Source of the DNA: Tepidisphaerales bacterium
GTDB taxonomy: Bacteria; Planctomycetota; Phycisphaerae; Tepidisphaerales; Tepidisphaeraceae
Direction of reading: 5' to 3'
Assembly: GCA_038224615.1 (NCBI GenBank)
Contig: JBBRFH010000001.1
Location: forward strand, 1 to 48,117
Length of the DNA stretch: 48,117 nt
Shown here: positions 1 to 48,117 of the stretch, piece by piece
Layout of the letters: each line of letters opens with the position of its first letter
Numbering within the stretch: the first letter of the stretch is position 1
Notes under the pieces: generated by a model
Told to the model about the DNA's origin: nothing
Databases searched by the model: none
The model's input: the letters and a program-made list of their open reading frames with translations, nothing else
Program-made: the position numbers and the translations under genes

Positions 1-41
1 CGGAAAAGCCCGCAGTAAACTGCGACGCTAAACGGGAAACG

Positions 42-1361
42 CTAAACGCGGAATTTTGCGATGTCGTCGAAGTAGCCCGGATACGTCTTGTTCACGCACG
101 CTGGGTCTTTGATGCGGACGCCTGCGCTTCGCGTGCCTGCGAGCGCGAAGCTCATCGCCATGCGGTGGTCGTCGTAGGTGTTGATGGCGGCGACGTTCAG
201 CTTGTTGCGCTCGGGGGGGTGGATGTGGATCGAGTCGTCCCCGTCGATCTCGACGTCAGCGCCGAGTTTGGTCAGTTCGTTCTGCAATGCCGCGAGGCGG
301 TCGGTCTCCTTGACGCGCAGCGTGTGCAGCCCGCGGATCGTGGTGTGTCCCTGCGCGAACAGCGCGGCGACAGCGAGCGTCTGCGCGGTGTCGGGCATCG
401 ATTCCAGATCGACATCAATTCCTTGCAGTTGCTCAGGCCCCTGGATCGCGATGAAGTCGCGGCCCAACGTAAGCGTGGCGCCCATCTGGCGCAGCACATC
501 GGCAAAACAGACGTCGCCTTGCAGGGAGTCCTTGCCGAGGCCCTTGATCGTGACCCTGCTGCCCTTATGGATCGCCGCCAAGGCGAGGAAGTAGCTGGCG
601 TTGCTGGCGTCGGGCTCGATCGTGTACCCGCTGGATTTGTAGTCGCCGGGCGGGACGATGATCTGCGTCGGCTGGTGGGTGACGGGGTCGCGCACCAGCT
701 CGCAGATGTGGTGGAAGCGGTCCATGAGTTGCATCGTCATTGCGACGTACGGCCAGCTCGTCTGCTTGCCGGTCAGGTCGACCATCAGCTCATTGCGCGC
801 AAACGGGGCGATCTGCAGGACGGCGCTGAGGTATTGGGAACTGACTTCCGATCCGTAACGCACGATGCCCCCCGCGAAGCCCGCGGCGTTGACGTGGACG
901 GGGGGAAAGTGGTCATGGATCGGGTGATCGATCCGCGTTCCCAAATTACGCAGCATCGTCACCAGCGGGCCGATCGGGCGCTGGCGCATGCGCTCGACGC
1001 CATCCAGCGTGTACGCGCCCCGGCCGAGCGTGCAGAGCGCAGTCAGAAAGCGGATTGTGGTGCCGCTGTTGCCGCAGAAAATTTTCGCTTTCCGCGCCGG
1101 GATGACGCCGCCGCGGCCGGTGATGGTGATGGTGTGGGAGGATTCGTCGGCGTCGACTTTGAAGCCGAGTTGGCGCAGGCCTTCGATCATCACGCGGGTG
1201 TCGTCGGCGAACAGGGCGTTGCTCAGCACGCAATCGCCGTGGGTGAGCGCCGCCAGCACCATTGCACGGTTGGTCAGGCTCTTGGAGCCCGGCGGCGTGA
1301 AAGTCACGTCAAAGGGCGTGGTGATCGGCTCGATCAGCAACTCGTCCATCCCGTCGAACAT
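42..1361 (-). CDS. aroA: 3-phosphoshikimate 1-carboxyvinyltransferase (EPSP synthase)
   Basis: ORF 42..1667(-) trimmed to the ATG at 1361 (MFDGMDELLIEP...). The PGSKSLTNRA, GNSGTTIRFL, VKETDRL and DDHRMAMSF motifs are classic AroA. The 102 upstream codons look like high-GC read-through. Confidence 0.95.
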   Translation of the reverse strand: MFDGMDELLIEPITTPFDVTFTPPGSKSLTNRAMVLAALTHGDCVLSNALFADDTRVMIEGLRQLGFKVDADESSHTITITGRGGVIPARKAKIFCGNSGTTIRFLTALCTLGRGAYTLDGVERMRQRPIGPLVTMLRNLGTRIDHPIHDHFPPVHVNAAGFAGGIVRYGSEVSSQYLSAVLQIAPFARNELMVDLTGKQTSWPYVAMTMQLMDRFHHICELVRDPVTHQPTQIIVPPGDYKSSGYTIEPDASNASYFLALAAIHKGSRVTIKGLGKDSLQGDVCFADVLRQMGATLTLGRDFIAIQGPEQLQGIDVDLESMPDTAQTLAVAALFAQGHTTIRGLHTLRVKETDRLAALQNELTKLGADVEIDGDDSIHIHPPERNKLNVAAINTYDDHRMAMSFALAGTRSAGVRIKDPACVNKTYPGYFDDIAKFRV

Positions 1362-1407
1362 ACGAGAAACCGCCGGAACTTTCGATTGTCGGCAGCGTCG
1401 AAGTAAG

Positions 1408-3501
1408 ATGACCTCGTCCCGAACCAAGGAATCACCGATGCCTTCGATGCAGATGCTCCGCCGCTCACTGATAATCGCCGCCGCTTTCAACGCGATGGCG
1501 CTGGCACAGAACCCGCCCGCGCCGCCTGTGCAGGCTGCCGACCTGCCGGTGAAGGCGGTCACACTCTTTTCGTCCGGCGTCGGGTATTTCGAGCATTTCG
1601 GCTCGGTCAAAGGCGACGGCTCGACTGAGCTGCGCTTCAAGACCCAGCAGATCAACGACATCCTCAAGTCGCTGGTCCTTCAAGATCTCGACGGCGGCTT
1701 CGTTTCGACTGTGCAGTACCCGTCGCAGGATCCGGTCGAGAAGACGCTCAAGAGCTTCCAAGTCGACATCACCGGCAATCCGCCTCTGGCTGATCTGCTC
1801 AACCAGTTGCGCGGCGCCCGGGTCACGCTCAAGAGCCAAGCCGAAGTGATCAACGGCATCATCCTCGGCGTCGAGAAACGCCAGGTGTCCGTCGCGCCGC
1901 AGACGCCGGCGATCGACTCGTGGTTCGTCAACGTCATCGACGGCGCGAACATCCGCCAGGTCGAGATGAACAAGATCGCCGACGTGCAGCTCAACGACGC
2001 CAACCTGCAGAACGAACTCGGCAAGGCGCTTGAAGCGCTCGCCAAGGCGCGCGACCGGGACAAGAAGTCGGTGATGATCAATTTCACCGGGCAAGGCGAT
2101 CGCCGCATACGGCTCGGGTACGTCGTCGAATCGCCGGTGTGGAAGACCAGTTACCGCCTCATCCTCGGCGACAAAGAATCCAACCTGCAGGGCTGGGCGA
2201 TCGTGGAAAACCAGACCGACAACGACTGGAACAACGTCCAACTGAGCCTCGTCAGCGGCCGGCCTATCAGCTTCGTGATGGACCTCTATCAGCCGCTCTA
2301 CATTCCGCGGCCGATTGTGCAATTGGAGTTGTTCCAATCGCTTCGCCCGCAGGTCTACGGCGGGGGGATGCCGACACCGGCGCAGGCACCGATGTCGAAG
2401 GCGTCCCGAATGCGCAACAAGGACCAGGCCGCTGCCGACGCACCCAACGAGATGGCGTTCGAAGGGATCGCCGCTGCCGCCAGCGCGGCGCCTGCGTCGC
2501 CGCCCATGGACCCGACCTCTTCGATCCAGTCGCTCGCTTCGGCGGCCAAGCTCGGCGAACTCTTCCAGTATACCGTCGGCAACGTTTCCCTGCCGCGTCA
2601 GAAGAGCGCGATGATCCCGATCGTCACCGACAAGGTCGAGGTCGAGCGCGTCTCGATCTACAACCCCCGGGTGATGCCGCGCAATCCGCTCAACGGCGCG
2701 CTCGTCACCAACAGCACGGACAAGCACCTGCTGCAAGGCCCGATCACCGTCTTCGACAACGGCGGCTACGCCGGGGACGCGCAGATCGACAACCTGCCGC
2801 CCAAGCAGAAGCGCCTGCTGAGCTACGGCGTCGATCTGCAGACGCTGGTCGACGTCCAGCCGCAGTTCGCCAATAACGTCGTCAGCGGCAAGATCGTCAA
2901 AGGCGTGCTGATGGTGCAGCGCAAGGTCGTCAAATCGAGCACCTACAAGGCCCAGAACAATGCCGACAAGGATAAGACGATCGTCGTCGAACACGCGTTC
3001 GACGCCGGCTGGACCCTCGTCAAAACCGCCGATCCGTTCGAGAAAACCGATCGATTTTATCGCTTCCGCCTGCCGGTCAAGAAGGGTGAGCAGGGCACGC
3101 TCGCAATCAGCGAGGAGATGGTGCAGCAGGAAGTGATCGCGCTGATTCCGCAGGACCCCAACGCGGTCCTGATCTATGCTCAGGAAGGCGCCATCCCGCA
3201 GAAGGTCCGCGACGCCCTCATCGACGCCGCCAAGCGCAAGCAGGCGATGATCGACGTGCAGCGGCAGATTGAGGAGCGTACCCAGAAGATCGCCGCGATT
3301 TCGCAGGAGCAGAATCGCATCCGCGAGAACATGCGCACCGTCGATAAGACCAGCCAGTACTACCAGCGCCTGCTGACCAAGCTCAACGAGCAGGAAACGC
3401 AGCTCGAAAAATTCAACGATGAATCAGACAAGCTGCGCACGCAATTGGAGACGGCCCGGGTTGATCTGGAGAAATTCCTGAACGGGCTGGATGTGGAGTA
3501 A
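1408..3501 (+). CDS. secreted DUF4139-like protein with C-terminal coiled coil
   Basis: The 5' part of ORF 988..3501 is antisense to aroA. Plausible starts are ATG 1408, 1438, 1447 or 1453, followed by the signal-like MLRRSLIIAAAFNAMALAQ. ENQTDNDWNNVQLSLVSGRPISF resembles the DUF4139 family (recalled from memory). The C-terminal ~110 aa are heptad-rich. Confidence 0.7.
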   Translation: MTSSRTKESPMPSMQMLRRSLIIAAAFNAMALAQNPPAPPVQAADLPVKAVTLFSSGVGYFEHFGSVKGDGSTELRFKTQQINDILKSLVLQDLDGGFVSTVQYPSQDPVEKTLKSFQVDITGNPPLADLLNQLRGARVTLKSQAEVINGIILGVEKRQVSVAPQTPAIDSWFVNVIDGANIRQVEMNKIADVQLNDANLQNELGKALEALAKARDRDKKSVMINFTGQGDRRIRLGYVVESPVWKTSYRLILGDKESNLQGWAIVENQTDNDWNNVQLSLVSGRPISFVMDLYQPLYIPRPIVQLELFQSLRPQVYGGGMPTPAQAPMSKASRMRNKDQAAADAPNEMAFEGIAAAASAAPASPPMDPTSSIQSLASAAKLGELFQYTVGNVSLPRQKSAMIPIVTDKVEVERVSIYNPRVMPRNPLNGALVTNSTDKHLLQGPITVFDNGGYAGDAQIDNLPPKQKRLLSYGVDLQTLVDVQPQFANNVVSGKIVKGVLMVQRKVVKSSTYKAQNNADKDKTIVVEHAFDAGWTLVKTADPFEKTDRFYRFRLPVKKGEQGTLAISEEMVQQEVIALIPQDPNAVLIYAQEGAIPQKVRDALIDAAKRKQAMIDVQRQIEERTQKIAAISQEQNRIRENMRTVDKTSQYYQRLLTKLNEQETQLEKFNDESDKLRTQLETARVDLEKFLNGLDVE

Positions 3502-3535
3502 GCGTGCTTCTCTGTGATGGAACGCGCCGCGCGTG

Positions 3536-3639
3536 GTCATCCTGAACGAAGTGAAGGATCTACTTGCGGCGGCAGGGAGTTCACGATTTCGTGTGCGCCT
3601 TGCCGCGGCGAGAAGATCCTTCACTTTGTTCAGGATGAC
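3536..3639. repeat. hairpin repeat, GTCATCCTGAACGnAGTGAAGGA family (copy 1)
   Basis: A 25-nt arm GTCATCCTGAACGAAGTGAAGGATC (3536-3560) pairs with GATCCTTCACTTTGTTCAGGATGAC (3615-3639), with one G.U. It lies between convergent genes. A second copy is at 33559-33642. Confidence 0.85.
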
Positions 3640-3683
3640 AAGGTTTGCTGGATGACAGGCGAGATCCGCCGCCGTACCCATCA

Positions 3684-4463
3684 CTATTCGCTCGGCGGCA
3701 CGCGGGGGGCGTTGTGCAGGTCGTGGAGCTGACGACTGGTGGATTCGATGCGCTCAATCTTGGCGCGCAGGTCGGCGGGGATCTTGGCGCGGTCCTCGGG
3801 GGTGTCCAGCGGGCCTTCGCAGATCACTTTGCCGGTGCGGTCCTTCACTGTCACACTTGTCGAGTCGTCGTGCGTGGTGATGGTGATGATGTGATCGTTG
3901 TCGGTGTGCGTGATGACGCCGCTCATCCGGCCCGTCCCCGGCCGCGGCAGGGGGATCGGCTGGGTGGCACCGGTGGACGGCTGCACGCGTTGCGGCGATT
4001 CGTCGATCGGCAGAAGCATGCGCTCGGCGAGCGTCACTTCCGACCGAATCGGCTGGCCTTTGCGGATCACGGTCAGCGCCACGCGCTCCCCCGGCTTGCA
4101 GGTGCGTACGAGGACGGCGAACTGCTGCACGTTGACGAGGATCTGATCGTCCAGCTTGTGCAGTACGTCGTGCGGTTGGATCCCTGCCTGCTCCGCGGGG
4201 CTATCGGGGTCGACCGAGTCGACCACCAGACCCACGCCCGGCGGAAGACTCAGTTGCTCACGCAGCGACGGCGTGGCGAGCGACGTGGCTACGCCGATGA
4301 ACGCCACCGGCGTCCCGGTGTCCGCGGGCGTGCGATGCACCGGGGATTTCGTCGCGCCCGCGCCGGCGGCTTCATCCTGTCCCGGCGCGGCTGCCAGGGG
4401 CAGCAAGGCAAGCGCCATGGCCGCAGTGGCTGCGGATGCGAGGATGAGCGGGCGTCGGGTCAT
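3684..4463 (-). CDS. secreted PDZ-domain protein
   Basis: ORF 3684..4871(-) trimmed to ATG 4463 (MTRRPLILASAATAAMALALLPLAAAP signal peptide; alternative ATG 4487). GVGLVVDSVDPDSPAEQAGIQPHDVLHKLDDQ is a PDZ signature. Last gene of the ECF sigma operon. Confidence 0.8.
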   Translation of the reverse strand: MTRRPLILASAATAAMALALLPLAAAPGQDEAAGAGATKSPVHRTPADTGTPVAFIGVATSLATPSLREQLSLPPGVGLVVDSVDPDSPAEQAGIQPHDVLHKLDDQILVNVQQFAVLVRTCKPGERVALTVIRKGQPIRSEVTLAERMLLPIDESPQRVQPSTGATQPIPLPRPGTGRMSGVITHTDNDHIITITTHDDSTSVTVKDRTGKVICEGPLDTPEDRAKIPADLRAKIERIESTSRQLHDLHNAPRVPPSE

Positions 4464-4492
4464 TCGGTGGATCGTTCCGGCGTGCATCGGGG

Positions 4493-5020
4493 CTACTGAC
4501 GATTGACCGGGTAGAACAAATCCTGCTGCGAGGGGATCACATATTCGAGTCGTTCGTGGGTGCTGGGATCGGTGTAGCGAAGCGTGTCGTATCGCTGCTG
4601 CAATACCTTTCGCCCGGGCACGCCGCCATCGAGCAGGACGGCGCCGGCATCGGTGTGGTGGAAGACCGTGGTGCGTTCCAGATCGGCAAACTGCGGCGTG
4701 ACGACGGGTCCGCTGCCGATGGCCTGCGATTGTGCTACTTCGGTCGGTGCGGGGGTGGCGCGGGTCTGCAGGCCGAGGATCGACGGCAAGAACGCCCCGA
4801 CCGTCATGCACGCCGCCATCGCCAGGCCGATCGCGCCCCAGTGCCGGAACTGCGCGACGTGAGCCTGCCACGACCGGCGCCGGAGCTGCCGCTGCATCGG
4901 CCGGGTCACCTGCTGCTCGAACGCCCGGCGGGCGGCACCGCGCTCTGCGTCGAGTTCGCTCGACAGGTGCGAGCGAAGCAGGTTATCGAGTTCGTCATCG
5001 GGCCGGTTCATATGCATCAT
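4493..5020 (-). CDS. putative membrane-anchored anti-sigma factor
   Basis: Lies immediately downstream of the ECF sigma gene, 25 nt after its stop. It has one central TM segment (WGAIGLAMAACMTVGAFLPSILGL). The track start at 5026 is TTG; the first ATGs are at 5020, 5017 and 5011. Function is inferred from position only. Confidence 0.55.
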   Translation of the reverse strand: MMHMNRPDDELDNLLRSHLSSELDAERGAARRAFEQQVTRPMQRQLRRRSWQAHVAQFRHWGAIGLAMAACMTVGAFLPSILGLQTRATPAPTEVAQSQAIGSGPVVTPQFADLERTTVFHHTDAGAVLLDGGVPGRKVLQQRYDTLRYTDPSTHERLEYVIPSQQDLFYPVNRQ

Positions 5021-5050
5021 CCACAAGGCGTTATCGTTGCAGTCGATCGA

Positions 5051-5647
5051 TCAGAGATCATCCTCTTCCATCACGGGCTGAAGCCGCTGTTTCAACTGGT
5101 TTCGCGCCCGCGACAGTCGCATGTCGACTGCGGCGGGGGAGAGGTCGAGCAGTTCGCTGATCTCCTTGCTCGACAGATTCTCGTAATACCGCAGCACGAT
5201 GCAGGAGCGGGAAAGCTCGTCGAGCGAACCGAGCGCCCGGTCGATCTGCTGCTTCTGCTCCCGTCGTTCGATGGGCGAGACTTCGTCCACGTCGTCGGCG
5301 ACATCGATACTCATGTCCATCGGCCCGGGTCGCTTGCGGCGGCGGAGGTCGATCGCAAGGTTCCGAACCATCCGCCCGAGCCAATGCCCGAAGCGGGAAG
5401 GATCGTCCAGCGAATCCAGCCGCGTCCAGGCGCGCAGAAACGCGTCCTGCACCAGATCGCCGGCATCGGCGCGATTGCGCGTGTGGGCGTAGGCGATCGA
5501 GAGGGCTATGCCCTCGTATCGCTGGATTAGCTCCGCAAAGGCGTCCGCGTCATGCAGCTTGGCCCGCAGAACGAGTTGTTCCACGCTACTGATATTCAAC
5601 CGACCTACCTCACTGAGTTGACCTGACATCGACAAAGACGCGGGCAT
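5051..5647 (-). CDS. ECF-type RNA polymerase sigma-70 factor
   Basis: Region 2 (DAGDLVQDAFLRAW) and region 4 (LSSKEISELLDLSPAAVDMRLSRARNQLK) motifs are present. The size of 198 aa is typical of group 4 sigma factors. Confidence 0.9.
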   Translation of the reverse strand: MPASLSMSGQLSEVGRLNISSVEQLVLRAKLHDADAFAELIQRYEGIALSIAYAHTRNRADAGDLVQDAFLRAWTRLDSLDDPSRFGHWLGRMVRNLAIDLRRRKRPGPMDMSIDVADDVDEVSPIERREQKQQIDRALGSLDELSRSCIVLRYYENLSSKEISELLDLSPAAVDMRLSRARNQLKQRLQPVMEEDDL

Positions 5648-6015
5648 GGCGCGAAAGCTAACATCCGACGGGGACGATTATAGCGACCCCTGCGCCCTGA
5701 ATCGCGCAACGGGTCCGGGAACAAATCCCGGCAAATTTTCGACGATTCCGGGCCGCCAGTGCGGTTGTGTTGCGCCAATCGTCCCGGAATCGCGCAATCG
5801 ACCTGTAGATAGGGAGGGACCGCACGCTCCGGAGGGGGAGGAGCCGAAGGCGTATAAAATTTGAAAAAACGAACCCAACTTGGTGCGTAAGCTGTTGAAA
5901 TAGAATCGCTTATAGGTCGACAACGGACCCAATTCCTGTTCCGTTGCGACGCCTTGGCGCACCTTGCCCGAGGAAGGATGAAGCGGCGCGGCGGCGCGGT
6001 ACAGTGCTGTGATCT

Positions 6016-6543
6016 ATGCAGACACGATTTACCAAGACCGCCGGAAATTGCTTTTTTGCGCCCAACGCCGTCGTTGTCGGGGATGTAACGATGGGTGAGC
6101 TGTGTTCGTTCTGGTTCGGCGCGGTCGTCCGAGGGGACGTCGCGCCGATCAAGATCGGGCGGCGGGTGAACGTGCAGGACAACGCCGTCATCCATTGCGA
6201 CAGCGGGGTGACGAACGTGATCGAGGACGACGTCACCATCGGGCACGGTGCGATCGTCCACGGGGCGCACATCGGTCACGGCTCGCTGGTGGGCATGGGA
6301 TCGACCGTGCTCGGGCAGTCGCAGATCGGCCACGAGTGCCTGGTCGCCGCCGGCGCGGTGGTGTCGCCGGGGATGATCGTGCCCGAGCGCATGGTGGTGA
6401 TGGGCGTGCCGGCCAAGATTGTTCGGCCGGTGAAGGACGAGGAACTGAAATACATGCGCTGGCTCAGCGAACACTACGTTAGGCTGGCCGAGAAGTACGT
6501 CGGTGACGGGTTCAAGTGCTGTGTCAGGAGTGAAGGCGCGTGA
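6016..6543 (+). CDS. gamma-carbonic-anhydrase-like hexapeptide-repeat protein (YrdA/PaaY family)
   Basis: Left-handed beta-helix repeats (IGRRVNVQDNAVIHCD.., IGHGAIVHGAHIGHGSLVGMGSTV) and typical length. Confidence 0.85.
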   Translation: MQTRFTKTAGNCFFAPNAVVVGDVTMGELCSFWFGAVVRGDVAPIKIGRRVNVQDNAVIHCDSGVTNVIEDDVTIGHGAIVHGAHIGHGSLVGMGSTVLGQSQIGHECLVAAGAVVSPGMIVPERMVVMGVPAKIVRPVKDEELKYMRWLSEHYVRLAEKYVGDGFKCCVRSEGA

Positions 6544-8513
6544 GAAGACTTTCGTCGTTGGTCGTCGGCGTGATCGCGCTTGCTTGCGTCGGGCGCGCGA
6601 TCGCGGGATCGTATGCGGCACCTCAGGACGTCTACGTCTCGACCCGCGCGATGGAGGCGTTGTCGGCCGACATCGCTGCGGGAAGGCCCACGGATGCGGT
6701 CGATCGGATCGAGACGATTTTCAACGACCCGGTGGCGCGGCTCGTGCGCACCGACGATAAACACGTCGTCTCCATCCAGGCGTGGGTGAACGCGCAACTG
6801 ACTGACCACGTCTTCCCGTTGCGGTTTCGCGAGCAGTATGAAAAAGTGGCGGGTCAGGCGGCGCAGAATGCGTTGGTCGATGCGGTTCACTCCAGCGACG
6901 TGCCCGCGATGATGGCTGTCGCCGAGCGGTATCCCTGGACGCTGGCGGCGCAGCAGGCGCCGATCGAAGCGGCGCAGCGGCTCATCGGGCTGGGCGACGT
7001 GCGCGGCGCCAAGGACCTGATCGGCCGGGTGACGCTGGACGACAAGGCACCGGCGGCGCTGCGGGCGCTGGCGACGCTGCCCGACGATTCGACGCTGGAA
7101 CCGGCTGCGTTTTCGACGGGATTCATTCGCGCCAAGCCCGCTTCTGGAGTGCTGGCACCGGCGGCGATGGTGCCACGACTGGTGCCGGTGGCGTCAAGCG
7201 ATGCGGTCTACCTGGCCGCACCGCATTCGATGCTGGCGTTGAACAAGCAGGGACGGATGCTGTGGTCGGTGATCGACCCGGCCCCCGAAATCCCGCCGCC
7301 GCCGACGGATTTGCCCAAGAGCATGGAAGGGCTCCTCGCGACTGACGCGTCGCTGGCGCGCCCGGCGGTGTGGTGCGATCCGGCTGGTACGCCGCGGGTA
7401 CTGGTCGCCCGGCAATCGACGTCGCTCAGGTCCTCGCTCCGCGCGGTGCGGCCGCTCGACGGATCGGTTATCTGGACGACCGTGTCGAGCGAGCCAGGCG
7501 GCGAACTGCTCTACGTCGGCGCACCGACGATCAGCGGGCGCTATGTCTACTCGCTGGCGGTGAGTGTCGACCCGGCGCGCGGACACCGGCTGTGCCTGGT
7601 CGCGCTAGAACTGGCGAGCGGGCGCGTGCTCTTCAACACCGAAATCGGCGCCGCCGAGCGGCGCATGGCCCAGCAGGTGCGGGCCGGCAAGGGTGAGAAG
7701 GAGCCTGACCCGATGTTGGCGGTGGTCAGCGAGTTCGTCTTCCGCGACAGCACGACGATCCATGCCGACGAGCGCAATGTCTACGTCGTGCCCGGCGGCG
7801 GGGCAGTGTGGTGCATCGACCGTTTCGGCGGGGCGATCCGCTGGGTCTCGCAGTATCCGGCCCGCGTGCCGCTGACCCCGCAGCAGGAACGCGAAGCGCA
7901 CGCCCGTCGCGAACAGGAACGCCAGGCCCGCGCCCGCCAGAAGCTTCCCCCCCTGCCGGCGGTGATCAACGTGCGCTGGCAGAACAACGCCCTGGCAAAC
8001 GACACGGCGGTCGTCGTCGCTCCGACCGACTCCAACGCCGTCGTGGCGTTCGACATCAGCAGCGGCAAGACGCTGTGGAACATCGACACATATGCCGATG
8101 CCGAACTGGCGGCTGTCCAAGCCGAGGTCGCGGTGCTGGTCTCAGCAACCAGGATCGTCGGCCTGCGGACAGGCACTGGCGAGCCCGCGTGGGAGGCGCC
8201 GCTGTCGGCCGAGCCGACCGGCCCGGCGTTCGTGGACGGCGACTGCGTCGGCGTCGTCTCAACCGCAGGCGTCTCGGAGTTCAGCATCAGCACCGGCCAA
8301 CCCGAAAAGCGCGAGCCCGGCCGACTTCTGCTGGACAATTTCCTGCGCACCCCGGTCACGCGGACGCTGTTCCAGACTGCCAACCTGCTCGCCTACTTCG
8401 GCGACCCGCCCGCACCGCCCGTCCCCGAAAAGCCCGAAAGACCCGCCAAGCCCGACAGATTGCCCCGCGACAAGAACAAGAAAGGCGGCGACAAGCCCCT
8501 GGGCGCGAACTGA
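6540..8513 (+). CDS. secreted PQQ-like beta-propeller repeat protein
   Basis: GTG start overlaps the upstream stop (GTGA). N-terminal signal peptide (LSSLVVGVIALACVGRAIAG). Repeated 'xxG..lWxx' blades (VVAFDISSGKTLWNI, GLRTGTGEPAWEAPL, GGAVWCIDRFGGAIRWV). Basic P/K-rich tail. Confidence 0.7.
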   Translation: MRRLSSLVVGVIALACVGRAIAGSYAAPQDVYVSTRAMEALSADIAAGRPTDAVDRIETIFNDPVARLVRTDDKHVVSIQAWVNAQLTDHVFPLRFREQYEKVAGQAAQNALVDAVHSSDVPAMMAVAERYPWTLAAQQAPIEAAQRLIGLGDVRGAKDLIGRVTLDDKAPAALRALATLPDDSTLEPAAFSTGFIRAKPASGVLAPAAMVPRLVPVASSDAVYLAAPHSMLALNKQGRMLWSVIDPAPEIPPPPTDLPKSMEGLLATDASLARPAVWCDPAGTPRVLVARQSTSLRSSLRAVRPLDGSVIWTTVSSEPGGELLYVGAPTISGRYVYSLAVSVDPARGHRLCLVALELASGRVLFNTEIGAAERRMAQQVRAGKGEKEPDPMLAVVSEFVFRDSTTIHADERNVYVVPGGGAVWCIDRFGGAIRWVSQYPARVPLTPQQEREAHARREQERQARARQKLPPLPAVINVRWQNNALANDTAVVVAPTDSNAVVAFDISSGKTLWNIDTYADAELAAVQAEVAVLVSATRIVGLRTGTGEPAWEAPLSAEPTGPAFVDGDCVGVVSTAGVSEFSISTGQPEKREPGRLLLDNFLRTPVTRTLFQTANLLAYFGDPPAPPVPEKPERPAKPDRLPRDKNKKGGDKPLGAN

Positions 8514-8542
8514 AGGCAGGAGACAACGCGAAGGCGAACGCG

Positions 8543-8630
8543 GATCAAGAAGTCGATGGTTAAGAGTCGATAGTCGATAGCGAAGACGCGTCGGCGCTTT
8601 GGCCATCGACTATCGACTCTCGACTTGATC
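8543..8630. repeat. hairpin repeat built from GTCGATA units
   Basis: GATCAAGAAGTCGA..GAGTCGATAGTCGATAG pairs with CATCGACTATCGACTCTCGACTTGATC. Confidence 0.8.
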
Positions 8631-8643
8631 TGGGCCTAAGCAA

Positions 8644-8690
8644 TCGCCCTCGCGCGGCGAACCACGCGAGGGCGAAAAGTTTCGAGTTTT
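8644..8690 (+). terminator. candidate intrinsic terminator
   Basis: An 11-bp GC-rich stem (TCGCCCTCGCG / CGCGAGGGCGA) is followed by AAAAGTTTCGAGTTTT. Confidence 0.45.
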
Positions 8691-8713
8691 AGGATCGGCG
8701 TTGCAGACTGCGA

Positions 8714-9022
8714 TCAGACCGAGGCGACGTCGACGAAATCGGCGACGGCGGCGAGGTCCTTCACGTGCTGCGGCGTTGCCTTGATCGTGGCGGTGACGCC
8801 CTTCTCCAGGCCGATGTGTACCTTGTTGGTGTACTTGGTCCAGATTCGACCGCCACGACGCTTGGGCTTGTCCTTGTGGTTCTTTGCCCGGTCCACGACG
8901 GGCTTGGACGCGACGGGGTCGGTCATAAACAACCGCTCCAGCGTCTTGACGGCGCTGTCACGGGTGATGAGCTTGTTGATCGTCACGCGGACTTTGCCGC
9001 CGGGAATCGCTTGCAGGGCCAT
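8714..9022 (-). CDS. small hypothetical protein (102 aa)
   Basis: ORF 8714..9181(-) trimmed to ATG 9022 (MALQAIPGGKVRV...). The N-terminal extension in the track (MEICVICVICGSEIFS) is a translated hairpin repeat. No family recognised. Confidence 0.5.
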   Translation of the reverse strand: MALQAIPGGKVRVTINKLITRDSAVKTLERLFMTDPVASKPVVDRAKNHKDKPKRRGGRIWTKYTNKVHIGLEKGVTATIKATPQHVKDLAAVADFVDVASV

Positions 9023-9133
9023 AATGTACTCCAAATCGGTCGAGCCGAGCATGATAGCAAGTTGTGTCCACCATACAAGCCCATCCCAAAAAGGAGAAAA
9101 GGCCGCAAAAGCCAATCGCCCCGGCACATCGTT

Positions 9134-9237
9134 AGAGAAGATTTCAGAACCGCAGATTACGCAGATGACGCAGATTTCCAAGGCGATTCATCTGCGCAAT
9201 CTGCGGTTCTCTCTCTCCAGTTCTGAAATAGCCTGTT
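9134..9237. repeat. hairpin repeat, CGCAGAT(T/G)A-unit family (copy c1)
   Basis: GAACCGCAGATTACGCAGATGACGCAGAT .. ATCTGCGCAATCTGCGGTTC, nested inside TTTCAGAAC / GTTCTGAAA. Confidence 0.85.
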
Positions 9238-9403
9238 ACGCTTTGGCGCGCCGACCAACCGAAAATACCCCATGGTCCGGCGAGGCTTTGTCGTCCTGAA
9301 CGCAATGGAGTTCTACTCCCCGACCTCTCCAGACCCGATTCGTGCCCCGATCGTGAACATTAGCTTCGACGGGTCAGCATTCGCGGAGTTTGCCGGGCGG
9401 ACC

Positions 9404-9490
9404 CGAATGACAAATGACAAAACTCGAATGACAAACGAGAAGACGCGGAGTCCTCTTCATTTGTCATTTGAGTTTTGTCATTCTTCATTG
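9404..9490. repeat. hairpin repeat built from ATGACAAA units
   Basis: CGAATGACAAATGACAAAACTCGAATGACAAAC pairs with TTTGTCATTTGAGTTTTGTCATTC. It lies just 3' of leuD. Confidence 0.8.
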
Positions 9491-9501
9491 AAGCGAAGCG
9501 C

Positions 9502-10062
9502 CTACGTGATCATCCCCGCTTCACGGGCGTAGTCGAAGACCCCGCCGGCTTCGATGATGGGCAGGACGTCGCCGAGGGGCTTGATCTCGTGGCGCGTGCC
9601 CTTGGTCTTGTTCAGGATATAGCCGTCGAGGACGTGGACCTCGAGTTCGTCGCCGGTGTTGGTCTTTTCGACCAGTCCGTGGACGGCTTCCAGCGGCAGC
9701 AGGTAGCCGCCGTTGACGCTGTTGCGGAAGAAGATGCGGGCGTAGAACTCGGCGATCACGCACTGAATGCCCGCCTCGGCCAGCGCCAGCGGAGCGTGTT
9801 CGCGGGATGAGCCGCAGCCGAAGTTCTTTCCGCCGATGATGATCCGATAGATGCTCGAGTATTGCCCGCCCTCGACGAACGGCACGTGCCCGTACGGAAG
9901 CCCCGCCTGCTCCTCCGGCACGCCGCTGTTGGCGTACATGCCGAAATACTTTCGCTCGTCGGCATTCGACGGATCGTACGAAAGGTACTGGGCCGGGATG
10001 ATCTGGTCGGTGTCGATGTTGTCGCCCAGGACGTAGGCTTTGCCGGTGATGATCGTCTGCAT
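9502..10062 (-). CDS. leuD: 3-isopropylmalate dehydratase small subunit
   Basis: ORF 9502..10404(-) trimmed to ATG 10062 (MQTIITGKAYVLGDNIDTDQIIPAQYL...GKNFGCGSSREHAP). There is no leuC next to it. Confidence 0.9.
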   Translation of the reverse strand: MQTIITGKAYVLGDNIDTDQIIPAQYLSYDPSNADERKYFGMYANSGVPEEQAGLPYGHVPFVEGGQYSSIYRIIIGGKNFGCGSSREHAPLALAEAGIQCVIAEFYARIFFRNSVNGGYLLPLEAVHGLVEKTNTGDELEVHVLDGYILNKTKGTRHEIKPLGDVLPIIEAGGVFDYAREAGMIT

Positions 10063-10487
10063 AATTGGCTCCGAACGGGCGATCTTAGGGCGCAATCGGC
10101 GCGGACACAACGGCGACGCAGATCGGCTGTCGAAACGAAATAGAAATGTCTCCGATCTTAACGCAATAGAACTGTCCTCGTCTTCGTCGGCAAGGACGTA
10201 GGAGCCGCAGGCGACGGAGCCCTTGCCGGCGGGAGGATCGGGCGGATTCTGGGGGGAGGCAGGCGTGGATGCGGCGTGCAGGGAACATCCTTCGCGTTGG
10301 CGAAGGAGAATACGTCCGCACGAGTACCTGCAGGCCCTACGAGCTGCAAGCGGCTCGTCGTGTAGACCTTCCTCCAGCCCGGCCGGGGTTGTCCCCGACG
10401 GCAATCATATGTGCGCTCAGTCACCCCGCGTACTCGCGGAGAGGCTACGGCGTGGGTTTGCCGGTCGCGCTAGTTCTGCAAAAGACC

Positions 10488-10600
10488 TCTGGCTTTTGCC
10501 GCGAAGGCGCAAGCGACGTCCGGGTGGGTATGCGGCGATGGAGGGTCGCTTGCGCCTGCGCAGGTGTCTGTGTGCAACAGTCGGTCGCGCAAAAAGCCCC
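10488..10600 (+). repeat. ~115-nt structured dispersed repeat (copy i1)
   Basis: Shares TCTGGCTT(T/C)TGCCGCGAAGGCG.AAGCGACGT...GTCGCTTGCGCC(T)GCG..GTGTGCAA.AG.CGGTCGCGCA.AAAAGCC with 30391-30503 and 35694-35810. It has an internal long stem. Confidence 0.85.
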
Positions 10601-10729
10601 CCGTCCCAACCCTTGCCCGGCGTTCATGGAGAGTCAGACGCACATGCGATTGCCCTGGGTTTTCTATTGCGCCGATCCCCCGCGCTCTACCACCTCGCCG
10701 CCGTTTGGGTAATCTATCCCTAGACGCCT

Positions 10730-12277
10730 ATGAACATGCTAGCCCTCACCGTCTTTGAACTGATCCAGGCCCCGTGGATTTACATCGCGCTGCTGGCCTT
10801 CACCTCGTCGATGGGGCTGGTCGCGTACCTGATCCTGCTCGAGCGGAAGGTCGCCTCGTGGGCCCAGGACCGCGTCGGGCCTAACCGCGTCGGCTTCGGC
10901 TTCGGGTTGCCGTTCCTGCCCAAGTTCCACTTCTGGGGACTCGGCCAGCCTTTGAACGACGGCCTGAAGTTCCTGCTCAAGGAAGACTATCGTCCCGGCG
11001 GGGTCGACAAGGTGCTGTTTACGATCGCGCCGATGGTGATGATCCTCAGCGTCATCATCTCGCTGGCGGTCATTCCGTGGGGCGGGACCAAGGCCAGCGT
11101 CGAAATCGTCGACGTCACCACACAGAAAATCGCCGGCACGTCCGATGACAAGTTGATCGCCGACGCCACTGCGAACACCAACGCCACCAAGGCATGGTAC
11201 AGCACGATCCTCGGCGCGCCGGCGATCGACTACGTCACCCCGGAGCGAACGCAGGTTGCACTCCCTTCCACCTGGCCCGTCCCGGAGCAGGTCGGCAAGA
11301 GCGCCGTTGTCCGAGTCATCACCGGCTGGCCGTTCCAGGTGTCGAGCATCAGCATCGGCATCCTCTTCGTTCTCTCGACGCTTTCGCTGGCGGTCTACGG
11401 CGTGGTGATCGGTGGATGGGCGTCGAACAACAAGTATTCGTTCCTCGGCGGGCTCCGCGCATGCGCGAACATGATCAGCTACGAGATTCCCCTCGGGCTC
11501 TCGGTGCTGATCGTCGTTCTGATGTTCGGCACACTCGATTTGGCCCATCTCGTCGAAAGCCAGGCCCGCTACTGGTGGCTCTTTAACGTCGTCCCCATCC
11601 CCGCGTGGAACGTCTTCTCCCAGCCAATGGCGTTCGTGCTCTTTCTGATCTGCATCCACGCCGAGGCCAACCGCGCCCCGTTCGATCTCGCTGAAGCCGA
11701 GCAGGAACTGGTCGGCGGGTACCACACCGAGTATTCGTCGATGCGTTTCGCGCTGTTTTTCCTCAGCGAGTACGCCGGCATGATCACCACCAGTTGCGTG
11801 TGCGTCGCGCTGTTCTTCGGCGGGTGGCACCTGCCGGGGCTGAACATGGTCTTCAACAAGCTTAGCGGCGGACACGGGGCGATCGGCTGGAATCCCGGGT
11901 GGAGCGAGAGCATCGTGCTCTGCCTGATCCGCATGGGCGTTTTCTTCGCCAAGGCGATCGTGATCTTGTTCCTGTTCATGTGGGTGCGTTGGAGCCTGCC
12001 GCGCTTCCGGTTCGACCAGTTAATGCGGCTGGCGTGGGGCGGATTGATCCCCATCAGCATCGGCCTGCTCGTCGCCACCGCCGTCGTCACCTGGATGACC
12101 GGCGGCAAGAGCTACGACAACCTCGACGGCTGGACCGCGCTGCTCTACGCCGCCATGAACGGCGCGGTGCTGCTGATCGTCGTCATCGTGATCTATTTCC
12201 GCGGCCCCGCCGCCAGCACGAACCGGCGCCTGTTCATCCCCAACAGCCGTTTCCGCAACCAACCCATGACGGCGTGA
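10730..12277 (+). CDS. nuoH: NADH-quinone oxidoreductase subunit H, with insertions
   Basis: ERKVASWAQDRVGPNRVG, GWASNNKYSFLGGLRA, EANRAPFDLAEAEQELVGGYHTEYS and FFLSEY are NuoH/ND1 signatures. At 515 aa it is much longer than typical. No other nuo genes are adjacent. Confidence 0.9.
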   Translation: MNMLALTVFELIQAPWIYIALLAFTSSMGLVAYLILLERKVASWAQDRVGPNRVGFGFGLPFLPKFHFWGLGQPLNDGLKFLLKEDYRPGGVDKVLFTIAPMVMILSVIISLAVIPWGGTKASVEIVDVTTQKIAGTSDDKLIADATANTNATKAWYSTILGAPAIDYVTPERTQVALPSTWPVPEQVGKSAVVRVITGWPFQVSSISIGILFVLSTLSLAVYGVVIGGWASNNKYSFLGGLRACANMISYEIPLGLSVLIVVLMFGTLDLAHLVESQARYWWLFNVVPIPAWNVFSQPMAFVLFLICIHAEANRAPFDLAEAEQELVGGYHTEYSSMRFALFFLSEYAGMITTSCVCVALFFGGWHLPGLNMVFNKLSGGHGAIGWNPGWSESIVLCLIRMGVFFAKAIVILFLFMWVRWSLPRFRFDQLMRLAWGGLIPISIGLLVATAVVTWMTGGKSYDNLDGWTALLYAAMNGAVLLIVVIVIYFRGPAASTNRRLFIPNSRFRNQPMTA

Positions 12278-12517
12278 TCGCGCGCTGATAACGGGGCGCC
12301 GGGTGCGACACAGGTCTACGGCGTACCGCCGACTTGTGGTAGCCCGCTCGTCGAGCCGCCAATCGGCAATCGGCCGCGCAGCAGGCGTCGGCATGGCGCA
12401 TCGCCACAGGGCCGCATTTGTGGAACCGATCGCGCGGGGCAAGCGATTGGCGCGTGTCGCGAGTCGGAATCCGGCGCCGGGGATCGGCGGTTTGTGGGAT
12501 GGGCGATCCCGGCGGGG

Positions 12518-13105
12518 CTACCCGCCGGTTTGCCATGTGCGGATGGCATCAATAGGGAAGAGCAGCATGACGACGTTGAGGGTGAGGTTGTCCCTGATCC
12601 ACAGAGCGCAGCCGATCTCCAGGATTAGGAAGACGGCAACCGAACCCCGCCAGCCGATCTTGCGGGCGAGAAGGAAGCCGGCGACGGCGGCGAGCCAGTC
12701 GGTCAGGGAGTTGAGGACGGTGTCCCCGGTGTAGCCGAGGGCGGCGGTGTGTTCGCGGTAGCGGTCGATCACCAAGGGGGTGTTCTCAAGAATCTCCCAC
12801 CCGGCTTCAATCCCCGCGGCGATCGCCAGTACCCACATCCAGTGGATGCGGCGTTGCAGGATCAATAGCCCCCAGTACAAGAAAACGCCGTGCAGAATAT
12901 GCGAGAAGATGTACGGGTCGGCGAGGTGCTGCGAGTTATGCGGCCCCCAGGCATCGCTCACCCACGGATACCACTGCCCGCACCTGCACCACCAGAGCCT
13001 GCCCATCGACTTGAGGACGACCAGCAGGACAAGGCCGATGGAGACGATCAGGAGGATCGGCCGTCGGCGCGGGAGGAGAGCGGGTACGTCACTCGTGTCA
13101 GGCAT
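12518..13105 (-). CDS. DUF2585 (UPF0314) family membrane protein
   Basis: WWCRCGQWYPWVSDAWGPHNSQHLADPYIFSHILHG matches my recollection of the DUF2585 N-terminal motif. Four TM segments. Confidence 0.7.
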   Translation of the reverse strand: MPDTSDVPALLPRRRPILLIVSIGLVLLVVLKSMGRLWWCRCGQWYPWVSDAWGPHNSQHLADPYIFSHILHGVFLYWGLLILQRRIHWMWVLAIAAGIEAGWEILENTPLVIDRYREHTAALGYTGDTVLNSLTDWLAAVAGFLLARKIGWRGSVAVFLILEIGCALWIRDNLTLNVVMLLFPIDAIRTWQTGG

Positions 13106-13113
13106 GGGAGGCT

Positions 13114-13239
13114 GGTTACTGGTTGCTTGTTACTGGTTACTTGGCGCACCTTCCCGAGCGGCTGTGGGTTGTGCTATCGATTGCCAAGAGGTGCTCTGAA
13201 AGACGCCGCAGAACCGCAAGTAACAAGTAACCAATAACC
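13114..13239. repeat. hairpin repeat built from GTTACT/GTAACAAG units (copy g1)
   Basis: GGTTACTGGTTGCTTGTTACTGGTTACTTGG .. CCGCAAGTAACAAGTAACCAATAACC, between convergent genes. A related copy is at 43788-43934. Confidence 0.8.
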
Positions 13240-13244
13240 GGCCT

Positions 13245-14462
13245 TCAGGCCGTCGTCCATTCCGCCCACATACGGTCGTCGATGGTTCGCGGCTTGTGCT
13301 GGGGGCGTTTGGCGGGGGTTTCGAGCTCGGCTTCGACGGGGTGCTCGTGGCGCAGGATGCTGGCGAGGATGCCGAGGGCGGCGCAGGTGATGACCAGGCC
13401 GCTGCCGCCGGAGCTGATGAGCGGGAGGGAGAGGCCCTTGGTGGGGACGCTGACGGTGGCAACGGCGAGGTTGATGGCGGCCTGCGTGCAGATCATCGCG
13501 GCGATCCCGAAGGCGAGCATTCGGCCGAAGCTGTCGCGCTGCTTTTTTATTGCCTGCCAGGCGACGAGCAGGATCACCAGGTACAGCGCGATGACGAGTG
13601 CCGCGCCGAAGAAGCCGGTTTCTTCACAGAGCGTGGCGAAGATGAAGTCGGTGGTGTCCTCGGGCAGATAGCCGAGCTTCTGAATCCCGCCGCCCAGCCC
13701 GGTGCCACCAAGCCCGCCGGTGGCGAAACTGAGCAGGCTCTGGATCATGTGATAGCCATCGCCTTGTGGGGCCGCGTACGGGTCGAGGAACGCGGTCATG
13801 CGCTTCCAGCGGTATTCCTTATGGGCGACGAACCAGTACGCCGCAAAAAGCCCCGGCGGGACGACGACCATCAGGTGCCACAGCTTGACCCGCCCGACCA
13901 GCATCATCGCCAATGCGACGACCGCGATCAGGGCAGCCGTGCCGAAGTCCTGGATGACGACCAGCAGGCAGAGGATGCCGATGGGGATAAGGGTGAGCAG
14001 GAAGTTGCGAAATCTCGACAGGTCGAGCGGGCGGTAGGTGAGCCACCAGCCGAGGAAGATCACCGCGGCCCATTTGGCGAGTTCGGATGGTTGCAGTTGG
14101 ATCGGCCCGAGCTTGATCCAGCGGCGGGCACCGTTCTTCTCGAATCCGATCCCCGGCACCAGCACCGCAACGCAAAGCACGGCAGCGATCACCACCAGCC
14201 ACAGCGGCACGGCTTTGAGGATGGTCTGGCTGCCGGGTGCGAAGAGGCGGGCGTAGTCGATCGAGCGCAGGATCGTGAACACGAAAAGCCCGATGCCGGC
14301 GAACAGAAGCTGTTTCTGCCCCAGTTCGGTCAGGTGGAAACTGAATTCGCCGGTGACGTTGGACGATGCCGACTGCACCATCACCACGCCCACGCCCAGC
14401 AGCGCTACGACCGCAAGGGTGAGGACATCGTGATTGCGGAGGCGATAGATGCTGTCTTCCAT
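13245..14462 (-). CDS. SEDS-family peptidoglycan glycosyltransferase (FtsW/RodA/SpoVE)
   Basis: LPEDTTDFIFATLCEETGFFGA and GLSLPLISSGGSGLV motifs, about 10 TM segments. The track start at 14471 is TTG; the ATG at 14462 (MEDSIYRL) is preferred. Confidence 0.9.
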   Translation of the reverse strand: MEDSIYRLRNHDVLTLAVVALLGVGVVMVQSASSNVTGEFSFHLTELGQKQLLFAGIGLFVFTILRSIDYARLFAPGSQTILKAVPLWLVVIAAVLCVAVLVPGIGFEKNGARRWIKLGPIQLQPSELAKWAAVIFLGWWLTYRPLDLSRFRNFLLTLIPIGILCLLVVIQDFGTAALIAVVALAMMLVGRVKLWHLMVVVPPGLFAAYWFVAHKEYRWKRMTAFLDPYAAPQGDGYHMIQSLLSFATGGLGGTGLGGGIQKLGYLPEDTTDFIFATLCEETGFFGAALVIALYLVILLVAWQAIKKQRDSFGRMLAFGIAAMICTQAAINLAVATVSVPTKGLSLPLISSGGSGLVITCAALGILASILRHEHPVEAELETPAKRPQHKPRTIDDRMWAEWTTA

Positions 14463-14684
14463 AGGTCGCAAGCGCGCACGACGGCCGCCCGATTGTTATC
14501 GGACATTGTCGGCGCAGGCGATGAGCATTTCATCCCCAAAAAGATCGCGGGCCGCCCCGGTCAAGGAGCGGCCCACGGACGTGTCAAAAATGGGAAGAAC
14601 CGGACGACTCAGGCCCGTCAATTCAGGTCAGCCGATTCAGGCCCGACGACGGCATGGTGTAACGAATCGTCAACGCCAATCGCA

Positions 14685-14797
14685 AACAGGCTATTTCAGA
14701 ACTAGAGAGAGAGAACCGCAGATGACGCAGATGACGCAGATTTCCGATGCGATCCATCTGCGCTATCAGCGTACTCCGCGGTTCTGAAATCTTCTCT
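14685..14797. repeat. hairpin repeat, CGCAGAT(T/G)A-unit family (copy c2)
   Basis: The outer flanks are the reverse complement of copy c1, but the central arms and loop keep the c1 orientation (see findings). Confidence 0.85.
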
Positions 14798-14829
14798 AAG
14801 GGCGTGCGAGCCTCGCGTGCGCGTAAGGT

Positions 14830-15789
14830 CTATTTTGCGCTAATAACATCGGCGGGCGACGTAGCGGGCGCAGGCGTCGCCGGGCTTGGTGGTTCGACGA
14901 TGCGGATGCCGAGCACGTTGGCGACTGGACGCTCGATGCTCAGGGGCAGTGGGGCGAGTTGGGAGCCGTCGCTGGGCGTGTTGATGACGCGGAAATCCTT
15001 GGCTCCGAACTTACGCACCATTGTGCTGCTGCCGCCGCCATCGAAGTTGAGGGCGCTGGTGCAGCCGAGTCGGATCATTTCATCCGCCAGGCCTGCTGGC
15101 ATGAGGCCGGCGCTGAACTCCGGACGCCGGCCGTCGACGACGAGGATCACCAGCGTCTTGCCGTCGTCGGTCAGTCCGACCGCGGTGCGCGGCGCGGGCT
15201 TCTCGTCGCCGCCTGTGTTGCGACCGCGGAAGACGATCTGCCCCGAGCCGCCAACGATGGTCCGCGCGTCCGCAGGGATGGATGCCTTGATCGAGCAGAT
15301 GAACGCGTGGTTGTCCTTATCGAAGACGATGACGTCGCCATTGTGGACGGCGCTGACGAATTTTCCGTCGATCATTACCGGCTGAGCCGGCCGCGCCGGC
15401 GCGCCGGCGGCGTAGCTCTTGATCGTCGGATCGTCCATCTGGTGCGCGAAGAATGTGCCGTTGACCGCGAGGTCAAAGTTGCTGGCGCGGGCGATGTCCG
15501 AAGTTGGCGTGAGGATCGTCTCCCAAGGCCCGTCCCCGTCCGGATCAGTGCCACCGGTGGCGGCGGTGATTTGGACGCGCGGGTCGGTCAGGTCGACGCG
15601 GGCGATATACCCACGCAGCGGCGGGTCTACGCGGACGAAGGTCTCATAACGGATCGGCCCCGCATCGGCCGGCTGCGTCGAGGACGTCAGGTGATACGCG
15701 GGTGGCGTAGTCGTCTGGGCGCGCGCCAGTGACGCCGCTAACAAGAGCGGCGCTAGGATCGCGATCATCTGTAGACAGGTGCGTCGCAT
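14830..15789 (-). CDS. secreted phosphodiester glycosidase family protein (DUF2233)
   Basis: Signal peptide MRRTCLQMIAILAPLLLAASLARA. PRTAVGLTDDGKTLVILVVDGR...GCTSALNFDGGGSSTM is the family signature. Confidence 0.8.
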   Translation of the reverse strand: MRRTCLQMIAILAPLLLAASLARAQTTTPPAYHLTSSTQPADAGPIRYETFVRVDPPLRGYIARVDLTDPRVQITAATGGTDPDGDGPWETILTPTSDIARASNFDLAVNGTFFAHQMDDPTIKSYAAGAPARPAQPVMIDGKFVSAVHNGDVIVFDKDNHAFICSIKASIPADARTIVGGSGQIVFRGRNTGGDEKPAPRTAVGLTDDGKTLVILVVDGRRPEFSAGLMPAGLADEMIRLGCTSALNFDGGGSSTMVRKFGAKDFRVINTPSDGSQLAPLPLSIERPVANVLGIRIVEPPSPATPAPATSPADVISAK

Positions 15790-15947
15790 GAATCGAGTTA
15801 CATCCTACTAAATGTCATTCCCGGCGTCGCCGGTTCAAATTCTCCAGCTTCGCTACGGTCGTGGTCGCGACCCCACATGGGGATTCCGCTTTCGCCGTCA
15901 CCGCGCTGGATCGGTGGTACGGTTGGACTCACACGGAGACCTGTCCC

Positions 15948-16163
15948 ATGACCGACCATACGATTGAAATCCTCAAACAGCTACCGATCTGGATCTCGCA
16001 GCACTTCGCCGCGCTCACACAGCTTCAGCAGACCTTCTTCCTGATGGTTAGCTGCTTCGTCGCCGCGAACCTGGTGCTCTACTGCTTCACTCGCGGCAAG
16101 GAGTTCGCCGTCTTGGGGTTCTCGGCAGTTCTATTCCTTGTCCCATTCTTACAATTCACCTGA
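15948..16163 (+). CDS. small hypothetical membrane protein (71 aa)
   Basis: Internal ATG 15948 of ORF 15861..16163. Two hydrophobic segments. No family recognised. Confidence 0.3.
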   Translation: MTDHTIEILKQLPIWISQHFAALTQLQQTFFLMVSCFVAANLVLYCFTRGKEFAVLGFSAVLFLVPFLQFT

Positions 16164-16179
16164 GCCGGGGGCAACAAAA

Positions 16180-16347
16180 CTACTTCGGCAACTGCCCGCA
16201 TTGCGGGAATCTCTTGCCCGTCATGCGCCGCGCCACACCGAGGTCGACGTCGAGCATCACCTTTTGCTCGCGCAGCAAAACAATGCGCGATTCGATCCGC
16301 TCGACGGGCAAGAGTGTCGCTTTCGTTGCTTTCGATTGCTTTGCCAT
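16180..16347 (-). pseudogene. ORF6N-domain gene remnant (55 codons)
   Basis: My own translation of the minus strand gives MAKQSKATKATLLPVERIESRIVLLREQKVMLDVDLGVARRMTGKRFPQCGQLPK*. The segment PVERIESRIVLLREQKVMLDVDL matches the N-terminus of ORF6N/KilA-N-type proteins (I..IR.QKVMLD.DLA), and the sequence then diverges and stops. It is below the 60-aa cut-off of the track. Confidence 0.4.
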
Positions 16348-16467
16348 ATACACCCTTTGGGGAAAACACGCTCGCCAGCTTCGCCAGCACGACCGCCGGC
16401 GCGTCGTCCGATCGGATGACGCCGTGCAGGTTGCGAAAATCCAGTGGCGAAAACGTGAACATGTGGG

Positions 16468-17373
16468 TTACGCCTTCACTCCCAGCAGCGGCGCGATGGT
16501 CGCGCCGATGGTCGCCGGGCTTTCGCTGACGGCCAGGCCGCACTCGCGGAAGATTTTCAGTTTCGCATCGGCGGTGTCGTCGCCGCCTGAGATGATGGCA
16601 CCGGCGTGGCCCATGCGCTTGCCGGGGGGCGCGGTGCGGCCGGCGATGAAGCCGACCACGGGCTTGGTGACATTCTGCTTGATGTACCGCGCCGCGTCGG
16701 CCTCGTCGTTGCCGCCGATCTCACCGATCAGTACGATCCCGTCGGTGTCCGGGTCGTCCTGGAACATCTTCAGCAGTTCGATGTAGTTGATGCCTTTCAC
16801 CGGGTCGCCGCCGATGCCGACGCAGGTTGATTGGCCGATGCCGCGAGAACTGGTCTGCCACACCGCTTCGTAGGTCAGCGTGCCCGAGCGAGAGATGATG
16901 CCGACGCTCTTGCCGCTTTTGGCTTCCGTGGGAATCGTGTGGATGTAGCCGGGCATGATGCCGATTTTGCACTCGCCGGGCGTGATCACACCAGGGCAGT
17001 TCGGGCCGATCAGTACGCTGTTCGGGTAGCTCTTGAGAAACTCCTTCGCCTTCACCATGTCCAGCACGGGGATGCCTTCGGTGATGGCGACGATCACCTT
17101 GATGCCTGCGGCGGCGGCTTCCATGATCGCGTCGGCGGCGTAAGGCGGGGGGACGAAGATCATCGTCGCATCAGCGCCCGTCTGATTCACCGCCTGCTGC
17201 ACCGTGTCGTAGATCGGCAGGTTGTTCTCGTCCTGCTTCCCGCCTTTGCCCGGGGTCACCCCGCCGACCATCCTCGTGCCGTAATCCAGGCAGCTCTTGG
17301 TATGAAACGCCCCGGCGCTTCCGGTGATGCCCTGGCAGATGACCTTGGTGTCTTTGTTGACGAGAATGCTCAT
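16468..17373 (-). CDS. sucD: succinate--CoA ligase subunit alpha
   Basis: ORF 16468..17727(-) trimmed to ATG 17373 ([25 protein letters not shown]...[10 protein letters not shown]...GHAGAII). No sucC lies upstream. Confidence 0.95.
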
Positions 17374-17941
17374 GATCCGGGCAAAGGTAAGGGGACTGCC
17401 AAAATCGGGCAAGCCGCACCGATCGGCCTGTCCCGATCGGCCCGTGATGCATCCCGCCGCACACTGATACATTCTGCTACATTCGCCGCGCCTCGGTCTG
17501 GCCGAACCATCGGCCGGGTCGATGCTTACGCGATCCGCGCCGATGCACAGGGGGTATGCACAGGTGATACATCGTGTTGCATCATCCGTCTGATGTTGAA
17601 GAACTTGAGCGCGCACCCTGTCCCTCCGTATATCCTTGCGCGTTGCGCCGATCCGACTGCAAACGCGCAACGGAGCGCCGTAAGTGCTTGCTGCAGCGGG
17701 CCAAAAATTTCGGATTTTCGCTCGCACCCCGTTGCGCGAGTCACAACCCTTTCAGCGAGTTGGTCGGAGCGCCCCACCGAGCCAACGCTGTTGGTCTGGG
17801 TATGTTGCGAACGCACTTCGGAGTCGCTGTAACTACGCGGCGCGCGTAAATTGACGCACCGTGCAATAGAGGCCCGCCGAAGGGGACACCCAGAATATTC
17901 CTCCTGCGACGCCTCCGGTCGTAAACGCGCGGCAAGATTTC

Positions 17942-17959
17942 ACGGATTCGTCGGCGAAA
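17942..17959 (-). ncRNA. candidate tracrRNA anti-repeat (strand and transcript limits unknown)
   Basis: Plus strand ACGGATTCGTCGGCGAAA resembles repeat nt 16-33 (ACGGATTTGATCGGCGGA). A minus-strand RNA, UUUCGCCGACGAAUCCGU, would form 9 bp, then a 1-nt bulge, then 8 bp with the 3' half of the CRISPR repeat. Confidence 0.35.
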
Positions 17960-18141
17960 GCATCAGGATAGGGATATTCTGGATCGCCACTATTCGTTCC
18001 TCCTGCAGCCGTCTTGTTTGCGGCATCGCTTCAGGGTGATAGGATTGCACGCGAAGCGTCGTGATCGCGGTGCGTTGCCACGGTGGGGATTAGGCAACAA
18101 GTGGTAGTACTTTCTGACTTTCACGTTGGGGCGGTTGACCT

Positions 18142-20457
18142 ATGTCCGTACGGGCGATCAAATCCAGAGTCATCTGCGATCGGAAAATACTCGAGTCCCT
18201 TTGGCGGACGCACACCGTTTTCAATGAGCGGTTGCGACAAGTGGTTCGTCTGTTATTCAAGATGAGACGCGGCGAGTTCGGCGCTTCACCAGCACTTAGG
18301 CAGCTCTATCGAACGATTGCGTTGCACATAACCCATCTGGAATCGCAAAGCGCTCCCTACTTGCTTCACTCGGTCAGCATCAAAAACTGGACTTCGAACA
18401 CCGCTAAAAAAATCAAACCGGTCAATGTTCATGTTGATGGAAAGGACCGCACGATTGCCGTTGAAGAGTGGGTAGATCGCGCTGAAGAATTGTTAGCGAA
18501 CGGCCAGTTGGCTTACGACAAGAAGGAAATGATGGGCGATCTCCCCGGGTGTATGCAGAATATGTTGACGCGTGAAGCTGTCGCAGTCATCTCCGGACAC
18601 AATGAATTGACGACTTTGTGGAAAAAAGAACACGAGCAATGGTTGAAGGACAAAGAGGCGTGGGAAGCTGGAGACGAACAGAAGAAGTACCTCGCCGTGA
18701 AGTGCCATTTCGACGCGTTTGAGGAATTGGTCGGTGGGAAGATCCGGCAACGGCGCGGACGTTGGCACAAGTATCTGGACTTCCTTCGATCACTCCCACA
18801 ACTCGCGGCGTGGCGCGGTGGTGAAGCGAAGGTCAACGAACTCGATGATGCCGCGCTCAAACTCATCGCCAAGGCTCGTCTGCACAAGCGTCGTTCTGTC
18901 GAAGCCGAGGAGTTCTGGTCACGCAACCCCGAACTTCGCGCCCTCGATAAACTTCACGGAGATTACGAAAAGAAGTTCATGCGCCGAGGGAAACCAAAAC
19001 GCAATCCAGATGGTTTCAAGCACCCCCCGACGTTTACCGAGCCTCATCCGACGCTTCATCCACGTTGGTTCGTATTCAACGCGCCCCAAACGAAGCCGCC
19101 GGGTTGGCGAAACCTCTGCATCCCCGGTGCCGCTTCCACGACCGGAAGTATCGATCTGCAACTGCTTACCGGCGACAAAGTCGACCATGCCTACCCTGCA
19201 GCGTGGTCAACCATTCAATTCAAGGCTGATCCACGACTCTGCGACTTTCGACCGACCCTGGTGAAGACAATCACCACCAAAGGAAAGAACAAGGGGCAGG
19301 AGAAGACTAAGGCGTCATTCCTGTTCCATGATCGTCAGTTGAAAATTGCTCGCCCGGCAAACATCTCCGGCACCAAGCTGATCTTCAAGTTGGGCGCCGA
19401 CGGACACCCAGTCGCCGCATTCCTTGTGTTCACCTGCGACATCGACAATCAACCGCTCACCGAAAAAGCCAAGGAGACCAAGAATGAATTCTCCGAAGAA
19501 CGCAATAGCAGAGGCAAGTCCAAGTTTCTTGGACGCAAGACACCCGACGGCTTGATCTCCCTCTCGGTCGACATCGGCATTCGCCACATCGGGTTTGCAT
19601 CGCTCGCCCGGTGGAACAGGGACCAATTGAAAGTCGAGCTGATCCGCGCGCGGAATATTCGGATTGATTCGCCAGAATCGGGTTCACCTGACCTCGCAGC
19701 GCTCGCCGCACACAAAAAGCTACTTCGTCGTCGCCGCAGCCAACGGGGCGATCCGATCAGGGGCGAAAAGTCACACGTCGAATTACAGCAGCATATCGAC
19801 CACATGGCCGAAGACCGCTTTAAAAAGGCCGCCCGTGCCATCATCAATCTGGCGCTCAACGCGTCCGGCGATATAGACAAGAAGACTGGCCACCCCTTTC
19901 CGCGCGCCGACATCCTCATTCTTGAGAACCTTGCCAATCTATTGCCCGATGCCGAAAAGGAGCGCGGTATCAACTCATCGCTGATTGAGTTTAACCGCGG
20001 TCAGCTCGTCGATCGTGTAAAACAAGTCGCCGAAGACGTCGGCCTAAAGTTGTTTGAGGTCAGCCCGGTAGGAACGAGTCAAGTCTGTCATCGGTGTGGC
20101 GGACTGGGTCGTAGATACTCCATCAAAAGGGAAGCCGAGTCCAAAGGTCAACGGAAGCGTCCGGTCATCCATTTTGGCGTGACCGAATCACTTTTTGCAT
20201 GTCCAAAGTGTCCTGCCTTGGGAATGAAGCACGCCAACGCTCCGTTCACATGCAACTCCGACTATAACGCAGCCATGAACATACAACGCCGGTTCTACCT
20301 CGGCGATTCCGCCGTCAGTGCGTACCCGGTCGGGCAAGCGAACAAAGCAAAGCGAGACGCAGCCTATCTGGTCATTGATACTGCTCTGAGTCAACGACTT
20401 CGAAAACTGCATAACCTAAACTCGCCTGAAGAATCGGTGGGAGATTTGCCTTGGTAA
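18142..20457 (+). CDS. cas12: compact type V CRISPR effector, Cas12b-like (771 aa)
   Basis: RuvC-I LSVDIGIRHIG (D477, nt 19570-19572). Arg-rich bridge helix KKLLRRRRSQRG. RuvC-II ADILILENL (E595, nt 19924-19926). Zinc ribbon C649xxC652...C687xxC690. RuvC-III CNSDYNAAMNIQ (D707, nt 20260-20262). The N-terminus MSVRAIKSRV..LWRTHTVFNE and the segment HIDHMAEDRFKKAARAIINLAL resemble Cas12b as I remember it. A CRISPR array lies 397 nt downstream on the same strand. Confidence 0.9.
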   Translation: MSVRAIKSRVICDRKILESLWRTHTVFNERLRQVVRLLFKMRRGEFGASPALRQLYRTIALHITHLESQSAPYLLHSVSIKNWTSNTAKKIKPVNVHVDGKDRTIAVEEWVDRAEELLANGQLAYDKKEMMGDLPGCMQNMLTREAVAVISGHNELTTLWKKEHEQWLKDKEAWEAGDEQKKYLAVKCHFDAFEELVGGKIRQRRGRWHKYLDFLRSLPQLAAWRGGEAKVNELDDAALKLIAKARLHKRRSVEAEEFWSRNPELRALDKLHGDYEKKFMRRGKPKRNPDGFKHPPTFTEPHPTLHPRWFVFNAPQTKPPGWRNLCIPGAASTTGSIDLQLLTGDKVDHAYPAAWSTIQFKADPRLCDFRPTLVKTITTKGKNKGQEKTKASFLFHDRQLKIARPANISGTKLIFKLGADGHPVAAFLVFTCDIDNQPLTEKAKETKNEFSEERNSRGKSKFLGRKTPDGLISLSVDIGIRHIGFASLARWNRDQLKVELIRARNIRIDSPESGSPDLAALAAHKKLLRRRRSQRGDPIRGEKSHVELQQHIDHMAEDRFKKAARAIINLALNASGDIDKKTGHPFPRADILILENLANLLPDAEKERGINSSLIEFNRGQLVDRVKQVAEDVGLKLFEVSPVGTSQVCHRCGGLGRRYSIKREAESKGQRKRPVIHFGVTESLFACPKCPALGMKHANAPFTCNSDYNAAMNIQRRFYLGDSAVSAYPVGQANKAKRDAAYLVIDTALSQRLRKLHNLNSPEESVGDLPW

Positions 20458-20502
20458 ATGACCGCGAACTCGGTAACATACCCCCTTCGCGTTCGTGCTT
20501 CG

Positions 20503-20540
20503 GCACCGCCGACCACAGCTATATGCAAGGTCGGTGGCGC
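20503..20540 (+). other. stable hairpin just 3' of cas12
   Basis: GCACCGCCGACC / GGTCGGTGGCGC stem (9 contiguous pairs including one G.U, plus 2 outer pairs) with a 14-nt loop. Its left arm contains CCGCCGA, complementary to repeat nt 26-32 (TCGGCGG). Confidence 0.5.
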
Positions 20541-20854
20541 GAGTAATACTGTGTTTGAGTGTCAACAGCCGTTGAGTCGAAGGCCGCCTCAATCGAGAAG
20601 GCCGAAAAGACATTATGGAGTCGGAGCAATCCGACCGAGGCGACGGTGACGCACAGTGAGTCGATCTTAGACAACCGAACCGATTGCGCGTGGTGACGTG
20701 GTGCGCGATTTGCCGGGGTTCCGCGAACCATCGTTCCGAAAGGGATTTGTGGAAGATCTTCCGGCTAATTTGGATACGGTCCGTACACGATTTTTCGAAC
20801 CTCGCGTATCCGTGATCCTAACTGATCGTCAATCAAGTTTTTCGACGAGGGTGG

Positions 20855-21178
20855 AATGCAGCGATTCGGACGGATTTGATCGGCGGACACGGATTGCTTG
20901 CTACACTCCGCCGCACCATTACATTCAATGCAGCGATTCGGACGGATTTGATCGGCGGACACCAGCGGCCTCAACCTGAAAAACCCGAACCCCAAAGCAA
21001 TGCAGCGATTCGGACGGATTTGATCGGCGGACACCGGGCCATACTCTTCGTCGAATCCCACAATCGTGCCAATGCAGCGATTCGGACGGATTTGATCGGC
21101 GGACACCAAGCCCTTGACCCCAGCGGCATGATATTGTGTGACAATGCAGCGATTCGGACGGATTTGATCGGCGGACAC
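20855..21178 (+). CRISPR. CRISPR array, 5 identical 36-nt repeats and 4 spacers of 36 nt
   Basis: Repeat AATGCAGCGATTCGGACGGATTTGATCGGCGGACAC at 20855, 20927, 20999, 21071 and 21143, an exact 72-nt period. The four spacers are unique. The strand given is the favoured one, not a proven one. Confidence 0.95.
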
Positions 21179-21213
21179 CGGGACAGTGCTGATCGACGAG
21201 TGCGAGAATAGAT

Positions 21214-21269
21214 TGAAGGGGACGTAAGTCGTCAAAGAAATAGTACAATGAATATCTACGTCCCCTTCA
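21214..21269. repeat. perfect 13-bp inverted repeat with AT-rich 30-nt loop
   Basis: TGAAGGGGACGTA (21214-21226) and TACGTCCCCTTCA (21257-21269), 36 nt after the last CRISPR repeat. Confidence 0.7.
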
Positions 21270-21324
21270 TCTCTTCCAACTGATCGCGCAGGTCGACTGA
21301 AGCGTTCCAAGCACCCAGACCTCG

Positions 21325-21352
21325 CCGCGCCCGCAGCGCGGTCTTTTTATTT
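21325..21352 (+). terminator. intrinsic terminator downstream of the CRISPR array
   Basis: CCGCGC-ccgca-GCGCGG stem followed by TCTTTTTATTT. No A-run lies upstream, so it is plus-strand specific. Confidence 0.65.
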
Positions 21353-21384
21353 AAGAGGAACAAAGAATCGCGAGCGCGTGAAGG

Positions 21385-21512
21385 GCGCGAAGCAGAACGC
21401 GAAGCGAAGACGGGAACCACAGATTTCACAGATGACACAGATTAGAAACAAATCAATCTGTGAAATCTGTGCAATCTGTGGTTCCAAAGCATTTCTCTGC
21501 TTCGCGGTTCTC
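21385..21512. repeat. composite long palindrome (CGCGAAG plus CACAGAT units), copy c3
   Basis: GCGCGAAGCAGAACGCGAAGCGAAGACGGGAACCACAGATTTCACAGATGACACAGATT .. AATCTGTGAAATCTGTGCAATCTGTGGTTCCAAAGCATTTCTCTGCTTCGCGGTTCTC. Confidence 0.8.
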
Positions 21513-21526
21513 TGGGTGCCAACAAA

Positions 21527-21563
21527 AACGCCGAGCCCGGTTGAGCTCGGCGTTTGCGTGTTT
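21527..21563. terminator. bidirectional-looking intrinsic terminator
   Basis: An AAAAA run, the AACGCCGAGC / GCTCGGCGTT stem, then TTGCGTGTTT. Confidence 0.55.
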
Positions 21564-21866
21564 AGTGTCGGGGGGTGAGAAGGGAGGGGGGGACCCTTCT
21601 CGGGGGACACCCCCGACAAACCGACCCTTCGGCGATCAACCGCGTGGCCGGTGTTCAGTCATGTTCGTGTACGACTGATGTGTTGAATATAGGCTCTACA
21701 TTCGTTCGGTCAAATAAGAAATTTCCCGTTCCAAAAGCAGACCCATTTCGTTTTTATTTTGTCGCAGTGCCATGGTCATGCGTCGATGCGTTTACGCGGA
21801 TGCTTGACGCGTGTGACGAACCGCTGAAGCACGCGGCTTGCGGGGTGAACACGCGTCGGTGAAGCT

Positions 21867-22607
21867 ATGACGCAGGTGAAATCAAACGCAAATCCCATGA
21901 TGCATCACGGGGTGATCCTTCTCCAAATGGTCATCGCCGCGGCGCTGTCGGATGCAGTGCGCGCCGACGAATCGGCGTTGATCCGCCTCGCCGACGACGG
22001 CCGCTCGCTGCAGACCGCGGTTCGGATGTATACGCACCCGGCCCGCGTGTCGCTGGCGCTCGTCGGCACGGTGCATGTTGCGTCTGCGGAATACTTCGCG
22101 CGGGTCCAGGCGATGCTGCCGGCGTTCGACAGCGTGCTGGTCGAAGGCATCCGCCGGCCGAGCGGGACGCCGGTAACGGTTTCGCACGATTACGCGCCTT
22201 CGCTCGGGCTGGTGCAGCAGACGCTTTCGCTCTCGTTGAGCGCCCCGAACGTCATCCTCGCTGACCTCGACGCCGCTGCGTACGACCGCGTGCGTAGCCA
22301 GGCGGTCGCGCTCCCGTTGATGACGCCCCCGGCGCGCCGAGCACTGTCCGATGGCTTGATGACGCTCGCGACAGATGCGCAGGCGCTGGCCGCGGTCCAA
22401 AAAGCGTATGCCATCCGCGAGCGCGACGCCGTCGTGATCAACACCCTCCGCCAGCGCCTCGCCCGCGGCGACTCTTCGATCGCGCTGCTCTACGGCGTCG
22501 CTCACGGCCCGGACCTGCATGAGCGATTGCTCAAACTCGGTTTCACGGTCCAGTCCACCCAATGGATCGACGCCTTCCAAGTCGACGCCGCATTGAACTT
22601 TGAATGA
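21867..22607 (+). CDS. TraB/GumN-family protein, probably secreted
   Basis: LALVGTVHVASAEYF (GTxH motif) and ALLYGVAHGPDLHERL near the C-terminus resemble TraB/GumN family proteins. Hydrophobic N-terminus. Confidence 0.55.
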   Translation: MTQVKSNANPMMHHGVILLQMVIAAALSDAVRADESALIRLADDGRSLQTAVRMYTHPARVSLALVGTVHVASAEYFARVQAMLPAFDSVLVEGIRRPSGTPVTVSHDYAPSLGLVQQTLSLSLSAPNVILADLDAAAYDRVRSQAVALPLMTPPARRALSDGLMTLATDAQALAAVQKAYAIRERDAVVINTLRQRLARGDSSIALLYGVAHGPDLHERLLKLGFTVQSTQWIDAFQVDAALNFE

Positions 22608-22617
22608 TTGGAGCGTC

Positions 22618-22776
22618 GAACCGCGAAAGCGCGAAGGACGCGGAGAGAAGCGGGGGAACCGCAGATTACGCAGATTACGCAGATTCAGAAAAAACCAATT
22701 AATCTGCGTAATCTGCGGTTCCAAAGCATTTTCTCTGCTTTGCGTTTTCTTCGCGTCCTTTGCGCTTTCGCGGTTC
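22618..22776. repeat. composite long palindrome (CGCGAAG plus CGCAGATTA units), copy c4
   Basis: A ~160-nt imperfect palindrome: GAACCGCGAAAGCGCGAAGGACGCGG..GGAACCGCAGATTACGCAGATTACGCAGATT / AATCTGCGTAATCTGCGGTTCC..CGCGTCCTTTGCGCTTTCGCGGTTC. Confidence 0.85.
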
Positions 22777-22853
22777 ATGATTTCAGCTTGGGACGTCCAT
22801 GTGCGACAATCTGCCACAGTGGGGGTCGGAGGTTGGAACGGTATGGTTCGGGG

Positions 22854-24332
22854 ATGCGTGTAAGCGTCGAACGGCTTGAAAATCGTCAGCATCTCAGCGG
22901 CTCGGTGTACGCCATCAACTTTCAGCCCGGCGACGTCCCGCGCGCGCCGGGGATGCTGACCGACTACGGCGCGACCTACGCGATTCGTCGAGGCGGTTAC
23001 TCGTACGGCTGGGACGTCGATTCCACCGCCGCGGCGGTCGATCGCAACGTCACCCAGGTGCAACGCAACGACACCTTCATCGCCATGCAGTCCGGCGGCG
23101 TGAATCGCACCTGGAGCATGGCCGTCGATAACGGAGTCTACAGCGTCTACGTTGTCGGCGGCGATCCGGCGGCGTTCAACGACCGCATGGCCATCACCGT
23201 CGAAGGGCAGGTCGCGGCCTCGGGTATCACGCGGTCGTCGCGCCGTTACCTCGAGGGCAGCGTCGAAGTCTCCGTCAGCGACGGCAAGATCACCCTCGGC
23301 AACGCGGCGTGGGCGGTGAGCGATAAGCTCGCCTACCTCGCGATTCAATGGGTGAAGGATCTCCCGCCCGTCGATCCACCGATTGTCGATCCACCCATCG
23401 TCAATCCGCCCATCGTCGATCCCACCGTCGGCAAGACGCTGGCCTGGAAGACGACGACCTCCCTCCCGCAAGCCAAGGCCGAAGCGTTCAGCGCCGCGGT
23501 CGACGGCAAGCTTTACGCGTTCGGCGGGTACTTCGACAGCACGTTCCTCGCCACCGACAGCGCGTACGCGTTCAACCCCGCGACGCGCATGTGGGCGACG
23601 CTCCGCGCACTGCCGCTGAAAGTCGCCCAAGCCGCCACCGCGAGCGATAGTCGTTATGTCTATTTCGCCGGCGGGTACGTCACCAGCGGCTCGGCGCAGA
23701 CGTTTGCGACCAAGAAGGCCTACCGCTACGACACTGCGACCGACACCTACGCCGCGCTTCCCGATTTGCCCGCCGCCCGTGGGCCGGGCGCGATGGCGAT
23801 CGTCGGGCGGTCGCTCATGTTCCTCGGGGGGGGGGATTCCAGTCGCAAGGACGTCGCGACCGTTTACGCGCTCGACCTCGACAACACCGCCGCCGGTTGG
23901 CAGTCACGGGCGTCGATGCCGGCGGCGCGCAATCGCTTCGGTGTCGCGGTCACCGGCGGCAGTCTCTATGTCGTCGGCGGGCAGACCGCCAACGACGCCG
24001 CCGCCGTCTACTCGAGCAGCGTCTGGCGCTACGACGTATCGACCGACGCATGGACGCCGCTGGCGTCGATGCCGACCGCGCGCTCGCACATCGCCGCCAG
24101 CACGCTGGTGCTCAACGGCAAGATCGTCGTCGCGGGAGGCGAAGGCGCGGGACGCAAGGCGCTGAACAAGGTCGAGCGCTACAACCCGGCCACCAATACG
24201 TGGTCCACCCTCACGTCGCTCCCCGCGACGCGCTTCAGCGGCATCTCGGGTGTCATCGACGGCAAGCTCTACTTCGCCGGCGGGTACAACGGGGCGTTCT
24301 CCAAGTCGACCTGGGCAGGTACGTTCGCCTGA
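22854..24332 (+). CDS. Kelch-repeat beta-propeller protein with N-terminal carbohydrate-binding-like domain
   Basis: ORF 22608..24332 trimmed to ATG 22854 (MRVSVERLENRQHLSGS). A (PPIVD)x4 linker sits at about 23370-23430. Six Kelch blades are visible (GKLYAFGGY, YVYFAGGY, SLMFLGGG, SLYVVGGQ, KIVVAGGE, KLYFAGGY). Confidence 0.8.
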   Translation: MRVSVERLENRQHLSGSVYAINFQPGDVPRAPGMLTDYGATYAIRRGGYSYGWDVDSTAAAVDRNVTQVQRNDTFIAMQSGGVNRTWSMAVDNGVYSVYVVGGDPAAFNDRMAITVEGQVAASGITRSSRRYLEGSVEVSVSDGKITLGNAAWAVSDKLAYLAIQWVKDLPPVDPPIVDPPIVNPPIVDPTVGKTLAWKTTTSLPQAKAEAFSAAVDGKLYAFGGYFDSTFLATDSAYAFNPATRMWATLRALPLKVAQAATASDSRYVYFAGGYVTSGSAQTFATKKAYRYDTATDTYAALPDLPAARGPGAMAIVGRSLMFLGGGDSSRKDVATVYALDLDNTAAGWQSRASMPAARNRFGVAVTGGSLYVVGGQTANDAAAVYSSSVWRYDVSTDAWTPLASMPTARSHIAASTLVLNGKIVVAGGEGAGRKALNKVERYNPATNTWSTLTSLPATRFSGISGVIDGKLYFAGGYNGAFSKSTWAGTFA

Positions 24333-24469
24333 CACCCGGACACACGCGCTCAAACTGATGGTCCGCGCTTCCCTTACGCCACGATGGTATTCATCCATTC
24401 ATCCGGATTAACGGATTGATGCCTTTGGGGTCGATGTGCTATTGTGTCCAGTCGAACGGAGTTTGCCGC

Positions 24470-25339
24470 ATGCGTGTGGACCAGTTGCTGAAGACCGGAA
24501 AGCCGACGATCTCGTTTGAATTCTTCCCACCCAGGACGGAGGAGGGGTTTAACGCGCTCTACCAGACGATCGAGGAACTGCGTCCCCTGGCGCCCAGCTA
24601 CGTCTCGGTGACGTACGGAGCCGGCGGGAGCACGCGGACCAAGACGCTGGAACTGGCGGGGCGGATCCAGAACGAGATCAAGTTTAACACTGTCGCCCAC
24701 CTGACGTGCGTCGGGCACACCGCCGACGAGATCGGGCAGATCCTCGACCAGTTGTGGGATAGCGGCATCCGCAACATCCTCGCGCTCCGCGGCGACCCAC
24801 CTGCGGGTGGGCAGTGGGTCAAGACGCCCGGCGGATTCGAGCAGGCGGCGGAGCTGGTCAGCTACGTCCGCCGGCGCCACGATTTCTTCGTCGCCGTCGC
24901 GGGATTCCCGGAAGGGCACCCACAGTGCCTCAATCGCACGCGCGACCTCGAAAATCTCAAGGCCAAGGTCGATTCCGGCGCCAGCGCGGTCGTCACGCAG
25001 TTGTTCTTCGATAACAACGATTTCCACCGCTTCCGCGACGACTGTGAACGCATCGGTATCAAGGCTTCGATCATCGCAGGCATCATGCCGATCAATAACG
25101 TGAGCCAGATCAAGCGGTTCGTGACGATGTGCGGCTCGAAGATCCCGATGCCGCTGCTGAAAAAGCTCGAGCGTATCGAGCACGACGCCGACGCCGTCTA
25201 CAAGGCTGGCATCGACTACGCGACCAACCAGTGCCGCGACCTGCTCTTCCACGATGTCGCCGGCCTGCACTTCTACACGCTCAACAAGAGCCGCGCGACG
25301 ACGGACATCGTCAAACAGCTCAACGCGCCGCACGCCTGA
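24470..25339 (+). CDS. metF: methylenetetrahydrofolate reductase
   Basis: ISFEFFPPRTEEG, VSVTYGAGGSTR, HLTCVGH and ILALRGDPP are MetF signatures. ATG 24470 is preferred over the track start. Confidence 0.92.
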   Translation: MRVDQLLKTGKPTISFEFFPPRTEEGFNALYQTIEELRPLAPSYVSVTYGAGGSTRTKTLELAGRIQNEIKFNTVAHLTCVGHTADEIGQILDQLWDSGIRNILALRGDPPAGGQWVKTPGGFEQAAELVSYVRRRHDFFVAVAGFPEGHPQCLNRTRDLENLKAKVDSGASAVVTQLFFDNNDFHRFRDDCERIGIKASIIAGIMPINNVSQIKRFVTMCGSKIPMPLLKKLERIEHDADAVYKAGIDYATNQCRDLLFHDVAGLHFYTLNKSRATTDIVKQLNAPHA

Positions 25340-25483
25340 TTTCGTGTTGTTGGCACAGCGGCGGAGTTCAAGAAACTTGGTGCAGGCCGCCCGCTTCGCG
25401 CTCGGCCGTCTCGTGTCGACGAAATCGCCGGCGAGCGCGATCGAAGACGCTCGACAGTAGTCGCGGATTTTTAGTGGAAGAGC

Positions 25484-25590
25484 AGAGACACGAAGGCACG
25501 AAAGCCACGAAGTTCATCGCGAAGAAATACATTGCACAACAATTGCCTTCTTCGTGGCTTCCTTCGTGGCTTTCGTGCCTTCGTGTCTCT
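25484..25590. repeat. hairpin repeat built from CACGAAGG units (copy d1)
   Basis: AGAGACACGAAGGCACGAAAGCCACGAAG .. CTTCGTGGCTTCCTTCGTGGCTTTCGTGCCTTCGTGTCTCT. Confidence 0.85.
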
Positions 25591-25752
25591 GTCGCATCGA
25601 GGCCAACCGCGGCGAACTCCACCTCACCCAACAGCACAACGGCTTCGACATCGAAATCGCGCATCCACGACGATGTGATGCTGTTCAGCTACGACGGCAA
25701 TCAGGCGAAATTCGTAGCGTGTACCAGTAGACCGATGTTATAGTTGAGTACG

Positions 25753-25971
25753 ATGACAACGCGATTGGCGCAGGTAATCGAGCGACTTCAGGAACTGCCC
25801 GCCGAGCAGCAGGACGTGGTCGCCGGGTTCATCCTGCATGAACTCAACGAGGACGACCGCTGGCTCAAGACAACAGCCGAGCACGAGGGGAAACTCGGTG
25901 GGCTGGTGGCAGATGTTCTCCGCGCAGATACGAACGGCGAATGCGACGATCTTGATCCCGAGAAACTGTGA
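25753..25971 (+). CDS. putative antitoxin (72 aa)
   Basis: Small acidic protein whose stop overlaps the GTG start of the RelE/ParE-like gene (GTGA). The role is inferred from position. Confidence 0.5.
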   Translation: MTTRLAQVIERLQELPAEQQDVVAGFILHELNEDDRWLKTTAEHEGKLGGLVADVLRADTNGECDDLDPEKL

Positions 25972-26237
25972 TCTCCCGCCGCCATCCGCACTTCAAGCGT
26001 GATTTCGCCCGCCTGCCGAAGCAAGTGCAGCAGCAGGCCCGCGAAGCGTATCGACGGTTCAAATGCGATCCGCAGCATCCGGGGATCGAGTTCAAAAAGC
26101 TTCACACGGCGCAGCCGCTTTGGTCGGTTCGCATTAATGACAGCTATCGCGCCGTTGGCGTGCGAGACGGCGAAAAAGTGATCTGGTTTTTCATTGGCAC
26201 GCATGCCCAGTACGACCAGATCCTCCGTAATCTTTAA
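25968..26237 (+). CDS. RelE/ParE-superfamily toxin
   Basis: 89 aa. F.RDFARLPK...FKKLH..QPLWSVRINDSYRAVGVRDGEKVIWFFIGTHAQYD is the typical RelE/ParE-like pattern. Confidence 0.6.
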   Translation: MISRRHPHFKRDFARLPKQVQQQAREAYRRFKCDPQHPGIEFKKLHTAQPLWSVRINDSYRAVGVRDGEKVIWFFIGTHAQYDQILRNL

Positions 26238-26292
26238 GGCCGAACGGCACGCAATAGCGTGCCCCACGAAGACTCCGTCGATATACTGAGCG

Positions 26293-26901
26293 GTGATGTC
26301 CGAGTCGCCGGCACAACGTCGCTACACGATCGCCGAGTACTTGGATTTGGAGACGGCATCCGTTTCCCGGCACGAGTACCATGACGGTCTGATCGTCGCG
26401 ATGGCGGGCGGATCGCCACGGCATGCACTCGTGATCGCAAACGCCATGGGGGCGATCGGATCGGCGCTGAAGGGTAAGCCCTGCCGAGCGTATAGCTCCG
26501 ATCTGAAGGTTTACTCGCCGCACAATCGCAGCTTCGTCTATCCCGACATCTCGGTCGTCTGTGGCCCGTTGGAACACGGACCCGCCACGCGCGATCAGGG
26601 AAGTGTGACGAACCCGACGCTGACTGTGGAGGTCTTGTCGCCGGCGACCGAAGGCTATGACCGAGGGCGAAAGTTCGCCGGGTATCGGGCGCTCGGAAGC
26701 TTTCGCGAATATGTCCTGGTTTCAACTGACGAGCCACGTATCGAAACCTGCTTTCGCGAAGATGACGGCCGGTGGGTGATGGGTTTCGTCGAGGGACTGC
26801 AGGCAGCCATCACCCTCAGGAGCGTCGGCATCACGTTATCGCTTGCAGTGGTCTATGCCGGCGTTGAGTTCGAGACGCCCCTTCCGCCGCCATTGGGGTA
26901 G
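26293..26901 (+). CDS. Uma2-family (DUF820) endonuclease
   Basis: YTIAEYLDLE...HEYHDGLIVAMAGGSPRH...YPDISVVCG...PTLTVEVLSPATEGYDRGRKF.YRALGSFREYVLV is the Uma2 PD-(D/E)xK pattern. Confidence 0.8.
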   Translation: MMSESPAQRRYTIAEYLDLETASVSRHEYHDGLIVAMAGGSPRHALVIANAMGAIGSALKGKPCRAYSSDLKVYSPHNRSFVYPDISVVCGPLEHGPATRDQGSVTNPTLTVEVLSPATEGYDRGRKFAGYRALGSFREYVLVSTDEPRIETCFREDDGRWVMGFVEGLQAAITLRSVGITLSLAVVYAGVEFETPLPPPLG

Positions 26902-26934
26902 CGTCGCTGCGCGCTCCTCCCTACACTTCCGTCC

Positions 26935-27681
26935 ATGTCCGAGCCGAAGATTCAAGTTCATCCCGATGCGGAGGCGATTGTCGAAGACGTCGCCGAGCGG
27001 TTGTTTGCGGTGTACAAGCAGTGCGTCGACCAGGGGCTGATGTTCTCGCTGTTTTTGTCAGGTGGATCGACGCCGAAGGCGCTGTACAAGTTGCTGGCGA
27101 GCGATCCGTTCAGGAGCGCGATCGACTGGAAGTCTGTCGAGTTGTACTTCGGCGACGAGCGCAGCGTGCCGCCGGATTCGGAGCTGTCGAATTACCGGAT
27201 GGCGAAGGAAGCGCTGATCAATCACGTGCCGATCCCCCTCGACAACGTCTATCGCATGAAAGGCGAGATCGACCCCGAAGAGGCCGCCAGGCAGTACGGG
27301 CAGATGCTGAAGGAGAAGTTCATCGACGAAGGCCCGGACGTGCTGCTGCTCGGCATGGGCGACGACGGGCACACGGCGTCGCTCTTCCCGGGGACGACGG
27401 CGCTGACCGAGACGCATCACCGCTGCGTCGCCAACCACGTCCCGCACGACTACATCCCGGCCGGCACGAACTGGCGGATCACGCTGACGTTTCCGTTCAT
27501 CAATCGCTCGCGCGAGATCTATATCCTTGCCACCGGCGCCAGCAAGGCCAAGCGCATCGAAGAAGTGCTGCTCGGCGATGAAGACGTCAACCGCCTCCCC
27601 ATCCGCGGCGTCCGCCCTGAGCCCGGCCAAGTCACATGGTTCATGGACGTGGCGGCGGCGGGCATGGAGGACGAGGAATGA
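26935..27681 (+). CDS. pgl: 6-phosphogluconolactonase
   Basis: LSGGSTPKALY, YFGDERSVPPD and LLLGMGDDGHTASLFPG motifs. Confidence 0.9.
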   Translation: MSEPKIQVHPDAEAIVEDVAERLFAVYKQCVDQGLMFSLFLSGGSTPKALYKLLASDPFRSAIDWKSVELYFGDERSVPPDSELSNYRMAKEALINHVPIPLDNVYRMKGEIDPEEAARQYGQMLKEKFIDEGPDVLLLGMGDDGHTASLFPGTTALTETHHRCVANHVPHDYIPAGTNWRITLTFPFINRSREIYILATGASKAKRIEEVLLGDEDVNRLPIRGVRPEPGQVTWFMDVAAAGMEDEE

Positions 27682-27754
27682 CCAATGAAAAATGACCAAT
27701 GACCACTGCAGGCGCCTGCCCTCATTGGTCATTGGTCATTATTCATTGGTCATT
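27677..27754. repeat. hairpin repeat built from GACCAATGA units
   Basis: AATGACCAATGAAAAATGACCAATGACCA .. TCATTGGTCATTGGTCATTATTCATTGGTCATT. It overlaps the pgl stop codon. Confidence 0.85.
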
Positions 27755-27764
27755 ACGTCATCCC

Positions 27765-28859
27765 ATGACGTCATTCAAACTTTATCATGTTCGCGGGCAT
27801 AACGTCGGCCAGACGCTGGCGCAGATGCTGCGCAAGATCTATGCGGCTAAAAGCTGGCAGGAGATCAAGCAGCTTGTCATCACGCGCAAGGTCGAGATCA
27901 ATGGCAATCTCTGCACCGATGAGACGCGACGTCTCAAGGCCGGCGAGATCATCCGCATTCATGAGCAATCGCTCGCCAAGCCTCCCGACGAGCAGCGGCT
28001 GATCATCCGCTACCAGGACGAGCATCTTCTCGTGGTCGAAAAGCCCGCCGGCGTGACGACGCTGCGGCATCGCGAGGAAGAGCACTGGGACGAGAAGCGC
28101 AAGAACCGCCAGCCGACGCTGGAGGAGATGCTGCAGAAGCTCATCAGCGTACACGGCGTGAGCCGGATGCCCGGCCGCGGCGCGGGGCACCCGCTGCAGA
28201 AATCACGCAAGGAACTTAACAACAAGATCAACCGCGGCAAGGCGCAGCTCACGGTGCGCCCCGTGCATCGCCTGGATCGCGAGACCAGTGGCCTGATGAT
28301 CTTCGCGCTCAGCGCAGCGGCGGAGCAGGCGCTGACGCAGTTGTTCTCCAAACATAAGATCGACCGCGCGTATCTCGCGGTCGTACACGGCATCATCGAC
28401 GGCCCGCGCACGATCGAAACCAAGTTCACCCGCGATCGAGGCGACGGACTGCGCGGCTCGCTGCCGCAGGGAAAGGACGCCGAGGACGCCAAGGTGGCGA
28501 TCACGCGCTACAAGCCCGTGCGTCCGTTGCAAGGCGGTGCGCTCGGCGACTTCACGTTGATCGAGTGCCGCCTCGAGACCGGCCGTACCCACCAGATCCG
28601 CATCCATCTCGCCGAGGCCGGCCACATGCTCTGCGGCGAAGAAATCTACACCCGCCCGCTCGGTGGCGAGGTGTTCAAGGACATCAGCGGCGCGCCGCGC
28701 CACGCGCTGCATGCGTACAAACTCGCGTTCAGCCATCCGATCACGCAACAACCGATGACGTTCGAGCAGAAGATGCCGAGCGACCTCGGCCGATGGATCG
28801 CACGAATCGAAAAAGCCCTCGAAGAGCAGGCGAAGGCAACGCAGGAAAGCCCGGATTGA
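27765..28859 (+). CDS. RluA-family pseudouridine synthase with S4 domain (RluD-like)
   Basis: ATG 27765 (MTSFKLYHV). LLVVEKPAGVTT, VHRLDRETSGLMIFA and GRTHQIRIHLA motifs. Confidence 0.88.
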   Translation: MTSFKLYHVRGHNVGQTLAQMLRKIYAAKSWQEIKQLVITRKVEINGNLCTDETRRLKAGEIIRIHEQSLAKPPDEQRLIIRYQDEHLLVVEKPAGVTTLRHREEEHWDEKRKNRQPTLEEMLQKLISVHGVSRMPGRGAGHPLQKSRKELNNKINRGKAQLTVRPVHRLDRETSGLMIFALSAAAEQALTQLFSKHKIDRAYLAVVHGIIDGPRTIETKFTRDRGDGLRGSLPQGKDAEDAKVAITRYKPVRPLQGGALGDFTLIECRLETGRTHQIRIHLAEAGHMLCGEEIYTRPLGGEVFKDISGAPRHALHAYKLAFSHPITQQPMTFEQKMPSDLGRWIARIEKALEEQAKATQESPD

Positions 28860-29401
28860 CGCAAATCCGCGTGTGCCGCGTCACCCTTCCCGTCGCGCAG
28901 ACAAAACACGCGTCACCCGCCAACGCCAGTTGCGGCGGCGGGCATGGGCAGACGTCGTGCCTCTTTGTGTCGCCGGGCGCGGTGCTGCTGTCGGCGGGGC
29001 AGACCGGGGGGAGCACCTGCACTCCAAATCCACGCTGCGCCGGCTCGCCCAGACAGAGCCGAGGCGGCACGTGAAGAACGGCTTCGATCCTTCGACAACG
29101 CACGCCGGCGAACCGCAACGGCATCTACGTCCCGCTCGTCCTGGAATCCGCCGCCCCGCAGATGTCGCTCACGCTGACCCTCGCCCGCCGCCAACAGGCA
29201 CTCCTGTTGACCCCTTTGCACTGTCGCTTTGAATTGTCCGACTTGGCGGGTGTATGAAGCACCGCGAAGCCGGTTTAACCCCGATTTTAACCAATTGTCA
29301 CGATCAACTGCCAACACTGTGGAAGCGGTCAAGCGGCACGTTGCCGTGAGGCCCAACTTTTCTACCCATGCCGCGCCACACAGGCGGGCAGGAGACTTCG
29401 A

Positions 29402-30115
29402 ATGAATGCTTACACAGAATCCGACCGTAGCGACGTTGCTGAAACCCGATTCCACGTGCTACGTGACGGCGTGCGTTGGGGCCCCATTCTCGCGGGCACC
29501 GCGGTTTAGCTGACCGTACTTGCCATCATGGCGACCATCGGCGCAGCGATCGGGATGAGTTCATACGACCGAGGAGAGGATAACCTGCGGAACTTCGCTC
29601 TGGTCGGCGGGATGTGGGGGCTTGTGAGCACGGTCGTCGCGTTCGTCGTCGGCGGGTACGTCGCTGGACGCAGTTCTCCGGTTTTCGCTCGTCACAACGG
29701 TCTATCGAGCAGAGGCGTGACGAGCAATGGCGTCATGAACGGCGTTTTGGTTGCGGCAGTGGCAATTCCACTAATGCTCTACATTGCGGGAAGTGCCGCG
29801 ACGTCGATGGCCGCCGCAGAGATCGCTAACAATCGCGGCGTGTCGGATCGCGCTGTCGCGGACCGCGCACGGGTCGACAACGCCGCAACGGTCACCACGC
29901 CCGTTGCCAACGAAAACGCCTCGGCCGATCGCACTCGCAACGCCGACGGCGCACGGGATGATGCCGCCAAAACCGCGTGGACAACCCTCATCGGTATGAT
30001 CCTCGCGCTCGCGGCCGCTGCCGCGGGTGGATACTTCTCCCGCCGCGACAGCGACACCGGCGAACGCGCCACGCACACAACCGGACGCGAGCACACCGCG
30101 ACGAATCCTGTCTAA
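29402..30115 (+). pseudogene. polytopic membrane protein interrupted by one in-frame TAG
   Basis: GGAG lies 7 nt before ATG 29402. After 35 codons (..WGPILAGTAV) comes TAG at 29507-29509, then the same frame continues LTVLAIMATIGAAIG... into track ORF 29528..30115. The stop sits inside a predicted TM helix. Confidence 0.5.
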
Positions 30116-30390
30116 CCGACGGACTGCGGCGAGTTGCCCCAATCGTGGCCGATAGGGCGGGCGGACTGCCCGCCCTATCCGCTGATCCGGTGCCCCGGAA
30201 ATGCCCTCTGAAGTCCCGCAACGCCCGCATCCGTCACTCGCGTGCCCGAAAGGGTTCAGTCCCGCATGGCACGCTATCTGCGTGCCGTTTCGTCGCCCTT
30301 GTAGAGGCGGCACGGAAGTGGCGTTCCCCGACGGCTCACGAAGACCATTGATCTCAGACGCTCACCGTCCGCGATCGCTTTACACAAATA

Positions 30391-30503
30391 GTCTGGCTTC
30401 TGACGCGAAGGCGTAAGCGACGTCCGCGTTGACATACGGCGATGGGTAGTCGCTTGCGCCTTCGCGGGCTTTTGTGTGCAAAAGACGGTCGCGCAGAAAA
30501 GCC
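30391..30503 (+). repeat. ~115-nt structured dispersed repeat (copy i2)
   Basis: Same family and orientation as 10488-10600 and 35694-35810. It ends 125 nt upstream of the gnd start. Confidence 0.85.
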
Positions 30504-30627
30504 TCTTCGCCAGCTCTCCTCCGGCGTACCGGGAGAGCGAGCCAGACGTACATGCGGTTGCCAAACGCTCCCAAAACTTCACAATGGCGCGTCCTGACAC
30601 GGGGAAAACACGCAATAAGGAACGCAC

Positions 30628-32139
30628 ATGAGCCTGCAACAATTCGGCATCGTCGGTCTGGAAGTCATGGGGCGCAACATCGCGCTGAACATTGAGGAGA
30701 AGGGCTTTCCGATCGCGGTCTACAACCGCACGACGAGCAAGGCCGAGGAGTTTGTGAAGGACAACCCCGGAAAGAACATCAAGATGGGTGCCACGCCGCA
30801 GCAGTTCGTGGCGCTGCTGGAGAAGCCGCGGAAGATCCTGTTGATGGTGAAGGCGGGCTTCGCGACCGACGCGACGATCGATGCGCTCAAGCCGTTCCTC
30901 GAGCCCGGCGACATCCTGATCGACGGCGGCAACGCGCTGTATACCGATACCGAACGCCGTGAGAACACGCTGCGTCCGACCGGCCTGAAGTTCTTCGGCA
31001 TGGGCGTCTCCGGCGGCGAAGAGGGCGCACGGCACGGGCCGTCGATGATGCCGGGCGGGGATCGCGAATCGTACAACTATCTCAAGCCGATCCTCGACAA
31101 GATCGCCGCCAAAGCCCCCAGCGACGGCGTGCCGTGCGTCACCTACTGCGGCGAACGCTCGGCCGGGCACTTCGTGAAGATGGTCCACAACGGCATCGAG
31201 TACGGCGATATGCAGCTCATCGCCGAGGCCTACGACCTGCTCAAAAACGTCGGCGGGCTCGACAACAAGCAGCTCAAGGAAGTCTTCGAGGAATGGAACG
31301 CCAGCGAGCTTAAGAGCTTCCTCATCGACATCACCGCGAAAGTCATCGACTCCGCCGACCCCGAAGGAAAAGGGGCGCTGGTCGAGCAGATCCGCGACGT
31401 GGTCGGCATGAAGGGCACCGGCACGTGGACGATCAAGGCCGGCCTTGATCTGCTCGTCCCCCTGCCCACGATGGCGGCGGCGGTGGACATGCGCGAGATC
31501 TCGATGCTGAAGGACCAGCGCGTCGCCGCGAGCAAGGTGCTGAGCGGGCCCAGGCCCAAGGCGCTCAGCGGCGAGGTGAAGGCGTTCATCAAGGACGTGA
31601 AGGACGCGCTCTACTGTTCGAAGATCTGCTCCTACGCCCAGGGCATGGCGCTGCTGGCTGCGGCCAATCGCAGCACCAAGGACGGCGGGTTCGACTACAA
31701 GATGACGCTGCCGGATTTGCCGATGATCTGGCGCGCCGGCTGCATCATCCGGGCGGTGTTCCTCGAGGACATCACGCAGGCGTTTAAGAAGAACCCGTCG
31801 CTGGTGAATCTGCTGGTGGATGAGAGCTTCAACAAGAAGATCGCCGAGCGACAGGAGGCGTGGCGTCGCGTGGTGAAGGCCGGCATCGACAACGGCATCG
31901 GGCTGACGGCGTTCAGCGCGTCGCTGGCGTACTACGACAGCTACCGCCGCGAACGGCTGCCGGGGAATCTGATCCAGGCGCAGCGCGACTTCTTCGGTGC
32001 CCACACCTACGAACGCACGACGAACCCGGGCACGTTCATCCACACCGAATGGAGCGCTTCGCAGACTGCCCACGAAGTGCCGACAACGGGTCACGGCGCG
32101 ACGCAGGTCGGCACGCGCGAGCAGCCGAAGGGCGATTGA
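30628..32139 (+). CDS. gnd: 6-phosphogluconate dehydrogenase (decarboxylating)
   Basis: GIVGLEVMGRNIALN, GMGVSGGEEGARHGPSMMPGG, HFVKMVHNGIEYGDMQ and GAHTYER motifs. Confidence 0.95.
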   Translation: MSLQQFGIVGLEVMGRNIALNIEEKGFPIAVYNRTTSKAEEFVKDNPGKNIKMGATPQQFVALLEKPRKILLMVKAGFATDATIDALKPFLEPGDILIDGGNALYTDTERRENTLRPTGLKFFGMGVSGGEEGARHGPSMMPGGDRESYNYLKPILDKIAAKAPSDGVPCVTYCGERSAGHFVKMVHNGIEYGDMQLIAEAYDLLKNVGGLDNKQLKEVFEEWNASELKSFLIDITAKVIDSADPEGKGALVEQIRDVVGMKGTGTWTIKAGLDLLVPLPTMAAAVDMREISMLKDQRVAASKVLSGPRPKALSGEVKAFIKDVKDALYCSKICSYAQGMALLAAANRSTKDGGFDYKMTLPDLPMIWRAGCIIRAVFLEDITQAFKKNPSLVNLLVDESFNKKIAERQEAWRRVVKAGIDNGIGLTAFSASLAYYDSYRRERLPGNLIQAQRDFFGAHTYERTTNPGTFIHTEWSASQTAHEVPTTGHGATQVGTREQPKGD

Positions 32140-32202
32140 CGCGGTTGGGTGCGATTCACCGCACGGTGTCTGCGAATGGTGCGATGAATCGCACCCTACG
32201 AT

Positions 32203-33522
32203 ATGAAAGTTCTCGCTATCGACATCGGCTCGTCGTCCGTGAAGGCCGCCGTGCTCACCGGCGACGGGGTGCCGGCGTCGATCGCGCGGGCGACGTTCGC
32301 AACGCGATACGAAGCCGGGCGTGCGGAGGTCGACGCCGGCGTCATCGAGCGGGCGCTGTATGACGCCGTCGGGCAGTTATCGGTGCGCGGCGTCGACCTG
32401 ATCGCGCCCACCGGCATGGCCCCGAGCTGGCTGGCGATGGACCGGCGCGGCCGGGCGATCACGCCGGTGGTCACGCACCAGGACCGGCGCAGCCTCGACG
32501 AGGCGATCGCGATTCAGAAGGCGATCGGCGCCGCGCGGCACCTGCGACTCACCGGAAACAACCCCGTGCCCGGCGGGATCAGCTCGACGACGTATCGGTG
32601 GTTTAATGCCCACGCCCGTGGTGCGATGAAAAAGGCCGATCTGGTCGGGCATCTGAACACCTGGCTGCTGCGATCGTGGTGCGGCGTGCGGGCGATCGAC
32701 ACCAGCAACGCCAGCTTTACCGGGCTGTTCAACACCTGCACGCTCAAGGGATGGAGCGCGGAATTGATCGAGGCGGCCGGCGCGAAAGCGGCGCATTTAC
32801 CGGCGATTTTCGAGGCCAACCAGATCGTCGGCCGGTTGACCGAATCGGCGGCGGGGCGGCTCGGTGTCGGCGGTGGCACTCCCGTCCTCGCCGGCATCAT
32901 GGACGGCAGTTGTGCGATGCTGCTGGCGGGCGCGGAGCAGGGGCAGGCAGTACATGTGATGGGTTCGACGGACGTGCTCGCCGTCTGCACCGATCGCGCT
33001 CGGCCGTGCGCCGATCTGCTGACGCGGGCGCTCGGCGTCGGGCCCAAGTGGCTGAGCGTCGGCACGATCGCGGCGTCGGGCAGCGCCATCGAATGGGTGC
33101 GGCAGCAGATGTTCCGCGATCTTCCCGACGATGCGTTCTATGCCCTGTTGGAGTCGATCGCGACGCAGCGGTCGCAACAGTCAAAAACAAGCGTGGCGTT
33201 CAGCGCCGATTTCGTCGGCTCGCGTACCGCGGTTGAATCGACCCGCGCGTGCATCGCGAATCTGGACCTCGGCGCCACGCGTGAGCAACTGCTCGATTCG
33301 CTCTGCGAGAGCCTCGCCGTCGCGAGTTGGCATCGGTTGGTCCGGTACGGAGAACTGAAGCTGCGGCTCAAGCCGACGATTCTCACCAGCGGCGGCAAGC
33401 AGCGGTCGTTGGCAACGATCTTGCATCGGCACTGGCACAAGGCCGGGCGGTTTCGTTTCGTCGAGCAGGACGAGCCCACGCTTCGCGGGCTGTGGAAGCT
33501 GGCGCAGATCGCAAAGCAGTAG
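32203..33522 (+). CDS. FGGY-family carbohydrate kinase
   Basis: MKVLAIDIGSSSVKAAV N-terminal ATPase motif and size. The substrate is not assignable; the pgl/gnd context hints at gluconate or a pentulose. Confidence 0.75.
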   Translation: MKVLAIDIGSSSVKAAVLTGDGVPASIARATFATRYEAGRAEVDAGVIERALYDAVGQLSVRGVDLIAPTGMAPSWLAMDRRGRAITPVVTHQDRRSLDEAIAIQKAIGAARHLRLTGNNPVPGGISSTTYRWFNAHARGAMKKADLVGHLNTWLLRSWCGVRAIDTSNASFTGLFNTCTLKGWSAELIEAAGAKAAHLPAIFEANQIVGRLTESAAGRLGVGGGTPVLAGIMDGSCAMLLAGAEQGQAVHVMGSTDVLAVCTDRARPCADLLTRALGVGPKWLSVGTIAASGSAIEWVRQQMFRDLPDDAFYALLESIATQRSQQSKTSVAFSADFVGSRTAVESTRACIANLDLGATREQLLDSLCESLAVASWHRLVRYGELKLRLKPTILTSGGKQRSLATILHRHWHKAGRFRFVEQDEPTLRGLWKLAQIAKQ

Positions 33523-33558
33523 CAGCTTAGCAATCGTGCCGAAGGATTGAACAACCCC

Positions 33559-33642
33559 GTCATCCTGAACGCAGTGAAGGACCTACTGGCTTCGTAAAGG
33601 CGTTAACGTGTCGGGCAGATCCTTCACTTCGTTCAGGATGAC
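33559..33642. repeat. hairpin repeat, GTCATCCTGAACGnAGTGAAGGA family (copy 2)
   Basis: GTCATCCTGAACGCAGTGAAGGA .. ATCCTTCACTTCGTTCAGGATGAC, between convergent genes. Confidence 0.85.
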
Positions 33643-33792
33643 ACGTTTCTAATGCCGGGTCTCCATTACTGAGTTTCTCGCGCACTGATACGGAAGCTGC
33701 TGATGAGCGTCATTCGGCGCACGAAAAAACCCCTCGCACCGGTGAAGGCACGAGGGGCTGTATTTTAGACCACGGCGTCCGTGACGCGTGGG

Positions 33793-35580
33793 TTACAAGT
33801 TTCCGCCGCCTCCGCCGCGCTGCATTTGCATGAACGCCTGCATGCCGGCGGCGATGATCGCCTGCACGGTGCTGCTGGGGACGTGGACATCGACGCGGAT
33901 CGACGTGCCGTCCGTGCCCATGGTCGCGCCGATGGGCGGGAGTTCCGGCGGCAACTGCACCTGCACCGGCAGGCCGAACTGGCCGGCGGTGGCGATGCCA
34001 GTGTTGACCATCTCGTCGAGCGCCACGTAGTACTCGACGACGCGCGTCTTGGGCAGTTGGTCGGTCACGACCTTGACGTGCTCGAGCTTGGACAGGCTGT
34101 CTTCCTTCGCCTGCGACGCCTTGATGAACTTGCCGATCGTCGCATCGGGTGCCCCGACGGTGAGGATGAAATCCTTGTCGCCGAGCGGGGCAGTGTTGTA
34201 GGCGATGCCTTCGGGGCCGTAGAAGATCGCCAGCATCTGCTCCGCCTGGGCGGCCATGGGATCGTCCGGCGAGGCGGGGAAGTCGAACTTGAGCGTGTCG
34301 AAGGTCACGCCCTCGATCTGCTTGCTGTTAAGCGTCTGCGTGCATTCGGGCTTCTTCTTCCCTTCAGGAACCTTGAGGTCGGCGAGGAAGGTCTTGAGGA
34401 CGGCGACGCCTTCCGTGGAGAGCTGCTTCATCTCCTTGCCACCGCCGTGGTAGACGGTGATCTGCTGGAGAACGGCTTCCTTGCCGGGCTCGGTCGGCGC
34501 GGGCATGCCGATGGTGAAGCCGGTGTTGGCTTTGATGGCGGCGCGCATCGTGTCGGCAAGCTTGCCGACGCCTTCCATGCCTTCGATCTTCTTCAATTCG
34601 TCGAGGATCGGGTCGACCAGATCGTCAATGACCTTCGCCGAGGCGCCGGCGGTGTATTCGCTGCCGCCGAAGAACAGATATTTGCCGGCGGGCAGGCCGA
34701 CGGTCAAGGGCTTGTCGGTCCCCTTGAAATCAGCGGCAAACTTGCCGAGGTAGCTGTCAGGCTTAAACGCGCTGAGCAGGGTGAAGTTCATTCCCTGCTC
34801 GTTGATGTTCAGGCCCACCGTCGCGCCGTCGCTGTCGTTCAGGAACGACTTGGCAAGCCAGACGAACTGCTTGAGCGTCGTCTTTAGCAACGGCTTGTAC
34901 TTGGCGTCGATCTCCTTGTTTTCCTTGTCGATCTCGCCCATCGCCTTGTCGACGAATTTGTCGAACTCGGGCATCACCTCGGGCGTGATCTTGGCGAAGT
35001 TGGCATAGAGGACGAAATCCTGCCGCGCCGCTTCCTTGGTCGGCAAGGCGGAGAGCTTGAGCGTGTCGGCGGGCTTGGCGAGCAGTTCCTTCGACGGACT
35101 CATCGCGGCGTAGGCGCCCCAGTTGGCGACGAAGCGCGGCGCGTCGCGTCCGGGATTGCCGGGGAAATCGACTTCGGTGATGTCGCCGTCGGCCTTGGCA
35201 CCCTCGAAGTTGCCGATGAAGTCGCCGTAGTTCGAGACGGGGACCAGGATGACGATCGAGTGGTCTCCGCTCAATCCTGTTGCCTTGGGCGAGAGGAACG
35301 CAAAGCCGAACTCGCCGTCTTCCTTCAGGCCCTTCTGGATGCCGAGCTTCTGCTTCAACGACGCGAGCGGGTCCTGCATCTGTGGGACGAAATTGGCGAT
35401 CGCGAAGTCGTTGGCGAGCTGTCCCACCTTCTTGCTCGTCGCGGCAAGGTTGGCAACCTTGACTGCGACCAGCGTGTCGGAGGGGAATTGCTCAAGAACG
35501 TCGGCGCGGGCGAACGGCACAAAAGTCGCCAGAGCAGCGATCGTGAGTGCGGCGAGCCGGCAGGTCTTCAATTTTCGCAT
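33793..35580 (-). CDS. secreted hypothetical protein (595 aa)
   Basis: ORF 33793..35817(-) trimmed to ATG 35580 (MRKLKTCRLAALTIAALATFVPFARA signal peptide). The upstream extension is a translated dispersed repeat. No family recognised. Confidence 0.7.
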   Translation of the reverse strand: MRKLKTCRLAALTIAALATFVPFARADVLEQFPSDTLVAVKVANLAATSKKVGQLANDFAIANFVPQMQDPLASLKQKLGIQKGLKEDGEFGFAFLSPKATGLSGDHSIVILVPVSNYGDFIGNFEGAKADGDITEVDFPGNPGRDAPRFVANWGAYAAMSPSKELLAKPADTLKLSALPTKEAARQDFVLYANFAKITPEVMPEFDKFVDKAMGEIDKENKEIDAKYKPLLKTTLKQFVWLAKSFLNDSDGATVGLNINEQGMNFTLLSAFKPDSYLGKFAADFKGTDKPLTVGLPAGKYLFFGGSEYTAGASAKVIDDLVDPILDELKKIEGMEGVGKLADTMRAAIKANTGFTIGMPAPTEPGKEAVLQQITVYHGGGKEMKQLSTEGVAVLKTFLADLKVPEGKKKPECTQTLNSKQIEGVTFDTLKFDFPASPDDPMAAQAEQMLAIFYGPEGIAYNTAPLGDKDFILTVGAPDATIGKFIKASQAKEDSLSKLEHVKVVTDQLPKTRVVEYYVALDEMVNTGIATAGQFGLPVQVQLPPELPPIGATMGTDGTSIRVDVHVPSSTVQAIIAAGMQAFMQMQRGGGGGNL

Positions 35581-35693
35581 GGATCTCCCAAGGTTGGTTG
35601 GTTCATTCTGAACGCGGGCGATGACGCTAACACGCGACCGGCGCACGGTCAACGATTCATTCGCCGCACTGTCGCGATAGCGTTGCAGAAAAA

Positions 35694-35810
35694 GTCTGGC
35701 TTCTGCCGCGAAGGCGAAAGCGACGTGCGCCTTGGTATGCGATGATCGGTAGTCGCTTGCGCCTTCGCGGGCATTTGTGTGTGCAACGGTCGGTCCCAAA
35801 GAAAAGCCCC
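35694..35810 (+). repeat. ~115-nt structured dispersed repeat (copy i3)
   Basis: Same family and orientation as i1 and i2. Confidence 0.85.
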
Positions 35811-35862
35811 GCCCCAACTTTATCCCATCCCTGCCCTGGCGTACTGGGCGCGCGTGCCCGGA

Positions 35863-36006
35863 TCAGCGATTCACAAGTAGCATGATCGCGAAAATTGAAC
35901 TTACGACTGTCATCAACCCGCCTGCGATCAGCCCGAAGATTGCCCGGCCCATGCCGTGTTTGGTGGGGTCGCGACGAATCTCGCCAATGGCGAGGATCCC
36001 GGTCAC
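35863..36006 (-). CDS. DUF4190-like small membrane protein or fragment (47 aa)
   Basis: My own translation gives (V)TGILAIGEIRRDPTKHGMGRAIFGLIAGGLMTVVSSIFAIMLLVNR*. This resembles the second half of DUF4190 proteins. The frame is closed by a TGA just upstream, so it may be truncated. The start is GTG only. Confidence 0.25.
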   Translation of the reverse strand: MTGILAIGEIRRDPTKHGMGRAIFGLIAGGLMTVVSSIFAIMLLVNR

Positions 36007-36079
36007 GATCGCGCCGATCGCGAAGGGCCGGCATCAGCGTGCTATCGCGATGACCGGCGATCCGTAGAATCGCCCGCTG

Positions 36080-37012
36080 ATGGCCAAGCCGCGCAATGAC
36101 TGGATCGACTGGCTGCAGTACCTCGCGCTGCGCGTCATCCACATGGTCATGCACTGCTGGCCGGTGCAGGTGAACCTGAAGGGGGCGCAGCTCATCGGCG
36201 ATGCCCTGTACTTCGTCGATGCCAGGCACCGCAAGCGCGCCTGCGGCAACATCCGCCGATCGTTTCCGCATTTCTCCGAGCAGCGCGTCGAAAAGCTCGC
36301 CCGCGAGAGCATGCGGCAGATGATCATGCTCTTCGTCGAGGTGCTGTTCACCGTCCGACTGGTGCGCATTGATACGTTCATGACGCACATGCGGGTCGGC
36401 GGGGATTTTCGCAGGACGCTCGAACTGCTGATGCAGCGCCATCGCGGCCTGATCATGTTGACCGGGCACTACGGCAACTGGGAAATCCTCGGCTACGTCC
36501 TGGGCACGCTCGGTTTCTCCACCGTCGCCGTCGCCCGGCCGCTGGATAATCGGTACGTCAACGAATGGCTGCTCGGCGTGCGCGAGCGGCTGGGCATGCG
36601 CATCGTCGATAAAAAGGGCGCCACCGAAGACATCACCCGTACCCTCGATGCCCACGGCACGGTCTGCTTCATCGCCGACCAGAACGCCGGCCCGAAGGGA
36701 CTTTTCGTCGATTTTTTCGGCCGAAAGGCGAGCACGTACAAGTCGATCGGCCTGCTGGCGATGCAATACCAGGTGCCCGTCGTCATCGGCTACGCCCGCC
36801 GCGTCGGCACGAACTTCGATTTTGAGATCGGCACCCAGGACATCATCTACCCCGAAGACTGGGCCGGCGAAGACAAGCCACTGAACTACATCACGCAGCG
36901 ATACTCAAAGGCGATCGAAGACAGTGTCCGCGCCGACCCCGGCCAGTACCTGTGGGTCCACCGCCGATGGAAGACCAGACCGAAAGGCGAGGCGCCGGAA
37001 CAATATGACTGA
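36080..37012 (+). CDS. LpxL/HtrB-family lysophospholipid (lipid A) acyltransferase
   Basis: The HYGNWE (HX4E) catalytic motif, IADQN, and the family's typical length and C-terminal QYLWVHRRWK. Confidence 0.85.
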   Translation: MAKPRNDWIDWLQYLALRVIHMVMHCWPVQVNLKGAQLIGDALYFVDARHRKRACGNIRRSFPHFSEQRVEKLARESMRQMIMLFVEVLFTVRLVRIDTFMTHMRVGGDFRRTLELLMQRHRGLIMLTGHYGNWEILGYVLGTLGFSTVAVARPLDNRYVNEWLLGVRERLGMRIVDKKGATEDITRTLDAHGTVCFIADQNAGPKGLFVDFFGRKASTYKSIGLLAMQYQVPVVIGYARRVGTNFDFEIGTQDIIYPEDWAGEDKPLNYITQRYSKAIEDSVRADPGQYLWVHRRWKTRPKGEAPEQYD

Positions 37013-37103
37013 CGCGTTTGTGTCGTGAAACCTGCTCGCCAGCTCAAGGTGTCGAACGACGAATAAGTCCCACCCCCTGCATTGCGTGTTCCGAAAAAAA
37101 ATA

Positions 37104-37208
37104 CGAGCCGCGAAGCTGCGAAGAGCGCGAAGACAGACGCGAAGAATGCTCATTTCTTTATGTTCCCCTTCGCGTTGATCTTTGCGCTCTTCGCAGCTTT
37201 GCGGCTCG
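37104..37208. repeat. hairpin repeat built from CGCGAAG units
   Basis: CGAGCCGCGAAGCTGCGAAGAGCGCGAAGACAGACGCGAAG .. CTTCGCGTTGATCTTTGCGCTCTTCGCAGCTTTGCGGCTCG. Confidence 0.85.
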
Positions 37209-37339
37209 CATTGGATTTTATCCGCGGGTTTCATGGCGTAAACGTTTGCCGCGTCCGCGTCGTGCCCAGGCGGCGCTGTGCATCATGGCCGCGACGCGAT
37301 TGACGGTGCCGGCGACAAACGTTCCGACTTCGCCTCGCT

Positions 37340-38443
37340 TCAGCCTCGCGCCAGCGCGTCGGACTGCTGGACGAACTCGCTGCCCTTCCACTCGCCGTCT
37401 TTGGTGACGGCCTTCGCTGCCTTGGCTTCGGCTTGGCGCTTCACGAGGTCGGCGTGGGTGGTGAAGTACTGCAGACTGTGGCCTTTGAAGTCGGCGATGG
37501 TCTCGAAGTTCTTGCTCGCCATGAACGTGAGCAGCTCTTCCTTCATCTTCTTGACCATGTCGTACCCGTACTTCATTACGCCAGTACACACCTGCACCGT
37601 ATCTGCGCCGAGCAGGATAAACTGGGCCGCGTCCTTGCCGGTTTCGATCCCGCCAATGCCGCTAAGGCTGCGGCCGGGGAACTTATCGCGGATGACTTCG
37701 GCGATTTCCTTCACCATCCGCAGCGCGATCGGCTTGATCGCGATCGACGAGTACCCGCCGAGCACGGTGTAGCCTTCGACGGTCGGCTCAGGGCGAAGCG
37801 TCTCGAGGTCAACACCCATCACCGACAGGATTGTATTGATCGCCGCGACGCCCTGGCACCCCGCGCCCAGCGCCGCTTCAGCACCGCCGGCGATGCTGGT
37901 GACGTTGGGCGTGAGCTTGGCCCATACGGGGATCTTGGCGGCGCCCATCACCCAGCCGCAGACCTCGTGCATGATTTTGTTGTCCTGCCCCATCGCCGCG
38001 CCCATTTTTCGCTCCGGCAAACCGTGCGGGCAGGAAAAATTCAGCTCAAATCCCGCCACGCCCGTCGCCTGCACGCGCTCGACGATCTCGATCCACGCGT
38101 CCTTGTTGTACTCCTCCATGATCGACGCGATCACCACGCCGTCGGGGTACTTGTCCTTGAGCATCTTCAGCTCGTCGATCCACACGCTGAAAGGCCGGTC
38201 GGAGATCAGCTCGATGTTCTGCCAGCCGATGATCTCCTTGCTGGCCGTCCGCAATCGCGCGTAGCGCGGCGACACGTTGACGACCTTGGAGGCATCGAGG
38301 CTGATCGTCTTGATGACGACCGCTCCCCAACCTTCATCGAGCGCCTTGCCGATGACATTCGCATTCGTCCCCGGCGGGCCGGAGCCGATGATGAAGGGAT
38401 TAGGAAGCTGGATGCCGTCGACAGTGGTGGCAAGAGTGGGCAT
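37340..38443 (-). CDS. dihydropyrimidine dehydrogenase-like flavoprotein (PreA/PydA-type, no Fe-S domain)
   Basis: NPFIIGSGPPGT, ELNFSCPHGLPERKMGAAMGQD (DPD active-site loop with the catalytic Cys) and SGIGGIETG motifs. The C-terminal 40 aa contain no Cys. Confidence 0.8.
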   Translation of the reverse strand: MPTLATTVDGIQLPNPFIIGSGPPGTNANVIGKALDEGWGAVVIKTISLDASKVVNVSPRYARLRTASKEIIGWQNIELISDRPFSVWIDELKMLKDKYPDGVVIASIMEEYNKDAWIEIVERVQATGVAGFELNFSCPHGLPERKMGAAMGQDNKIMHEVCGWVMGAAKIPVWAKLTPNVTSIAGGAEAALGAGCQGVAAINTILSVMGVDLETLRPEPTVEGYTVLGGYSSIAIKPIALRMVKEIAEVIRDKFPGRSLSGIGGIETGKDAAQFILLGADTVQVCTGVMKYGYDMVKKMKEELLTFMASKNFETIADFKGHSLQYFTTHADLVKRQAEAKAAKAVTKDGEWKGSEFVQQSDALARG

Positions 38444-38928
38444 GCGTGACTACTACTTCTTCCGCGTTCTTTCGCCGCGAATTCTCCGGGTTGGTTCGAC
38501 CCCGTAGAATAGCGTGATTTTGCGGAGAATGCGAACAGATAGACGAAGTAGCCGTAGATGAACGCGGATGAACGCAGATCAGAATGGGTGCCAGAAGGCC
38601 GGCGCGGGTGCCACAGGTCGGGCGTACTCGACAGACCTGTGCCGAGCGTCAACCGACGCACAGGACTGCGGTGTACCGGCGACCTTGTGGCACCCGGCAG
38701 CAGCGCTTCGCTCTTGTTGAATCGATCGCGTACGGCCGAACGGCGTGCGTACACGTCTCACGGGCGAGACGCCCGTGCTACGTCAGGCAACGTCAACACC
38801 GACCCGCATTCCGAACACCGCCCCGACGACAATGCTGAGGCGAAATCCCGTTGGCAAGATGCCAACGGCACAGCAGACGGATAGTTGTTTTCCTCATGCT
38901 TTTCCGACTTCATTTCCAAACTATTCCG

Positions 38929-38967
38929 CTTCGTGGTCCTTCGTGCCTACTTCGTCGCTTCGTGGTG
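38929..38967. repeat. half hairpin of CACGAAGG family (CTTCGTG units only)
   Basis: CTTCGTGGTCCTTCGTGCCTACTTCGTCGCTTCGTGGTG. It is complementary to the left arm of the element at 40367. Confidence 0.7.
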
Positions 38968-38972
38968 AAAAA

Positions 38973-40355
38973 TCAAATGCCGATCGTCGGCCCGCGCTTG
39001 AGGAAATTACCGTCCATTTTGCTGCCGACGTACTGGTCGTTGTCGATCACCACCTTGCCGCGGCTGAGAACCGTGACGGGTTTGCCGGTGATCTGCATGC
39101 CTTCAAAGAGGCTGTAGTCGCAGTTCATGTGGTGCGTTTTGGCGCTGATGGTGCGCTTCACGTTCGGATCGAAGATCACGATGTCGGCATCGGAGCCGAC
39201 GGCGATCGTGCCTTTTTTCGGGAACATACCGAAGAGCTTGGCGCTGGCGGTGCAGCAGACGTCGACCCACTTATTGAGCGTCCAGCCGCGCTGCATCGCG
39301 CCGTCGTAGACGACACTGAGGCGGTCTTCGACACCCGGCCCGCCGTTGGGAATCTTGGTGAAATCGCCGCGGCCGAGTTCTTTTTGGCCTTTGAAGTTGA
39401 AGGGGCAGTGGTCGGTGCTGACTTCCTGGAGATAGCCGAGTTTGAGGGCCTTCCAGAGCGGCTCGATGTTTTCACGGCCGGCGAGCGGCGGGGTGAAGAC
39501 GTACTTGGCACCCTCAAAATCAGGCTTGTCGTAGCACGAGTCATCGAGGAAAAGATATTGCGTACACGTTTCGCCGTAGGCGCGGTTGCCGCGATCGCGG
39601 GCGCGCATAAGTTCGATCATCGACGCTTCGCAGGAAACGTGGACGATAAACACCGGGCTGTTGGCGAACTCGGCGACGCGCAGCGCGCGGGCGGTGCCGT
39701 CGGCCTGCATCACCGGCGGGCGCGATTGGGCGTGGTACTTCGGCTCGGTCTTACCGGCCGCCATCAGCTCGGCGACTTTTAGCGTGATGGCATCGCCATT
39801 CTCGGCGTGAACCAACGTCAAGCCGCCGGCTTCGCCTGCCGATCGCATGACTCGGAACATGGTCTGGTCGTCGACCATGAACACGCCCGGGTACGCGAGG
39901 AAGAGTTTGAACGTTGTAATGCCCTGATCGACAATTTTTTTGAACTCGCTCTCGTGTCGCGGCTCGTATTGGGTTACCGCGAGGTGGTACGAGTAATCGA
40001 TGGCGCAATTGCCTTGCGCCTTGGCGTGCCAGTCGTCGATGGTCTGCTGGAACGTCTTGCCCTTGTACTGGATGGCGAAGTCGATGATCGACGTCGTTCC
40101 ACCGAACGCCGCGGCGCGGGTGCCGGTCTCGAAGCTGTCGCTGGAGACGGTGCCGCCGAAGGGCAGTTCCATGTGGACGTGCGGGTCGATCGCGCCGGGG
40201 ATCACGTACTGGCCGGCCGCGTCGATGACCTTATCAACGCCGGCTTCGGGCAGCTTGCGGCCGATCGCGCTGATCGTCTCTCCGTCGATCAACACGTCCG
40301 CCAGATAATCGTCCACCGCCGTGATAATGCGGCCGTTTTTGATGAGTGTCGTCAT
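38973..40355 (-). CDS. dihydropyrimidinase / D-hydantoinase
   Basis: PGAIDPHVHMELPFGGT, the carboxylated-Lys region FKLFLAYPG, HAENGD and the STDHCPF motif. Confidence 0.92.
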   Translation of the reverse strand: MTTLIKNGRIITAVDDYLADVLIDGETISAIGRKLPEAGVDKVIDAAGQYVIPGAIDPHVHMELPFGGTVSSDSFETGTRAAAFGGTTSIIDFAIQYKGKTFQQTIDDWHAKAQGNCAIDYSYHLAVTQYEPRHESEFKKIVDQGITTFKLFLAYPGVFMVDDQTMFRVMRSAGEAGGLTLVHAENGDAITLKVAELMAAGKTEPKYHAQSRPPVMQADGTARALRVAEFANSPVFIVHVSCEASMIELMRARDRGNRAYGETCTQYLFLDDSCYDKPDFEGAKYVFTPPLAGRENIEPLWKALKLGYLQEVSTDHCPFNFKGQKELGRGDFTKIPNGGPGVEDRLSVVYDGAMQRGWTLNKWVDVCCTASAKLFGMFPKKGTIAVGSDADIVIFDPNVKRTISAKTHHMNCDYSLFEGMQITGKPVTVLSRGKVVIDNDQYVGSKMDGNFLKRGPTIGI

Positions 40356-40366
40356 AGGTTCGATTT

Positions 40367-40525
40367 ACCACGAAGACACGAAGGATGCACGAAGGAGCAC
40401 GAAGACGAGAAACCCCGAATCTGCACGAATCGACACGAAACTAGAAGAAGGCAGAAAACCGTTTTCTTTGCATTGGCTCCTCTTGTATTCGTGTTCCTTC
40501 GTGCCTCCTTCGTGTCTTCGTGGTG
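40367..40525. repeat. hairpin repeat built from CACGAAGG units (copy d3)
   Basis: ACCACGAAGACACGAAGGATGCACGAAGGAGCACGAAG .. CGTGTTCCTTCGTGCCTCCTTCGTGTCTTCGTGGTG with a ~75-nt loop. Confidence 0.85.
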
Positions 40526-40533
40526 AAAGCATT

Positions 40534-41817
40534 TTATTGAGCAGCCACGAGCCCGGCCTCAATCGCGTCGACCAGTTCGTCCACCTGGTCTTTGGCGGCG
40601 TTGAGCATCAGGCCGGTGCGGATGACGTTGCCCCAGACGCCGCCTTTGCCGATGAGGACGCCGCGTTCCTTGGTCTTCTCGAAGACCTTGAGGACGGTGG
40701 CGGGGTCGGGCTTTTTGGTTTTGCGGTCTTCGACGAATTCCAGCGCCTGCATCATGCCGATGCCGCGGGCGTCGCCGATGACGGGATACTTTTCCTTTAG
40801 TTCGGCGAAGCGCTGGCCGAGGTAGGTGCCGGGGGTTTTGCAGTTGTCGACGAGGTTGTTGTCGTCGATCACCTTCAGCGTTGCGGTGGCGGCCGCCATG
40901 CTGACGGGGTTGCCGCCGTAGGTGGCGAAGGTGATGCCGGGGAACTTGTCGGCCACCTCAGGCGTGGCGATCGTCATCGCGACGGGCGCGCCGTTGCCCA
41001 TGCCCTTGGCGCTGGTGATGATGTCAGGGACGACGTCGTAATGCTCGATGCCCCACCAGTGCCCACCGGTGCGGCCCCAGGCGGTCTGCACTTCGTCGGC
41101 AATGAATATCCCGCCGTAATTGCGGGCGATCTGCGCGGCACGTTCAAAGTAGCCTTTCGGCGGGACCATGAAGCCGCCCGAGCCGATCACCACCTCTGAC
41201 ATGAACGCCGCGATCGTGCCGTTGGTCGTCGTCTGGATCAGCTCCTCAATGTCGTTGGCGCACTCGAGGCTGCAGTTGCTGCTGTCCCTGGCGCCGAACG
41301 GACAGCGATAGCAGTAGGGGGCGTGTGCGTGCTTGATGCCGGAGACGGGTAGCGGAACCTTCTTCCATCCCGATTGTCCGCACCCCGCCAGCGTCTGCAA
41401 ACTGCGCCCGGAGTAACTATGCCGCAGCGTGATGATGTCCATGTTGCCTGTTGCGACGCGGGCGGCGTTCATGGCGGTTTCGTTGGCCTCGGTGCCGCTG
41501 CTGCTGAAGAAGGTTTTCTTCAGGTTGCCCGGCGTCATGTGGGCCAGCTTCTCGGCGAGGTTCGACTGCGGCGCGCTGGCGTACAGCGTCGAGGTATGGC
41601 TGATCGTCTTCACCTGCTCGATGATCGCATTGACGACGACCGGATTGGCGTGACCGACAGAGACCGTCAGCACGCCGCCGAACGCGTCGAGGTAGCGCTT
41701 GCCGGCGCTATCCCAGACGTAGTGGCCTTGGCCGCGCACGATCTCGATCGGCTCCTTGTAGTACATGGAGACGGCGGGGAACAGGTACTGTTTGTGCTTG
41801 CGAACGGCTTCACTCAT
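40534..41817 (-). CDS. class III (omega) aminotransferase, beta-alanine/beta-aminoisobutyrate type
   Basis: SSGTEANETAM, FIADEVQTAWGRTG and ITSAKGMGNG (PLP Lys) motifs. Its position in the pyrimidine catabolism cluster suggests the substrate. Confidence 0.85.
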   Translation of the reverse strand: MSEAVRKHKQYLFPAVSMYYKEPIEIVRGQGHYVWDSAGKRYLDAFGGVLTVSVGHANPVVVNAIIEQVKTISHTSTLYASAPQSNLAEKLAHMTPGNLKKTFFSSSGTEANETAMNAARVATGNMDIITLRHSYSGRSLQTLAGCGQSGWKKVPLPVSGIKHAHAPYCYRCPFGARDSSNCSLECANDIEELIQTTTNGTIAAFMSEVVIGSGGFMVPPKGYFERAAQIARNYGGIFIADEVQTAWGRTGGHWWGIEHYDVVPDIITSAKGMGNGAPVAMTIATPEVADKFPGITFATYGGNPVSMAAATATLKVIDDNNLVDNCKTPGTYLGQRFAELKEKYPVIGDARGIGMMQALEFVEDRKTKKPDPATVLKVFEKTKERGVLIGKGGVWGNVIRTGLMLNAAKDQVDELVDAIEAGLVAAQ

Positions 41818-42245
41818 GGCAACTCGTCAGTGCTCGCAGGGGAGCAGCGGTCAATCGGGATCATGCGTCGCAACAGCAGCGCGCGACGAAGCGCGCACAT
41901 TTTGTGTGGACCTGTCAGACGCTCGGTCGGGCCGATCAAAGTGTAAGGTTCGAACTGTCAATCGGGCACTTGTGTGGGCTCGATGGCGGAGTCGGTTGGT
42001 TCTACGACAGTCGCACCCCGCCCTTGTGTACGAGCCAAACCGGATTACTATACAAACACCATCCGCCTTGTAAAGCAGGAAGAGGAAGACCGATCCACGA
42101 GTAAACACGAATCGACGAATCAAATGCAGCGCCATCGCGCGCGAGTATTGTAGTGTGGGTATCCTGCCCACGCTCTGCCTTTCCTAAGATCGCTATGGGC
42201 AGGATGCCCTACAGTACGAATATCGTCTCGACCGCAGGAGTCCTC

Positions 42246-43769
42246 ATGTCCGTTGCCAATCCGCCGGTGCTTGTTCCAGTTTCTTCCGTCCAGATGCTCG
42301 TCGGCGGGAAGTGGATCACCAGTTCATCGTCGCGGTCGTCGGACGTGTTCAATCCGTCGAGCGGCGCGGTGATCGCGAAGGTGCCGCTGGCGTCGGCGAC
42401 CGAAGTGGATCAAGCCGTTCGCGCCGCCGCCGAAGCGGGGACGGCGTGGGCGGCGACGCCGGTCATCGAGCGCGTGCGGGTGATGTTCAGGTTCCGCGAA
42501 TTGTTGCTGCAGCGCTTCGAGGAGTTGTCCCGGCTCGTCACCCGCGAGCACGGCAAGACGCTGGTCGAGGCCCGCGCGTCGGTGCAGCGCGGCATCGAGG
42601 TTGTCGAGTTCGCCTGCGGGATCCCGAGCCTGCTCATGGGGCAGACGCTGCCGGACATCGCCCGCAACGTTGACTGCGAAACCGTGCGGCATCCGGTCGG
42701 CGTGTGCGTGGGAATCACCCCCTTCAACTTTCCCGCGATGGTGCCGATGTGGATGTTCCCTGTCGCGCTGGCGTGCGGGAATACCTTCATCCTCAAGCCC
42801 AGCGAAAAAGTTCCGCTCTCGGCCAACTTCATCGGCCAGACACTCATCGACGCGGGCGTGCCGGCGGGGGTGTTCAGCATCATTCACGGCGATAAGGAAG
42901 CCGTCGACGCGCTGCTGACTCACGGTCTGGTGAAGGCGATCAGCTTTGTCGGCTCGACGGCGATCGCCAAGTACGTCTACGAAACCGGCACGCGCCACGG
43001 CAAGCGCGTGCAGGCGGCGGGGGGCGCGAAGAATCACCTGATCATCATGCCCGATGCCGACATCGAGCAGGCGGTTGCGGCGCTGCAGGCGTCGGCGTTC
43101 GGCTGCGCGGGGGAGCGCTGCATGGCCGGCGCGGTTGCGGTGCCGGTGGGCGATGTGGCGGGGCGGCTGGTGGATCGCCTGTGCGAGAAGGCGGACGCGA
43201 TGACCGTCGGTCCGACCGACGCCGGCGAAGCAGTCGACATGGGGCCGCTGATCTCCAGGGTGCATCGCGATCGGGTGGCGGGGTACATGGACACCGCCCA
43301 GCGCGAAGGCGCAACCGTCGCGCTGGACGGCCGGGCGAAAGTGCCGGCGGGCGAAGGATTTTTCCTCCGCCCGTCCATCGTCGATCGCGTCGAACCGCAG
43401 ATGCAACTGGCGCGCGACGAGATCTTCGGCCCGGTGCTGTCGGTCATCCGTGCGACAACGCTCGAACAGGCCCTTAACGTCGGCAAGCAAAGCCTGTACG
43501 GCAACGGCGCGTCGATCTTCACCAGCAGCGGCTATGCCGCACGCCAGTTCAAGCATCACTTCAGCGCCGGCATGATCGGCATCAACGTCGGCGTGCCAGC
43601 GCCGATGGCGTGGTTCCCGTTCTCCGGCTGGAACGCCTCCTTCTTCGGCGACCTCCACGTCCAGGGCACCGAGGGCGTCAGCTTCTACACCCAGCAAAAA
43701 ACCATCACCACCCGCTGGTTCGCCACCGCCGCCGACTCAGCGCACGATCCGGTCTGGCGGAACAAGTGA
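42246..43769 (+). CDS. mmsA: CoA-acylating methylmalonate/malonate-semialdehyde dehydrogenase
   Basis: ATG 42246. ITPFNFPAMVPMWMFPVALACGNTFILKPSEK and FGCAGERCMA (catalytic Cys, nt 43104-43106) are MmsA-type ALDH signatures. Confidence 0.9.
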   Translation: MSVANPPVLVPVSSVQMLVGGKWITSSSSRSSDVFNPSSGAVIAKVPLASATEVDQAVRAAAEAGTAWAATPVIERVRVMFRFRELLLQRFEELSRLVTREHGKTLVEARASVQRGIEVVEFACGIPSLLMGQTLPDIARNVDCETVRHPVGVCVGITPFNFPAMVPMWMFPVALACGNTFILKPSEKVPLSANFIGQTLIDAGVPAGVFSIIHGDKEAVDALLTHGLVKAISFVGSTAIAKYVYETGTRHGKRVQAAGGAKNHLIIMPDADIEQAVAALQASAFGCAGERCMAGAVAVPVGDVAGRLVDRLCEKADAMTVGPTDAGEAVDMGPLISRVHRDRVAGYMDTAQREGATVALDGRAKVPAGEGFFLRPSIVDRVEPQMQLARDEIFGPVLSVIRATTLEQALNVGKQSLYGNGASIFTSSGYAARQFKHHFSAGMIGINVGVPAPMAWFPFSGWNASFFGDLHVQGTEGVSFYTQQKTITTRWFATAADSAHDPVWRNK

Positions 43770-43787
43770 GCGGGGTGGTGGCTGCGG

Positions 43788-43934
43788 GTCATTGGTTGCC
43801 GGTTACGGATTACTGGTTGCCGGTTGCCGGTTACTTGTTACTTGTTACTGGGCGACGCTCGACGCTCGACGCGCGAAAGTCGCTCGTGCTACCAGTTGCG
43901 ACAAGTAACAAGTAACAAATAACAAGTAACGAAT
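43788..43934. repeat. hairpin repeat built from GTTAC/GTAACAAG units (copy g2) plus A/C-rich tail
   Basis: GGTCATTGGTTGCCGGTTACGGATTACTGGTTGCCGGTTGCCGGTTACTTGTTACTTGTTACTGG .. CCAGTTGCGACAAGTAACAAGTAACAAATAACAAGTAACGAAT, followed by a low-complexity CCAAC/CTAAC tract up to 44010. Confidence 0.8.
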
Positions 43935-44017
43935 AAAAAATAGCAAATAACAACTAACCCCCAATCACCAACTCCCAACCCCTAACTGCCAACCTCTAAC
44001 CCCTCCCAAGGTCACCC

Positions 44018-45247
44018 ATGCTTGATCCGAAACGAACCGTTGCTGAATTGAAGGAACTTCGCGAACTCACCGGGGACGCTGACGGGGCGCAGCGCGTGGC
44101 GTTTACCCCGACGTGGGCCAAGGCGCGGCAGTGGCTGCGCGAGAAGCTGGCGGCGCTGCCTGTGGAAGTGAAGCAGGATCCGGCCGGCAATCTGTGGGCG
44201 ACGTTGAAGGGGGCGTCGGACAAGGAACTGCTCATCGGCGGGCACATCGATTCGGTGCCGGGCGGCGGGTGGCTTGACGGGTGCCTGGACGCGCTCGCCG
44301 GACTCGAAGTGCTGCGCCGAATCGCCGCCCTGGGGACGCCCGCCGTTACGGTGCGGCTGGTGGACTGGGCGGATGAGGAAGGCGCGCGGTTCGGGCGGAG
44401 TTTGTTCGGATCGAGCGCTGCTTCGGGCGCGCTGGTGCCGGATGAAGTGCGCGATCTGGTCGACAAGCAGGGCATCAAGCTCGCCGACGCCGTGCGCGAG
44501 CATGGCATCGAGATGCACCTGGCGCTCGAAGCGCAGAACGAAATGAAGAAGGCCGCCGCCTATCTCGAACTTCATATCGAGCAGGGACCGGTGCTCGAGA
44601 GCATGCGGTTGCCAATGGGCGTGGTACTCGGCACGTTCGGCGTCGAGCGGCATCAGGTCACGTTCACCGGCCAGGCGGCGCACTCGGGATCGACCCCGAT
44701 GTCACACCGCCGCGACGCGCTCGGCGGCGTGTCGAAGCTTCACCTGGCCGTCCGCGAAATCGCCGTCAAGCACGGCGGCGTCTGCACGGTCGGCAGCGTC
44801 GTCACCAAGCCCGGCATCGTCACTGCCGTCGTCGGCGAAGCGACGATGACACTTGATCAGCGTCACCTCGATGCCGACAAACTCGCCACCATGTACCGCG
44901 AATCGCGTGACGCCGGCGAGCGCATCGCAAACGAAGAAAAGATCGAAGTCGCCTGGAAGAAGATCTGGCAGATCCAGCCGTTCCCGTTTCATCCCGAACT
45001 GATCGAGATGGGCGATACGGCGATCAAGGAAATCTGCGGCGTCAGCCACCGCCTGCCCTCGGGCCCGCTCCACGACGCCGCCGAGGTCTGCCGCACCGGC
45101 ACGCCGACGATCATGCTCTTCGTGCAGAGCCTCTACGGCATCTCGCACAACAAGATCGAGGACACGAAGGAAGAACATCTCGAACTCTCAGTGCGCGCGC
45201 TCGATCGTCTGGCCGACAAGACGATCGCGTGGATCGCCAAGATGTAG
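44018..45247 (+). CDS. M20-family amidohydrolase (beta-ureidopropionase / N-carbamoyl-amino-acid hydrolase type)
   Basis: GNLWATLKG, LLIGGHIDSVPGGGWLDG, WADEEGARFG and TFTGQAAHSGSTPM are AmaB/allantoate-amidohydrolase family motifs. Confidence 0.88.
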   Translation: MLDPKRTVAELKELRELTGDADGAQRVAFTPTWAKARQWLREKLAALPVEVKQDPAGNLWATLKGASDKELLIGGHIDSVPGGGWLDGCLDALAGLEVLRRIAALGTPAVTVRLVDWADEEGARFGRSLFGSSAASGALVPDEVRDLVDKQGIKLADAVREHGIEMHLALEAQNEMKKAAAYLELHIEQGPVLESMRLPMGVVLGTFGVERHQVTFTGQAAHSGSTPMSHRRDALGGVSKLHLAVREIAVKHGGVCTVGSVVTKPGIVTAVVGEATMTLDQRHLDADKLATMYRESRDAGERIANEEKIEVAWKKIWQIQPFPFHPELIEMGDTAIKEICGVSHRLPSGPLHDAAEVCRTGTPTIMLFVQSLYGISHNKIEDTKEEHLELSVRALDRLADKTIAWIAKM

Positions 45248-45308
45248 CACACTGTGGCGCGGGCAGGAGGCCTCACGCCACACTCATCACGCCACACGCA
45301 TCACTCTC

Positions 45309-47387
45309 TTACATCGGCAGTAATTGGATGACCTTGTACTCGATGCCCATCGAGGCGAGGACGAGCGCGACGATGATCCACAAGCCCATGGCGGCGATCT
45401 CGCCGACGACCAGGCCGATGAAGACCGACTGGGAGGCGAAGAACAGGCGGCTGCCGCCGAGGCGCACGAGCAGGGTCTTGGCGATCCAGCCGATCAGCAG
45501 GCTCAGCCAGGTCGTCTGCACTCCCCACGAAGTGCTCAGCAGCATTCCCACCGGCGGCAGGGGCCAGCCGGCGAAACGGAGATTGAGAAAACTAAGCACG
45601 AGTGTGACGAGCGCGCCGATACCGAACAGTGCCGCGTGCGAATGGCTGACGGCGGTGCCGTTGCCGGGCGGGATGAAGTTGATCGCCTGCTCGATCGCCA
45701 CCCGCGGCATCGCAACGGTCGGCCATTCCGATAGCGGGGCAACGGGCGGCGTGCCGAGCGTGGCGGCGTAGTTGTAGAAACAGTACAGCGTCGATGCGCC
45801 CGCCGTTACGTAGGCGACGAGCAGCGCCAGCAGCAGCACGCCGACGTAGAGCCATGCCGAACGCTTCGAGCTCTCGCGCTCGACGACGGACTGGTCGGTC
45901 AGGCGCAGCGCCGTCGTCGAGTAGTTGGGCAGTGCCTCTCGCGTGTCGTGTAGAAAGAGGTTGAAGAACACGCGCCCAAAGAAGAACGAGTTGACCGTCG
46001 TGCGCAGCGTCGAACTCTCAAGCCCCTGCACGCCGTAAATCATCGGCTGGGTGAGCGGCGTGGCGATCAGCACGTAGAGGATGCCCGTCTCGGCGACCAC
46101 ACGGCCGACCAGCAGCAGGATCGCGAGCATCATGAGGACGATGATCGCGGCGCCCGCGAACGATGCGCTGGCGGCGACAAGCCACACCATCATGCCGATC
46201 GCACACAGCACCACGCCCCAGCCGGCCAGCGCGTAGGGGAGATAGAACCCGCGGGCGTCGTTCGTGCGACCTTGTCCAACCATCTGCCGCGCGACGGCGT
46301 GGATGTGCTTGCGGGCCACCCACAGGATGATCATGAGCATCACCGTCGCCGACCCCAGCGTCTGGTCCTCCTGCATCGGCAGCGTGTAATCCGAGCCGGC
46401 GCTGCGCATCACCATCTGCATGAGATTGGCGGCCATGCAGAAGGTGACGAGGCTGAGCAGCACACGCGTCTGAACGAAGTAGCTGATCCCGATCACCGTG
46501 AAGTAGATACGCTGCTGGAAGAAGTACCACTCGCCTTGCGACCAGAACGCGCTGTCGGCGAACATCGGCTTGAGGTCGTAACTCAGCGGGATCTCCGGGG
46601 CGTTCGGCGCGTACTGGTGCAGGCCCGAGATCAGATGCGTAAAGAACACGAGTGCCGCGGGGATCCAGAACGATCGGGCGCGGAAGAGCTTGTTGAACGC
46701 GCGGCCCGGCTCGGGCGGGTCGATCAGCGCGCCGTACACGGTCGCGATCGGAAACGGCAGCCGCTCGTTCTCCACCCACTGCCGCCTGAAGATCACGGTG
46801 ATGCACATCAGCGCCGCCAATAACAGGCTGACAAAGATGCCCCACATCGCCAGCGGCCTGACCCACGCGCGCCACGGCACACCGATGACGCGGTTGACGA
46901 ACGTGTCGTCGCCCGCCACCGGCACGCGCCCGTAGAAATTCTGCACCACCGCTTCGTTCCCGCGCTCGGCGGGGTCGGTGCTGGCGAACGTCGGAAACAG
47001 CCAGTCGGGCAAGTGCAGGTTGCGGACGAACTCCGCGTGCTGCGCGTTCTGTGCCGAGATATAGAACGGCCCGACGAGATGCCCCGGCAGGTAACGGAAG
47101 AGCCCGACACTGGGGATCGCGCAACCGACCAGCACCATGCCGACAGTGACGGCCAGTTCATTGCGCGCCAGTGCCCATCGCGGGGCGAGGCGCAGCAGCG
47201 GGGCGTTGACCAGACCGATCACGAGTACGGTGAAGATCACCGCGCCGATCGAGAGCGAGTTGCCGACGATGCCGCTCTGGTTGACGACGTAGTTGTTGTA
47301 GGGGGTGAGGAGGTTGATCAGCACGACGCCGACCAGTCCGATCAGAACGCTGCGAAATGTGACGAAACCCTTCCGCATTTCCGCCAT
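45309..47387 (-). CDS. large polytopic membrane protein of unknown function (692 aa)
   Basis: ORF 45309..48068(-) trimmed to ATG 47387 (MAEMRKGFVTFRSVLIGLVGVVLINLL). At least 14 hydrophobic segments. The upstream 227 codons are antisense to pepP. Confidence 0.75.
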   Translation of the reverse strand: MAEMRKGFVTFRSVLIGLVGVVLINLLTPYNNYVVNQSGIVGNSLSIGAVIFTVLVIGLVNAPLLRLAPRWALARNELAVTVGMVLVGCAIPSVGLFRYLPGHLVGPFYISAQNAQHAEFVRNLHLPDWLFPTFASTDPAERGNEAVVQNFYGRVPVAGDDTFVNRVIGVPWRAWVRPLAMWGIFVSLLLAALMCITVIFRRQWVENERLPFPIATVYGALIDPPEPGRAFNKLFRARSFWIPAALVFFTHLISGLHQYAPNAPEIPLSYDLKPMFADSAFWSQGEWYFFQQRIYFTVIGISYFVQTRVLLSLVTFCMAANLMQMVMRSAGSDYTLPMQEDQTLGSATVMLMIILWVARKHIHAVARQMVGQGRTNDARGFYLPYALAGWGVVLCAIGMMVWLVAASASFAGAAIIVLMMLAILLLVGRVVAETGILYVLIATPLTQPMIYGVQGLESSTLRTTVNSFFFGRVFFNLFLHDTREALPNYSTTALRLTDQSVVERESSKRSAWLYVGVLLLALLVAYVTAGASTLYCFYNYAATLGTPPVAPLSEWPTVAMPRVAIEQAINFIPPGNGTAVSHSHAALFGIGALVTLVLSFLNLRFAGWPLPPVGMLLSTSWGVQTTWLSLLIGWIAKTLLVRLGGSRLFFASQSVFIGLVVGEIAAMGLWIIVALVLASMGIEYKVIQLLPM

Positions 47388-47450
47388 GCCGCGGGATGGT
47401 AGCGGATTCCACGACAGCCGCCCATGTGTTGGATACACTTCGAGGACAGC

Positions 47451-48117
47451 ATGATCACCATTGCCGAACACGTTGCGCGTCGGAACAAATTGCTCAAATC
47501 GCTCGACGGTGCCGTCGCGCTCGTTTTTGCTGGCGAACAGCAGGGGCCGGGCGGAAAGTCGAAGATCGACGATAATTTCGTCTACCTCACCGGGCTGCGC
47601 AACGAACCCGGCGCGGTGCTGATGTTCGACCCAAAAAGCGACAACCCGCAGCGGCGGATCGCGCTTTTCCTCAAGCCCTCCAATCCCGAGATGGAACGCT
47701 GGGAAGGCTACCGCGATCCGATCACGTCGGCCCTCAAGCAGCGGCTGGGCTTCACCACCATCTACCGGACGAACCAACTGCCCGGTTTCGTGACGACGGC
47801 GCTGCGGAAGCGTAAGCATGCCGCCTGCCTGCACCCGTTCGCGGTCTACCCCGCTGCGGTGTCGAGCGACCTGAACGTCTTCCAGCAGGTCGCGCAGCGA
47901 GTGCCGGGGGTGAAGATCGACGACAAGACACAACTGCTGACGGCGCTGCGCGCGGTGAAATCGCCCGCAGAATTGAAGCTCATCGAGCACGCCGCCAGGA
48001 TCACCGAACTGGCCTACGGGCAGGCGATCAAGCACATCCGCGCCGGGCTCAACGAATCCCAACTGCAACTCGCGCTCGAAACCGTCTACAAGCAGCAGGG
48101 CGGCGACATCGCCTACG
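47451..48117 (+). CDS. pepP: Xaa-Pro aminopeptidase (M24B), 3'-partial
   Basis: My own translation from ATG 47451 is open to the window end, so it is absent from the track: MITIAEHVARRNKLL..DNFVYLTGL..LRAVKSPAELKLIEHAARITELAYGQAIKHIRAGLNESQLQLALE. Confidence 0.8.
   Translation, partial: MITIAEHVARRNKLLKSLDGAVALVFAGEQQGPGGKSKIDDNFVYLTGLRNEPGAVLMFDPKSDNPQRRIALFLKPSNPEMERWEGYRDPITSALKQRLGFTTIYRTNQLPGFVTTALRKRKHAACLHPFAVYPAAVSSDLNVFQQVAQRVPGVKIDDKTQLLTALRAVKSPAELKLIEHAARITELAYGQAIKHIRAGLNESQLQLALETVYKQQGGDIAY

Follow-up and report, generated by a model that had tools for sequence, protein, structure and literature searches.

Subtype V-B variant 2 (V-B2) is said to date from the 2020 Makarova classification, where Planctomycetes RBG_13_46_10 served as its reference locus. 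According to Altae-Tran et al. (PNAS 2023, PMC10691335), its effector Cas12b2 is a protein of 700-800 aa, found mostly in Planctomycetota and called "experimentally uncharacterized", and some V-B2 loci carry Cas1-Cas4 and Cas2. In the literature a Cas4-Cas1 fusion is reported solely for V-B. A second recognised small V-B offshoot, Cas12b3, is described as an inactivated variant on Actinomyces plasmids and, like the locus analysed here, has a mini-array and lacks adaptation genes (Makarova et al., Nat Microbiol 2025, PMC12669027). By a proposal in the literature, the Cas12b2/b1 clade descends from a branch of TnpB.

The locus lies in a 48,117-nt stretch of DNA (the window) from the chromosome of a Tepidisphaeraceae bacterium (Planctomycetota), where it occupies a low-GC island of 4 kb, with sucD on one side and a hypothetical gene on the other. 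The product of this sucD shares 87-91% identity with proteins of Tepidisphaeraceae MAGs, and the nearest homologues of the effector come from Tepidisphaeraceae and Phycisphaerales MAGs. As originally predicted, the effector gene, cas12b2 (18142..20457, + strand), begins with ATG and encodes 771 aa, and the N-terminus of the protein is in register with the family consensus. The three catalytic residues named in the original prediction, D477 of RuvC-I (nt 19570-19572), E595 of RuvC-II (nt 19924-19926) and D707 of RuvC-III (nt 20260-20262), all encoded on the + strand, carry no inactivating change and are invariant in a family alignment of 30 sequences; in this respect the window effector differs from the inactivated Cas12b3. 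C649, C652 and C687 of the CxxC...CxxC zinc ribbon (C649/C652/C687/C690) are likewise invariant in that alignment, and C690 is present in the window protein. The Pfam family Cas12f1-like_TNB (PF07282) also matches the protein (1.9e-9). Among 120 homologues listed, most are 740-800 aa long.

Profile and fold comparisons, both proposed along with the original prediction, point to the same subtype. The PADLOC Cas12b profile PDLC01655 (720 positions) matches the protein over its full length (E=1e-247; residues 19-760 aligned to positions 2-714 of the profile) and PDLC01654/56 (664 positions) match it at E=7e-180; PADLOC labels all three 'Cas12b / CAS-V-B', and we infer the B2 identity of these short profiles from their length. 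Matches to the long Cas12b profiles (1000-1130 positions) are confined to the RuvC region (1e-22 to 1e-27). When an AF2 model of the effector (pLDDT 85.2) was compared with the PDB using Foldseek, ranks 1-4 were taken by Bth and Aac Cas12b (E=7.7e-22 to 3.8e-16, TM 0.49-0.50), with BthCas12b at the top, and a family profile searched against the PDB found 5wti (Cas12b) first (5.3e-16). Since the PDLC01655 match is full-length and the size, host phylum and optional Cas4-Cas1/Cas2 module agree with those published for Cas12b2, the locus almost certainly belongs to V-B2, the variant from Planctomycetes that the original prediction had named as one possibility. It shares with V-B2 an effector of 771 aa (versus 700-800), a Planctomycetota host, Cas12b-type RuvC and zinc-ribbon motifs, an adjacent array, and a Cas4-Cas1 fusion and Cas2 that are present in some related loci and missing in others; no defining feature of the variant is missing, and the window provides a stand-alone example. 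The type of system is therefore already known, V-B2 being named, profiled and represented by more than 130 homologues of this effector, and the earlier suggestion of an undescribed lineage finds no support.

Canonical Cas12b (V-B1) was considered and rejected as an assignment: such effectors have ~1100-1300 aa, and the window protein, about two thirds of that size as originally noted, scores 79.3 bits in three short stretches against NCBIfam NF033949 (Cas12b equivalog), under the cut-off of 150. Judged by fold and profile ranking, Cas12b1 (AacCas12b, BthCas12b; 5u30, 5wti) is nonetheless its nearest characterised relative, giving the best fold match (E=7.7e-22, TM ~0.5) and the same domain order (WED, REC, RuvC-I, bridge helix, RuvC-II, zinc-ribbon Nuc, RuvC-III). 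Both systems also have 36-nt repeats and, by our prediction for the window, a dual RNA guide with a tracrRNA, and the ...GGCAC end of the Aac crRNA handle resembles the ...GACAC end seen here. In contrast to Cas12b1, the window effector has ~350 fewer residues and reduced REC and Nuc regions, and the two are only ~14-15% identical in structural alignment, with sequence similarity detectable from RuvC-II onward only.

In agreement with the original prediction, cas1, cas2 and cas4 are absent from the 48 kb: Pfam scans assigned the 30 largest coding ORFs to housekeeping or unrelated families, and a tblastn search of all six window frames, with the Cas4-Cas1 fusion and Cas2 of a cognate V-B2 system as queries, returned nothing at E<=1. 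A Cas4-Cas1 fusion and Cas2 lie directly upstream of the effector gene in about half of the related loci (among them L001, L011, L015, L019, L020/21/34 and L086/87), while roughly every second relative examined lacks this module. Because the published description gives the module to 'some' loci only, its absence here does not exclude V-B2.

The layout of gene, tracrRNA, leader and array is conserved in the family. The original prediction described the 397 nt between gene and array (20458-20854) as a structured non-coding spacer; the length is correct, and the predicted tracrRNA lies inside it on the + strand. In 32 loci a scaffold is conserved on this strand ~100-130 nt past the stop codon, and it covaries: compensatory changes occur in 22 of the 29 pairs of the RNAalifold consensus, and 92% of the alignment cells are paired versus 36-45% with the partners slid, values that none of 500 shuffles reached. 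The window scaffold (approximately 20487..20654, + strand) comprises a hairpin (20495-20506), a helix (20507-20515 with 20529-20537), the invariant motif TGAGTGTCAA (20556-20565), long-range helices (20560-20574 with 20641-20651) and internal hairpins (20582-20603 and 20622-20633), and it forms 22 of the 29 consensus pairs, with helix 1 in a shifted register. An Rfam search of the scaffold gave no family matches. Upstream of it, a putative promoter (20451..20479, + strand) consists of a TTGGTA box that overlaps the cas12b2 stop codon (20451-20456), 17 nt, and a TAACAT box (20474-20479), and would place the tracrRNA start near 20487. Sigma-70-like box pairs (e.g. TTGCCA-N17-TATAAA and TTGACG-N17-TAAGAT) are found in most of 23 related loci, where the -10 box ends 79-85 nt upstream of the invariant motif. 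The putative window promoter shares only 8 of the 12 consensus positions, which is why a strict promoter scan missed it.

The anti-repeat follows the scaffold at 20655-20689 (+ strand), a position well supported by comparison with the relatives, whose anti-repeats it matches in place. In at least 15 related loci the anti-repeat is found on the + strand between gene and array; anti-repeats of the relatives lie at +190 to +280 nt relative to the stop codon, form duplexes of -31 to -56 kcal/mol and track the repeat of their own locus, as in the AT-rich L024. The window anti-repeat is predicted to pair with repeat positions 2-35 in interrupted fashion, through a 7-bp GTCGATC/GATCGGC core and then 5 bp and 7 bp outward; at -27.8 kcal/mol the duplex equals its non-cognate mean and is weaker than those of the relatives. 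The original prediction had instead placed a candidate anti-repeat upstream of the gene, at 17942-17959. The minus-strand duplex of that site reaches -33 to -36 kcal/mol, and since 106 of 6338 tiles of this GC-rich window reach -33 or better, it is indistinguishable from chance. The available text of the published V-B2 papers contains no description of the tracrRNA position, promoter or covarying scaffold of this variant.

The CRISPR array (20855..21178, + strand) has the five-repeat, 36/36-nt structure given in the original prediction, with identical repeats (AATGCAGCGATTCGGACGGATTTGATCGGCGGACAC) recurring every 72 nt exactly and four spacers between them (20891-20926, 20963-20998, 21035-21070 and 21107-21142). 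Reading follows the + strand, such that each crRNA would consist of the 3' end of the repeat (...GATCGGCGGACAC) and then the spacer. Across 26 related loci, gene and array share a strand and the array follows 390-530 nt 3' of the gene; the repeats there are 36 nt long, and nearly all have the GACAC end. Searches for protospacers of the window spacers found none. Between anti-repeat and array, the window has a degenerate copy (~20684-20730, + strand) of a hairpin-like block that is conserved in the family (consensus GCGAGTG-N28-CGCTCGC), and then a leader, in which GCTCG and TAAGTG-like motifs are conserved (~20799-20825, + strand), that runs to the first repeat at 20855. Across this block and leader (20684..20854; RNAalifold columns 469-668) the alignment is conserved at the sequence level, without covariation, and the region may act as a 3' domain of the tracrRNA, a leader signal or an array promoter. 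Beyond the array, pattern scanning and folding identified a hairpin with a 12-bp stem (21215-21268, + strand; GAAGGGGACGTA...TACGTCCCCTTC). The intrinsic terminator of the original prediction was also recovered, as a terminator-like hairpin (GCCGCGC-CCGCA-GCGCGGT) and T-run (CTTTTTATTT) at 21324-21352 on the strand of the gene, tracrRNA and array.

These features suggest how the system might operate. The promoter over the cas12b2 stop codon would drive a + strand tracrRNA of ~200-250 nt (from about 20487 to 20700-20735), and the downstream array would be transcribed in the same direction, ending at the terminator (21324-21352). The anti-repeat would pair with each repeat, and a processed crRNA would remain bound to the tracrRNA inside Cas12b2. 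The resulting complex would locate complementary DNA, rather than RNA, beside a PAM and cut it with its single RuvC site (D477/E595/D707), aided by the zinc-ribbon TNB domain, as in Cas12b1. Because V-B2 effectors are experimentally uncharacterized in the literature, RNA-guided, PAM-dependent DNA cleavage by Cas12b2 is an extrapolation from Cas12b1. If new spacers are acquired at all, they would be supplied by Cas1-Cas2 from another part of the genome. The mechanism is reasonably likely to operate as proposed; V-B2 placement and mechanism, graded as one proposition, are very probably right.

Two alternative identities of the effector have to be weighed against V-B2. The protein could represent a different type V subtype, either a named or an undescribed one, for instance as an RNA-targeting effector like Cas12g (V-G, also raised in the original prediction), given that its 771 aa are close to the 767-aa Cas12g chains in the PDB, that it misses the NCBIfam Cas12b equivalog cut-off (79 vs 150 bits) and that only its RuvC-II to RuvC-III region resembles solved Cas12b structures in sequence. 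This is very improbable in view of the end-to-end match to a profile labelled Cas12b / CAS-V-B and of the Cas4-Cas1 fusion in relatives, which the literature gives to V-B only. Moreover, there is no Cas12g profile among the 18 PADLOC families listed, and Cas12g structures rank 13th or lower in the fold search (E=1.6e-10, TM 0.29-0.33), with Cas12b first at TM ~0.5; the family profile matches Cas12g in the PDB at 8e-10, covering the RuvC C-terminal region alone. A second possibility is a TnpB-like nuclease of the IS200/IS605 kind, with an omega-RNA 3' of the gene, incidental repeats and a mobile rather than an immune role. The locus shares with TnpB the RuvC and zinc-ribbon core and a guide scaffold RNA that is encoded in the same orientation as the nuclease gene and immediately 3' of it; its homologues are labelled 'transposase' in public annotation, it sits in a low-GC island, and integrases and ArdC surround one relative. 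Nevertheless, no tnpA or other transposase occurs among the 30 largest coding ORFs of the window, the protein reaches 43.8 bits for NCBIfam guided_TnpB, where the cut-off is 100, and it is about twice the size of TnpB, with a REC lobe. In addition, the guide comes from a CRISPR array as a separate crRNA, regular arrays with unique spacers lie 3' of the gene in 26 loci, and Cas4-Cas1 and Cas2 stand beside the gene in many relatives. The TnpB-like reading, which the original prediction had also set aside, is thus already largely refuted, and we regard it as exceedingly unlikely.

With the V-B2 identity retained, the locus might still be a decaying or orphaned remnant that has lost its adaptation module and its immune function, with repeats that have drifted from the anti-repeat and an ORF that is still open. 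Such decay is seen in relatives (L008 has a cas2 remnant and L013 lacks an array), and L001, a close relative (61% identity) with a tracrRNA of the same class, has directly upstream the cas genes that the window lacks. The cognate repeat:anti-repeat energy at the non-cognate mean, the degenerate hairpin block and the presence of only four spacers would fit this interpretation as well. We nonetheless consider it unlikely, as the 771-codon ORF is intact with all catalytic and zinc-binding residues kept, the five repeats are identical, and 22 of 29 scaffold pairs are maintained via compensatory substitutions. Stand-alone relatives, about as frequent as those with the module, include some with long arrays (10 repeats in L088 and 35 in L089). 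Comparison with a 99%-identical relative on a metagenome contig (L006) gives a dN/dS of ~0.19, and cas12b2 is under recent purifying selection. The second spacer is identical in these two near-identical strains while the leader-proximal spacer differs, so the array is dynamic, with spacer turnover pointing to recent activity.

The locus is a genuine type V-B2 (Cas12b2) interference module with a tracrRNA gene and a short, dynamic array, and it appears to be maintained. Its cas12b2 ORF (18142-20457, + strand, ATG start) encodes a 771-aa effector. In Pfam, this protein matched only the Cas12f1-like TNB zinc-ribbon domain, together with a sub-threshold C2c1 RuvC-like match; among NCBIfam models Cas12b ranked first, at 79 bits far short of its equivalog cut-off of 150, and the TnpB score likewise fell under its own cut-off. 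The PADLOC library holds Cas12b profiles in two sizes, short (664 and 720 positions) and long (1000-1130 positions). The short profiles cover the effector end to end (PDLC01655, 720 positions, E=1e-247; PDLC01654/56, 664 positions, E=7e-180), and the long ones match it around RuvC only (1e-22 to 1e-27). A sequence search of solved structures gave none close to the effector; the nearest was BthCas12b (4.6e-9 when the effector alone was the query, 5.3e-16 for the family profile), with similarity confined to the stretch from RuvC-II to RuvC-III. The AlphaFold2 model, computed with 30 homologues as input (pLDDT 85.2), had BthCas12b (E=7.7e-22) and AacCas12b (E=1e-19 to 4e-16) as its top PDB folds at a TM of ~0.5, with Cas12X, Cas12o, Cas12h, Cas12g and Cas12f ranked below. 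The RuvC residues D477, E595 and D707 are intact and, like C649, C652 and C687, invariant in the family alignment; C690 is the fourth cysteine completing the CxxC...CxxC ribbon.

Altae-Tran et al. 2023 (PMC10691335) describe Cas12b2 as the effectors of "experimentally uncharacterized Type V-B2" systems, 700-800 aa long, occurring mostly in Planctomycetota and forming the deepest branch of the Cas12b1/b2 clade; some V-B2 loci encode a Cas1-Cas4 fusion and Cas2 (PMC10691335). V-B2 effectors have been described as intermediates between TnpB and the large Cas12b1 enzymes. In our database search, 135 homologues shared 40-67% identity with the effector and one more shared 99%. Those listed were mostly 740-800 aa long, and the sources were Tepidisphaeraceae, Phycisphaerales, Pirellulales and some Acidobacteriota MAGs. 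The host itself is a Tepidisphaeraceae bacterium, the adjoining SucD being 87-91% identical to proteins of such MAGs. Cluster members are annotated in databases only as "transposase" or "hypothetical protein", and these names gave no link to the published V-B2 reference genome. Of the three placements initially entertained for the effector, V-B2 is the correct one, given the end-to-end match to the short Cas12b profile and the fit to the published description; V-G found no support, with Cas12g well behind Cas12b in the fold ranking, and neither did an undescribed lineage. Because V-B2 is already named, profiled and fairly widespread, the locus is a further member of a known variant and not a new system type. 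The sole V-B addition in the 2025 classification update (PMC12669027) is the inactivated Cas12b3, and literature searches for Cas12b2 or V-B2 returned no experimental work after Altae-Tran et al. 2023. Six distant relatives (L029-L032, L035 and L042; 30-38% identity, with the match stopping near residue 719) have arrays with other repeats, including 36-nt repeats ending in ACCAC with 30-nt spacers in L035 and spacers of 36-42 nt in L042, and may be separate sub-branches of the Cas12b2 family.

No Cas1, Cas2, Cas4 or transposase was found among the 30 largest coding ORFs of the window, which encode housekeeping or unrelated proteins (EPSP synthase, NuoH, FtsW/RodA, SucD, MTHFR, 6PGD and others). 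In one related locus, L086, a Cas4-Cas1 fusion of 568 aa and a Cas2 of 96 aa are encoded directly upstream of cas12b2, and these two proteins served as tblastn queries for the adaptation module. The module lies directly upstream of cas12b2 in L001, L011, L015, L019, L020/21/34 and L086/87; nothing was found in L002, L007/89/90, L010, L013, L027 and L088, and all six frames of the window gave no match at E<=1, in agreement with the original prediction that cas1, cas2 and cas4 are missing from it. Given this split across the relatives examined, stand-alone loci make up about half of the family, and the locus studied here is one of them. Signs of decay or rearrangement of the module are seen in two relatives: in L008 (1722-1811), only 30 aa from the C-terminus of Cas2 are left just ahead of cas12b2, and in L011 (878-2882), ~1.7 kb is inserted between cas2 and cas12b2 and another short cas2-like fragment lies at 2753-2818.

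The 397-nt spacer between gene and array has no credible ORF, and an alignment of such regions from related loci revealed a highly conserved RNA gene in the order promoter, 5' end, helices, anti-repeat. A sigma-70-like promoter follows straight after the stop codon, its -10 box ending 79-85 nt before the invariant TGAGTGTCAA in most loci, and the conserved 5' end of the tracrRNA is GTGGAGCAAGG. RNAalifold gave 29 pairs, with compensatory changes in 22 of them; 92% of cells were paired, compared with 36-45% when partners were slid by 1-3 columns, and none of 500 shuffles did as well as the real alignment by any measure. Among the fetched loci, 32 contain the TGAGTGTCAA motif, each time on the + strand just downstream of the gene. 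An Rfam search of the region returned no matching family and only chance miRNA matches on an unrelated palindrome. In the window, the scaffold (~20487-20654, + strand) retains 22 of the 29 consensus pairs, several via compensatory substitutions, and helix 1 is present in a shifted register. Promoter-like boxes are predicted on the + strand at 20451-20456 (TTGGTA) and 20474-20479 (TAACAT); a strict sigma-70 scan of this locus gave no promoter, and the tracrRNA promoter is proposed on positional conservation only. Two stretches complement the invariant tracrRNA motif GTGTC, one being a segment within the tracrRNA itself (consensus GGACAC; GACG in the window) and the other the GACAC that closes each repeat on its 3' side. 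The motif could therefore pair in either of two mutually exclusive ways. RNAalifold picked the internal option, which in the window joins 20560-20563 with 20648-20651.

In each related locus, the segment that pairs best with that locus's repeat was located between gene and array, on the + strand and 190-280 nt past the stop codon; these anti-repeats span nearly the whole repeat at -31 to -56 kcal/mol, even where repeats are AT-rich (L024, L033). The original prediction had instead proposed an anti-repeat ahead of the gene (17942-17959). Taken on the minus strand, this site pairs with the repeat at -33 to -36 kcal/mol (RNAduplex), but 106 of 6338 tiles of the window (62% GC) pair equally well or better, and chance energies of this order also turn up in the upstream regions of related loci; we rejected it as indistinguishable from background. 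The anti-repeat of the window is interrupted (20655-20689, + strand), with a 7-bp core opposite the conserved GATCGGC of the repeat followed by 5 + 7 pairs. Its duplex with the repeat (-27.8 kcal/mol) is no better than non-cognate pairings, a comparison of energies that is noisy as a covariation test in GC-rich sequence and uninformative for this locus, and this weak duplex is the main weakness in the case for full function of the locus.

Past the anti-repeat, family members share a hairpin conserved in sequence, GCGAGTG-N28-CGCTCGC, with the loop GGTGGTGAA...GGGG, a second GTGCTCG copy ~90 nt further on that could pair with the same 5' arm (GCGAG), and a TAAGTG leader motif ~30 nt ahead of the first repeat. 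The elements are partly degenerate in the window (~20684-20854, + strand). It is conceivable, if improbable, that Cas12b2 is more than a shrunken Cas12b1 and differs in guide architecture or processing (for example, a co-transcribed tracrRNA-leader-array precursor), or in PAM or substrate preference, while acquiring its spacers in trans. This reading draws on the extra block with its alternative GCGAG partners, on the guide scaffold gene, which sits in the position that omega-RNA has relative to TnpB, on the deep branching of Cas12b2 and on the patchy repeat:anti-repeat pairing in the window's sub-lineage; the block itself (alignment columns 478-640) showed no covariation.

The array (20855-21178, + strand) repeats AATGCAGCGATTCGGACGGATTTGATCGGCGGACAC five times without a mismatch, with a period of exactly 72 nt that leaves four 36-nt spacers. 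ORF listing, repeat finding and direct reading bear out the ORF, spacer region, array and terminator as originally described. Read on the gene strand, almost every repeat in the family terminates in GACAC, and conservation is highest over the final 14 nt, consistent with a type V crRNA whose repeat handle is at the 5' end. The metagenome contig L006 (Ga0105047_10115346) is ~99% identical to 17673-20996 of the window, with ~30 substitutions in the gene and an identical tracrRNA and leader. The leader-proximal spacer (20891-20926) is entirely different from its counterpart at 3219-3254 of that contig (TTTCCCGGCCTCCCGGATAATGCGAAGCACATAAAG) and the second spacer is identical, so the arrays differ at the leader-side end. 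Spacers have thus turned over between near-identical strains, though the window has no cas1 or cas2. Such a difference is expected from recent acquisition via Cas1-Cas2 encoded elsewhere; alternatively, it could stem from repeat-mediated loss out of a longer ancestral array. Between the same two sequences, cas12b2 has 16 synonymous codon differences (536 sites) and 10 non-synonymous ones (1777 sites), a dN/dS of ~0.19 that indicates purifying selection. No PAM could be inferred because protospacer searches were empty, whether with the opening 24 nt of all four spacers in IMG/VR, with the whole array in GenBank phages and PLSDB plasmids, or with the 172 unique spacers of all related arrays against all fetched loci. 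One relative (L013, 3862-6431) has a full-length cas12b2 and the tracrRNA motif, yet no detectable array in 3.8 kb downstream.

The locus changes nothing in known CRISPR biology. It has practical value as a complete test article, with an intact nuclease, a predicted tracrRNA and a defined crRNA handle. No V-B2 system is characterised in the literature searched, and this one can be tested directly thanks to the guide RNA architecture worked out for it: tracrRNA start, scaffold and anti-repeat are now predictable from at least 20 loci, and this prediction and the handle are all that is needed for designing a PAM screen and a single-guide RNA. The nuclease is ~30% smaller than Cas12b1. In addition, the array is a small natural case of spacer turnover without adaptation genes nearby.

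The module lies in a low-GC island (~17800-21800; 50-57% GC versus 60-70% in the flanks), and the cas12b2 ORF is without the host's high-GC3 codon pattern, which together suggest that the module as a whole was acquired horizontally. An empty-site comparison at the sucD loci of the closest genomes did not yield the limits of the island, as synteny is not conserved there. Downstream of the array, 37 nt past the last repeat, a perfect 12-bp stem (GAAGGGGACGTA / TACGTCCCCTTC) encloses a 29-nt AT-rich loop (21215-21268; local fold -27 kcal/mol), ahead of a terminator-like hairpin with a 7-bp GC-rich stem followed by CTTTTTATTT (21324-21352, + strand). A family of intergenic palindromes resembling REP/MITE elements (GGAACCRCAGATTWCRCAGAT ... 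ATCTGYGGTTCC), whose flanks are also alike (...GCGAAG... / AAAGCATTTYCTCTGCTT), occurs at 9151-9205, 21413-21485 and 22655-22720, one copy lying just past the CRISPR terminator; the core has 9 matches versus 0.15 expected by chance. The element is the source of the chance Rfam mir-263 match, and a 14-nt partial match to it (17935-17948) overlaps the rejected upstream anti-repeat. In two related sequences (L089/L090, 1-8000; contigs shared with L007), a 35-repeat Cas12b2 locus stands beside two tyrosine integrases and HTH proteins and adjoins an ArdC-like antirestriction/MPTase protein, which suggests that it is carried on an integrative mobile element.

Follow-up and report, generated by a model that had tools for sequence, protein, structure and literature searches.

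Cas12b effectors act as monomers. Subtype V-B comprises the closest described systems to the locus presented here, and the Cas12b1 effectors (~1100 aa) are the best match to its protein among solved structures, both in sequence and in fold. In Cas12b systems the tracrRNA lies between cas12b and the array (PMC6342934), and V-B guide RNAs use two discontinuous hybrid (anti-repeat) segments (PMC6546382), an arrangement to which that predicted for our locus is alike. A Cas4-Cas1 fusion is specific to V-B, while V-G lacks other cas genes (PMC10691335). Cas12b2, the effector of type V-B2, has 700-800 aa, is found mostly in Planctomycetota and branches deepest within the Cas12b clade; only some of its loci carry the Cas4-Cas1 fusion plus Cas2, which are therefore not obligatory, and V-B2 has been described as uncharacterised experimentally (PMC10691335). 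A2167_01685 (OHB62175.1), from Planctomycetes bacterium RBG_13_46_10, is the V-B2 exemplar in a review that reproduces the Makarova 2020 classification table (PMC8036902). We found no experimental study of any V-B2 effector in the searchable literature, and the supplements of Strecker 2019 make no mention of the Planctomycetes protein. The DNA analysed here is a stretch of 48,117 nt from a Tepidisphaerales bacterium (GCA_038224615.1, contig JBBRFH010000001.1), hereafter the window. It very probably harbors a type V-B2 CRISPR-Cas interference locus, consisting of cas12b2, a tracrRNA gene and a five-repeat array, all on the + strand.

Effector Gene and Protein

The cas12b2 gene is located at 18142-20457 (+ strand; 771 codons plus stop), encodes a 771 aa protein and has an in-frame stop two codons upstream of its ATG. 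This protein aligns from end to end with over 100 homologues, which have 720-810 aa. A truncated or misassembled gene was ruled out by these full-length homologues and by the in-frame stop just 5' of the ATG, so that the protein is not the fragment of a longer gene that the initial annotation had considered as the case against its own reading. The catalytic residues are D477 (LSVDIGI), E595 (LILENLA) and D707 (CNSDYNA), with 118 residues from D477 to E595, and the zinc ribbon consists of C649-x2-C652 and C687-x2-C690, with exactly 34 residues between the two pairs. Across 37 aligned family members E595 and the four Cys do not vary, while D477 and D707 are kept in at least 90%. The RuvC catalytic residues of Cas12b2 are thus intact and catalytic activity is predicted. 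An AF2 model (pLDDT 83.5), together with the alignments, gave the approximate domain limits, namely WED-I (aa 1-12), a helical REC1 (aa 13-290), the WED-II beta-barrel (aa about 295-465), RuvC-I with D477 (aa 466-510), a reduced REC2 of two helices (aa 518-572), RuvC-II with E595 (aa about 585-640), the zinc-ribbon TNB with C649, C652, C687 and C690 (aa 645-700), RuvC-III with D707 (aa 701-725) and a C-terminal helix (aa 732-756).

The PADLOC-DB profile of the short Cas12b (PDLC01655) aligned with residues 19-760 over positions 2-714 of its 720 (E-value = 1e-247). Additionally, the protein shows 47% identity and 65% positives with A2167_01685 (743 aa) at full length, over 774 aligned columns; the exemplar matches this PADLOC profile over its length as well, and the two proteins differ by 10 inserted residues between the second CxxC and RuvC-III. 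Judged by its sequence, the protein is a complete member of the Cas12b2 family. Concerning solved structures, BthCas12b and AacCas12b ranked first in the PDB profile search (BthCas12b, E-value = 4e-16), with N-terminal, WED and RuvC segments collinear with Cas12b, and the top four Foldseek matches were all Cas12b chains (TMq 0.54-0.56; BthCas12b, E-value = 3.8e-23). Chance cannot account for similarities of this order. The NCBIfam Cas12b equivalog (NF033949) scored 79.3 bits, which is below its 150-bit cut-off, in three stretches of which the best covers residues 532-659.

With Cas12b1 the protein shares the N-terminal strand, the LW(K/R)TH motif, the TFTxPxxxxHPxW motif of WED and the RuvC motifs, but it is about 340 aa shorter. 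The distance from the first catalytic D to the E is 254 aa in BthCas12b (D574 to E828, from the alignments) against 118 aa here, since the large REC2 insertion of Cas12b1 is absent and only two helices stand in its place in the AF2 model. The window protein has also kept a four-Cys zinc ribbon, whereas BthCas12b is free of Cys opposite the first CxxC and the second CxxC falls in a poorly aligned stretch. The zinc-ribbon region matches Pfam PF07282 (Cas12f1-like TNB domain). A core of RuvC and zinc-ribbon TNB, together with a short REC2-like helical hairpin, is shared with TnpB and Cas12f, from which the protein differs in its large REC1 and its Cas12b-type WED, and the locus in having a CRISPR array and a predicted trans-acting RNA instead of an omega RNA.

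Much of this had been anticipated in the initial annotation. The four peptides that it quoted are all present (aa 1-31, 297-313, 471-482 and 547-572), and the translation bears out the three catalytic residues, the 118-aa spacing and the CxxC(34 aa)CxxC ribbon. The parallels with Cas12b that it had drawn were reproduced by HMMER alignments to the AacCas12b and BthCas12b chains, where the N-terminus, TFTxPxxxxHPxW, SVDLG and HIDHxxEDRxKK are held in common; the likeness runs collinear from the N-terminus through WED to RuvC and is not confined to the RuvC motifs. The short insert between RuvC-I and RuvC-II proved correct against BthCas12b, the mapping of domains on a predicted structure that it had proposed yields the two-helix REC2, and its zinc ribbon of TnpB type agrees with PF07282 and with the Cys-free BthCas12b sequence opposite the first CxxC. 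The proposed miniaturised Cas12b, or intermediate between TnpB and Cas12b, is supported by the Cas12b profile, the PDB profile search and Foldseek. While the reading as Cas12b was right, its novelty was overstated, because the already catalogued status of Cas12b2 (type V-B2) had been missed; the window adds a further member to a known variant.

CRISPR Array

The array is located at 20855-21178 (+ strand) and starts about 396-397 bp downstream of cas12b2 on the same strand. It comprises five identical 36-nt repeats, AATGCAGCGATTCGGACGGATTTGATCGGCGGACAC, starting at 20855, 20927, 20999, 21071 and 21143, and four 36-nt spacers at 20891-20926 (spacer 1, GGATTGCTTGCTACACTCCGCCGCACCATTACATTC), 20963-20998, 21035-21070 and 21107-21142. 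The linkage of gene and array is family-wide, as in 20 of 28 related loci an array follows the gene at a distance of 390-540 bp, likewise on the gene's strand. Their well-resolved repeats are 32-37 nt long, mostly 36, and end in (G/T)GACAC, with two exceptions (CCGACAC in L015 and GAACAC in L020). Repeats of Cas12b1 end in GCAC, where the window repeat has GACAC. The locus of the V-B2 exemplar (A2167_01675-A2167_01685) has the same order of gene, ~0.4-0.5 kb with a tracr-like RNA, and array, and the same repeat length and GACAC 3' end. It differs in having a cas4-cas1 fusion and cas2 directly upstream, both of which are missing from the window, where the repeat has also diverged in its 5' half, together with the anti-repeat that matches it.

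Downstream of the array, a terminator-like GC hairpin with a T-run at 21324-21352 (+ strand) is a match to the consensus only, the terminator scan having returned 3 sites against about 5 expected in shuffled controls, i.e., no excess; it is consistent with transcription of the array on the + strand. No sigma-70-like promoter was detected in the scan. Comparison of 198 spacers of the family with 50,697 phage genomes gave no protospacer match, the 22 nt at the 5' end of each of the four window spacers had no exact match in IMG/VR, and no self-targets were found in the window or in the related loci. With no protospacer matched, no PAM could be derived from these data.

Candidate tracrRNA and Anti-repeat

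A candidate tracrRNA was located by covariance model between gene and array, at about 20511-20689 (+ strand; core 20511-20666, with the anti-repeat continuing to 20689). The model, for which 17 other loci but not the window were used, has a single match in the 48 kb (86.3 bits, E-value = 2.5e-20) over the full model length. The RNA is conserved and structured across the family, as 91.6% of cells in its internal helices are paired and 13 of 20 pairs are compensatory, a result that none of 500 shuffles equalled. Its conserved motifs are CUAUAG, GAGUGUCAA and UUUGACAA. The predicted ends are approximate, and conservation may start near 20490. The Rfam scan of the window gave no family at its gathering score.

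Two segments of this RNA may pair with the repeat. The first lies within the invariant motif GAGUGUCAA (20557-20565, + strand), which is shared by 19 of the 21 related intergenic regions; within it, GUGUC (20559-20563) is the complement of GACAC, the invariant 3' end of the repeat, and is proposed to form the spacer-proximal hybrid. One compensatory case is known, in L020, where GUGUU occurs together with a repeat ending in AACAC. Alternatively, GUGUC could pair internally with a conserved GAC at 20648-20650 of the tracrRNA itself instead of with the repeat. The second segment is the anti-repeat AGUCGAUCUUAGACAACCGAACCGAUUGCGC at 20659-20689 (+ strand), predicted as the distal hybrid, which pairs with repeat positions 2-31 (RNAduplex, -26.3 kcal/mol) at the site that corresponds to the anti-repeats in other loci. 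A plain repeat search and RNAduplex over the whole intergenic region had given no clear answer for the window, since folding was equally good in GC-rich control regions, and the anti-repeat was placed by alignment to related loci and by covariation. Specifically, pairing holds in 96.3% of cells of the proximal 8-bp helix between anti-repeat and repeat across 17 loci, with compensatory changes at 7 of 8 pairs, again with none of 500 shuffles as high. Overall, cognate duplexes are stronger than non-cognate ones (-41.9 vs. -32.3 kcal/mol), in favor of co-evolution. Most relatives have a stronger duplex than the window, whose own repeat ranks only 13th of 16 against the window tracrRNA, although for the window itself such energies are uninformative because GC-rich foreign repeats bind anything. 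As in V-B systems, the window thus carries a putative tracrRNA with an anti-repeat, and its expression and processing are predicted. With an effector, a structured RNA bearing an anti-repeat and an array, the locus appears complete for interference.

Genomic Setting and Alternative Readings

With tblastn, using the Cas4-Cas1 and Cas2 proteins of L001 and L008 as queries, neither cas4-cas1 nor cas2 was found in the 48-kb window. Of 28 related loci, 10 have both, among them the closest (L001), so that the V-B-specific fusion is common to Cas12b1 and to relatives of the window. Many relatives with long arrays, such as L016 (19 repeats) and L026 (25), likewise have no adaptation genes adjacent. 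Acquisition of new spacers would therefore depend on Cas4-Cas1 and Cas2 from another place, unless the locus has ceased to adapt. It sits in a low-GC chromosomal island of ~4 kb (0.53-0.56 vs. 0.60-0.67 in the flanks), and no second copy of the gene-tracr-array region was found among the direct and inverted repeats of the window.

By analogy with Cas12b, tracrRNA-dependent and PAM-dependent cleavage of dsDNA is likely. The minimal REC2, the ancestral zinc ribbon and the distinct, highly conserved tracrRNA raise the question of whether Cas12b2 may instead differ from a plain small Cas12b in its substrate or PAM logic, by nicking only, by targeting RNA or ssDNA in the manner of Cas12g, or by an unusual PAM; we consider such a departure rather unlikely.

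More specifically, Cas12g (~770 aa) is tracrRNA-dependent and targets RNA, followed by collateral degradation of RNA and ssDNA. Action of this type V-G kind, on RNA and not by cutting PAM-adjacent dsDNA, would fit the equal size of the two proteins (767-aa chains 6xmf and 8i3q), and the lack of protospacers for the family leaves room for an RNA target. The family profile also matches Cas12g chains from RuvC-II to RuvC-III (E-value = 7.5e-12), Foldseek gives a match (E-value = 8.6e-12), and V-B2 exemplar L008 matches PADLOC Cas12g profiles at about 1e-13. This relationship, however, concerns only the C-terminal RuvC/TNB part (profile 574-716), no likeness being detected outside the C-terminal third, whereas that to Cas12b extends collinearly over the full protein and outranks it in all searches. 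Moreover, the window protein matches no PADLOC Cas12g profile, and related loci bear the V-B-specific Cas4-Cas1 fusion, while V-G systems come without other cas genes (PMC10691335). Cas12g-like action is thus very improbable. Membership of Cas12g itself, which was considered first because of the size, was ruled out, as the single-sequence PDB search returned no Cas12g and the profile match is C-terminal only.

We give similarly little credence to a decaying or non-adapting remnant, in which an effector and a short array were gained horizontally without an adaptation module and immunity was lost or gave way to a non-defence use. The lack of cas1, cas2 and cas4 in 48 kb, the mere five repeats, the low-GC island, the comparatively weak repeat/anti-repeat duplex and the absence of a promoter-like site from the scan would all suit such a history. 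Set against it are an intact ORF with all catalytic and zinc residues, five repeats without a single difference between them and a tracrRNA core of 86 bits over the full model length; long-array relatives do without adjacent adaptation genes as well, and these genes could sit elsewhere in the genome. Finally, a transposon nuclease of the TnpB kind (IS605 OrfB), acting with an omega RNA, can practically be dismissed, since the PF07282 match, the TnpB-type ribbon and the names 'transposase' or 'IS605 OrfB' that JGI gives to homologues are outweighed by an NCBIfam TnpB subfamily score (NF040570, 43.8 bits) below the 100-bit cut-off, by a protein about twice the size of TnpB with Cas12b-like REC1 and WED, by the arrays (20/28) and cas4-cas1/cas2 (10/28) of related loci, by the lack of a second copy of the region among the window's direct and inverted repeats and by a conserved RNA that pairs with repeats in trans and has no guide at its end.

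Proposed Mechanism and Significance

Under the preferred reading, a type V-B2 interference locus, the array would be transcribed as repeat-spacer units and a tracrRNA, expressed from the gap between gene and array, would pair with each repeat via two discontinuous segments. GUGUC would bind the 3'-terminal GACAC of the repeat beside the spacer, and its remainder would be bound by the longer 3' anti-repeat. The tracrRNA/repeat duplex would be trimmed by an RNase of the host, presumably RNase III, and Cas12b2 with the dual RNA would then find PAM-flanked dsDNA, and not RNA, with a PAM that by analogy with Cas12b should be 5' and T-rich. The single RuvC site (D477/E595/D707) would cleave both strands, with the zinc-ribbon domain assisting in target loading.

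The present locus leaves the CRISPR classification unchanged, while contributing a complete, apparently intact interference locus to V-B2. The delimited tracrRNA with its covarying helices, the two-part anti-repeat and the GACAC handle make a dual or single guide RNA designable, which would allow the DNA-cutting activity of a 2.3-kb gene of the Cas12b lineage to be tested. Should Cas12b2 indeed cut dsDNA, the Cas12b lineage would gain a monomeric editor of ~770 aa whose guide scaffold is definable from the present data. Described as the deepest and smallest branch of the clade, Cas12b2 represents a living stage on the way from TnpB to the large Cas12b editors.

Effector Gene and Assignment to Type V-B2

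The effector gene occupies positions 18142-20457 (+) and comprises 771 codons and a stop; its start is not ambiguous, since an in-frame stop lies two codons ahead of the ATG. The four peptides quoted in the initial annotation were located at aa 1-31, 297-313, 471-482 and 547-572, while a sequence check placed D477, E595 and D707 at the positions it had given and the CxxC pairs C649/C652 and C687/C690 exactly 34 residues apart, as it had said. Aligning 37 full-length relatives showed no variation at E595 or C649/C652/C687/C690; D477 and D707 are kept in at least 90% of the sequences. Searching 5.8 billion proteins led to 135 relatives, nearly all of 720-810 aa with a query coverage of 93-100% and an identity of 40-67%, which makes 771 aa a native length for this family and rules out a gene fragment. 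Additionally, 56 proteins with E < 1e-30 emerged when cluster representatives were scanned exhaustively with HMMER. The closest named relatives come from MAGs of Tepidisphaeraceae, Phycisphaerae and Pirellulales, with outliers in Acidobacteriota, Verrucomicrobia, Chloroflexota and Thermodesulfobacteriota. One metagenomic homologue (P0001; 731 aa as called, on a 3.3-kb JGI metagenome contig) is 99% identical to the window protein, indicating independent sampling of this organism or of one very close to it.

Searches of PDB sequences, both single-sequence and profile, placed BthCas12b (5wti) and AacCas12b (5wqe, 5u30, 5u34) on top and reproduced the Cas12b parallels drawn in the initial annotation. 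The profile alignment to the Cas12b chains is collinear over the N-terminus (MSVRAI...LWRTH.VFN versus MATRSF...LWKTHEVLN), the WED motif (TFT.P....HPRW.VFN versus TFTLPDATAHPIWTRFD) and RuvC-I/II/III. The annotated Cas12b-type N-terminus and WED motifs are thus borne out, and a similarity confined to generic RuvC motifs is ruled out. An AlphaFold2 model built from the family alignment (mean pLDDT 83.5) was compared with the PDB by Foldseek; the best four matches, at E 3.8e-23 to 2.3e-17 and TMq 0.54-0.56, were all Cas12b chains, followed by Cas12X, Cas12h, Cas12o and Cas12g. The very short insert between RuvC-I and RuvC-II was also confirmed: 118 aa separate the catalytic residues, whereas the distance in BthCas12b is 254 aa (D574 to E828, counted from HMMER alignments), and the model holds only two helices there (518-535 and 543-572). 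Overall the protein is about 340 residues short of Cas12b, with further losses in REC1 and the C-terminus according to profile-alignment coordinates. The proposed TnpB-type zinc ribbon stands as well, as this region matches the Cas12f1-like TNB domain (PF07282, 1.9e-9) and the profile alignment sets the first CxxC (TSQVCSRCGALGRRYS) against a Cys-free stretch of BthCas12b (SSRFHAKTGSPGIRCS).

Concerning family membership, the window protein matches end to end the two short "Cas12b / CAS-V-B effector" profiles of PADLOC-DB (720 and 664 positions) with E-values of 1e-247 (822 bits) and 7e-180. On the same profile as the former, 1497 bits were reached by OHB62175.1 (locus tag A2167_01685; locus L008) of Planctomycetes bacterium RBG_13_46_10, scaffold_1401, a protein listed as the V-B2 exemplar in a review that reprints the CRISPR-Cas classification table of 2020 (PMC8036902). 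The window protein and its relatives fit at every point the published description of Cas12b2, namely a size of 700-800 aa, hosts mostly among Planctomycetota, a position as deepest branch within the Cas12b1/Cas12b2 clade and some loci with a Cas1-Cas4 fusion and Cas2, in the 2023 TnpB/Cas12 survey that described it as experimentally uncharacterised (PMC10691335). Membership of the canonical Cas12b1 equivalog (79 bits, cut-off 150) and of TnpB (44 bits, cut-off 100) was rejected, and Cas12g was ruled out by the PDB sequence, PDB profile and PADLOC-DB profile searches. The exemplar protein (L008 6001-8232) also has a second GenBank accession, QBM02859.1, which points to a separate deposit by someone, possibly of a construct; a literature search led to no paper mentioning the QBM02859.1/OHB62175.1 deposit.

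CRISPR Array, Adaptation Genes and Genomic Surroundings

A CRISPR array of five identical 36-nt repeats (AATGCAGCGATTCGGACGGATTTGATCGGCGGACAC) and four 36-nt spacers lies at 20855-21178 (+), on the same strand as cas12b2. An array follows the gene at a distance of 390-540 bp in 20 of 28 related loci, and most of the remaining eight reach a contig edge. Their well-resolved repeats measure 32-37 nt, mostly 36, and end in (G/T)GACAC, with two variants, CCGACAC (L015) and GAACAC (L020). A Cas4-Cas1 fusion (565-596 aa; Pfam Cas_Cas4 and Cas_Cas1) and a 96-aa Cas2 are present in 10 of the 28, usually directly upstream of cas12b2, including the closest relative of the window locus (L001). Neither was found in the 48-kb window, where the locus is minimal and without adaptation genes. 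In the divergent Chloroflexota member (L020 6001-10781) the order is cas12b2, cas4-cas1, cas2, tracr-like RNA and array, the RNA adjoining the array and not the effector. Downstream of the window array, a terminator-like hairpin with a T-run is found at 21324-21352, although such sites are no commoner than in shuffled sequence.

The flanks consist of housekeeping genes (FtsW/RodA, phosphodiester glycosidase, succinyl-CoA ligase alpha, Kelch-repeat protein and MTHFR), with sucD upstream of the cas12b2-tracr-array segment and the Kelch-repeat protein and MTHFR downstream. The segment itself (17700-21900) has a GC content of 0.53-0.56 versus 0.60-0.67 around it, and such a low-GC island amid housekeeping genes suggests that the minimal module was horizontally acquired. 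Many near-perfect intergenic hairpins, with arms made up of tandemly repeated short units (CGCAGAT(T/G)A, CACGAAGG, AATGACC, GTTACTT), were observed at 3536-3639, 9124-9248, 9406-9489, 14674-14807, 21413-21485, 22618-22776, 25483-25591, 27677-27754, 37100-37212, 40364-40527 and 43823-43930. Some are common to 9124-9248 and 14674-14807 and to 21414-21494 and 22647-22731, one hairpin lies 235 bp past the array, and the hairpins may represent a family of REP/MITE-like or terminator-like elements. A two-gene cassette (25744-26237), some 4.5 kb beyond the array, is probably a toxin-antitoxin pair, in which a 75-aa ORF without a Pfam match shares 4 nt with the gene of an 89-aa ParE-like toxin (PF24732, 5e-11). 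Finally, a 173-nt direct repeat in three copies of 62-73% identity (10461-10633, 30365-30537, 35668-35840) might stem from paralogous coding sequence or from a dispersed element.

Candidate tracrRNA and Repeat Pairing

In the gap that separates the gene from the array, sequence is conserved family-wide, in the blocks CUAUAG, GAGUGUCAA, a GGC...GCC hairpin, GGCGGC and GAC. The RNAalifold consensus structure of the gap RNA shows compensatory changes in 13 of 20 pairs and 91.6% of cells paired versus 77% in shuffles; none of 500 shuffles reached any of five measures and slid controls stayed at or below 55% paired. A covariance model trained on 17 other loci, and purposely not on the window, gave exactly one significant window match, at full model length, at 20511-20666 (+) (86.3 bits, E 2.5e-20; next best E 1.4), and also matched just 3' of the gene in loci outside the training set (L004, L011, L012, L018, L022, L023, L025).

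The anti-repeat lies directly 3' of this tracr core, whose last 8 nt (AGUCGAUC, 20659-20666) pair with the eight repeat nucleotides ahead of GACAC. Across 17 loci, this helix has 96.3% of its cells paired and compensatory changes in seven of eight pairs (0 of 500 shuffles as high; slid controls at most 52%). In the window the duplex runs on to 20689, interrupted by internal loops, and at -26.3 kcal/mol it is less stable than in most relatives. Additionally, an invariant tracr GUGUC (20559-20563) complements GACAC, the invariant end of the repeat, and L020, the sole divergent locus with a repeat ending in AACAC, has GUGUU at this position. Two discontinuous hybrid regions, one of them beside the spacer, are the hallmark of V-B guide RNAs (PMC6546382), and in Cas12b systems the tracrRNA lies in the stretch from cas12b to the array (PMC6342934). 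RNAalifold can also pair UGUC with a conserved GAC within the tracrRNA (20648-20650); both partners being invariant, sequence alone cannot choose between GACAC and the internal GAC, and the latter pairing could be an alternative conformation when crRNA is absent. The tracrRNA model of the window locus follows the V-B1 pattern, and the components of the locus and their co-evolution are directly visible in these comparisons. A conserved UUUGACAA motif (UUAGACAA in the window, 20667-20674; also, e.g., L016 8555-8565, L007, L019, L024 and L028) sits inside or just past the anti-repeat, opposite a shorter unpaired repeat stretch. It resembles a -35 hexamer (TTGACA) but may serve instead as a bulge recognised by a protein or an RNase.

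Putative Mechanism and Significance

For expression, processing, PAM, substrate and cleavage at the window locus we infer a Cas12b-like pathway, which is the best-supported reading. Pre-crRNA and tracrRNA would be transcribed off the + strand and form a two-part repeat:anti-repeat hybrid, which would be trimmed by a host RNase, presumably RNase III, as in other tracrRNA systems. The Cas12b2-tracrRNA-crRNA complex would then recognise a 5' PAM and cut dsDNA in its single RuvC site; PAMs of the Cas12b family members tested so far are T-rich (PMC6342934). An RNA-targeting, Cas12g-like activity could accommodate the spacer searches, in which 198 family spacers had no match in 50,697 phage genomes, the four window spacers had no exact 22-mer match in IMG/VR and no self-targets were found in the window or the related loci. 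It is nevertheless less likely, because the protein is allied to Cas12b along its whole length and related loci carry a V-B-type adaptation module.

The family is already catalogued, with profiles in a public defence-system library. The tracrRNA model may exceed the accounts of V-B2 in the accessible literature, and a 2.3-kb nuclease gene of the Cas12b lineage has real, if prospective, practical appeal. To V-B2, already discussed as an ancestral-like small Cas12b, the window protein adds a new and fairly divergent member, with 67% identity to its nearest named protein and 47% over the whole length to the exemplar OHB62175.1.
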